Positions 1 to 37,874 of a stretch of 37,874 nucleotides of DNA are shown here, piece by piece. Location of the stretch: positions 124,001 through 161,874 of the forward strand of contig JAWLHB010000015.1 of NCBI GenBank assembly GCA_041690595.1. Reading direction: 5' to 3'. Each line of letters starts with the position of its first letter. Positions within the stretch are counted from its first letter, which is position 1. The DNA comes from Lentisphaeria bacterium (GTDB lineage Bacteria > Verrucomicrobiota > Lentisphaeria > JABSQK01 > JAWLHB01). Position numbers and translations under genes: made by a program. The notes beneath the pieces are model-generated. The model worked only from the letters and a program-made list of their open reading frames with translations, was not told where the DNA came from and did no database searches.

Positions 1-564
1 GCTGCGTCACTCGCTTACGTCACCATCCAGCAGCAGGACAGCGTCGCCCTCACGCTCTTCAACACGGGCAGCGTTACCCACACACCCGCAAAGTCGGGGC
101 TGGCCCACCTGCGTACCCTGGCCAACACCATGGCCGAGCTGACGCCCGAAGGGGAGACCGACGTCGCCACCAACATTCACCAGATCGCCCAGCAGGTCCA
201 GCGGCGAGCCCTCATCGTCGTCATCAGCGACTTCTTCGACGAGCCGGAACGGCTCCGCGATGCGCTGGCTCACCTCAAGCGTCGCAAGCACGACGTTGTC
301 CTCTATCACGTCCTCGACAAGGCCGAACTGGACTTCCCCTTCCGCGATCTGGGCAACTTCGAGGATCTGGAGAGCGGTGCCCGCATCATCACCAACCCTC
401 GCGCCGTCCGCCGCGCCTACCAGGATGCGATCGCCGACTTCCTGAGGTCGGTGCAAGGGATGGCGCGCAGCCTGGATCTCGACTACAACCTCATCACCAC
501 CGACCTGCCGATCCCCCCCTTCATCCAGCAGCACCTGACGCGACGTCAGCGCCAGGTGGGTTGA
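1..564 (+). CDS. DUF58 family protein (MoxR-associated, vWA-like), 5' truncated by window edge
   Basis: Frame is open from base 1 (AASLAYVTIQQQDSVALTLF...). It carries the typical DUF58 C-terminal motifs 'GETD', 'LIVVISDFFD', 'HDVVLYHVLDKAELDFP' and 'FEDLESG'. Confidence 0.85.
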   Translation, partial: AASLAYVTIQQQDSVALTLFNTGSVTHTPAKSGLAHLRTLANTMAELTPEGETDVATNIHQIAQQVQRRALIVVISDFFDEPERLRDALAHLKRRKHDVVLYHVLDKAELDFPFRDLGNFEDLESGARIITNPRAVRRAYQDAIADFLRSVQGMARSLDLDYNLITTDLPIPPFIQQHLTRRQRQVG

Positions 565-570
565 AGCCGC

Positions 571-2049
571 TCAGTCGCCCGCGTCCTTCTCCAGCGCGTC
601 GCCTTCCGCCGGTGCCACCACGGATTCTGTCTCCGACATGGCAGGCGCCGGTTCATACGCCTCGCTGGAAACCTCCGTCGGAGCGGATTTGGGAATCATC
701 CGATTGATGTCGTGGAAGGTGACGTAGAGCATGAAGCCGATGATCATGAAGGCAAACGCATAGGTCAGCGGCAGCGCCACGCGGCTCGGCACGCGCCGCC
801 CAGCGATTCCTTCGACCAGCCCGAAGACAATGTGGCCGCCATCGAGCACCGGCACCGGCAGCAGGTTCACGATCGCCAGACTGAAGGTGATGAGCACCAC
901 CAGGTTGATCCCGTACATGAAGCCCGCGTGAAACGACTGCGTCATCGCCTGCACGATCATCACCGGGCCGCCCATGTTGCGGGCGCGAATCGGGTTGAGC
1001 CGATCGAAGAGGCTGCGCAAGGTGCGCGCCGTCAGGTTGATCACCTCCGTGAACTGCTTCCAGGGGGTCGGATGCAGGCGGACAATCTCCACCTTCGGCG
1101 CCAGCCCCAGGCCCAGCATCCATTGCACCCGCCCCTCGATCTCCCGTTCCTTCGCCTGAATCCCGGCGATCTCCAGGATCTCGTCGCCGCGGCGTACCTT
1201 CAGATCCATCGGCGCCCCCTTCGACGCCTTGGTCGTCTCGATCAGCACTTCCGAATTGAGCACGTCCCGGCCGTTCACCTCCAGGATCACGTCGCCCGCC
1301 TTCAGGCCAGCCGCCACCGCCGGCGAATCCTCATAGATCATGCTCACCTGCGTCTCGAAGCGCGGCGAGATGAAGGGGAAGCCCACGTTGTCCTGCTGCG
1401 GATTGCCCACCAGCGTATAGCTGATCTGCTTCGGCTCGCCATCTCGGGTGATATCCAGCACCACCTTGGCATCGTCCGCGAAGACAATCTCCTTGACCGC
1501 CGACTCCCAGCCACGGTCAAAACCGCGGCCGTTGACCTTGTGCACGATGTCTCCCGGCTGCAGCCCCGCCTTGGCTTCCGGCGTCGGGCGTCGCTCGCCG
1601 TCAGCAGTCAGGTAAGTCTGCTGGACGGTGCCCACTTCGAAGGAGGTCGCCGGTTTTGGCCCATTATAACCGATTGCCCAAACCATGGTCGCCAGCAGGA
1701 AGCCGAAGAGGATATTGAAAAGCGGGCCGGCGAAGGCCACAATGATCCGGTCGAGCGGCTTGGCGTGCGGTAATGGCTTGCCGTCGCTGGTCTCCACATG
1801 GTCGCCGGGCTCCAACTGGGGTATCGCCACGTATCCGCCAAACGGTATCCAACTCAGGCGGTATTCGATCCCCTTGTAGGTCCACTTCTTGATCGCGTGA
1901 CCGAACCCCACCGAGAATCGTTCCACATGCAGGCCGCGCCAGATGGCCGCCAGCAGGTGCCCGAACTCATGGATGAAGATACAGAACCCAAAGAAAAAGA
2001 GCATCAGGATGATGCTCGGCAGATAACCAATATCGATCATTCCCAGCAT
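571..2049 (-). CDS. rseP: RIP metalloprotease RseP (M50 site-2 protease with two PDZ domains)
   Basis: HEFGH zinc motif, 'FSVGFG', 'IPFGGYV', 'AGPLFN', two PDZ-like segments (AGLQPGD / AGLKAGD), C-terminal NLLPVPVLDGG. AGGAG lies upstream of the ATG. Confidence 0.95.
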   Translation of the reverse strand: MLGMIDIGYLPSIILMLFFFGFCIFIHEFGHLLAAIWRGLHVERFSVGFGHAIKKWTYKGIEYRLSWIPFGGYVAIPQLEPGDHVETSDGKPLPHAKPLDRIIVAFAGPLFNILFGFLLATMVWAIGYNGPKPATSFEVGTVQQTYLTADGERRPTPEAKAGLQPGDIVHKVNGRGFDRGWESAVKEIVFADDAKVVLDITRDGEPKQISYTLVGNPQQDNVGFPFISPRFETQVSMIYEDSPAVAAGLKAGDVILEVNGRDVLNSEVLIETTKASKGAPMDLKVRRGDEILEIAGIQAKEREIEGRVQWMLGLGLAPKVEIVRLHPTPWKQFTEVINLTARTLRSLFDRLNPIRARNMGGPVMIVQAMTQSFHAGFMYGINLVVLITFSLAIVNLLPVPVLDGGHIVFGLVEGIAGRRVPSRVALPLTYAFAFMIIGFMLYVTFHDINRMIPKSAPTEVSSEAYEPAPAMSETESVVAPAEGDALEKDAGD

Positions 2050-2185
2050 GAGCTTAGGATCTCCTGTTGTGATAGCGGATAATAACCCTGAAAAGATAAT
2101 GCAAGAGCACGATAGTTACAAGGTGTCAACCATACCTGTAGACCCCACCCAGCCCGAAGAGTTGCATCCAGCCAAGCTTGCCGAG

Positions 2186-2665
2186 GCCCCCTGGGCACGC
2201 CACTCGCCTGAGTGGCTCCGGCGTTGGACCTTGCCACTTCCCAACCTCCATCACCACTCCTCCCGCGCCCCTTGGGCACGCCACTCGCCTGAGTGGCTCC
2301 GGCGTTCGACCTTGCCCTTTCCCAACCTCCCATCACTGCTCCCGCGCCCCCCTTGCTTCCTCTTTGCGCCCCTTGCGTTCTTTGTGGTTAAACACCTTGC
2401 CCCTCGCCCCATCCCAACCTCCATCACCCCTCCCGCGCCCCCTGGGCACGCCACTCGCCTGAGTGGCTCCGGCGTTCGACCTTGCCCCTTCCCAACCTCC
2501 ATCACCCCTCCCGCGCTCCCCTTGCTTCCTCTTTGCGCTCCTTGCGTTCTTTGTGGTTAAACACCTTGCCCCTCGCCCCATCCCAACCTCCATCACCCCT
2601 CCCGCGCCCCCTGGGCACGCCACTCGCCTGAGTGGCACCGGCGTTCGTCCTTGCCACTCCCCAAC
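2186..2665. repeat. Modular repeat array: four REP-like palindromic units (A) and two purine/pyrimidine-skewed units (B) on a shared linker, order A-A-B-A-B-A
   Basis: A = (C/T)TGGGCACGCCACTCGCCTGAGTGGC at 2191, 2272, 2442 and 2611, with hairpin GCCACTC-GCCT-GAGTGGC. B = CTCTTTGCG(C/C)(C/T)CCTTGCGTTCTTTGTGGTTAAA at 2360 and 2529. Linker is approximately CCTTGCCC..CCCAACCTCCATCACCCCTCCCGCGCCCC. Confidence 0.95.
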
Positions 2666-2718
2666 GCCTGGCTCCCCCTCGCCACCCCACTGGTCCCGGC
2701 GTCTCCTTTTGCCCCCTT

Positions 2719-2807
2719 GCCCCAACGGGGCTGCGTCCTCCAGCCCAGGGTTGCCCTCGGGCTACCCTGGGTAAACTCCCGCCCACCCATCAACCCTGAA
2801 CGGGTTG
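2719..2807. repeat. Triple-hairpin REP/MITE-like element
   Basis: Three dyads: GCCCC-AAC-GGGGC (2719-2731), CCCAGGGTTGCCC..GGCTACCCTGGG (2744-2771) and CAACCC-TGAAC-GGGTTG (2791-2807). The layout resembles palindromic elements found beside IS200/IS605-type Y1 (RAYT-like) transposases. Confidence 0.6.
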
Positions 2808-2955
2808 CGTCCACGCCGTCGGCCCCTTCCCGCGTGCGCTCAATTTCCACGGGACTCAATAGTGAGGCGTTCTCCGAACCGCGACTTGGGCCGTTTCCAA
2901 CGGCCCTGCCATTGCCCCTCCTCGCGTGACTGCCATCGCCCCTCCCCCCGAAAAG

Positions 2956-3179
2956 CTCGGTCGACAGCTCGGTCCCAGATAACCTCGGTCGACAGCTCGG
3001 TCCCAGATAACCTCGGTCGACAGCTCGGTCCCAGATAACCTCGGTCGACAGCTCGGTCCCAGATAACCTCGGTCGACAGCTCGGTCCCAGATAACCTCGG
3101 TCGAAAGCTCGGTCCCAGATAACCTCGGTCGAAAGCTCGGTCCCCAAAAACCTCGGTCGACAGCTCGGTCCCCAAACCT
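2956..3179. repeat. Tandem repeat, 8 x 28 bp (CTCGGTCGACAGCTCGGTCCCAGATAAC)
   Basis: Units start at 2956, 2984, 3012, 3040, 3068, 3096, 3124 and 3152. The first five are identical and the last three carry substitutions. There are no spacers. Confidence 0.98.
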
Positions 3180-3207
3180 GGGTGCCGAAGCCCAAAAACC
3201 GGAACCT

Positions 3208-3267
3208 CCATCCCATCCATCCTGTCCAACCACGGCTCCGCATCCTCTCCCCCACAATCCTGTCCAA
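3208..3267. repeat. Short direct repeat ATCCTGTCCAA x2 (TTGGACAGGAT on the minus strand)
   Basis: Copies at 3219-3229 and 3257-3267; the first is preceded by CCATC reiterations. Confidence 0.5.
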
Positions 3268-3346
3268 TAGTCTTGGCCACTCACCTGCAAACATCCGCCT
3301 CCCCCCATTGCTTCCGTCAAAAACAAAACACTTTTTCGGTCTAATG

Positions 3347-3374
3347 AAGATATCACAAGTAACCCCAAAGTCAA
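3347..3374 (-). promoter_or_regulatory. Putative sigma70 promoter with extended -10, pointing into the repeat island
   Basis: Minus strand reads TTGACT-16 bp-TATCTT, with TGn directly before the -10 and a T-rich tract upstream. It sits in a local AT-rich patch. Confidence 0.5.
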
Positions 3375-3604
3375 GACGAAAAAAACAAACTTTACGCCCC
3401 CCCCCGCTCCATTGCTACGCTAGCCTCCCATTGTCCTATCCCGTCCGTACGTCCGTCCCCACAACGCCCCAGCGTTTGGCCTCTTCAGCTCGCCTCCCCA
3501 ATCTTCCGCTCACCCGCACCGTCCAGAAGTGCCCAACGGTGTGCCCACACATCGTGCCGCCCGAGTCACCTCGCCGTTGTCCAGGCTCTGCCAGACCTTC
3601 GATC

Positions 3605-4132
3605 TCAGGCGCCCGGCGACGGATTGTTGGCGATGGAATCGAGGCTGGTGGGACCTTCCACGTTCGATTGGCGGGGAATGACGCTGAGCGAACCATCTGT
3701 CTCGATGACCACGGCTTCCACCTCGGCCAGGGAAAGTATCCCGGCGTTGCGGATCCCCGCATGGAGCTCATCTTCCGTGATCCGCGCCCGCATCAGCTCG
3801 TCGTGCAGCAGCTGCCCGCGGTAGAAGAGCATGTGCGGCTCGCCCGTCACCAGTTGTCGGATCCAGCGCATCCTGACACTCGACCAGGTGACCACGAACT
3901 GCAGCCCGGTCAGAAGTCCGAACGCCAGCGCTCCATCCGCCAGAGATACGTCCTTGTTCAGCAACGCTGTCGCCAAGGTCGATCCCAGCGAAACGGTAAT
4001 CACCAGGTCGAAGGCATTCATCTTGGAGAGTGTACGCTTCCCCGTCAGCCGCAGAAAGACGATCAGGATGATGTAGGCGAGAATGCCGACAATCAGCAGT
4101 CGGTAAAGGCTCTGCCAGCTATTGAAGAACAT
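3605..4132 (-). CDS. DUF421 (YetF-like) membrane protein
   Basis: 'LRLTGKRTLSKMNAFDLVITVSLGS', three TM segments, 'GEP.ML...GQ' and 'AVVIETDGSLSVIP'. Start placed at MFFNSWQ. Confidence 0.92.
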   Translation of the reverse strand: MFFNSWQSLYRLLIVGILAYIILIVFLRLTGKRTLSKMNAFDLVITVSLGSTLATALLNKDVSLADGALAFGLLTGLQFVVTWSSVRMRWIRQLVTGEPHMLFYRGQLLHDELMRARITEDELHAGIRNAGILSLAEVEAVVIETDGSLSVIPRQSNVEGPTSLDSIANNPSPGA

Positions 4133-4216
4133 GAGCGACACCGGTTGCAGATGAGACTTCGGGAGTGTCATCTACCATAGATGCAGGTGCCGGGGATCGC
4201 GAAATCGCGCGGGCGA

Positions 4217-5116
4217 TCAGAGCTGCTGAACGACCAGGTGCTGCTCCTGGGCAACTTCCACCATCACGTCGAGCATGGCCTGGCGAAGTTTCTCCGCCAC
4301 GTCGGATCGCCTGTAGTGGCGACCATTCTGGAAGGTCTCGGGTATATTGATGGTGACCATGGTGCGCTTGGGCGCCACATAGCACTTCTCCACCTGATCG
4401 GCGGGATCCTCCGTCCAGGTCAGGCCGAATTCCGGAAGGACCGTCTCCCCCAGCCGCTCGACAACTCGGGTCTGAAAGGGCCCCTTGAGCTGATCCACCA
4501 GCTTGTCGTTGAGCGAAATGGGCGGCCGGACGCTGTGGCGGAAAAGATGGATATGCAGCGATCCATTCTCCGCCATGATCACATACGGATCCGCGCAGAC
4601 GGCGGCATTGTTTATGGCGGCCTTATCCAGATCCGTATCGGCAATGAACTTGAGGTTCTGTTCCACGGACGAGCCGGTGAGAATGTGGATGGTCGGACGG
4701 GCCGGTGGCGCGATATTCTTGAAGAGCTGCTGCAACTCCACCTTGTCGACAACCTTTTCGTTCCACAGGAGAACGCCGTCCCGGTCCGTGAAGATGTGCC
4801 GGATCCCCCGCTCCATCGCCATGGCATAGAACTCAATGAAGCCGTCCAGAACTTCCCCGTCGAGAATCACGCCGTGGCGCAGATCAGCGACCCGCTGCCG
4901 GACCTTTTCATGCGCGTTGCCCGGCGCGCCGATCAACCCAAGACCGCTGATCTCGAGGAAGGGCAGGTCATTGGCGCTGTCGCCGATGACCCCGATATGC
5001 TCGGGTTCGATGCGGTGTTCACGCGCAAAACGATGCACCGCCGCGGCCTTGGTGACCAGCGAAGCATCCACCGCATCCGTGGCGGCCGATAGATAAATGA
5101 TATCCTGGCGAGACAT
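4217..5116 (-). CDS. Cof/subclass IIB-type HAD phosphatase, circularly permuted
   Basis: Motif III K23 and motif IV GDSAND (45-50) plus APGNA come before motif I IFTDRDGVL (D111/D113), motif II ILTG (T147) and AENG (182-185). Start at MSRQ avoids overlap with the upstream gene. Confidence 0.8.
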   Translation of the reverse strand: MSRQDIIYLSAATDAVDASLVTKAAAVHRFAREHRIEPEHIGVIGDSANDLPFLEISGLGLIGAPGNAHEKVRQRVADLRHGVILDGEVLDGFIEFYAMAMERGIRHIFTDRDGVLLWNEKVVDKVELQQLFKNIAPPARPTIHILTGSSVEQNLKFIADTDLDKAAINNAAVCADPYVIMAENGSLHIHLFRHSVRPPISLNDKLVDQLKGPFQTRVVERLGETVLPEFGLTWTEDPADQVEKCYVAPKRTMVTINIPETFQNGRHYRRSDVAEKLRQAMLDVMVEVAQEQHLVVQQL

Positions 5117-5187
5117 GTCTGCTTGGTCCTGGGAAAGAGAAAGGGCAAACGACAACAATGCCATCATCAGCCGGAACTGCAAGCGAT

Positions 5188-5931
5188 TCAGACGGCAAAT
5201 AGCAGCAGCACCGAATAGCCGCCCGCTCCCAGGGCAAAGGCAGTGAAGCGGCTTTCCCGTTCTTCCGGCAGCTCCTCCTTGATCACATTGAGCGTGATGC
5301 TGCCCGCCAGAAAGGCAAAGATCAACCCGACCGCCGCCTGTTGCACACCAACAAGCAGACCGATCAGCCAACCTGCCAGCACCGCTGCCGCCATCTGCCA
5401 GCGCCCATGCCGGTGGTAGACCTCCTTGTGGTGCTGGCGCAAGCCGTCATCGACGACTACGAGATGCAGTGCGACCGCCAGGAAGTAAAGCAGGTGATTG
5501 ATCTGGCCCCGGCCAATGAGATGCAGCAGCGAATAGCCGATCAACGCGTTGTACAGACTGAAGAAGACAAGGTGCAGATGGTACATTCGCTTTGAAGGCC
5601 GCTCCGGACTTTTCCGCTCCCCGCCCTGACTTAGCAGCGCCAGCCGCTCCAGTCCATAGAAGGCGACAAAGCCGGCAACCGCAAAGAGATAGGCGTGTCG
5701 CTCGACCATGCCCAACCAGCCGGGAATCGTTTCCACCAGGGTTGCCTGATGGTGTGCCAACTCCGGGAGCAGATGCACAAAGACATAGGCCACGGATGTC
5801 CCCCCGGCGAAGGAAAGCCATGGACTGCGAGGTATGGCCCGAAGCCGCAGAAAGGGGCCGGCAAAAAGGTGGACCAATGCCAGGCCGAAGGCCATGATGG
5901 CGCTGGTGATTTCCGATGCGTCTCCGACCAT
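5188..5931 (-). CDS. Conserved polytopic membrane protein, ZIP-like metal transporter fold suspected
   Basis: About 7-8 hydrophobic segments, 'SFAGGTSVAYVFVHLLPEL', His-containing TM helices, C-terminal 'LAGSITLNVIKEELPE' resembling the ZIP pattern. Confidence 0.65.
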   Translation of the reverse strand: MVGDASEITSAIMAFGLALVHLFAGPFLRLRAIPRSPWLSFAGGTSVAYVFVHLLPELAHHQATLVETIPGWLGMVERHAYLFAVAGFVAFYGLERLALLSQGGERKSPERPSKRMYHLHLVFFSLYNALIGYSLLHLIGRGQINHLLYFLAVALHLVVVDDGLRQHHKEVYHRHGRWQMAAAVLAGWLIGLLVGVQQAAVGLIFAFLAGSITLNVIKEELPEERESRFTAFALGAGGYSVLLLFAV

Positions 5932-6927
5932 CTATACCTCGCTCCAAGTCCACCCGTCCTGCTCGATCGCCGCAAGCAACAGCTTACGCTCCTCCTGCCG
6001 GGCCTTGAGCGACTCCTGGAACTGTTCATCACTCACCATCGGTATACCTTCCTTGCGTAAGGCTTCCAAGGCCGGAAAGGGTGCTGGCTCCGTGGCTATG
6101 TGGAGAAAGAGCGAGTCCAGTACACGCAGGTAATTCGTGATGGTCTCGTCGATGCATCTCAGGGAGATCTCCGATAGCCGCACTTCCGGGGCAACCCCGT
6201 GGCGCAACAGTTGCACCATGTCGTAGAGCACCGCCAGGGAGGGCTGGGTCGCCGTGCGCCGCTCCCCGCTATGAAAGTAATGCAGAACTGGATACGCATA
6301 GTGACGCTGAGCGTGAAGCTCCAGATCGTGACCGAGCTGAATCAGCAGTTGATCGAGCGCTTCAAAGGAATGGCCATTCCACGCTCTCAGGAGAATTTCC
6401 GCTGGCGACTTGCCCATGCTGCTGATCATGCCCGCCAGACGACGCGCCTCAGCGGCTGCCGAAAGCACCGGCAGCAAGTAAGAGATCGCCAGGGTAAGGA
6501 GGATAAGTCCGTTCGCGGAAGCGATGGTCGTCACGATCTGCCATCCGCCGTTCGCCGGCACGTAGTCGCCGATGCCCAGAGTCAGCAGCGTGTAACCGAC
6601 GAAGTACAACCGCGCTGGAAGCTCGGCCGGATGCCGCGCTTGCGAGCTGACCACTGCATCCTCCTGCGCCAGAAAGATCAGCGTCCAGCCGGCCCAAGTC
6701 AGCACCACCCAGATCCCCAGTACGCTGAGCAGGATCACCGGCCCTGTGATCGACAGGAAGCGATGGCTGCGGGTATGATTACCGATCAGGCGCGCAGCCT
6801 TCCACAGGGTTTGGCTGACGAAGTCGGTCAACGGCCCGGCGCCTTGAGTTGCAAGCGTCGTCCAGAACACATCCACGGCGATGAATAGCACGAGGGCGAT
6901 TCCGCCTGCTAGCAGCGCCAGATTCAT
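5932..6927 (-). CDS. Potassium channel family protein (Ion_trans_2) with C-terminal cytoplasmic domain
   Basis: Pore helix/filter 'LYFVGYTLLTLGIGDYVP' flanked by TM helices; C-terminal 'H.AYPVLHYFH' typical of this family. Confidence 0.85.
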   Translation of the reverse strand: MNLALLAGGIALVLFIAVDVFWTTLATQGAGPLTDFVSQTLWKAARLIGNHTRSHRFLSITGPVILLSVLGIWVVLTWAGWTLIFLAQEDAVVSSQARHPAELPARLYFVGYTLLTLGIGDYVPANGGWQIVTTIASANGLILLTLAISYLLPVLSAAAEARRLAGMISSMGKSPAEILLRAWNGHSFEALDQLLIQLGHDLELHAQRHYAYPVLHYFHSGERRTATQPSLAVLYDMVQLLRHGVAPEVRLSEISLRCIDETITNYLRVLDSLFLHIATEPAPFPALEALRKEGIPMVSDEQFQESLKARQEERKLLLAAIEQDGWTWSEV

Positions 6928-6936
6928 GTGGCCTCA

Positions 6937-7788
6937 CTAGGTGTTGACGATCTCGCCGCCATTGGGGTGGAGTACCTGGCCGCTCATATAGCTGGCATCG
7001 CGACTCGCCAGAAAGACGTAGCAGGGCGCCACTTCGCACGGCTGCCCGGCCCGCCCGAGCGGCTGATCGCCGCCAAAGCTCTCCACCTTCTCATCGTCGA
7101 AGGTTGCGGGTATCAAGGGAGTCCAGATGGGGCCGGGTGCCACGGCATTCACGCGGATCTTGCGGTCGCTGAGCGTGCCGGAAAGGGAGCGTGTGAAGGC
7201 AACGATGGCCCCCTTGGTGGCGGCATAGTCGATCAAATGCGGGCTGCCCCGGTAGGCCGTCACGCTGGTCGTGTTGATGATGCAGTCACCCTCTTGCAGA
7301 TGCTTGTCGACCGCGCGCGCAAAGTGAAACATGCTGAAGACATTCGTGCGGAAGGTCCGTTCAACCTGAGCCGCGGTTACGCCCTCCAGGTCCTGGCTCG
7401 GATGCTGCTCCGCGGCATTGTTGACCAGGATGTTCAGGCGGCCGTACGCGTCGATGGTCTCCTGCACGCACGTCTGGCAGAAGTCTTCATCGCCGATGTC
7501 CCCCGCGATCAGGAGGCATTTGCCGCCGTGGCGTTCGACAATGCGGCGCGTATCTTCTGCATCCTCGTGTTCGTCCAGATAGACCAGTGTCAGGTTGGCC
7601 CCTTCTTTGGCAAAGGCGATGGCCACGGCACGGCCGATGCCGCTGTCCCCGCCCGTAATCAGTGCCACCTTTTCCTTCAGCTTGTCACTGGCTCGATACT
7701 CCGGATCGTCCGTCTGCGGCTTGGGATTCATCCGGCTGCGCTCACCAGGCTGCTTGTCCTGATGCTGTGGGGGAAACTGCTTGCTCAT
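6937..7788 (-). CDS. SDR family oxidoreductase (general stress protein 39 / YdaD-YhdF-like)
   Basis: N-terminal 'FPPQHQ..QPG....MNPKP', TGGDSGIG, NNAA, YAATK catalytic motif, 'VNAVAPGPIWTPLIP' and 'GQVLHPNGG'. Confidence 0.95.
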   Translation of the reverse strand: MSKQFPPQHQDKQPGERSRMNPKPQTDDPEYRASDKLKEKVALITGGDSGIGRAVAIAFAKEGANLTLVYLDEHEDAEDTRRIVERHGGKCLLIAGDIGDEDFCQTCVQETIDAYGRLNILVNNAAEQHPSQDLEGVTAAQVERTFRTNVFSMFHFARAVDKHLQEGDCIINTTSVTAYRGSPHLIDYAATKGAIVAFTRSLSGTLSDRKIRVNAVAPGPIWTPLIPATFDDEKVESFGGDQPLGRAGQPCEVAPCYVFLASRDASYMSGQVLHPNGGEIVNT

Positions 7789-7811
7789 GTGACTGTGCTC
7801 CACTGCAAAGG

Positions 7812-7841
7812 TTGTCAATTGACAAAGGTGTTCGTGTCAAT
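7812..7841. promoter_or_regulatory. Candidate operator upstream of the SDR gene
   Basis: Perfect 14-bp palindrome TTGTCAATTGACAA (7812-7825) overlapping ATTGACA-N10-TGTCAAT (7818-7841). Confidence 0.4.
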
Positions 7842-7991
7842 CGTTACCAATTCAGCAGATTCAATGCCAGCGCCGTCAGCCAGGAAAGAGGGCAGACCTC
7901 TCTCCGAGCTGTACAGCTAGGTAAGCACCAGGTGTCATCGGCAAGCAACGATCGTGCGGCGTCGCTTTCATCGCCGCCGCCGCCCGATCCG

Positions 7992-9122
7992 TCAGGCTCC
8001 GGCAGTCTGCAGCCGCGGCACTTCGATCTCGGCAGGAACCGGACCAGTGGAGTCACGCAGCTTCAGCATCACGTGCAGATGTTGCGTGGGCACCATGCCG
8101 TCCGGGGCTTCCAGAGACTCGTGCAGCATCTCGAGCGCCACCCGCGCGGCTTCATCGCGCGGAATCTGCGCTGTCGTGGCCGCGGGATAAAGCATTTCGG
8201 CGATGGGATCGTCGTTCGTTCCCACGACGCTCAGTTGATGGCCGATCTCCAGCCCCAGCGCACTTGCCGCGCGATAAACCTGTGGCAGATGATCGTCCGC
8301 GCAGATCAGGGCGGTTGGACGTTGATCGCTCGACAGCATCTGCTGCACGACGGCGTGCCGTTCCTCGGGCTTGTTGCCGGCATAACGGATCCAGTCACTC
8401 TTCACCGGCAGTGCGCGATCGAGGCAGATGCGGTAGAACGCTTCCCGGCGCAGCACCAGGTCGCGATGAAAGGTCCCTTCGCGTATGCTGTGCAGAAAGC
8501 CGATCCGGCGATGGCCCAGCGCCAGCAGATGCTCCACCTGCAGCTCCACGACCTGAACGGGATCGATCAGCAGGCTGTTCAACGGCATGTCGGAAGCTAC
8601 CGCCGGAAAGAGATTCACATAGGGAATCTCACGATCGTGGAAGTTGTCCAGCAGCTCCACCGCGGGCAGATTGATCAGGACCAGACCTTCGCAGGAGGAA
8701 TTGGTCAGGACGATATCCAGATGCGTCAGCATCTCTTCCTGCGTGGGGATAAGATGGAAGCGAACATTCTGGCCGCCAGCCGTTGCATTCGCGGTCAACT
8801 CGCGCAACAACTCGTCGTGAAAAGGTGCCAGGCGGCGGCGGTCGGCTTCACTCTGAAAATAAACCAGATCGACCTGATCGAGGCGCAGAAGGCGATCCTT
8901 GGCCGTCGATTTCTTGTTGCCCATGAAGATGCCGCGCTGTGGCTGAACTTCTACCAGGCCGTCCTTCTCGAACTCCCGCACCACTTCATTGACCGTGCCG
9001 GGCCCCACCTGACAGTTGGTCATGATCTGGCGAAAAGAAGGCAGCATCTCTCCGGGCTTCTTGCACCGCATGTAACGCTTCAGGTACCGTGCCACTCGAT
9101 CCCGTGTATTGACTCTGGTCAT
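7992..9122 (-). CDS. Transcriptional regulator, GntR-type wHTH fused to a LacI-type periplasmic-binding sensor domain
   Basis: 'PGEMLPSFRQI...VGPGTV....EKDGLV..QPQRGIF', then 'VEHLLALGHRRIGFL', 'PTALICADD' and 'LSVVGTND'. GGAGG RBS precedes the ATG at 9122. Confidence 0.9.
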   Translation of the reverse strand: MTRVNTRDRVARYLKRYMRCKKPGEMLPSFRQIMTNCQVGPGTVNEVVREFEKDGLVEVQPQRGIFMGNKKSTAKDRLLRLDQVDLVYFQSEADRRRLAPFHDELLRELTANATAGGQNVRFHLIPTQEEMLTHLDIVLTNSSCEGLVLINLPAVELLDNFHDREIPYVNLFPAVASDMPLNSLLIDPVQVVELQVEHLLALGHRRIGFLHSIREGTFHRDLVLRREAFYRICLDRALPVKSDWIRYAGNKPEERHAVVQQMLSSDQRPTALICADDHLPQVYRAASALGLEIGHQLSVVGTNDDPIAEMLYPAATTAQIPRDEAARVALEMLHESLEAPDGMVPTQHLHVMLKLRDSTGPVPAEIEVPRLQTAGA

Positions 9123-9479
9123 GGATACCTCCCTGTGATTATCCGAATACACAATAACAGGCTCGTTAAATTAGTCAATTGAAATCGCTTTGATTAATTC
9201 ATTATTTCTTTACGGCGAATGAATGAACAGCGCCACTTGAACTCAAAACAGCCGCGAGCCGGCACGGCTGTTACCCGATATAGCCAGTTAACACAGTAGT
9301 AACGCGCACTGTTCGGCTAATCTCTTCGATTCACGCGAACAGTATACTTTGGTACATAAGCACATATGCCCGTTCCAACCTCTTTTTTCGCAAATCTGTT
9401 ATTTGTTCATCATTCTCCGCAAGGGGAGTGGAAAGCGCGCCGAGACGGGGTCTACTAGGCACAACGCGGGAGATCGTCC

Positions 9480-11072
9480 ATGAGTATCGAATCATCGTGT
9501 TCAGGAGCGGAGCAGCTCCGAGACTTGGAACTTGTCACCCAGAATCTTACTCTCGGCCTCGTGCAGTATGATGGTGCGGGCTGCGTCTTGACAGCCAATG
9601 CCGCCGCTGAACGTATCTTTGACATGACGTTGCACCACCTCCGCGAGATCCCCTTCCAGCCCCCTTGGCGGATGGTCAGCGAAGACGGTAAGATACTGCC
9701 GGAGGACGAGCAGCCTGTTCCCGTCGCCCTGCGCCAGGGAGAGTCTCACGAACAGGTGGTCGGCTTGCACTGGGAGGATCAGGCATGTACGTGGCTCAAG
9801 GTCACCGTCCTGCCGATTGCCTCACCGGACGGCAGCCAGAGCCGGGCCTACGGCATCTTTGAAGAGATCACGGAGGCAAGGCGCATGAGGCAAGAGCTGG
9901 AGCGGCTGGAAAACAGCCTCCGACAGGCGCAGAAGATGGAAGCCATAGGTCATCTGGCCGGCGGCGTTGCCCATGATTTCAACAATCTGCTGACCATCAT
10001 CCTCGGCCAGGCACAGATGCTCGATCTCTTTCTGGAGTCGCCCGCGCTGCGTGAGAAGGTGAACGAGATCCAGAAGGCCGGCGAGCGGGCCAGCGCCCTG
10101 ACCCGCCAATTGCTCGCTTTCAGCCGCAAGCAGGAAGCCAAGCCGAAGCTGCTCAACCTGAACAGCGTCATCCGGAATGCCGTCAAGATGTTGCACCGCC
10201 TGATTGGTGAGGATATCGAGCTGCGACTGGATCTGGCGGAGAATCTGCCCCATGTCCATGCGGATCCGGGGCAGCTCGACCAGGTTATCCTCAACCTCAG
10301 CGTCAATGCCCGAGATGCCATGCCGGATGGTGGCGTGCTGACCATCCGAACCCGGTGCTGTGACAGCAGCGCCTGCCATCATTCCTGCGACGCCCACTGT
10401 GAAGGGGGAGTTGTCATGGAGATCGGTGACACCGGCTGCGGCATGGATTCTGAAACCTGCAGCCGCATCTTCGAACCCTTCTTCACCACCAAGGAGAAAG
10501 ATCAGGGCACCGGCCTTGGACTGGCTACTGTCCATGGCATCATCAAGCAGAGCAAGGGCCACATTCGCGCCAATAGCCAGCCTGGCGTCGGTACCTCGAT
10601 GATCGTCTGCCTGCCGGCCGTTACTCCGTTGGAAGAGAGCTACCACGAGCAGTCCGGCATGCGCACCCATCTGAATGGTGGCGCACAGACCATCCTGGTA
10701 GTGGAGGACGAAGAAAACCTGCGTTCGCTGGCGCATGAGGTCCTCGATTATGCCGGCTACAGTGTTCTGCTCGCCGCCAACGCGGAAGAAGCCCTCCAGA
10801 TTCTGCGAAATCGCGAGAGCAGGATCGAGCTGCTGTTGACGGATGTGGTCATGCCGGGCATCAACGGCATCAGCCTTGCCAGGCAGGCACAAGCCATTTT
10901 GCCTCACCTACGGATTCTCTACATGTCCGGCTATACCGATCGGGTCCGTGATATCGCCGCGCTTGACCCCAACGCCTTCCTCCACAAGCCATTTACGCCC
11001 CAGCAGCTGGTCGACAAGCTTGGCGCCCTGTTCAACGCGGACCCAGCCGGCGACCGGCCGAAAAAGCCGTAG
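9480..11072 (+). CDS. Cytoplasmic hybrid sensor kinase (PAS-HisKA-HATPase-REC), CckA-like architecture
   Basis: PAS, then 'QAQKMEAIGHLAGGVAHDFNNLL', 'NLSVNARDAMP', 'DTGCGM', 'IFEPFFTTK..GTGLGL', and receiver 'ILVVEDE...LLLTDVVMP...MSGY...KPF'. Confidence 0.95.
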   Translation: MSIESSCSGAEQLRDLELVTQNLTLGLVQYDGAGCVLTANAAAERIFDMTLHHLREIPFQPPWRMVSEDGKILPEDEQPVPVALRQGESHEQVVGLHWEDQACTWLKVTVLPIASPDGSQSRAYGIFEEITEARRMRQELERLENSLRQAQKMEAIGHLAGGVAHDFNNLLTIILGQAQMLDLFLESPALREKVNEIQKAGERASALTRQLLAFSRKQEAKPKLLNLNSVIRNAVKMLHRLIGEDIELRLDLAENLPHVHADPGQLDQVILNLSVNARDAMPDGGVLTIRTRCCDSSACHHSCDAHCEGGVVMEIGDTGCGMDSETCSRIFEPFFTTKEKDQGTGLGLATVHGIIKQSKGHIRANSQPGVGTSMIVCLPAVTPLEESYHEQSGMRTHLNGGAQTILVVEDEENLRSLAHEVLDYAGYSVLLAANAEEALQILRNRESRIELLLTDVVMPGINGISLARQAQAILPHLRILYMSGYTDRVRDIAALDPNAFLHKPFTPQQLVDKLGALFNADPAGDRPKKP

Positions 11073-11086
11073 GGGAGCGGACCGGC

Positions 11087-12052
11087 TCAGCCACGCGATT
11101 CGGCGATCATGCCGATCACCGCATCGATCTCTTCCATGGCCGAAGCCCAGTCATCCGGCCGTTGGTTGGCCGACTTTGCCATGAGGCGCTGAATCAGCTG
11201 GGTCGTCATTTCGCTGAGATTGGGATTCAGCCGCCTGGGATCTTCGGGCTTCGAAAAGAGATGCTTGCGCACCAGGTCCATCGGATCCTTGCCCGTAAAG
11301 GGATAGCAATCGGTCACCACATGATAGAGGGTGGCGCCGAGGGAATACATGTCCGCCCGGAAATCGATGGGTTTGCCGGGGGCGCACTGTTCCGGGCTCA
11401 TGTAGATCGGTGTGCCGAGTATCGTATCTTCCTCGGTCAACTGGGTGAAATCGTACATGAGGCTTTTGGCGATGCCCAGATCCATCAACTTCGTTCGTCC
11501 GTCATAGCTCACCATGATATTGGCCGGCTTGATATCCCGGTGGATGAGCTGCTTCGCGCCCCAGGCATAGTCCAGCGCCGCGGCGACGTCACGGCAGATC
11601 GAGAGCGCGTCCACTTCCGCCAGGGGCCCATGATCCCGCAGCAGATGCGTCAGCGTCTGCCCATCCACATACTCCATCGCCAGGTACATGTAATCGCCGA
11701 CACTGTCCATGTCATGGATGCGGATGATGTTCTCATGCTGCAGCGAACTGGCGTTGCGCGCTTCGCGATAGAACCGCTTGACGTCGACCATGCTCGAATC
11801 ATCGAGAAATAAGACCTTTACCGCCACCTGTTCATCGCTCTCCGTGTTGCGCGCCAGGTGAACTTCGCTGCTGCTGCCCGCACCGATCGGGTAGAGCACT
11901 TCGTACTTGCCGAAGCGTTCCCCCGGGTTGATTCGCAGGCTCGGCACGATGCACTCGATCCCGCAATTCTCGCAGACGTAAACGGAGCCGATATCCTTCT
12001 GGTCGGCCGTGAAAGGACTCTGACAGTCCGGACAGATGCTTTCGATCATCAT
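11087..12052 (-). CDS. Hanks-type Ser/Thr protein kinase with N-terminal zinc ribbon
   Basis: N-terminal CPDC...CENC; VAVK, HRDIKPANI, DLGIA, GTPIYMSPEQ, DMYSLG. The start overlaps the thpR stop (ATGA). Confidence 0.93.
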   Translation of the reverse strand: MMIESICPDCQSPFTADQKDIGSVYVCENCGIECIVPSLRINPGERFGKYEVLYPIGAGSSSEVHLARNTESDEQVAVKVLFLDDSSMVDVKRFYREARNASSLQHENIIRIHDMDSVGDYMYLAMEYVDGQTLTHLLRDHGPLAEVDALSICRDVAAALDYAWGAKQLIHRDIKPANIMVSYDGRTKLMDLGIAKSLMYDFTQLTEEDTILGTPIYMSPEQCAPGKPIDFRADMYSLGATLYHVVTDCYPFTGKDPMDLVRKHLFSKPEDPRRLNPNLSEMTTQLIQRLMAKSANQRPDDWASAMEEIDAVIGMIAESRG

Positions 12053-12624
12053 GAGGTGGCTGCTTGCTCCAGCGGATAGACGCGAAGGTTGTCGTATTGA
12101 GCCCCGTCGGCCGTCAGGATCGATCGTTTCAGACTGAATTCCCGGACCGTGAACCGGCACTCCGGCACTCGGCATGCCCCGACCGCTTCAAGAAAGCGGC
12201 GACGTTGGCTGACTCGCTTGATGCGGGCAATCGTCAGATGACTCATGAATTGGCGCTCGGCTTCGAATTCATCAGCCAAGGCAGCGTCAATGGCTTGCTG
12301 AAGCTCGATAACCGCCTCACCCGCCAGATGAATCCACATAATCCGCAAGGGGCCGTCGGCAGAGAAGAGACCCAGCTCGCCCAACCAGCATTCCACGGGC
12401 GGCAGGCGAACCGCCTCCAGGCGCGCAGCGATATCATCGAGCCGTTCCGCCGGCTGCTCGCCCAGAAACTTGAGGGTGAGGTGCAGGTTGTGCGGTGGCG
12501 TAAAGCGGGCGGTCAGCCCCTCATAACGCCGCCACTCTTCCTGCACCCCCACCACGCAATCGCGAGCGACGGAGGGAATGTCCAACGCGACAAAGAGTCG
12601 CACCTGCTCAGCCTGCTTGCTCAT
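12049..12624 (-). CDS. thpR: RNA 2',3'-cyclic phosphodiesterase (2H phosphoesterase, LigT/ThpR)
   Basis: 'RLFVAL', two HxT motifs (HLTLKFLGE, HLTIAR), C-terminal 'SILT..GA.Y'. Confidence 0.93.
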   Translation of the reverse strand: MSKQAEQVRLFVALDIPSVARDCVVGVQEEWRRYEGLTARFTPPHNLHLTLKFLGEQPAERLDDIAARLEAVRLPPVECWLGELGLFSADGPLRIMWIHLAGEAVIELQQAIDAALADEFEAERQFMSHLTIARIKRVSQRRRFLEAVGACRVPECRFTVREFSLKRSILTADGAQYDNLRVYPLEQAATS

Positions 12625-12641
12625 GCCGGACTTTCCTGGGA

Positions 12642-13271
12642 CTACGTATTGGCCTGGATGACCGCTTCGCGCGCCAGCTTCGTCACCGATGCCCAGTCAC
12701 CACCCTTCAGGTATTCCGAAGCGACCATCCAGCTGCCGCCAGCCGCGATCACCGTCTTCAACTCCAGATAGGAGCGCAGATTCTCGGAGGTGACCCCGCC
12801 AGTCGGGATGAAGGAGACGCCGGTATGCGCGTATGGGGCGGAGAGCGCCTTCAGCGACTTGGCGCCGCCCAATGCGCCGGCCGGGAAAAATTTCAGAATC
12901 CTGCAGCCGAGCTCCAGCGCCGCCTCGATATCCGTCGGTGTCGCGACACCCGGATAGAAGGGAAGACCGATACGCTGCGCTTCGCTGATCACCTTCGGGT
13001 TGCTGCCCGGTGCGACCGCGAACTTGGCGCCGGCATTCAGGGCGCGGGCCAGGTCCACGGTATTGAGGATCGTTCCGGCTCCCACGAGCATCTCGGGAAA
13101 TGCCTTGCTCACCGCGCTGATCGCCGCTTCCGCCGCGCTGGTGCGGAAGGTTATCTCCGCCACCGGCAGATCCGCCGCCATCAACGCTTCGCACATCCTC
13201 AGCCCCTGGTCCACGGTATCCACGGACGCGACCGGTATCACCTTCACCCTTTTCAACGTTTCCAGCATCAT
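12642..13271 (-). CDS. eda: KDPG/KHG aldolase
   Basis: 'EITFRT', 'VGAGT', 'GAKFAVAPG', 'PGVATPTD', 'KFFPA', 'FIPTGGV' and 'GGSW'. Confidence 0.95.
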   Translation of the reverse strand: MMLETLKRVKVIPVASVDTVDQGLRMCEALMAADLPVAEITFRTSAAEAAISAVSKAFPEMLVGAGTILNTVDLARALNAGAKFAVAPGSNPKVISEAQRIGLPFYPGVATPTDIEAALELGCRILKFFPAGALGGAKSLKALSAPYAHTGVSFIPTGGVTSENLRSYLELKTVIAAGGSWMVASEYLKGGDWASVTKLAREAVIQANT

Positions 13272-13411
13272 GCGAGTACTCCCCACGGCATCTTTGGTAT
13301 GCGGCCGCCCGCTCTTGCAATTCAGCGGAATCGACCTAACTGTTTCAGTTGCAGAAGTCCTACACAATATCCCGGCGCGCACAGAAGACAAAAGGTTTTC
13401 AGGTTACCCGC

Positions 13412-14698
13412 ATGCAATTTGTCTCCCAGCACTCCCGCCTTCGCGGCACCGTTCACATTCCCGGCTCCAAGTCCCACACGATTCGCGCCGTTCTCCTCGC
13501 CTCGCTGGCAGATGGCGAGTCCGTGCTCGACGCTCCTCTGGCGTCCCAGGATACCGAGGCCGCCGTCCGCGTCTATCGTCAGCTCGGCGCCACCTTCGAG
13601 CTGGGCGACGAGCAGTGGCGCATCCGCGGCGTAGGCGTCGATTTCCGGGCGCCGAAGGACGAGCTGGATGTCGGCAATTCCGGTACCACCCTCCTTGTGG
13701 CGCTCGGCACCTGCACCCTGCTTGCCGAAGGTTCCGTCGTCCTTACCGGCGACCACCAGATTCGCCGCCGTCCGGGTGGCCCCCTCGTCCAGGCGTTCAA
13801 TCAGCTTGGCGCCGAGGTGCGCGATGTGCTCGGCAATGGCTGCGCTCCCTTCCAGGTGAGCGGTCGCCTGCGCGGTGGCCATGCCACCCTTGCGGCACCC
13901 ACCAGCCAGTACGTCACCAGCCTGCTCCTCGCCTGTCCACTGGCTGACGGTGACTCCGTCATCGATGTCACCCTGCTGCATGAGCGTCCCTACGTGCAGA
14001 TGACCCTCGACTGGCTGGCGCTCCAGGGCATCACCGTTCATCATGATGGGCTGATGCACTATGAAATCCCCGGCGGACAGCGCTTCTCCCCCTTCCAGCG
14101 TCGCATACCCGCCGATTTCTCCACCGCCACCTTTTTCCTCGTTGCCGGCGCCCTCGGCGACAATGCCATCACCTGCCGAGGCCTCGATATCGGCGATTCC
14201 CAGAGCGACAAGAAGGTCATCGACTTCCTCCGCGAGATGGGGGCGGAGATTCACATCGACGGCACCGACATCGCCGTCAGCGCCCCACACGGCCTCACCG
14301 GTGCGGACCTTGACCTCAACGACTGCCCGGACGCCCTGCCGATGATGGCCGTTGCCGGCTGTTTTGCCAAAGGGTGCACTCGGCTCCTCAACGTTCCGCA
14401 GGCGCGCATCAAGGAGACCGACCGAATCGCCGTCATGTGTGGCGAGCTGCGGAAGCTCGGGGCGACGATCGACGAGCTGCCGGATGGACTCGTTATCCGG
14501 GAGAGCCGCCTCCGCGCCGCCAGCGTCAATGGTCATGACGATCATCGCGTGGTCATGTCACTCGCTCTGGCGGGCACACAGGTGGCAGGCGAAACCCGGG
14601 TAGCTACTGCCCAGGCCGCCGCCGTTACCTACCCGGGCTTCGCCGACACGGTTCGCCTCCTCGGCGGCAATCTGCGCGCTGGTGACGATACTCCCTGA
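13412..14698 (+). CDS. aroA: 3-phosphoshikimate 1-carboxyvinyltransferase (EPSP synthase)
   Basis: 'PGSKSHTIR', 'DVGNSGTT', 'SQYVTSLLL', 'PYVQMT', 'RIKETDRI' and 'DDHRVVM'. Confidence 0.97.
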   Translation: MQFVSQHSRLRGTVHIPGSKSHTIRAVLLASLADGESVLDAPLASQDTEAAVRVYRQLGATFELGDEQWRIRGVGVDFRAPKDELDVGNSGTTLLVALGTCTLLAEGSVVLTGDHQIRRRPGGPLVQAFNQLGAEVRDVLGNGCAPFQVSGRLRGGHATLAAPTSQYVTSLLLACPLADGDSVIDVTLLHERPYVQMTLDWLALQGITVHHDGLMHYEIPGGQRFSPFQRRIPADFSTATFFLVAGALGDNAITCRGLDIGDSQSDKKVIDFLREMGAEIHIDGTDIAVSAPHGLTGADLDLNDCPDALPMMAVAGCFAKGCTRLLNVPQARIKETDRIAVMCGELRKLGATIDELPDGLVIRESRLRAASVNGHDDHRVVMSLALAGTQVAGETRVATAQAAAVTYPGFADTVRLLGGNLRAGDDTP

Positions 14699-14712
14699 TC
14701 CCGCCGCGCACT

Positions 14713-15849
14713 CTATCTGGCAAAGGCGAGGAAGAGGACAAGCACGGCCAGGATCGCGATCAGTACCGTCAGGGTAATCTTGATCCAGCTATAGGGGCGT
14801 TCACCCCGCACTTCGCCCGTACGCGCGTTCACCATGAAGCGGTAGACCCGCTGATTGTACTTGTAGGCGCTGAGCCAGACCGGCAGCAGGATGTGCTTGA
14901 AGGTCAGGTTGTCGTAGCTGGAACGCATGGAATGTATGCGCTGATGATCGCCGCCGATATCCCTCGCGACGGAGCGCCGGATTCGTTCGTTCATCAGCTC
15001 CCTGGCGATGGTGAAGCCCTCTTCCAGGCTCACCTGGTGCAGCTCGCTGCGAAAGCCGGCTATATACTGCTGATCGTACGGAACCAGATGCTCCAGATCC
15101 CACGGTTCCAGCTTGTTGACATGCGCCGCCGGCAACGACTTCGACCCGTTGACCAGAATATCGTCAAAGGAATTCCATACGGTGCCCGAGACGGAGCTCC
15201 ACCGGGTTCTGGTTTCCTGGCGGGTCCGGTGTTTTCCCTGAGCATCCCTATAGCTAACCGTCACCGTGTAATTGTCGCCGCGCTCGCCGCGATAGAAGGT
15301 GGTGGTGTCGCAGTCGTAGGTCCAGTGCGGCAGGTAGATACCGTTAACGTCATGGTCTCGGCGTGCCCGCTCCTTGAGACTACTGGGAGCGAACCAGAGG
15401 CCATGCAGCCAGTTGCGGAATCGTTCGCGCGCGACCTCGCGGGTCACCGAAAAGGGGAGGAGCGATGCCGGTTTGATCACCCGCCGCGGAATGGCCTTGT
15501 TGGTGATGCTGGTGCCACAGAAAGGACACGCGTCAGCCGCCACGTGGCTGTCCAGCGAGACGACCGCGCCGCAGGCGTCACAGCTGGTCGTCTCTTCGGC
15601 TTCATCCTCGCTATCCGTCAGCAACTGGCTCAGGTGGGCATGGTAATCCAGTTCTTCTATATCTTCTTCCGATCGCGGGATCGCATTTACGTGCCCGCAC
15701 CACGCACACGTCAACGAGGCGCAACCGGGGTTGAAGGTGAGTTCACCCCCGCACTGATGGCAGGGGAAGTGCCGCTGTCCGCTGTCGGCGGCGGGAGACT
15801 CCTCGAATGGGGGCGGTACGCCCTCTTCATCGATTGTCTTGCGGTTCAT
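14713..15849 (-). CDS. Double zinc-ribbon membrane-anchored protein (YdjG-like partner of an SPFH protein)
   Basis: Four CxxC pairs (CHQC, CAWC, CDAC, CPFC), 'GIYLPHWTYD', 'HILLPVW', 'VNARTGEVRGERPYS', C-terminal TM helix. Confidence 0.8.
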   Translation of the reverse strand: MNRKTIDEEGVPPPFEESPAADSGQRHFPCHQCGGELTFNPGCASLTCAWCGHVNAIPRSEEDIEELDYHAHLSQLLTDSEDEAEETTSCDACGAVVSLDSHVAADACPFCGTSITNKAIPRRVIKPASLLPFSVTREVARERFRNWLHGLWFAPSSLKERARRDHDVNGIYLPHWTYDCDTTTFYRGERGDNYTVTVSYRDAQGKHRTRQETRTRWSSVSGTVWNSFDDILVNGSKSLPAAHVNKLEPWDLEHLVPYDQQYIAGFRSELHQVSLEEGFTIARELMNERIRRSVARDIGGDHQRIHSMRSSYDNLTFKHILLPVWLSAYKYNQRVYRFMVNARTGEVRGERPYSWIKITLTVLIAILAVLVLFLAFAR

Positions 15850-15899
15850 CTTCTCCTTCTCCTCCTCCTGCCATTACGGATCCGCCGTAGTCCTGCCGC

Positions 15900-17030
15900 T
15901 CAGTTGCCGGGGATTGGCGGCGGAGCGCCGGCACCGGCCGGAGGCGGGGGAGGTGTCGCAAAGAGTCCTTGAATCTCGGTGATTTCGCCGGCAGCCGTCC
16001 ACTGCGCCATGCCCTGACGCCAGACCAAGGTATCCCGGGAAAGCTGTCCAGCCTCGATCTGCCGGCGCAATGCCTGCTGGTCGAAGGGGCCGGCCTGCTG
16101 GCCGTTGACGACGACATAGAAGGTGACCGGTAGCGGAATGGGAGGCGGAGCAGAGTGGGGCGGCGGTTGCTGGAAGCTCTGGGCCATCTGATTGCCCATG
16201 GCCATTCCCATGCCTGCGCCAAGTCCGGCGCCCGCCATGCCACCGGCCATGCCGTCGCTCTCCGCCATTTTCGGCAGGGATTCGGCCATCTGGTACTGCG
16301 TGTAGGCATTGAGGTTGCCCAGGACACCCATGCTGCTGCGCTTGTCGAGGGCTTCTTCCACCGCCGGAGGCAGGGAGATGTTTTCGACCAGAAACTTCGT
16401 GACCTCGAGTCCGTACTCGCCGTACTCGCTGCTCAACTTCTCATGAACAAAGGTGCTGAGTTCGTTGTAGTTGCTCGCCAGGTCCAGCGCTGGAATCCTG
16501 CTCTCGCCCAGGATGTCGCTGAAGCGGGTGATGATCATGTTGCGCAACTGATCGCTGATTTCGTTGGAGGAGAACTCCCCGTCCGTTCCGACCACTTCGC
16601 GGATGAAGGTCGCAGGATCGCTGACCTGCACTTCGTAGGTGCCGAAGGCGCGCAGCCGGATCGGCCCGAACTCCGCATCCCGCAGCATGATCGGGTTCTT
16701 CGTCCCCCATTTCAGGTCCGTGAAGCGACGGGTGGCAACAAAGAAGACTTCCGCCTTGAAGGGGCTCTCGAAGCCATACTTCCACGACTTGAGACTGGTC
16801 AGTATCGGCAAATTCCGCGTGGTCAGTTCATGGGTGCCAGGCCGGAAGACATCCGCCAGCTCCCCTTCATTGACAAAGACCGCCACCTGACCTTCGCGCA
16901 CAATCAGCTTGGCGCCGTTCTTGATCTCGTTACCATGGCGCTCGAAGCGATAAACCATGATCTCCCGATCGTCATCAGTCCAGCTGATGATGTCGATCAA
17001 CTGATTGCGCAGCTTGTCCCACAGGCCCAT
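15900..17030 (-). CDS. SPFH (band 7) domain protein, YdjI-like, with C-terminal GYF_2/DUF4339 domain
   Basis: 'LIVREGQVAVFV.EG..DVF.PG.H.L.T.NLP', 'SPFKAEVFF', 'KWGT.NPI', 'LRAFGTY', Gly/Met-rich linker, then 'NGQQAGPF...TLVWRQGMAQW'. Confidence 0.9.
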   Translation of the reverse strand: MGLWDKLRNQLIDIISWTDDDREIMVYRFERHGNEIKNGAKLIVREGQVAVFVNEGELADVFRPGTHELTTRNLPILTSLKSWKYGFESPFKAEVFFVATRRFTDLKWGTKNPIMLRDAEFGPIRLRAFGTYEVQVSDPATFIREVVGTDGEFSSNEISDQLRNMIITRFSDILGESRIPALDLASNYNELSTFVHEKLSSEYGEYGLEVTKFLVENISLPPAVEEALDKRSSMGVLGNLNAYTQYQMAESLPKMAESDGMAGGMAGAGLGAGMGMAMGNQMAQSFQQPPPHSAPPPIPLPVTFYVVVNGQQAGPFDQQALRRQIEAGQLSRDTLVWRQGMAQWTAAGEITEIQGLFATPPPPPAGAGAPPPIPGN

Positions 17031-17153
17031 CTGGTGATCTCCCATGTCGTTGGTGGTCGTTAGAATCCCAACGTATCGCACCCGTGTGGAAGTGCAACCG
17101 ACAGATCGCAATCTGGCGAGATCTTTCCTTCACGAAATCGCTGGGGAGATACC

Positions 17154-17182
17154 TTGACGCGGCAGATGCTGGTATGTATACT
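17154..17182 (+). promoter_or_regulatory. Sigma70-like promoter of the regulator-oxidoreductase-prepilin-DUF4838 operon
   Basis: TTGACG (17154-17159), 17-bp spacer, TATACT (17177-17182), ending 37 bp before the ATG at 17220. Confidence 0.7.
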
Positions 17183-17219
17183 ATGTCTACTTAAGAAACA
17201 AGCTATACACAGGTGCGAG

Positions 17220-18377
17220 ATGGAGCAGACGCGATACCTGCCGGTCTATCTGCAGATTGCCGAAGACGTCAAGAGCCAGATTCTGGCTCGCGACCTGGTG
17301 CCGGGTCAGGGGCTGCCAACCGAGAATGAGCTGGCGCGGGACTATCGCGTCGCGCGAGCGACCATGCGGCGGGCCCTGAGCGTACTCGAGCAGGAAGGGC
17401 TGATCATCCGCCGCAAGAGTGCCGGCACCAGCGTCGCCCCCGATGCCTTGCGCAACGGCGATCTGAAAGCCGATATCGCCCATGTCTCCCCGGTTTCCGC
17501 GGAATCGGTCGCCTATTCGCTGGATGTCCTTCAGGGGCAACACGATGTTGGTCTGGCCCTGCGCGACCTGGCACGCGGCGGCCACATGCTTCGCTTCGTC
17601 CCATGGAACAGCGAAGAACCCTGGTATGACATGAAGACCATTCTCTTTCACAAGGGGATCGACGGCTTCATCCTCTCCCGTCCCCGGGGCATGCTGGACT
17701 TCGTGAAGGAGATCGCCCAGGCTCGCCGCCCCCACGTGGCGCTGGAGACCCATGTCGATTGGCGCGGCGTCAATACCGTCATGCCGGATGATGAGGAAGC
17801 GGCCGCGCGGCTGGTTGGTCTGCTGCGGAGAGCGGGCTTTCAGCGGCTGGGCTTCGTGGCTGGCGCGTTGAAAGCGCCAGAGCTGGACTCCGGCTATCGA
17901 CGCCGTTGGCGCGGCTTCCTGAAAGGATGCAGCGCGCATGGGGTCGAGCTGGACGATCGCCATGTTCAGACTGCATTTCCGAATGAGCGACTCAATCCGA
18001 CCGACTACAGCTATCTCGATCGGCTCTGCCTGGAGCTGCTTTCGGGGGAGACGCTGCCGGAAGTCGTCATTCTTGCTCACGAACAGCTGGTTCCTCCGTT
18101 CTTTCGCGCCGCGGCAGAGCGGGGGCTGGAGATTCCACGAGAGCTCTCCATTGTGACGATCGCGACCGGAGCACGAGAGCCTTTCCTCGACAATGCGCCG
18201 CTGAATGTCGATCGTCTCTGTTGCCAGCCGGGAGACTTGGCGCGACGGGCGGTGGACGAATTGATGGCATGGCTGCGGGATCCCATGTATCGCCCCCGGC
18301 GCCATGCGCTGCCCCTGACCTACTCTGCCGGCGCCACCCTTTCCAGACCGCTTGCCATTCAAGCTGGAGATCTCTAA
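17220..18377 (+). CDS. Transcriptional regulator, GntR wHTH + LacI-type sensor domain
   Basis: 'PVYLQIAE...LPTENELA..Y.VARATMRRAL..LEQEGLI.R...AGT', followed by a periplasmic-binding-protein-like domain ('GIDGFIL', 'GLEIPRELSIV'). Confidence 0.92.
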   Translation: MEQTRYLPVYLQIAEDVKSQILARDLVPGQGLPTENELARDYRVARATMRRALSVLEQEGLIIRRKSAGTSVAPDALRNGDLKADIAHVSPVSAESVAYSLDVLQGQHDVGLALRDLARGGHMLRFVPWNSEEPWYDMKTILFHKGIDGFILSRPRGMLDFVKEIAQARRPHVALETHVDWRGVNTVMPDDEEAAARLVGLLRRAGFQRLGFVAGALKAPELDSGYRRRWRGFLKGCSAHGVELDDRHVQTAFPNERLNPTDYSYLDRLCLELLSGETLPEVVILAHEQLVPPFFRAAAERGLEIPRELSIVTIATGAREPFLDNAPLNVDRLCCQPGDLARRAVDELMAWLRDPMYRPRRHALPLTYSAGATLSRPLAIQAGDL

Positions 18378-19630
18378 TGCCTGTTCGATTCGGTGTGTTG
18401 AGTGCCCGCGCTCGCGGCGCCTACCTGGCGATGATCTTTCATCAGCATCCACGGGCGGAAGTCCTCGCCATTGCGGATCCCGATCCCACCGCTTTCGACG
18501 ATGGCCAGCCTCGTTACGATCGCGCCGGACTTACAGGCTTTCGCCGCTACAACGATTCTCTGGAGCTGATGGCCGCTGAAAAGGGAAATCTCGACTGGAT
18601 CATCATTGCCTCACCCGACCGTACCCACCATTCTCTGACGCTTGCCGCCTTGAGGCACGGCTACCACGTGCTGGTAGAAAAGCCCATGTGCCAGACTCTT
18701 GCCGAGGCCGAAGAGATTATCCGCGTCAGCGAGGAAACGGGGCAGCAGGTCGTCGTCGGCTGCGAATTGCGCTACGCGTCGCCCATGCAGCAGTTCCGAC
18801 GGCTGTTGCGGGAAGGGGCCATCGGGCGAATTCTGCATGGCTACTGCATCGATTCCGTCGAGCGCGGTTTCACCTATTACCTGCGTGACTATAGAAAGCG
18901 GCAATGGTCGGGCAGTCTGCTGTTGCAGAAGGGGGTGCACTCGCTCGATCTCATCAACGACTTTGTCGATTCACAGCCGGAACGCATTTATGCCGATGGG
19001 GGCAAGGATCTGTTCGGCCGGGATCCCGCCTGCGCCGGTCGCCACTGTCGCGATTGCGCGGAGCAGACCACCTGCCCATATTCCGCCTATCAGGTAAGCA
19101 GTTGGAACGGCAACTTCCTTGCCCGCGGCGAGCATGCCCGCGATCATTGCGTCTTTGATCCGGCCGCGGATGTCGAAGACAACACCATCATCCTCATCCG
19201 CTACGCAAATGGGATCCGCGTCTCGTACAACGAGCTTCATTTTGCGCCGGACTACAGGCGTGAGTTCCACTTTGTCGGCACCGACGGCAAGGCAAGCCTG
19301 GTGCTGGATCAGAGCAGGCGCGACGACGAGCCCGTGGAACTGCAGGAAGATGGAGGACGTGCCTCCATCACCATCACCCATCGCCACAAGAGCCCATGCA
19401 GCATCCCGGTGGAACGTTCCCAAGGCGGCCACTGGGGCGGCGACGAGCGCCTGCGGGATGCACTGGTGGAGGCGGCGCTGGCCGAACGGCGCATGCGGCC
19501 CGATGCGCGCGACGGCTGGGCCGCCCTTGCGATCTGCCACGGCGCCCACGAAAGCATGGCCAGCGGTCTGCCCATTACCATCAACCGCCAATCTGCTCAA
19601 TCCAAAACCCATGTGGAGGTGCTTCCATGA
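18377..19630 (+). CDS. Gfo/Idh/MocA family oxidoreductase
   Basis: 'IIASPDRTH', 'VLVEKPM', 'LRY', 'G.IGRI', '[10 protein letters not shown]' and 'GGHWGGD'. The start overlaps the previous stop (TAATG). Confidence 0.92.
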
Positions 19631-20295
19631 AGCGATCGAATCCTGTCAAGGGCAATTCCTTTACCCTTATTGAACTCCTGGTAGTCATCGCGATAATAGC
19701 CATTCTGGCCAGCATGCTGCTGCCGGCGCTGAGCAATGCGCGCGATCGCGCTCGCGGCACGGCCTGCCTCAACCAGCAGAAACAGGTTTACATGGCCAAG
19801 AACATGTATGCGGAGGATTTTGGCGACTTTCTGCCCCCGAATGGGAACAAAATCGCCGGCGTTCGCCAGTACTGGACGATGTACCTTGAGGGTACTTATC
19901 TCAACAATCTGGACATCGCGGTATGCGGCACTCTCTATCCCCAACGCTTCAATGTCGGCATGGGGGCCCGCTATGCTCAATCCTACGGTGGACTCGGGCG
20001 TCTCTTCCTCCAGCGGGAACGAATGCTCGAGAATTTCCGCTCGGGTTTCAAGAGTCAGAGCCAGTTCATCCTCTTTGCCGACACCATTTTCATAGCCGGT
20101 GATCCACCTCAGCAGTACTACTACTTCAACACCACCAACAGCGCCTCCCCCAGCCTCTATGTGCATGCGCGCCATGCCGGCAAGGCCAATGCCGCCATGC
20201 TCGACGGCAGCGCCATGGCCATGCGCCCTTCGCAGGTGCTCTCGCCCGAATACGGGCTCTACTGGGGCTTCAATCCGCATGTGGTCGAGCGATGA
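19627..20295 (+). CDS. Prepilin-type N-terminal cleavage/methylation protein with H-X9-DG motif
   Basis: '[32 protein letters not shown]...C.NQQKQ' and C-terminal '[13 protein letters not shown]'. GGAGG RBS and ATGA overlap. Confidence 0.95.
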
Positions 20296-23117
20296 AAAGC
20301 CTCCTCACCATCATCGTGAGCTGCCTGGCAGCCGGCGCCATTGCCGACGCGCCTCTCGTTATCACCCCCCAGACTCCGGTGCATATCGTCACGGCGGCCA
20401 CGCCAACGCCAACCGCGGCACTGGCGGCCGAGGAGTTGCGGCGCGCCCTCCAGATCAGCCTTGGTTCCCAACCCATCCTTAACGGTAAGGATCGTCCAGA
20501 CGAGGCGGTCGTCTTCCATGTCGGCCCCGGGACGGGCGAGACGGGCATCGACACGACCGCGATGGCTTGGGATCACTTCCGCATGCGGCGTCAGGGCAAG
20601 CAGATCCATCTTATTGGTCGCGATGACGAACGGGACCCGCTGGAGCCGCATTTTCAGGCGCGCACGGGAACCCTCTATGCCGTCTACGCCTTCTTGCGGG
20701 AGTATGTTGGCATGCGTCGGCTCTGGGAGAGCGCGAGCGGCGAGATCATTCCCCGCCACGCGCAACTCGTCCTGCCTGCCTTCGATCTGGAAGAGGGGCC
20801 CGCCTTTCCGATACGCGGCTCGTACTATGGACACGGCCGCCTCTATGGGGGGGAAGCGCTGAAGACGCGGGTCAAGGTTGGTCGCTTCAATGGCATGGGC
20901 ACCTCCTTGATCGGCAGTGTCGGCCATGCCTCCGAGGTGGTCATGGGTGACAGGTATTTCGAGGAGCATCCCGAGTACTACGCGCTGGTCAACGGCGAGC
21001 GGCGCCCGATGGCATGGCTCGGCGGCCGGGGCAAGATCTGCCACTCCAATCCGGACGTCCCCGCCATCTTTGCCGCCTGGGGCGCCCAGAGCGATCAGGA
21101 TTACTTCTCGATTTCGCCAAACGACAGTTCCGGCTGGTGCGAATGTGACGACTGCCGGGCGCTCGACGGTCCGCAACCGGAAGACGGCATCCTCAACATC
21201 TCCGGCCGCATCTTCACCTTCGCCAATCGCGTGGCTCGTGAAGCTCGCAAGCTGGGCCTGGAATCCGTTCCCGCCATCTATGCCTACTCGGCCTTCCTGG
21301 AACCACCGGCGGAGATACCCACGCTCGAAGACAACCTCATGCTCTTCGTGGCTCGCGGTATCGCCTGGAATACCACCCCGTCCGAGGACCGTCATTTCCG
21401 ACAGCTGATCGACGCCTGGGGCAAGCGCACCTCGCGCTTCTGCCTCCGCGACTATCGCAACAATGCCATCCCCATGATCCTCTATCCCTATCCACGGCGC
21501 ATGGCCGCCGACATCCGCTACCTGGCGGACAGCTTCGACAACTTCATGGGCATCAGCGCCGCCGGCGACGACACGCGTGCCGCGGCGTTGTGGGGGCCCA
21601 CCGACTATGTCGCCTCCCGCCTGCTCTGGAATCCCGAACTCCAGGTCGAGAGCATCCTGGACGACTTCTATCGCTCCGGATGGCCCACTGCCCACCGCCG
21701 GATCCGCGCCTACTTCGACCTCTACGAGGATCGGGTCAACGATGTCATGGCCAGCGAAACGACCCGCCTCTGGCCATGGCGAGCCGGCGACAACCTTCTC
21801 CTGGCGCGCAAGATCTACACGCCGGAGATCATGCAACAGGGCAAACGCCTGCTCGAAGAGGCCAGTCAACTGGCCGCCAGCGACGACGAGCGGGTGCGCG
21901 TCGACTTCCTGAAGACGGGCTGGGAGGCCGTCATGATCGATCTGGAGTATTATGCGGCCCTGATGCGCGTGGTCGCCTCCGGCGATGGCATGCTCCAGAT
22001 CGTGCCCGAACCCGACCTCCATGGTGTCACCATCGATCGTGCCACCAAGATCCGCCTTCTCGACGACGCTCAGCGGGCCATCGATCGCCGTCAGAGCTTT
22101 CTGGAGAAGCATCGCGATCATGGCGGACTGCCCACCGCGGTTCTTGCCACACGCGATCTGCGCTTCACCTCAAGTTGGCATCGCACCGTCGCCGATCTGC
22201 GTAAGCTCTATCTGGAACATGGCGACAATACCACCATCTTTTCGGAGCCATGGCATTTCCAGATCGACCCGGAGGCGGTGGGTGCCGCGGAAGGATGGTG
22301 GAAAGAGGCGCATGACACCAGCACCTGGGACCGGATCTCCGGGAGCGACTTCTGGGAGAATCAGGGATACGGTGCCGACAGGTATCCCGCCACTCGCGGG
22401 TACAACGGCTGGGGCTGGTATGCGCGGGAGATCGTCCTGCCCGAGCGTGGCGACTATCAGGATATCATCCTGACACTAGGGGCTGTCGACGAGAGCTACG
22501 ACCTCTATGTCAACGGCACCCTCCTCAAGAGCTTCCGCTACGACAGCCTTCGCAACCCCGACAGTTGGCGTGAAGCTCAGCTCCTCTCCATTGCTTCCGC
22601 CGTACGCTGGGGAGCGACCAATCGGATCACGGTCGCCGTCCTGGACAAGTCCGGCAATGGCGGCATCTGGAAGACCTCCTATTGTTCGTTGATCGGCCCG
22701 AATCTGCTCTCCGATGAGATCTGGCGGACGCCGGGAGAGGGGCTCGACGTCACGGAAGCAGAGGAAGAGGGGGGGACTGTTTACCGCTTGACGGCTGCCG
22801 AGATCGGTCGCCTGCATGCCAGCCACCCGGTAACGCCCGGCAGCCGGTACACGATCGGCATGCAGGTGAAGTGTCTGAGCACCCAATCGAGCGCCCCGGT
22901 CTCCATTCGCGTGGTCTTCAAGAGCGCGGATGGCGCCACGGTCACGCCGGAGCACTACGTGGGTACGGGAACCAAGCCGGAGCAACTGTCGGCGGAGACC
23001 TGGACGAACCTGTCGCGCTCTTTCGCTGCTCCCCCCGGCGCGGTTTCGATGCAACTGACCCTCTTCTGGCGGCAGGGCACGTATCTCGCCCGCAATCTCC
23101 AACTCCAGCAGCTCTGA
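20292..23117 (+). CDS. Secreted DUF4838 domain protein with C-terminal sugar-binding/CBM-like domains (putative glycoside hydrolase)
   Basis: Signal peptide, '[10 protein letters not shown]....G.R', '[12 protein letters not shown]', '[16 protein letters not shown]', 'SRLLWNP', then a GH2-N-like domain 'WHFQIDP...WE.QG...YNGWGWY...LGAVDE...LYVNG'. Confidence 0.8.
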
Positions 23118-23225
23118 TCCGCTCCCTGTGTCGCGCAATCAGAGAAGAGTTCGCCTTGATAGTAGGGTGCTGGAGAGCTATGTTACGTGTTTGCCCCTTT
23201 TTCTGCCTTACCGAGGTTCTCGCTC

Positions 23226-25124
23226 ATGCCCGCCGATACTCCCGCCGACCTGTCCTTCGATGATTTTGCACTCTCCACCGAGGTCCAGGAAGGACTCCAG
23301 AAGGTGGGGTACGAATCGCCGTCGCCCATCCAGGCGCGAACCATTCCGGTCCTTCTCGAAGGGCGGGACGTCGTCGGACAGGCTCAGACAGGTACCGGCA
23401 AGACCGCCGCCTTTGCGTTGCCCATCATCAGCCGTCTGGATAAAGCGCAGCGGACACCACAGGTGCTGGTGCTGACGCCCACCCGTGAGCTTGCCATCCA
23501 GGTGGCGGAGGCGTTCAAGCGCTATGCGAGTGCCGTGCCGAACTTCCATGTCCTGCCCATCTACGGCGGTCAATCTTACGGCATTCAGCTGCGCCAGCTT
23601 CAGCGCAATCCACAAGTTATCGTCGGTACGCCGGGACGGGTCATGGACCACATCCGCCGAGGCACCCTCGTTCTCCAGGAGTTGCGCTGCCTGGTGCTCG
23701 ACGAAGCAGACGAAATGCTGCGCATGGGCTTCATCGACGATGTCGAATGGATCATGCAGCAGACGCCGGAGAAGCGGCAGGTCGCCCTCTTCTCGGCCAC
23801 CATGCCGAGCCAGATCCGCCGCATCGCTCAGCAGTACCTCAATGACCCCGTCGAGATCACCATTCAGATGGCATCCGCCACCGCGGATACCGTTCACCAG
23901 CGCTATTGGATGGTCAGCGGCGTGCACAAGCTGGACGCGTTGACGCGGATACTGGAAGCCGAGCCTTTCGATGCCGTCCTTGTCTTCGTGCGCACCAAGC
24001 TGGCCACCGTCACCCTTGCCGAGCGGCTGGAAGCGCGCGGATACGCCTGCGCGCCGCTCAGCGGCGATGTGCCGCAGAATATGCGGGAACGCACCATCGA
24101 ACGCTTTAAGGACGGTAGGCTGGATGTCGTCGTCGCCACCGATGTGGCCGCCCGCGGTCTGGACGTGGACCGGATCAGCCACGTCATCAATTACGATATT
24201 CCCTACGATGTGGAGGCCTACATCCACCGTATCGGCCGAACCGGCCGGGCCGGCCGCACTGGGGAAGCGATACTCTTCGTCGCGCCGCGCGAACGTCGCC
24301 TGCTACGCTCCATCGAACGCGGCGCTCGTCAACAGATCGAGATGATGCGACTGCCGACCACCGAGCAGATCAACGATACTCGCGTCGCTCGCTTCAAACA
24401 GCGCATCACGGATACCCTGGCGGAAGAGGAAGTTGGCTTCTACTTCGAGCTGGTGGAGCAGTATCGGCAAGAGCACAACGTGCCTGCCATAGAAATTGCC
24501 GCCGCTCTCGCCAAGCTGCTCCAGGGCGAGGATCCCCTTCTGCTTCAGAACAAGCCCGAGCCCGCCGGCTATGGCCACGGCCGCGATCGTGACGACGCAG
24601 ACGACTACCACAACCGTGACCGTAGCGACCGTGGCGACCGCGGCGCATTTCGCGACCGCGACCGCGGCGGTGATCGTGGCGGTGGCGGCGACCGTGACCG
24701 TGGCGGTGACCGTGGGCCCAAACCGGAGCGGCCCGTACGTGAGCGTGGCGCCACCTCGCCGGAATCGGGAATGGAGCGTTATCGCATCGAGCTTGGCCGC
24801 AACCAGGGCGTACAACCCGGTAACATTGTCGGCGCCATCGCCAATGAAGGACAGATCGATGGCGGACACATCGGCCGTATCGACATCTACGACGATTACA
24901 GTACGGTGGATCTGCCCGAAGGTATGCCCAAGGAAGTCCTTCTGGATCTCCAGAAAGCCCGCATCTCCAATCGCGAACTCAACATTTCCCGCGACCTCGG
25001 TGGCGCGTCCCCCAGGCCCCGCCGTGACAAGCCACGCAAGGATGACCGGCCGCCTGCCGCCGACAAGGGTAAGAAGCGGGACAAGAGCAAGGCCAAGCGC
25101 AAGAAGCCCCGCGACTCCAAGTAG
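23226..25124 (+). CDS. deaD: DEAD-box RNA helicase DeaD/CsdA
   Basis: Q motif, AQTGTGKT, PTRELA, TPGR, DEAD, SAT, ARGLD, HRIGRTGRAG, and the DbpA-type RNA-binding domain 'PGNIVGAIANE'. Confidence 0.97.
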   Translation: MPADTPADLSFDDFALSTEVQEGLQKVGYESPSPIQARTIPVLLEGRDVVGQAQTGTGKTAAFALPIISRLDKAQRTPQVLVLTPTRELAIQVAEAFKRYASAVPNFHVLPIYGGQSYGIQLRQLQRNPQVIVGTPGRVMDHIRRGTLVLQELRCLVLDEADEMLRMGFIDDVEWIMQQTPEKRQVALFSATMPSQIRRIAQQYLNDPVEITIQMASATADTVHQRYWMVSGVHKLDALTRILEAEPFDAVLVFVRTKLATVTLAERLEARGYACAPLSGDVPQNMRERTIERFKDGRLDVVVATDVAARGLDVDRISHVINYDIPYDVEAYIHRIGRTGRAGRTGEAILFVAPRERRLLRSIERGARQQIEMMRLPTTEQINDTRVARFKQRITDTLAEEEVGFYFELVEQYRQEHNVPAIEIAAALAKLLQGEDPLLLQNKPEPAGYGHGRDRDDADDYHNRDRSDRGDRGAFRDRDRGGDRGGGGDRDRGGDRGPKPERPVRERGATSPESGMERYRIELGRNQGVQPGNIVGAIANEGQIDGGHIGRIDIYDDYSTVDLPEGMPKEVLLDLQKARISNRELNISRDLGGASPRPRRDKPRKDDRPPAADKGKKRDKSKAKRKKPRDSK

Positions 25125-25166
25125 GTCGCCCTCCCGCGCCTTTTTGCTGCCTTTTCGCCCACAGGC

Positions 25167-25196
25167 TTGCTTTGCGGCATCCGCTTCTTCTATAGT
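25167..25196 (+). promoter_or_regulatory. Possible sigma70 promoter of sodN
   Basis: TTGCTT-18 bp-TATAGT, about 50 bp upstream of the ATG at 25249. Confidence 0.35.
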
Positions 25197-25248
25197 AGAA
25201 GCTTTAATGTCCAGAACAACGTCGTCACCACTTTCGGGAGTACTTTGC

Positions 25249-25731
25249 ATGCGTAGCTTCTTTCTCACCTTAACCATTGTCCTCGCCTCCCTGCTGCCGT
25301 TACGGTCAGCCAACGCCCACTGCGAAATCCCCTGCGGTGTCTACGGCGACCAGATGCGTATCGACATGATCCTCGAAGACGTCACCACCATCGAGAAGTC
25401 GATGAAGGCCATCACCGAACTCGGCAAGGAAGGCGATAAGAACTACAACCAGTTGGTACGCTGGATCACCAATAAGGAAGAGCATGCCAACAAGGTGCAG
25501 GCCATCGTCTACGACTATTTCATGAACCAGCGCATCAAGCCCCCGGAGACCACAGAAGGCGAGGTCTACACAAAGTACGTGCATGAGTTGAGCCTCCTGC
25601 ACCTGATCGCCGTCACTGCCATGAAGGCCAAGCAGACGACTGATCTTGCACACCTCAAGACCATCCGCGACGCTGTCGATGCCTTCAGCAAGAGCTACTT
25701 CCCGGATCAGGTGCACAATCACGCTCAGTGA
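25249..25731 (+). CDS. sodN: Nickel superoxide dismutase precursor with signal peptide
   Basis: Ni-hook HCEIPCGVY directly after a hydrophobic leader ending in ANA; also 'NQLVRWI.NKEEHA', 'DYFM.QRIKP' and 'MKAKQT'. Confidence 0.93.
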   Translation: MRSFFLTLTIVLASLLPLRSANAHCEIPCGVYGDQMRIDMILEDVTTIEKSMKAITELGKEGDKNYNQLVRWITNKEEHANKVQAIVYDYFMNQRIKPPETTEGEVYTKYVHELSLLHLIAVTAMKAKQTTDLAHLKTIRDAVDAFSKSYFPDQVHNHAQ

Positions 25732-25924
25732 GCGTTTTTACGGTCATCACTGGCCTGGTCGTTCATCGATGGAAAGCGCCCACGCGGAGGTTACCCTTCG
25801 ATGCCCCTCTGTCGTTTATGCTGTCTTTTGGCTGTGCTTGACGAAGCGAGATCAGGAAGTATGTTTCAGACAGTGTAAAGAAGTCTGACACTGTTTTAAA
25901 CTTGCAGGCGAGGAGGCGCGGAAT

Positions 25925-26713
25925 GTGATCACCCACGGTCTTCAGGTCTTCTTCTGTGGACTGGCCCTGGTGACGATCCTCATGCATGCGGTTCGGCCAA
26001 GCCAGTGTCGCAAACTGTGCGCGGTGACCATGGTCGTCTTGAGCGTAGCCAGCATTCTGGGCTCCGTGAGTCGTGACGTGCTTATCCCGGAGAGCGCATC
26101 GCCCACCCCACGCACAATTCTGTTGCAGGCAAACACCAATTCCAGATGCCGCGATCTTGGCGGCCATATCGGCGAATGCTACCCGGATGAGGATGTTCTT
26201 CTTCTGCTCCCCATCCTCGAGGATCAGATCGATATGGATCACGCGGCACGACTCTTTCAGAATGCCTACACTCAGGCTGGAGGAACAGGAATGATCCGCA
26301 CGGCAAGGGTCGCCCCCGCCACGGCCTATCCGGCGTTGTATCAGGGGGGGGCCGTAACCGCCGAGATCGAAAACCTCAGCCGCACCCTGGCAAATGAATT
26401 CGATCTCCTCATTGCTCCGCCATCGCCAATGCCGGACATCGTGGCTGACATGGCCGGCTTGAGCGTCGGCTTCAATCCGCGGTATTCCAGCACCTTCCAG
26501 ATTCGAACACCAAGACCAGTCATCATACTCGCCAACGGACAGCCGCTCGAGGAGCTGGAGCCACTTCTCGAACAGAAATGGATCGAGGAAGTGCAAGTGG
26601 CGATTCCCGGATACGGCTGCATGTATATCCGCCACGACAACCTGCGGGAGTCGCTCCTTGACTACCAGAACGCCACCTGTTCTCCCGGAATTCCGCCCCC
26701 AGTCATCCCGTAG
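25925..26713 (+). CDS. Hypothetical protein with N-terminal hydrophobic segments
   Basis: 262-aa ORF filling the gap between sodN and the methyltransferase, GAGGAGG RBS before the GTG start. No recognised motif. Confidence 0.55.
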   Translation: MITHGLQVFFCGLALVTILMHAVRPSQCRKLCAVTMVVLSVASILGSVSRDVLIPESASPTPRTILLQANTNSRCRDLGGHIGECYPDEDVLLLLPILEDQIDMDHAARLFQNAYTQAGGTGMIRTARVAPATAYPALYQGGAVTAEIENLSRTLANEFDLLIAPPSPMPDIVADMAGLSVGFNPRYSSTFQIRTPRPVIILANGQPLEELEPLLEQKWIEEVQVAIPGYGCMYIRHDNLRESLLDYQNATCSPGIPPPVIP

Positions 26714-27590
26714 CGCGGGCGGATCGTGCTTGCCCGCGTATTACCGCGTCGGGTGAGGAAAGGGCTTCGATCCAGCCCTGCCTGTCGGTGCGGACGGCCA
26801 CGTAGTTGGCCCACAGCAGGTCATCGTCGCGCCGCTCATAACGCTTGAAGTGGACACCATCCGGGAAGAGCTTGCCGAGGACAAAGCCGTGCCCCTCGAG
26901 GAGGCGATAGAAATCCTTAAGCAGGAAGTGAGTGTCATGAGCGATACCGGAATACTCAAACTGGATCATGCCGACACGACCGGCGCTCAGCAACTCTTCG
27001 AGGCCGGCGAGGACGAGGTGCTCCATCCCCTCAACATCGATTTTCAAGAGGTCGATGCGCTGGTGACCGTGTTCGCGGGCGAAGGCGTCGCCGCGGACTA
27101 CCTTTCCCTCGAGCTTCTCGGTAGGAACGTGAGGCAGGGGATGTGCGGCGCTGAGCTGGTCGTTGTTGGGGGAGTACCAAACTTCGACATCGGCCTCGCA
27201 GTCGCCCATGCCCAGAGGCCATGGCTGGATCTCCGGGACACTGCGGATGTTGTCGACGAGTTTCCGATAAATTGGGGCGCAGAGTTCGAAGGCATGGATG
27301 TGGGCGGCAGGCAAGTACCGATGAGCGGCGAGCGACCACTCGCCCCGGTTGGCACCGACGTCGTAGATTACCTCGAATTCGGGGGCCAGAGGGGCGAGTT
27401 GCTCAAGCAGGTGGCACTCTCCGTTGGTGGCGAGATCGAAGTCGCGGTTGTCGACGGTATCGCAGAAATCGCGAGCGAAGACATAAAGCAGGCGAGTGAG
27501 ACGAGCGTGGCGGTGTCTGGCGACCCGGCGGGAAAGGCGGAACAGGGGTTGTATAATGCCGCGGCGCAACAGGTTGGCCATAGGAGTCAT
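26703..27590 (-). CDS. FkbM family SAM-dependent methyltransferase
   Basis: 'NGE..LL', 'IYDVGANRGEW', 'IHAFE', 'IDLLKIDVEGMEHLVLAG' and 'IQFEY'. Confidence 0.92.
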   Translation of the reverse strand: MTPMANLLRRGIIQPLFRLSRRVARHRHARLTRLLYVFARDFCDTVDNRDFDLATNGECHLLEQLAPLAPEFEVIYDVGANRGEWSLAAHRYLPAAHIHAFELCAPIYRKLVDNIRSVPEIQPWPLGMGDCEADVEVWYSPNNDQLSAAHPLPHVPTEKLEGKVVRGDAFAREHGHQRIDLLKIDVEGMEHLVLAGLEELLSAGRVGMIQFEYSGIAHDTHFLLKDFYRLLEGHGFVLGKLFPDGVHFKRYERRDDDLLWANYVAVRTDRQGWIEALSSPDAVIRGQARSARATG

Positions 27591-27804
27591 CTTTCTATCG
27601 CTGAGGTTTGGATTGCCGAGCGGGCGCGATGGCTGCTCATCTCGGCGGCAACTATAGCGGCTCGTGCCTGGGTTTCAAGCTTCCTTGTTGACCGACAATG
27701 CCTCCATCCGCCCCATGGACCACGATGGATCCGCTTGCATTTCTGCGCGGCAGGTGGATCTTAACCGCTTGCACACCGGGCGGAGAACCTTCGGGGAACA
27801 GAGC

Positions 27805-28950
27805 ATGAACGAGAGCAATGAAGTCGCCCTGCGCAAGGGCGTTGTCAGCGGCATTCGCCGCGTCGTGGTAAAGGTCGGCTCGCGACTGCTGACCGACATG
27901 AAAGAGCAAGACAAGCAGCAACGGATCGAGCAGCTGGTCGCGCAACTGCACCTCCTGAGGCAGCGTCACATTGAGGTCATCCTGGTAACATCGGGAGCGA
28001 TCGGCGCGGGCATCAAGCTGCTCGGCCACAAGAAGCGACCGACGGATCTTGGCCGGCTGCAGGCACTGGCCGCCATCGGTCAGAGCCGCCTCATGTCGCT
28101 TTATGAACGCGCCTGTCAGCATCATGGTTTTCATTGTGGTCAGATGCTCCTTTCCGCCGACGATGTCAAGGACCGAAAGCGCCACCTGAACATCCGCAAC
28201 TGCCTGTCGGCCCTCCTCTGCAACGGCGTGCTGCCCATCATCAACGAGAATGACACGGTCAGTGTGGAAGAGATCTGTTTTGGCGACAACGATCGGTTGG
28301 CGGCCCTTGTTGGCTCGATGGTCCGGGCAGAGTTGACGGTGCTGCTGACGACGGTCGATGGGCTGCGGCAGCGGCAGGGAACGCAGCTGGGCGAGCGGAT
28401 CAGTGTCGTGCGTGAGATCACTCCCGCCATTCGCGCTCTGGCCGGCGGTACCGACGGCAACATTTTTTCCACAGGTGGCATGGGCAGCAAGATACATGCG
28501 GCGGAGATCACCGTCGCCAGCGGCGAAAACCTCTGGATCGTTGACGGAACGGATTTCTCCGTCCTGCAGCGAGTATTCGAAGCGGAAGACATCGGCACTC
28601 TCTTCATGCCCAGCGTGGCGCGCATGTCGGGCAGCAAACGCTATCTCGCCTTCTTTTCTGATCCGGTCGGGCGAGTGGTCATCGACGCGGGGGCGGTCCG
28701 AGCGCTTCGCGAAGGGGGAAAGAGCCTGCTGCCCAGCGGCATTCTTTCCGTACACGGCAGCTTCGAGAAAGGCGATACGCTGCACATCGAAAACGAGAGT
28801 GGCGGCAAGGTCGGTCTGGGGGTCAGCAACTATGGTGCCGGGGACCTTAACCGTATCAAGGGCTTGAAATTGGCCCAGATCGCCGGTATTCTCGGAAGAG
28901 ACGCCTACGACGAGGCGATTCACCGGGATAACCTGGTGGTTCTTGATTAA
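27805..28950 (+). CDS. proB: Glutamate 5-kinase with PUA domain
   Basis: 'VVVKVGSRLL', 'VTSGAI', 'QALAAIGQ', 'PIINENDTV', 'FGDNDRL', 'TGGMGSKI', and PUA domain 'GKSLLPSG...IHRDNLV'. Confidence 0.97.
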   Translation: MNESNEVALRKGVVSGIRRVVVKVGSRLLTDMKEQDKQQRIEQLVAQLHLLRQRHIEVILVTSGAIGAGIKLLGHKKRPTDLGRLQALAAIGQSRLMSLYERACQHHGFHCGQMLLSADDVKDRKRHLNIRNCLSALLCNGVLPIINENDTVSVEEICFGDNDRLAALVGSMVRAELTVLLTTVDGLRQRQGTQLGERISVVREITPAIRALAGGTDGNIFSTGGMGSKIHAAEITVASGENLWIVDGTDFSVLQRVFEAEDIGTLFMPSVARMSGSKRYLAFFSDPVGRVVIDAGAVRALREGGKSLLPSGILSVHGSFEKGDTLHIENESGGKVGLGVSNYGAGDLNRIKGLKLAQIAGILGRDAYDEAIHRDNLVVLD

Positions 28951-29006
28951 CCCGGCCGGCCTCGTTTGACGAGTGCCGCATGACGACGATGAAGGAGTGT
29001 GTACTG

Positions 29007-29732
29007 ATGCAGCGTGAGGATAACCGCCAGGCAGACGAATTGCGCCCGATAAAGATCACCCGTGACTTCCAGTCGCATCCGGCCGGGTCCGTGCTGATCG
29101 AAATGGGTCGCACGCGGGTTATCTGCGCTGTCTCCATTCAGTTCAACGTGCCGCACTGGATGCGCGCGCAGAATGTCCCCGGCGCTTGGCTGACGGGCGA
29201 ATACTCGATGCTTCCTTCTGCTACCGGCGATCGGAAGATGCGCGAAGCGACCGCTGGCAAGCCACAGGGGCGGACGCAGGAGATTCAGCGGTTGATCGGC
29301 CGCAGTCTGCGCGCCGCGGTCGACCTCAAGCAGCTCGGCGCTTTCACCCTCTATGTCGACTGCGACGTCATCGAGGCGGATGGTGGGACTCGTTGCGCCA
29401 GCATCACCGGCGCGGCGGTCGCCCTTCAGCTTGCCATGCGCAAGCTCTTTCTTGAGGGCCGCCTCAAGAATCTGCCGGAGATCAAGCCCGTTGCCGCCGT
29501 GAGCGTCGGCATCGTCGATGGCCTTCCGCTGCTCGACCTCTGTTATAAGGAAGATGCCGCCGCCGATGTCGACATGAACGTCGTCATGAATGGCGACGGG
29601 AAGTACATCGAAGTGCAGGGCACGGCCGAAGAGAAGCCCTTTACCCGCGCGCAGAGCAACAGCATGCTCGATCTCGCCGAGAAGGGCATCAAGCAGCTCT
29701 TCGAGTGCCAGAAGAAAGCTTTGAAGATCTGA
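29007..29732 (+). CDS. rph: Ribonuclease PH
   Basis: 'GSVLIEMG.TRVIC', 'EYSMLP', 'GRTQEIQRLIGRSLR', 'CDVIEADGGTRCASITG' and 'EVQGTAE'. AAGGAG RBS. Confidence 0.98.
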   Translation: MQREDNRQADELRPIKITRDFQSHPAGSVLIEMGRTRVICAVSIQFNVPHWMRAQNVPGAWLTGEYSMLPSATGDRKMREATAGKPQGRTQEIQRLIGRSLRAAVDLKQLGAFTLYVDCDVIEADGGTRCASITGAAVALQLAMRKLFLEGRLKNLPEIKPVAAVSVGIVDGLPLLDLCYKEDAAADVDMNVVMNGDGKYIEVQGTAEEKPFTRAQSNSMLDLAEKGIKQLFECQKKALKI

Positions 29733-29904
29733 TTTGTGGCGGCACGTCCTCCCTCGCCACGAGCGGCAGGCTTGATCCTGGCACCGGCTTCGAGTAGCTT
29801 GAAGAATGCCGGGAAGAGGCCAAGGCTCCATGATGTGCGGAGCCTGGGTGAATGCGAATCCGGCCGGGTGGATCGGCATGACACCCGGTGCAGGTGAGGC
29901 AGGT

Positions 29905-31110
29905 ATGTACGATCTGGTGCTCCTGATTGTGGGCGTCGCTCTCGGCGTGGCGGCGGCGTGTTTGCGGGTGCTGAAGCGGTTGCCCATCTCTCTCCCCATG
30001 GTATACGTTGCCGTGGGGCTGCTGTTGGCAACCGTATGGCGGCGCCCCTTCCACTTCGATCCCGTCGAGCATGGCCATTTTGCGGAGCGTCTCACCGAAC
30101 TCGCGGTTATCATCTCGCTCATGAGTGCCGGCCTGAAGCTGGATCGGCCGGCGGGTTGGCGCAACTGGAAGTCGACCTGGCGCCTGCTGGTCGTCACCAT
30201 GCCGCTCTGCATCGTCGCGCTCGCTCTCAGCTGCGGCTGGGGAACCGGGCTGCCGCTGGCGGCAGCCGTCCTGCTTGGAGCGGCAATCGCGCCAACGGAT
30301 CCCGTTCTCGCGTCAAGCGTTCAGGTAGGGCCACCGGGCGAGGGAGACGAGAATGAGCCGCGCTTCGCGTTGACCAGCGAGGCGGGTCTCAATGACGGTC
30401 TGGCCTTCCCGTTCGTCAACCTCGCCATTGTCCTGGCTGCCACAGGCCTTGCGCCGGACGGGCTCCTGCACTGGTTTGGTATCGACCTGGTCTGGCGGAT
30501 CGCCGTCGCGGTGGTGATCGGATCGATTACGGGGCACTGCTTCGCGCTGATCATGTTTCGCTGCTGTTCACCGGGGAGCGGCTCGGGTGGGTTCGTGGCA
30601 GTCGCTCTGACCCTCCTGGCCTATGGCAGTACGCAGTTGGCCAATGGGTATGGGTTCATCGGCGTTTTTGTGGCGGCCCTCTGGTTTCGGCGCTACGAGC
30701 GAGAGCATGAGTACCACAAGGACGTTCACAAAGCCTCCGAGAAGCTGGAGCATGGGCTGATGGTCCTGATCCTCGTCCTTTTCGGCGCCGCGATCGCGGA
30801 TGGTCTGCTCTCCACTCTGAGCTGGCAGGTGGTTCTTGTGGGCCTGGGGTTCCTGCTGGTTGTACGGCCTGCAGCGGGTATGCTTGGCCTCCTCCGCATG
30901 AACACCCGCCGCAGTCATCGCCTGGTCATCGCCGTTTACGGTATTCGTGGTATCGGCACCTTCTATTATCTGGCCCATGGACTCAATCAAATCGGGTTCG
31001 GCGGCGAACTGGCCCAGGAGCTCTGGGGCATGGCCGGATTCATCGTCCTCGCCTCGATTGTCATGCACGGCATGACCGCATCGACCATCATGCGCCGCCT
31101 TGACGCCTGA
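29905..31110 (+). CDS. Cation:proton antiporter (CPA1/NhaP-like)
   Basis: About 11-12 TM helices, 'APTDPVLASSV', 'LTSEAGLNDGLAFPF', 'VRP' and 'GIRGIGTFYYL'. Confidence 0.93.
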   Translation: MYDLVLLIVGVALGVAAACLRVLKRLPISLPMVYVAVGLLLATVWRRPFHFDPVEHGHFAERLTELAVIISLMSAGLKLDRPAGWRNWKSTWRLLVVTMPLCIVALALSCGWGTGLPLAAAVLLGAAIAPTDPVLASSVQVGPPGEGDENEPRFALTSEAGLNDGLAFPFVNLAIVLAATGLAPDGLLHWFGIDLVWRIAVAVVIGSITGHCFALIMFRCCSPGSGSGGFVAVALTLLAYGSTQLANGYGFIGVFVAALWFRRYEREHEYHKDVHKASEKLEHGLMVLILVLFGAAIADGLLSTLSWQVVLVGLGFLLVVRPAAGMLGLLRMNTRRSHRLVIAVYGIRGIGTFYYLAHGLNQIGFGGELAQELWGMAGFIVLASIVMHGMTASTIMRRLDA

Positions 31111-31115
31111 AGGTG

Positions 31116-34100
31116 TCAGCGAAGACGCAGACGACTGTTGACCTGTGCCCGCAGACGATCGATGGCCTCCCTGGCACTTTCTTCGTTATCCAGGGTGGTA
31201 CCGGTCTCCGCTACGTTGATGCCAAGCGTCATCGTGCCGATGGTCAGCTCCTGTCCCGCCCGCTGGTTTCGGTAGAATCCCGACATCGAAACGGGGATGG
31301 TTCCTTCGATGCCGAAGACCGGCAGCATGTTGCCGGTCTTGGCGCCATACAGGAGCTGGAAGCTCAGATCCGGGTTCTCCGCACTGGCGCCGATGGTAGC
31401 AATGCTTTCATACGGCACCCCAAGTTCAAGCACGGAATACATCATGCCGGGATTGCCGCTCCACACTTCGACGGTGGATTGCAGGCCGCTCCCCTCATTC
31501 GCATAGAGCACCGCAACCGCTTCGCGAGCCGCCGGCGCAATGGCGACATAGCCGGTGTAGGTGATGGTCGTGATGCTGCCATCGTGCCGAAGGCGGGTTG
31601 CCGGCAAGGAAAGATTGTAGACGCGCACCAGATCTTCGATTGCCCCCGCTTCCGTCTCGGGCGTGACCGCGACAGTCTCCGGCGGCAAGGTGCCGAAAAG
31701 ATCCTCATAGACCAGATTGACCGCGCGTTCATGCGGCAGGTTGGCGCCGTTGAGGATACTGGTCTCTTCTGGGGCAAAGCGGGCTGTCAGTGCCAGCAGC
31801 CGCAGCAGGCCGGGATCCGCGGTGCCATCGTAGGCTTCGCCACTGAGCGCGATCGGTATGCTCAGCGTCTCGCCGTTGCCGGTGCCGACGTCGTCTACGA
31901 TCGTCCCGAGCAAGCGCCGGTACGCATAGCTGTCGACAATCCCGTCGGTGCCGGTGCTCATTGCGGTACTCAAGGAGAAGTTGTTCGAGAGTCCACTCAA
32001 CTGGTCGATCACCAGCTTGCCGTCGTGCCAGCGCTCGATCCCGCCCTGCAGCGGATTGCTGTTGGCATGGTACCAGACCATCGTCGCCAACTGGTGCGCC
32101 GGCGTGTAGACCAGCCAGCCTATCTTGCTGACTGCCGCCGGGCCGGGTCCATAGCTGCCGCCGCGAATCGTCATCGCGTAGAGCACGTGCTGGGAGGCGT
32201 CGTTCTCCGTGACGATGACAAAGCCCAGCCCGCCATTTCCGAAGGTGCCCCCCGCCACATCGCTGAGGCGGATGTTGAAGACTTCGTTGAGCCCCTCGGC
32301 TTCGCTGTCGTCAAGGGTCTGGACCGTAAAGGTCTTGGGGCCGGACTCGAAAGCCTCCCAGGTCAAGGTGCCGCTGGTGGGGATGTAATCCGATCCGGCG
32401 GTCGCCGTATTGTCCTCGGTGGCATACTGCACGGAGACAGGCTCGAAGCTCCTGGTGGGCATGTTGACGGTAATTGTCACCAAGCCACCTTCCTCGACTT
32501 CCGCGTCCTCCACCGTTACCATCGGCTGTGGCTCATCGTCCTGCAGCGTCACCAAGGCAGTGGTCGTGCCGATATCGGTCGTGCCGATCTCCCCATCCTG
32601 GTGGGAATCGAAGTTGCTGATCTGGACGAGGATAAACTTGAGCGGCTCGTAGTAATCGTTGTCGATGAGCGGAATGGCAAAAGTCAGTTCGCCAGTCTCT
32701 TCGGGCTGCCAGGTGAGGGTTCCGCTGGCCGGCGTATAATCCTCGCCCACGACCGCGGTTCCTCCGATTGTCGCATAGTCGACGCTGGTCGGGAAGTTGC
32801 TGCGACCGGTCATGCGCACCGTGACCAGCCCTTCGCCGTCGCTCTCCAGGACCGTCACGTCGAGAATATCGATGGTGACATCGGGATCGGTGTCGATGAT
32901 GGTGATCTCGGCACGGTCCCCAGACAGCAGGGCGTTGACCGGCGACTCCAGGACCACGGCAAAGCTCTCATTCGGCTCCTGTTCGTAGATGTCGTCATTG
33001 ATCAGGGGGATGGTGATCGTCCGCTCACCTGTCTCTCCCGGCTGCCAGGCCAGCACGCCGGAGGCCGTCTGGAAGTCCTTGCCTCCGATTGCCGTGGCAT
33101 CGATGCTCTCGTAGCCGACCCAGACGACGCTGGATGAAAGCCCGGTCATCGTCGCCGTCAGCCGGATCGCGCCACTCGGCTCCTCCTCGGACACCTCCAA
33201 CGATTCGGCGATGCTCACGGTCGGGATCTCGTCATCCACGATCGTGCCGTATGCCGTTCCGCGATAGATGGTGAGCCCCTGCGGGTTGAGCAGCGTGATG
33301 ACAACGTGTTCGTCGATCTCGGCCAGATCGTCATCGAGCACCGGCACGGAGAAGGTCCGGAAGCCGCTTTCGCCGGGCAACCAGGTCAAGGTGCCCGAAA
33401 CTGGTGTGTAGTCGTCGTCGGCGGTGGCAGTACCATCTTCCACCACGTAGTCTACCGAAACTGGCTGCTGGCTGTTGCCCCAGAGCTGGCAGGTCACGGT
33501 CGCCAGACCGCCGGCTTCATGCACGCGCGTATCCAGCACGCTGACGGAGGGGGCCAGGTCATCGTCGAGGATCGTGACGGTCGCTTCGCCACGAGTGGAT
33601 CCGGCGGCCACGAGGGTGCGGAAGAGCACGCGGAAGCTCTCATCCGCCTCGACCACATTGTCGGCGATGATCGGGATTTCGATCGTCTTGGCGCCGGTCG
33701 TGCCGGGCTGCCAGGTCAGGTTGCCCGAGACCGCAACGTAGTCGACGTCGACCTGCGCGGTGCCGGGTTCCGTCGCGTACTCGATCGTCACGGGTGCCTG
33801 GCTCTTGCCGCTCATGGTGACGGTCCCTCTGGCGATTGACTGCGCGGCGCCGCTCGAGCTTTCCGACACCTGTGTCCCCGCGATGGCAAAGGTCGGCGGG
33901 CTTTCATTGTCAACGATGGTAATCACGCCCACGAGCTGGTCGATGTTGGCGTTCACGGAGTTGCTGAGGGTGACGAGGATGGATTCCGCTCCCTCGTACA
34001 GGTCGTCGTCGATCAACTGCACGTTGAAGCTCTTGATGCCGGATTCGCCGGGCAACCAGCGGATGGTGCCGCCGATCGGCACAAAGTCGAGCCCCGGCGT

Positions 34101-37100
34101 GGCAGTCCTGCCGGTGACCTGCACGTTGACGGAGACGGCCAGGGCGCTCGGGGTGTCCAGTCGCACCTGCACAGGCACCAGTGCCGTGGCTTCGCCATAG
34201 CTGACATCTATCGCGCTCACCTGAGAGCTGTCATTGTCGATGATGCGTACCTGCCCCTGCCCCTTGACCACCTCAGCATTCGAGGCATTGAGGATGGCGA
34301 CGATGACTGTCTCATTGGTCTCCGACAGATTGTCTTCGAGAACCGTGATGGTGAAGGTGCGATCGCCGCTCTCGCCTGGCAACCAGACAAAGCTTCCGGC
34401 ATTGCCGACATAGTCGACGTCGCTGATTGCGGTACCGTCACTGGTTGCATACGTGGCCTCTACCTGGCGGTCGGTCTGTCCGGTCATGCGAATGGTGACG
34501 ATGCCGGTACCGTCTCCTTCGTCAATGGTGCTGTCAACCACCTCCAGAGTGGGCGCCGCATCGTCATTGCGGATCGTCACGGTGACCTGGCCCAGTGAAG
34601 TATCGCCGCTGCTGTACTGGACCGTCAGGTTTTCGTCATCCTCGTGAATCTCGTCATTGACGATGGCGATGCCGATTTGTCTTGGCGCGGTATCGAGTGG
34701 AGGCCAGGTGAGGGTTCCCGATGCGGATGCATAGTCGCCGGGTGTGCTGGCAGTACCATCCACCGTGACATACTGGATGCTGATCGGCAGACTGCTCGGC
34801 CCACTGAGGCTGAAGGTCAGGGTAGCCATACCGTTGAAGATCGATTCCGCGACGGAGAGGTCGGCCACCATCACGGTCGGCTCCACTTCATCGTCAAGAA
34901 TCGTCAGCGTGCCGGTGCCGTTCGCCAGGAGTGCTCCAACTGGATTGCTCAACAGGAGTTGTGCCGTCTCAGTCGGTTCATATATGCTGTCGTTGATCAG
35001 GGGAACCTGGACTATCTGCGTGCCGGTGGTGCCGGGCGACCAACTGAGCACCTGCGTAACCTGCTGATAGTCGATCCCATTGCGTGCGGCAATGTCACTC
35101 ATGCTGAAGCGTACGCTGATGGGGGAGGCGCTGCGTCCAGTCAAGGTGACCGCGACATTCGCCGGTCCCTGATTCTCCGCCACCTCCAGGCCGGCGACGC
35201 TCAGCGTCGGCTGCGCATCGTCATCTTCCACGGTCAGGAGCATCGTCGTGTTCGCCAGTATGGCGTTGGAGGAGTCACGTACTTCATAGAGGAAGCTCTC
35301 GTTGCCTTCATACAGATCGTCGGGAACGATGGCGATGGAGAGGAGCTTGTCGGTCCTGTCACCGGGTTCCCAAGTCAGGGTGAAGGGGCCGGGCGCCACA
35401 TCGGTGGCTCCCGCTGCATCCCGAAGTTGCACGGTTACCGAAACCGGTTCGTCGCTGATGCCGTCGATCGCGACTGCGATCTGTGCCGTTTTCTGTGATT
35501 CCGAGACGATTGCGGACGTCGGCAGCAGCACCGTCGGCCGGTCGTTGTCGATGATGCGCAGGAGCGCATGACCGACAGCAATTTCGGCAAAGGCCGGTGT
35601 TGCCAACGTCAACTGAACAGTCTCCGTACCTTCGGCAACCGTGTCGTCCTGGGTGGTGACGAGCAGCGTGCGGCTGCCAGCCGTTCCCGGACTCCAGGAT
35701 ACCACCTGCTCCACCTGTCCGTAGTCGTCCGGTGCCGTCGCGGTGCCGTCGGCGGTGCTGAAGAGGACGCTGACGTCCGCCTGGCTCAGCCCGACCATGG
35801 TGATCGTCACTTCTGCTGCACCACCTTCCGTGACGACGGCATCGCCGATGCTGAGGGTGGGTGTGTTGTCGTTGTCGAGGATGGTTGCGGTGCCGGTCAG
35901 ATTCCGGGAGAGGTTCCGAAGGGTGAAGCTCTCGTTGGGTTCGTCCAGTTCATCGTCGAGGATGGTTACGGATATGGTGCGGGTGCCCTGTTCGCCGGCC
36001 GACCAGCCGATGCTCTCTACATGGGCCGCATAGTCGCTGCCGGCGATGGCGGTGCCGTCCTGGGTCGTGAAGGCGAGGGTTATGTCTTCGGCGAAGGCTC
36101 CGTTCAGATCGATGCTGAAGATCGCCGTTCCGTCACCTTCCCCGACTTGCGGGTTGCTGATGCTGAAGGTGGGCTCCGCCTCGTCGTCCAGCACCGTCAG
36201 CAGAAGCTCGTTGCCGGTGGTTGTCGCGCCAATCGTCTGGATGACGGTGAAGCTGTAGGCCCGCTCTCCCTGGTAGACTTCGTTGTCTATCACCGGGATG
36301 GTGAGCGTCCTGGCGGTCGTCTCGACGGGTGCCCACGTCAGCGTAAAGGGACCGGATCCGACCGCGTTCGCGCCGGCGGGATCGCTCAGCTCCAAGGTCA
36401 CGCTCACCGCCACATCGCTGATGCCGACGATTCCGATGCTGATTTCCGCGTTCCCCGCGTTTTCATTGACGCGTGCCGTCGCCGGGATCTCGATGCGCGG
36501 CTTGTCGTCGTCGAGGATGGTCAGCGTGGCCTGGCTGCTGACGAGAAGCGCGTTCACTGGTGTGCTCAATTGCAGCGAGACGGTCCTGCTTCCGTGCGCC
36601 ACGTCATTGTTGATCGTGGTCACCGGGACGTTGATCGTGCCGGTGCTGCCGGAGGTCCAGGTGAGGGTCTGGGTGACGCTGGTGTAGTCGGCCGGGGCCG
36701 TCGCGGTACCGTCGGCGGTGCTGAAGAGGACGCTGACGTCTGCTTGGCTCTGGCCAATCATCGTCACTGGGACCGTGGCCATTCCCCCTTCGATCACGGA
36801 GACGTCGCCGATGCTGAGGGTGGGTGTCGGGTCGTTGTCCTCGACCGTCACCGAGAAGCTGGAGGCGGAAAGGGCCGCATTCTGCAACTCCATCACCTGA
36901 TAGGTGAAGAGCTCCGTCCCCTCATGCCAGGTGTCGTCGACGACATCGAGTACCAGGTCGATGGGAGCGCTCTGCCCGGGCAACCAGGTAAGGGTGAAGG
37001 GACCAGAAGCGATATCGGCGGCTCCGGCGGCGCCGATCAGGCTGACGCCGATGCTTACCGGCGTGTCGCTGACGCCCGTTATCATAAAGGTAAGCGTGAC

Positions 37101-37874
37101 GCTGCCGACATTCTCGCTCACCGTCACCGAGTCGGGCAGTGTCACCAGTGGCTTGTCGTTGTCGAGGATGGTCAGCGTGGCCTGGCTGCTGACGAGAAGC
37201 GCGTTCACTGGGGTGCTCAGTTGCAGGGAGACGGTCCTGCTCCCGTCTGCAACGTCATTGCCGATCGTGGTCACGGGGACGGTGATCGTACCGCTGCTGC
37301 CGGAGGTCCAGGTGAGAGTCTGGGTGACGCTGGTGTAGTCGGCCGGGGCCGTCGCGGTACCGTCGGCGGTGCTGAAGAGGACGCTGACGTCCGTCTGGCT
37401 CTGGTGGGTCATCGTCACCGGCACGGTGGCAATACCGCCCTCGATCACGGAGACGTTCCCGATGCTGAGGGTCGGGGTCTCGTCGTTGTCGAGGATGGTT
37501 GCGGTGCCGGTGAGGTTTCGGGAGAGGTTCCGAAGGGTGAAGCTCTCGTTGGGTTCGTCCAGTTCATCGTCGAGGATGGTTACGGATATGGTCCGGGTGC
37601 CCTGTTCGCCGGCCGACCAGCCGATGCTCTCTACATGGGCCGCATAGTCGCTGCCGGCGATGGCGGTGCCGTCCTGAGTCGTGAAGGCGAGGGTTATGTC
37701 TTCGGCGAAGGCTCCGTTCAGATCGATGCTGAAGATCGCCGTTCCGTCACCTTCCCCGACTTGCGGGTTGCTGATGCTGAAGGTGGGCTCCGCCTCGTCG
37801 TCCAGCACCGTCAGCAGAAGCTCGTTGCCGGTGGTTGTCGCGCCAATCGTCTGGATGACGGTGAAGCTGTAGGC
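31116..37874 (-). CDS. Giant Calx-beta repeat surface protein/adhesin, 5' truncated by window edge
   Basis: Frame is open from the window end (AYSFTVIQ...). About 17 complete Calx-beta units (EG.G...T.DGTA..G.DY...GTLTW.PGE...I.DD...E..E.F...L...TI.DND), followed by a ~360-aa non-repeat-type C-terminus. Confidence 0.95.
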   Translation of the reverse strand, partial: AYSFTVIQTIGATTTGNELLLTVLDDEAEPTFSISNPQVGEGDGTAIFSIDLNGAFAEDITLAFTTQDGTAIAGSDYAAHVESIGWSAGEQGTRTISVTILDDELDEPNESFTLRNLSRNLTGTATILDNDETPTLSIGNVSVIEGGIATVPVTMTHQSQTDVSVLFSTADGTATAPADYTSVTQTLTWTSGSSGTITVPVTTIGNDVADGSRTVSLQLSTPVNALLVSSQATLTILDNDKPLVTLPDSVTVSENVGSVTLTFMITGVSDTPVSIGVSLIGAAGAADIASGPFTLTWLPGQSAPIDLVLDVVDDTWHEGTELFTYQVMELQNAALSASSFSVTVEDNDPTPTLSIGDVSVIEGGMATVPVTMIGQSQADVSVLFSTADGTATAPADYTSVTQTLTWTSGSTGTINVPVTTINNDVAHGSRTVSLQLSTPVNALLVSSQATLTILDDDKPRIEIPATARVNENAGNAEISIGIVGISDVAVSVTLELSDPAGANAVGSGPFTLTWAPVETTARTLTIPVIDNEVYQGERAYSFTVIQTIGATTTGNELLLTVLDDEAEPTFSISNPQVGEGDGTAIFSIDLNGAFAEDITLAFTTQDGTAIAGSDYAAHVESIGWSAGEQGTRTISVTILDDELDEPNESFTLRNLSRNLTGTATILDNDNTPTLSIGDAVVTEGGAAEVTITMVGLSQADVSVLFSTADGTATAPDDYGQVEQVVSWSPGTAGSRTLLVTTQDDTVAEGTETVQLTLATPAFAEIAVGHALLRIIDNDRPTVLLPTSAIVSESQKTAQIAVAIDGISDEPVSVTVQLRDAAGATDVAPGPFTLTWEPGDRTDKLLSIAIVPDDLYEGNESFLYEVRDSSNAILANTTMLLTVEDDDAQPTLSVAGLEVAENQGPANVAVTLTGRSASPISVRFSMSDIAARNGIDYQQVTQVLSWSPGTTGTQIVQVPLINDSIYEPTETAQLLLSNPVGALLANGTGTLTILDDEVEPTVMVADLSVAESIFNGMATLTFSLSGPSSLPISIQYVTVDGTASTPGDYASASGTLTWPPLDTAPRQIGIAIVNDEIHEDDENLTVQYSSGDTSLGQVTVTIRNDDAAPTLEVVDSTIDEGDGTGIVTIRMTGQTDRQVEATYATSDGTAISDVDYVGNAGSFVWLPGESGDRTFTITVLEDNLSETNETVIVAILNASNAEVVKGQGQVRIIDNDSSQVSAIDVSYGEATALVPVQVRLDTPSALAVSVNVQVTGRTATPGLDFVPIGGTIRWLPGESGIKSFNVQLIDDDLYEGAESILVTLSNSVNANIDQLVGVITIVDNESPPTFAIAGTQVSESSSGAAQSIARGTVTMSGKSQAPVTIEYATEPGTAQVDVDYVAVSGNLTWQPGTTGAKTIEIPIIADNVVEADESFRVLFRTLVAAGSTRGEATVTILDDDLAPSVSVLDTRVHEAGGLATVTCQLWGNSQQPVSVDYVVEDGTATADDDYTPVSGTLTWLPGESGFRTFSVPVLDDDLAEIDEHVVITLLNPQGLTIYRGTAYGTIVDDEIPTVSIAESLEVSEEEPSGAIRLTATMTGLSSSVVWVGYESIDATAIGGKDFQTASGVLAWQPGETGERTITIPLINDDIYEQEPNESFAVVLESPVNALLSGDRAEITIIDTDPDVTIDILDVTVLESDGEGLVTVRMTGRSNFPTSVDYATIGGTAVVGEDYTPASGTLTWQPEETGELTFAIPLIDNDYYEPLKFILVQISNFDSHQDGEIGTTDIGTTTALVTLQDDEPQPMVTVEDAEVEEGGLVTITVNMPTRSFEPVSVQYATEDNTATAGSDYIPTSGTLTWEAFESGPKTFTVQTLDDSEAEGLNEVFNIRLSDVAGGTFGNGGLGFVIVTENDASQHVLYAMTIRGGSYGPGPAAVSKIGWLVYTPAHQLATMVWYHANSNPLQGGIERWHDGKLVIDQLSGLSNNFSLSTAMSTGTDGIVDSYAYRRLLGTIVDDVGTGNGETLSIPIALSGEAYDGTADPGLLRLLALTARFAPEETSILNGANLPHERAVNLVYEDLFGTLPPETVAVTPETEAGAIEDLVRVYNLSLPATRLRHDGSITTITYTGYVAIAPAAREAVAVLYANEGSGLQSTVEVWSGNPGMMYSVLELGVPYESIATIGASAENPDLSFQLLYGAKTGNMLPVFGIEGTIPVSMSGFYRNQRAGQELTIGTMTLGINVAETGTTLDNEESAREAIDRLRAQVNSRLRLR
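35868..37874. repeat. Intragenic DNA-level duplications within the Calx-beta gene
   Basis: 35868-36260 is near-identical to 37482-37874 (offset 1614 bp). About 36500-36830 is highly similar to about 37150-37480 (offset 651 bp). Both offsets are multiples of 3. Confidence 0.95.

Follow-up and report, generated by a model that had tools for sequence, protein, structure and literature searches.

A HAD-like gene with rearranged motifs

The window analyzed here, a 37,874-nucleotide stretch of DNA from a Lentisphaeria bacterium, carries on its minus strand, at positions 4217-5116, an uninterrupted reading frame of 299 codons plus a stop codon. The encoded protein, P0001, begins with motif III (K23, codon 5048-5050) and motif IV (G45-D46-S-A-N-D50), and also contains 'APGNAHEKVR' and 'LDGF' (residues 90-93). 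Further along lie motif I, 'IRHIFTDRDGVL' (D111, codon 4784-4786; D113, codon 4778-4780), 'ILTGSS' with the motif II residue T147, and 'IMAENGS' with E183-N184-G185. The motifs thus follow each other in the order III-IV-I-II rather than the canonical HAD order I-II-III-IV. Residues 7-100 correspond to the C-terminal third of Cof-type HAD-IIB phosphatases, and residues 101-299 to the N-terminal two thirds of these enzymes. The preliminary description of this DNA had quoted these strings without naming a strand, and a check of the translation and codon positions found every one of them at the residue numbers it had given. The ATG at 5116 agrees with the N-termini of homologues; another ATG lies in frame 17 codons upstream and could be the start, though homologues lend it no support. 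A promoter and terminator scan of 3300-8200 gave counts not above those of shuffled sequence. The gene and its modules are as follows.

4217..5116, minus strand: permuted HAD-IIB-type protein P0001, 299 aa (open frame, stop codon at 4217-4219)
5060..5116, minus strand: residues 1-19, N-terminal beta-hairpin with strands 6-11 and 15-19 (DSSP of the model)
4811..5059, minus strand: residues 20-102, normally the C-terminal core half (Pfam, NCBIfam and PDB matches)
4799..4810, minus strand: residues 103-106, four-residue linker forming the permutation junction (DSSP helix 89-102, strand 107-110)
4559..4798, minus strand: residues 107-186, normally the N-terminal core half (profile, hhalign and invariant columns)
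4220..4558, minus strand: residues 187-299, main C2-type alpha/beta cap, now C-terminal (model)

The N-terminal hairpin corresponds to the last C2-cap element before motif III in canonical Cof-type enzymes, and its aligned counterparts are residues 179-195 of P0114, a protein with the canonical order, and stretches starting at residue 139 of 1wr8 and residue 201 of 4qjb. It leads into the former C-terminal half, which carries K23, beta4 with G45-D46-x3-D50, beta5, 'GAPGNAhekV', beta6 and the terminal 'DGF' helix (89-102). The linker then connects what was the C-terminus to what was the N-terminus, where beta1 with D111-R-D113-G-V, the flap region (113-121), beta2 with T147-G-S-S and beta3 with E183-N-G185 are found; in the DSSP assignment of the model, strand 107-110 directly precedes motif I, residues 113-121 form a short hairpin-like stretch and strand 142-146 directly precedes T147. 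The main cap contains helices 204-229 and 272-291, strands near 187-189, 242-257 and 295-298, the invariant K250 and the nearly invariant R269. Read circularly, the cap (187-299 plus 1-19) falls exactly between E183-N-G185 and K23, and both new termini lie inside it: the chain ends after strand 295-298 and starts with the last hairpin of the cap.

Sequence evidence for the swapped order

The likeness to HAD phosphatases goes well past what chance would give. The Pfam Hydrolase_3 model (PF08282) matches residues 21-75 to profile positions 186-238 of 255 (E 1.8e-07), scoring 31.6 bits against a cut-off of 20.9 over only one third of the profile (53 of its 255 positions), and the other half of the protein gives no second Pfam match at E<=10. 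The NCBIfam Cof model TIGR00099 aligns the same residues to its positions 187-239 of 256, scoring 34.4 bits against a cut-off of 137, and TIGR01484 reaches 20.9 bits, below its cut-off of 41.8. Neither Trehalose_PPase (PF02358) nor PMM is matched in Pfam at E<=10. The best sequence-level matches are to phosphatases, namely Cof, phosphoglycolate phosphatase, SPP, KdsC and PSP.

A rearranged order predicts two profile matches in swapped positions, and this is what was seen in two comparisons. When a profile built from the family was searched against PDB sequences, the Cof-type enzyme PfHAD1 (4qjb_A) was matched twice (E 2.6e-08), the two stretches having changed places: profile positions 101-195 aligned to chain residues 26-119 (i-E 0.0085) and positions 21-78 to residues 222-277. 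Similarly, hhalign against 14 canonical Hydrolase_3 proteins aligned query residues 7-96 to template 173-250 (probability 96.6%, E 5.6e-10); its next alignment paired query 108-297 with template 1-200 (E 0.0028, probability 11%), keeping motifs I, II and ENG in register. Taken alone, the sequence evidence for the second half (residues 101-299) is weak. Together with the motif positions, the profile and hhalign results agree on the order III-IV-I-II that the preliminary description had proposed.

Structural evidence

We modeled the protein with AlphaFold2 (pLDDT 95.4, pTM 0.91). At Z scores of 6-7, a range that the search tool calls common, and with the two pieces superposed separately by sequence-ordered aligners, which cannot show a permutation, residues 21-104 superpose on the C-terminal core of 1s2o, 3r4c, 1wr8, 4nav and KdsC (75-82 residues, rmsd 1.5-2.1 Å, Z 6.2-7.0) and residues 101-299 on the N-terminal core together with the cap in 6d3v, 4bnd, 1u02 and 5dx9 (138-167 residues, Z 6.3-6.7). 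For the latter piece, taken from residue 101, 103 or 106 to 299, the aligned spans run over 1-180 of 6d3v, 0-173 of 4bnd and 2-148 of 1u02 (Z 6.3-6.4). In a Foldseek search of the PDB, no solved chain matched the whole model in sequence order (none at E<=0.001), and a search of viral structures in BFVD also gave no match at E<=0.001. We infer that the two pieces would form one active site. The helix 89-102, the four-residue linker and beta1 that follow one another in it, together with the position of both termini in the cap and the superpositions, bear out the earlier proposal that the native termini were joined and the chain reopened near the end of the C2 cap.

Residues 10-201 of the model also match classical doubly wound Rossmann-like domains at Z ~8, a result that contiguity of the six core strands would predict. 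Periplasmic-binding-protein and Rossmann-like chains were the top fold matches, and we read them as reflecting a generic doubly wound core and not kinship.

A rare and conserved family

The permuted layout, judged from sequence, is rare and conserved. Among 1626 candidates, 53 proteins including the query were recovered at E<=0.001, with 34-48% identity, 79-99% query coverage and lengths of 248-350 aa; a search for full-length homologues thus yielded 52 proteins of ~300 aa that share the order. Among 1,835,955,588 representative sequences, 82 cluster representatives were found at E<=0.001 (72 at <=1e-10 and 44 at <=1e-30). Most of those of ~280-340 aa align co-linearly over residues ~5-295, the others are short or match only in part, and three or more have the canonical order. 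The ESM Atlas offered, as leads only, a probable cluster for the family itself, with 60 members at 300 aa, as well as further clusters of 323-392 aa that are poor in Hydrolase_3.

Eleven residues are invariant in 45 aligned homologues (K23, D50, D111, D113, T147, G148, S150, E183, N184, G185 and K250), and D46 is at least 90% conserved. In a set of 33 more distant members, K23 and D50 remain invariant while D46, D111, D113, T147, E183, G185 and K250 are at least 90% conserved. Across the near and distant sets, members are 27-48% identical to the window protein. The statement that all catalytic residues are kept therefore extends from the window copy to the family.

The distribution of the family is sporadic, spanning Acidobacteriota, Pseudomonadota and Woesearchaeota, and the gene was not found elsewhere in its own phylum among 40 relatives and an overlapping sample of 400 genomes. 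One homologue, P0002, is carried by a cultured Methylomonas strain. The family seems not to have been described previously. No dedicated Pfam or NCBIfam model covers it, and the accessible part of the literature on circular permutation in HAD and Rossmannoid proteins contains no description of a permuted HAD. The survey of Burroughs et al. 2006 reportedly lists no permuted family either. The suggestion that this protein may define an unrecognized family thus stands as far as models and descriptions go, but the protein is not alone, as databases already contain ~80 sequence clusters, each either unnamed or labeled 'hypothetical'.

Gene neighborhood

The gene context of the permuted HAD varies between loci. 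Among the 23 other loci whose downstream sequence extends for 300 bp or more, 14 have a gene for a DUF4760 (PF15956) membrane protein directly downstream on the same strand. In the window this position is taken by a YetF/DUF421 gene, and the neighbors further include a weak ZIP-like protein, a K-channel-like protein and an SDR. The idea that the gene sits in a stress-type cluster finds no support, since the window neighbors recur in none of 27 other loci and the recurrent neighbor is DUF4760. DUF4760 was not found in the genome of the window, a weak result because the control of that search matched no genome. Neither the neighboring ZIP-like gene nor the permuted HAD was found in the 40 relatives (of the same order at nearest), so that the insertion site could not be reconstructed.

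The AlphaFold2 model of DUF4760 (pLDDT 85.3) consists of helices only, the N-terminal one being long. Foldseek against the PDB returned nothing for this fold at E<=0.001, and a DUF4760 profile returned nothing among PDB sequences at E<=1. A complex prediction for the permuted HAD and DUF4760, made for one locus pair (L001) with two alignments and without controls, scored 0.00 and 0.00, which gives no verdict on binding. Relatives of DUF4760 occur in phages; in PHROGs they are represented only by phrog_2284, whose function is unassigned there. One copy of the permuted HAD is translationally overlapped by a TIR/ThsB-like gene. PADLOC gave no match for the permuted HAD or for four DUF4760 proteins, the TIR protein of locus L024 alone matching ThsB models.

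The sporadic spread of the family, the TIR/ThsB-like overlap and the phage relatives of DUF4760 lend themselves to a broader reading, which we consider unlikely: that this undescribed family of C2-capped HADs, with a cap built from the chain termini, was ancestrally part of a mobile two-gene module with the DUF4760 membrane protein, acting in inter-genome conflict or an envelope process, and that the window copy is an orphan that lost its partner and was recruited elsewhere.

Origin and function of the permuted protein

Taken together, we conclude that P0001 is very probably a natural circular permutant of a C2-capped IIB (Cof/T6PP-like) HAD phosphohydrolase, and belongs to a rare, conserved family of ~300-aa proteins. 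An arrangement of this type could in principle be an artefact, in which misassembly or gene calling fused two partial tandem HAD genes. Contigs from public runs are of little help on this point: at 85% likeness they came from 4 DNA runs of 2 studies (shares 0.06-0.16), with no RNA run among the candidates, and were mostly 151-194-nt contigs of relatives, and none bridged 4799-4845, which for such short fragments of relatives is uninformative either way. The family itself is decisive. All 45 aligned homologues, drawn from independent assemblies (NCBI, JGI, ENA and Logan), have the same order and a gap-free join, the order recurs in 3 species genomes and 24 metagenome loci, the gene does not differ from its surroundings in GC content (0.59-0.60), and the frame is free of stops. 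Since independent homologues share both order and join, we regard the junction as settled and the misassembly reading as effectively refuted. How the permuted topology arose leaves more room. Duplication, fusion and trimming of a single gene has as its alternative a chimeric origin, in which the 3' third of one HAD-IIB gene was fused before the 5' two thirds of another, the topology being permuted all the same. The nearest neighbors of the two modules do differ: residues 7-95 share 43% identity with the P0114 C-terminus (E 8e-16), the rest of that protein has no significant similarity to residues 100-299, and the first module is Cof/SPP/KdsC-like while the second superposes best on T6PP/PMM-like chains. 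No tandem or fused intermediates were found among homologues of 525-2000 aa, which is weak evidence by the search tool's own statement, and the lack of such long forms counts little. On the other hand, both modules match one Cof-type chain, PfHAD1, in a single profile search, and the divergence is too deep to tell the two histories apart. We therefore hold a chimeric origin to be possible, though on balance doubtful.

With respect to function, the DxD motif is common to HAD phosphatases and mutases, and HAD-IIB includes phosphomutases, so the permuted fold could instead serve a phosphomutase or other phosphotransferase resembling the PMM and alpha-phosphoglucomutase members. Residues 103-299 do match 4bnd, an atypical alpha-phosphoglucomutase that resembles eukaryotic PMMs (Z 6.4, 166 residues; Foldseek rank 40). 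However, T6PP phosphatases match equally well, the top sequence matches are phosphatases and the PMM family is not among the Pfam matches at E<=10, which makes a mutase quite improbable. It is harder still to credit a protein that has kept the fold for binding or regulation but is catalytically dead. In favor of this reading, the branch of the window copy is long (0.96 changes per column), and the DUF4760 gene that accompanies most of its relatives has been lost, but every catalytic residue is retained and is invariant or at least 90% conserved in members as divergent as those described above. This conservation is the pattern of an active enzyme and disfavors the dead-protein reading.

An active Mg-dependent aspartyl-phosphatase is accordingly the best reading of the circular permutant, and is likely given that its catalytic residues are conserved across the family. 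The chain runs from the cap hairpin through K23, D46/D50 and the old C-terminal helix to the linker, then through beta1 and motif I, T147 and ENG into the cap. The core (about residues 20-186) would be one contiguous Rossmann-like segment, with the cap assembled from both chain ends instead of forming an insertion. In the standard HAD mechanism, which the enzyme presumably follows, Mg2+ would be coordinated by D111, D46 and D50, with D111 acting as the nucleophile that attacks the phosphate to give an aspartyl-phosphate. T147 and K23 would hold the phosphoryl group, and D113, as the acid/base, may donate a proton to the leaving group and activate water. Selection of the substrate, a small phosphorylated compound and most likely a sugar phosphate, could fall to the cap residues K250 and R269.

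Comparison with known systems

Few enzyme superfamilies are as large or as well studied as the HAD phosphatases. Their C0/C1/C2 cap classification presumes that the chain order is fixed and that the cap is inserted into it, and their specificity is governed by cap dynamics. The permuted family indicates that nature also uses a rotated HAD order, with a contiguous core and a cap drawn from two chain ends. Because cap dynamics govern specificity, it represents a natural experiment on them; since a domain fused to either terminus would sit at the cap and gate the active site, it may also offer a ready-made engineering scaffold. Annotation pipelines recognize only one third of these proteins and label them 'hypothetical' or fragments. 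In addition, the conserved pairing with the permuted HAD provides a first functional lead for DUF4760, which is itself uncharacterized.

The closest comparison is with Cof-type HAD-IIB enzymes (PF08282, TIGR00099; PfHAD1 4qjb, BT1666 3r4c, YidA 1rkq). The four motifs, the ENG strand, 'GDxxND...NA..vK', the terminal 'DG(V/F)' and a C2 alpha/beta cap between ENG and motif III are common to both. The Cof-type chain, however, runs I-II-III-IV, whereas the window protein has its termini in the cap and a contiguous core. Residues 101-299, including the small alpha/beta cap, find their best structural matches in T6PP/PMM-like HAD-IIB enzymes (6d3v, 1u02, 5dx9, 4bnd); this likeness is structural only, and the C-terminal third of these enzymes follows the cap and does not precede motif I.

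The closest sequence relatives of the first module are the C-terminal 88 residues (cap hairpin, motifs III and IV and NA..V.K) of two canonical-order proteins in the representative library, P0114 (297 aa) and P0115 (276 aa), which are 43% and 38% identical, respectively, to residues 7-97. Both proteins have the normal order, with motif I reading DVHGT and DVDLHKT, and their N-terminal two thirds have no detectable similarity to residues 100-299. The same phenomenon is seen, in an unrelated fold and chemistry, in the GH70 glucansucrases, which PMC11046441 presents as a natural circular permutation relative to GH13, with the catalytic motifs kept and the order of secondary structures rotated.

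Gene and catalytic motifs

The permuted HAD gene (4217-5116, minus strand of the window) comprises 299 codons and a stop in one open frame. Its start ATG at 5116 lies 71 nt past the stop of the upstream gene and fits the N-termini of homologues, which in alignment have only 2-6 residues ahead of the 'YLSA' strand, and its GC content (0.59-0.60) is the same as that of the flanking DNA. An antisense 303-codon ORF (4181-5092, plus strand) is treated here as a shadow frame of this GC-rich gene. Translation reproduced every motif string of the preliminary description at the same residue number, and the codon positions were confirmed on the DNA.

Motifs in the translated permuted HAD
Motif III: K23 in 'LVTKAAAV'
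Motif IV: G45-D46-S-A-N-D50
First third: 'GAPGNAHEKVR'
Residues 90-93: 'LDGF'
Motif I: 'IRHIFTD111RD113GVL'
Motif II: 'ILT147GSS'
ENG: 'IMAE183NGS'

A conserved family shares the permuted order

A word-indexed search returned 53 proteins at E<=0.001 including the query (34-48% identity, 79-99% query coverage, 248-350 aa), and an exhaustive search of 1.84 billion cluster representatives returned 82 at E<=0.001, of which 72 reach 1e-10 or better and 44 reach 1e-30 or better. Near-full-length rows (about 280-340 aa) were mostly co-linear with the query over approximately residues 5-295, the remainder being shorter or partial; at least three matches (P0114, P0115 and P0122) are canonical-order proteins in which only residues 7-97 match, at their C-terminal ends. 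In an alignment of 45 of the 53 proteins, which left out five of 332-350 aa and three of 248-263 aa, the junction is gap-free, K23, D50, D111, D113, T147, G148, S150, E183, N184, G185 and K250 are invariant, and D46 is at least 90% conserved. Among 33 further, more distant representatives (22-42% identity), K23 and D50 are again invariant and D46, D111, D113, T147, E183, G185 and K250 are at least 90% conserved.

A gap-free junction and retained catalytic residues across the family exclude misassembly as the origin of the permuted order, and this conservation argues, at the level of sequence, for a family of active enzymes. No fused or tandem forms of at least 525 aa were found in the homologue search, itself weak evidence.

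Both halves match canonical HADs in swapped order

In searches with the single sequence, the first third alone matched: Pfam Hydrolase_3 aligned to residues 21-75 at profile positions 186-238 of 255 (E 1.8e-07, 31.6 bits), TIGR00099 (Cof) aligned to the same residues at positions 187-239 of 256 (far under its cut-off), and PDB chains including 3r4c and 1nrw matched at their C-terminal ends. When PDB chains were searched with a family profile of the 45 members, both halves matched in a single target, PfHAD1 (4qjb_A, E 2.6e-08). Profile residues 101-195 aligned to chain residues 26-119, pairing DrDGVL with DLDGTL, LTGSS with ATGRS and ENG with EKG, and residues 21-78 aligned to 222-277, the two matches in swapped order that a circular permutation had been predicted to give. 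The family alignment was also compared by hhalign with 14 canonical Hydrolase_3 proteins encoded in genomes of this order and class. The first alignment pairs query 7-96 with template residues 173-250 (probability 96.6%, E 5.6e-10), and the next pairs query 108-297 with template residues 1-200 (E 0.0028, probability just 11%); in the latter, motifs I and II and ENG line up. By sequence, the second half gives a weak signal, yet one that appears exactly where predicted in two independent comparisons.

A canonical Hydrolase_3 (PF08282) gene was seen in 11 of 30 relatives at E<=1e-20 and in none of the contigs of the window's genome (G000) at that threshold; a 277-aa ORF on contig C1 of that genome (locus L005) weakly matches the family's first module.

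Predicted structure and cut point

The AlphaFold2 model of the permuted HAD, built from the 45-row alignment, has a pLDDT of 95.4 and a pTM of 0.91.

Secondary structure elements in the AlphaFold2 model (residues)
6-11 and 15-19: strands
23-33: helix, starting at K23
41-44: strand, then D46
48-54: helix
61-64: strand
70-78: helix
82-84: strand
89-102: helix
107-110: strand, then D111
113-121: short hairpin-like stretch
125-133: helix
142-146: strand, then T147
151-175: helices
180-182: strand, then ENG
187-257: alpha/beta region, with strand 187-189, helix 204-229 and short strands 242-257
272-298: end of the alpha/beta region, with helix 272-291 and strand 295-298

Foldseek matched the whole model to no PDB chain at E<=0.001, since sequence-ordered aligners are unable to superpose a permutant in one piece. 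When VIA-align was run over the Foldseek candidates, the HAD rows fell into two classes.

Two-piece superposition on solved HADs
Model 21-104, on the C-terminal core: 75-82 residues, rmsd 1.5-2.1 A, Z 6.2-7.0 (1s2o 161-244 of 244; 3r4c 183-258; 1wr8 139-228; 4nav; several KdsC)
Model 101/103/106-299, on the N-terminal core plus cap: 138-167 residues, rmsd 3.3-4.0 A, Z 6.3-6.7 (6d3v 1-180; 4bnd 0-173; 1u02 2-148; 5dx9 0-173)

Z values of 6.2-7.0 are modest and common, so that more weight falls on the complementary two-piece pattern of the predicted model and its concordance with the sequence registers. The best rows of a wide fold search were periplasmic-binding-protein and NAD-domain-like Rossmann folds over model residues 10-201 (Z about 8), probably because the permutation leaves six core strands contiguous. 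The modeled core strand order, beta4-5-6-1-2-3, would again form the classical doubly wound 3-2-1-4-5-6 sheet, and we infer that the six catalytic residues converge on one active site.

At the junction, the former C-terminal helix (89-102, with its Cof-like 'DGF') is linked to strand beta1 through four residues, 103-106. The chain now starts with the cap's last beta-hairpin, where residues 7-23 align with 'IHRSDATIDIGALGVSK' (residues 179-195 of P0114, a relative with canonical order), and it now ends after the second cap helix and one further strand. These features place the reopening of the chain within the C2 cap near its end, as had been proposed, and the cap is built from both chain termini. 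The observation of a permuted motif order is confirmed, and its main interpretation, a circularly permuted HAD, is supported.

Several partial sequences start (P0086, P0100, L025 and L026) or end (P0107 and P0110) no more than about 10 codons from motif I (SDRDGVL), at the permutation junction. The L025 and L026 loci have nearly identical DNA there, so this conserved stretch is probably a point where assembly graphs break. Another match, P0087, has its own 14-residue N-terminus ahead of motif I. P0114 and P0115 are the canonical-order proteins closest to the first module; their motif I position reads 'DVHGT' or 'DVDLHKT', and judging from these strings the second motif I Asp may be replaced or displaced.

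Sporadic distribution and genomic context

The distribution of the family is sporadic. A scan of one genome for each of 185,579 species, which used one peptide pattern and therefore undercounts, found three holders, MAGs of Acidobacteriota, Alphaproteobacteria and Woesearchaeota; one homologue is assigned to a Methylomonas strain, and a metagenome scan yielded 24 loci with family genes. The window's genome (8.1 Mb, 97% complete) has one copy. The permuted HAD was found neither in 40 genomes from the window's order or class, the nearest relatives compared sharing only the order, nor in a partly overlapping 400-genome sample of the phylum.

In the window, the gene is part of a same-strand run.

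Neighbours of the permuted HAD gene in the window
6937-7818, minus strand: SDR (Pfam)
5932-6927, minus strand: Ion_trans_2 channel-like (Pfam)
5188-5931, minus strand: ZIP-like, weak (below Pfam cut-off)
3605-4171, minus strand: YetF/DUF421 (Pfam)

None of these neighbours recurs at the 27 other permuted HAD loci examined, leaving the suggested stress-type gene cluster unsupported. Between an RseP-like M50 protease gene (571-2049, minus strand) and the YetF gene lies a GC-rich stretch of 1.5 kb (GC up to 0.68) whose plus strand is rich in C. It carries a 28-nt tandem repeat at 2956-3172 (7.8 copies, 97% match) and four copies of 79-169-nt direct repeats at 2171-2669. Adjacent copies without spacers rule out a CRISPR array, and the long ORFs in this stretch look like repeat shadows.

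The recurrent neighbour at other loci is a same-strand gene for a 162-185-aa DUF4760 protein, starting 3-82 nt past, or overlapping, the end of the permuted HAD gene. Pfam PF15956 matched 11 of 11 such ORFs at E<=0.001 (9 exceed the cut-off), and an HMM built from these 11 found the gene directly after the permuted HAD at 14 of 23 loci with at least 300 bp downstream (L001 6901-7431, L018 1765-2253 and 12 further loci), plus one weak match cut by a contig end; without the near-duplicate loci L022, L009, L014 and L015, the count is 12 of 19. Invariant motifs include 'V.YDR.G.M' and 'Y...F..LA..W.P' (majority consensus 'VAVAYDRVGYM' and 'NYC..F..LAT.WLP'). The modeled DUF4760 protein is helical, with a long N-terminal hydrophobic helix predicted to be a membrane helix; searches for a related fold or function gave nothing beyond a phage family of unknown function. 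The window has no DUF4760 gene beside its permuted HAD, and none was found in its genome by a weak search whose control matched in no genome. In a 21-row tree, which omits the near-duplicates L009, L014, L015 and L022 and the fragments L025, L026 and L029, partner-bearing rows are scattered over deep branches and the window's protein falls, on a long branch, among partner-less rows whose grouping is weakly supported. Loss of the partner in its lineage is plausible. The 138-aa P0117 joins, in one frame, the first approximately 59 permuted-HAD residues, a short cap piece and the C-terminal approximately 45 residues of DUF4760; it looks either like the remains of the two-gene module after a deletion or like a chimera made in assembly.

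PADLOC matched neither the permuted HAD nor DUF4760. At locus L024, a TIR/ThsB-like 759-aa gene (1702-3981; PADLOC ThsB1, E 5.7e-59) shares 26 nt with the start of a divergent permuted-HAD gene (3956-4840), suggesting an operon with a defence-type enzyme. At the Woesearchaeota locus L003 (2406-6278) and a related metagenome locus, L027 (4907-8692), the permuted HAD lies beside two nucleotidyltransferases, a GHMP kinase, a SIS isomerase and a GmhB-like HAD, a gene set reminiscent of a sugar-nucleotide pathway, for heptose or another sugar. At other loci, its neighbours include zinc-ribbon, MazE-like and HTH genes.

Proposed mechanism and comparison with known HADs

Because all motifs that define HAD chemistry are present, the standard mechanism is the best-supported reading, with motif roles that we take from general superfamily knowledge. 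D111 would be the nucleophile that forms the aspartyl-phosphate and D113 the general acid/base; T147 and K23 would hold the phosphoryl group, D46 and D50 would bind Mg2+ together with D111, and the cap would shut over the substrate, with its invariant K250 and nearly invariant R269 as candidate substrate-binding residues. The DxD motif is of the phosphatase/mutase type; that the protein is a mutase instead of a phosphatase seems improbable. Sugar phosphates are the usual substrates of IIB relatives, and by analogy a sugar phosphate is the default guess here.

Relatives are named 'hypothetical protein' in NCBI, UniRef and JGI, with one 'phosphoserine phosphatase', and full-text literature searches, which did not reach the key 2006 superfamily survey, turned up no permuted HAD. 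The permuted HAD is a real, conserved and apparently undescribed topology of a textbook enzyme, accompanied in most relatives by a conserved partner. By its motifs and predicted fold, it would work like a Cof/T6PP-type HAD-IIB enzyme, but the curated models of those enzymes assume a co-linearity from which the permuted HAD departs.
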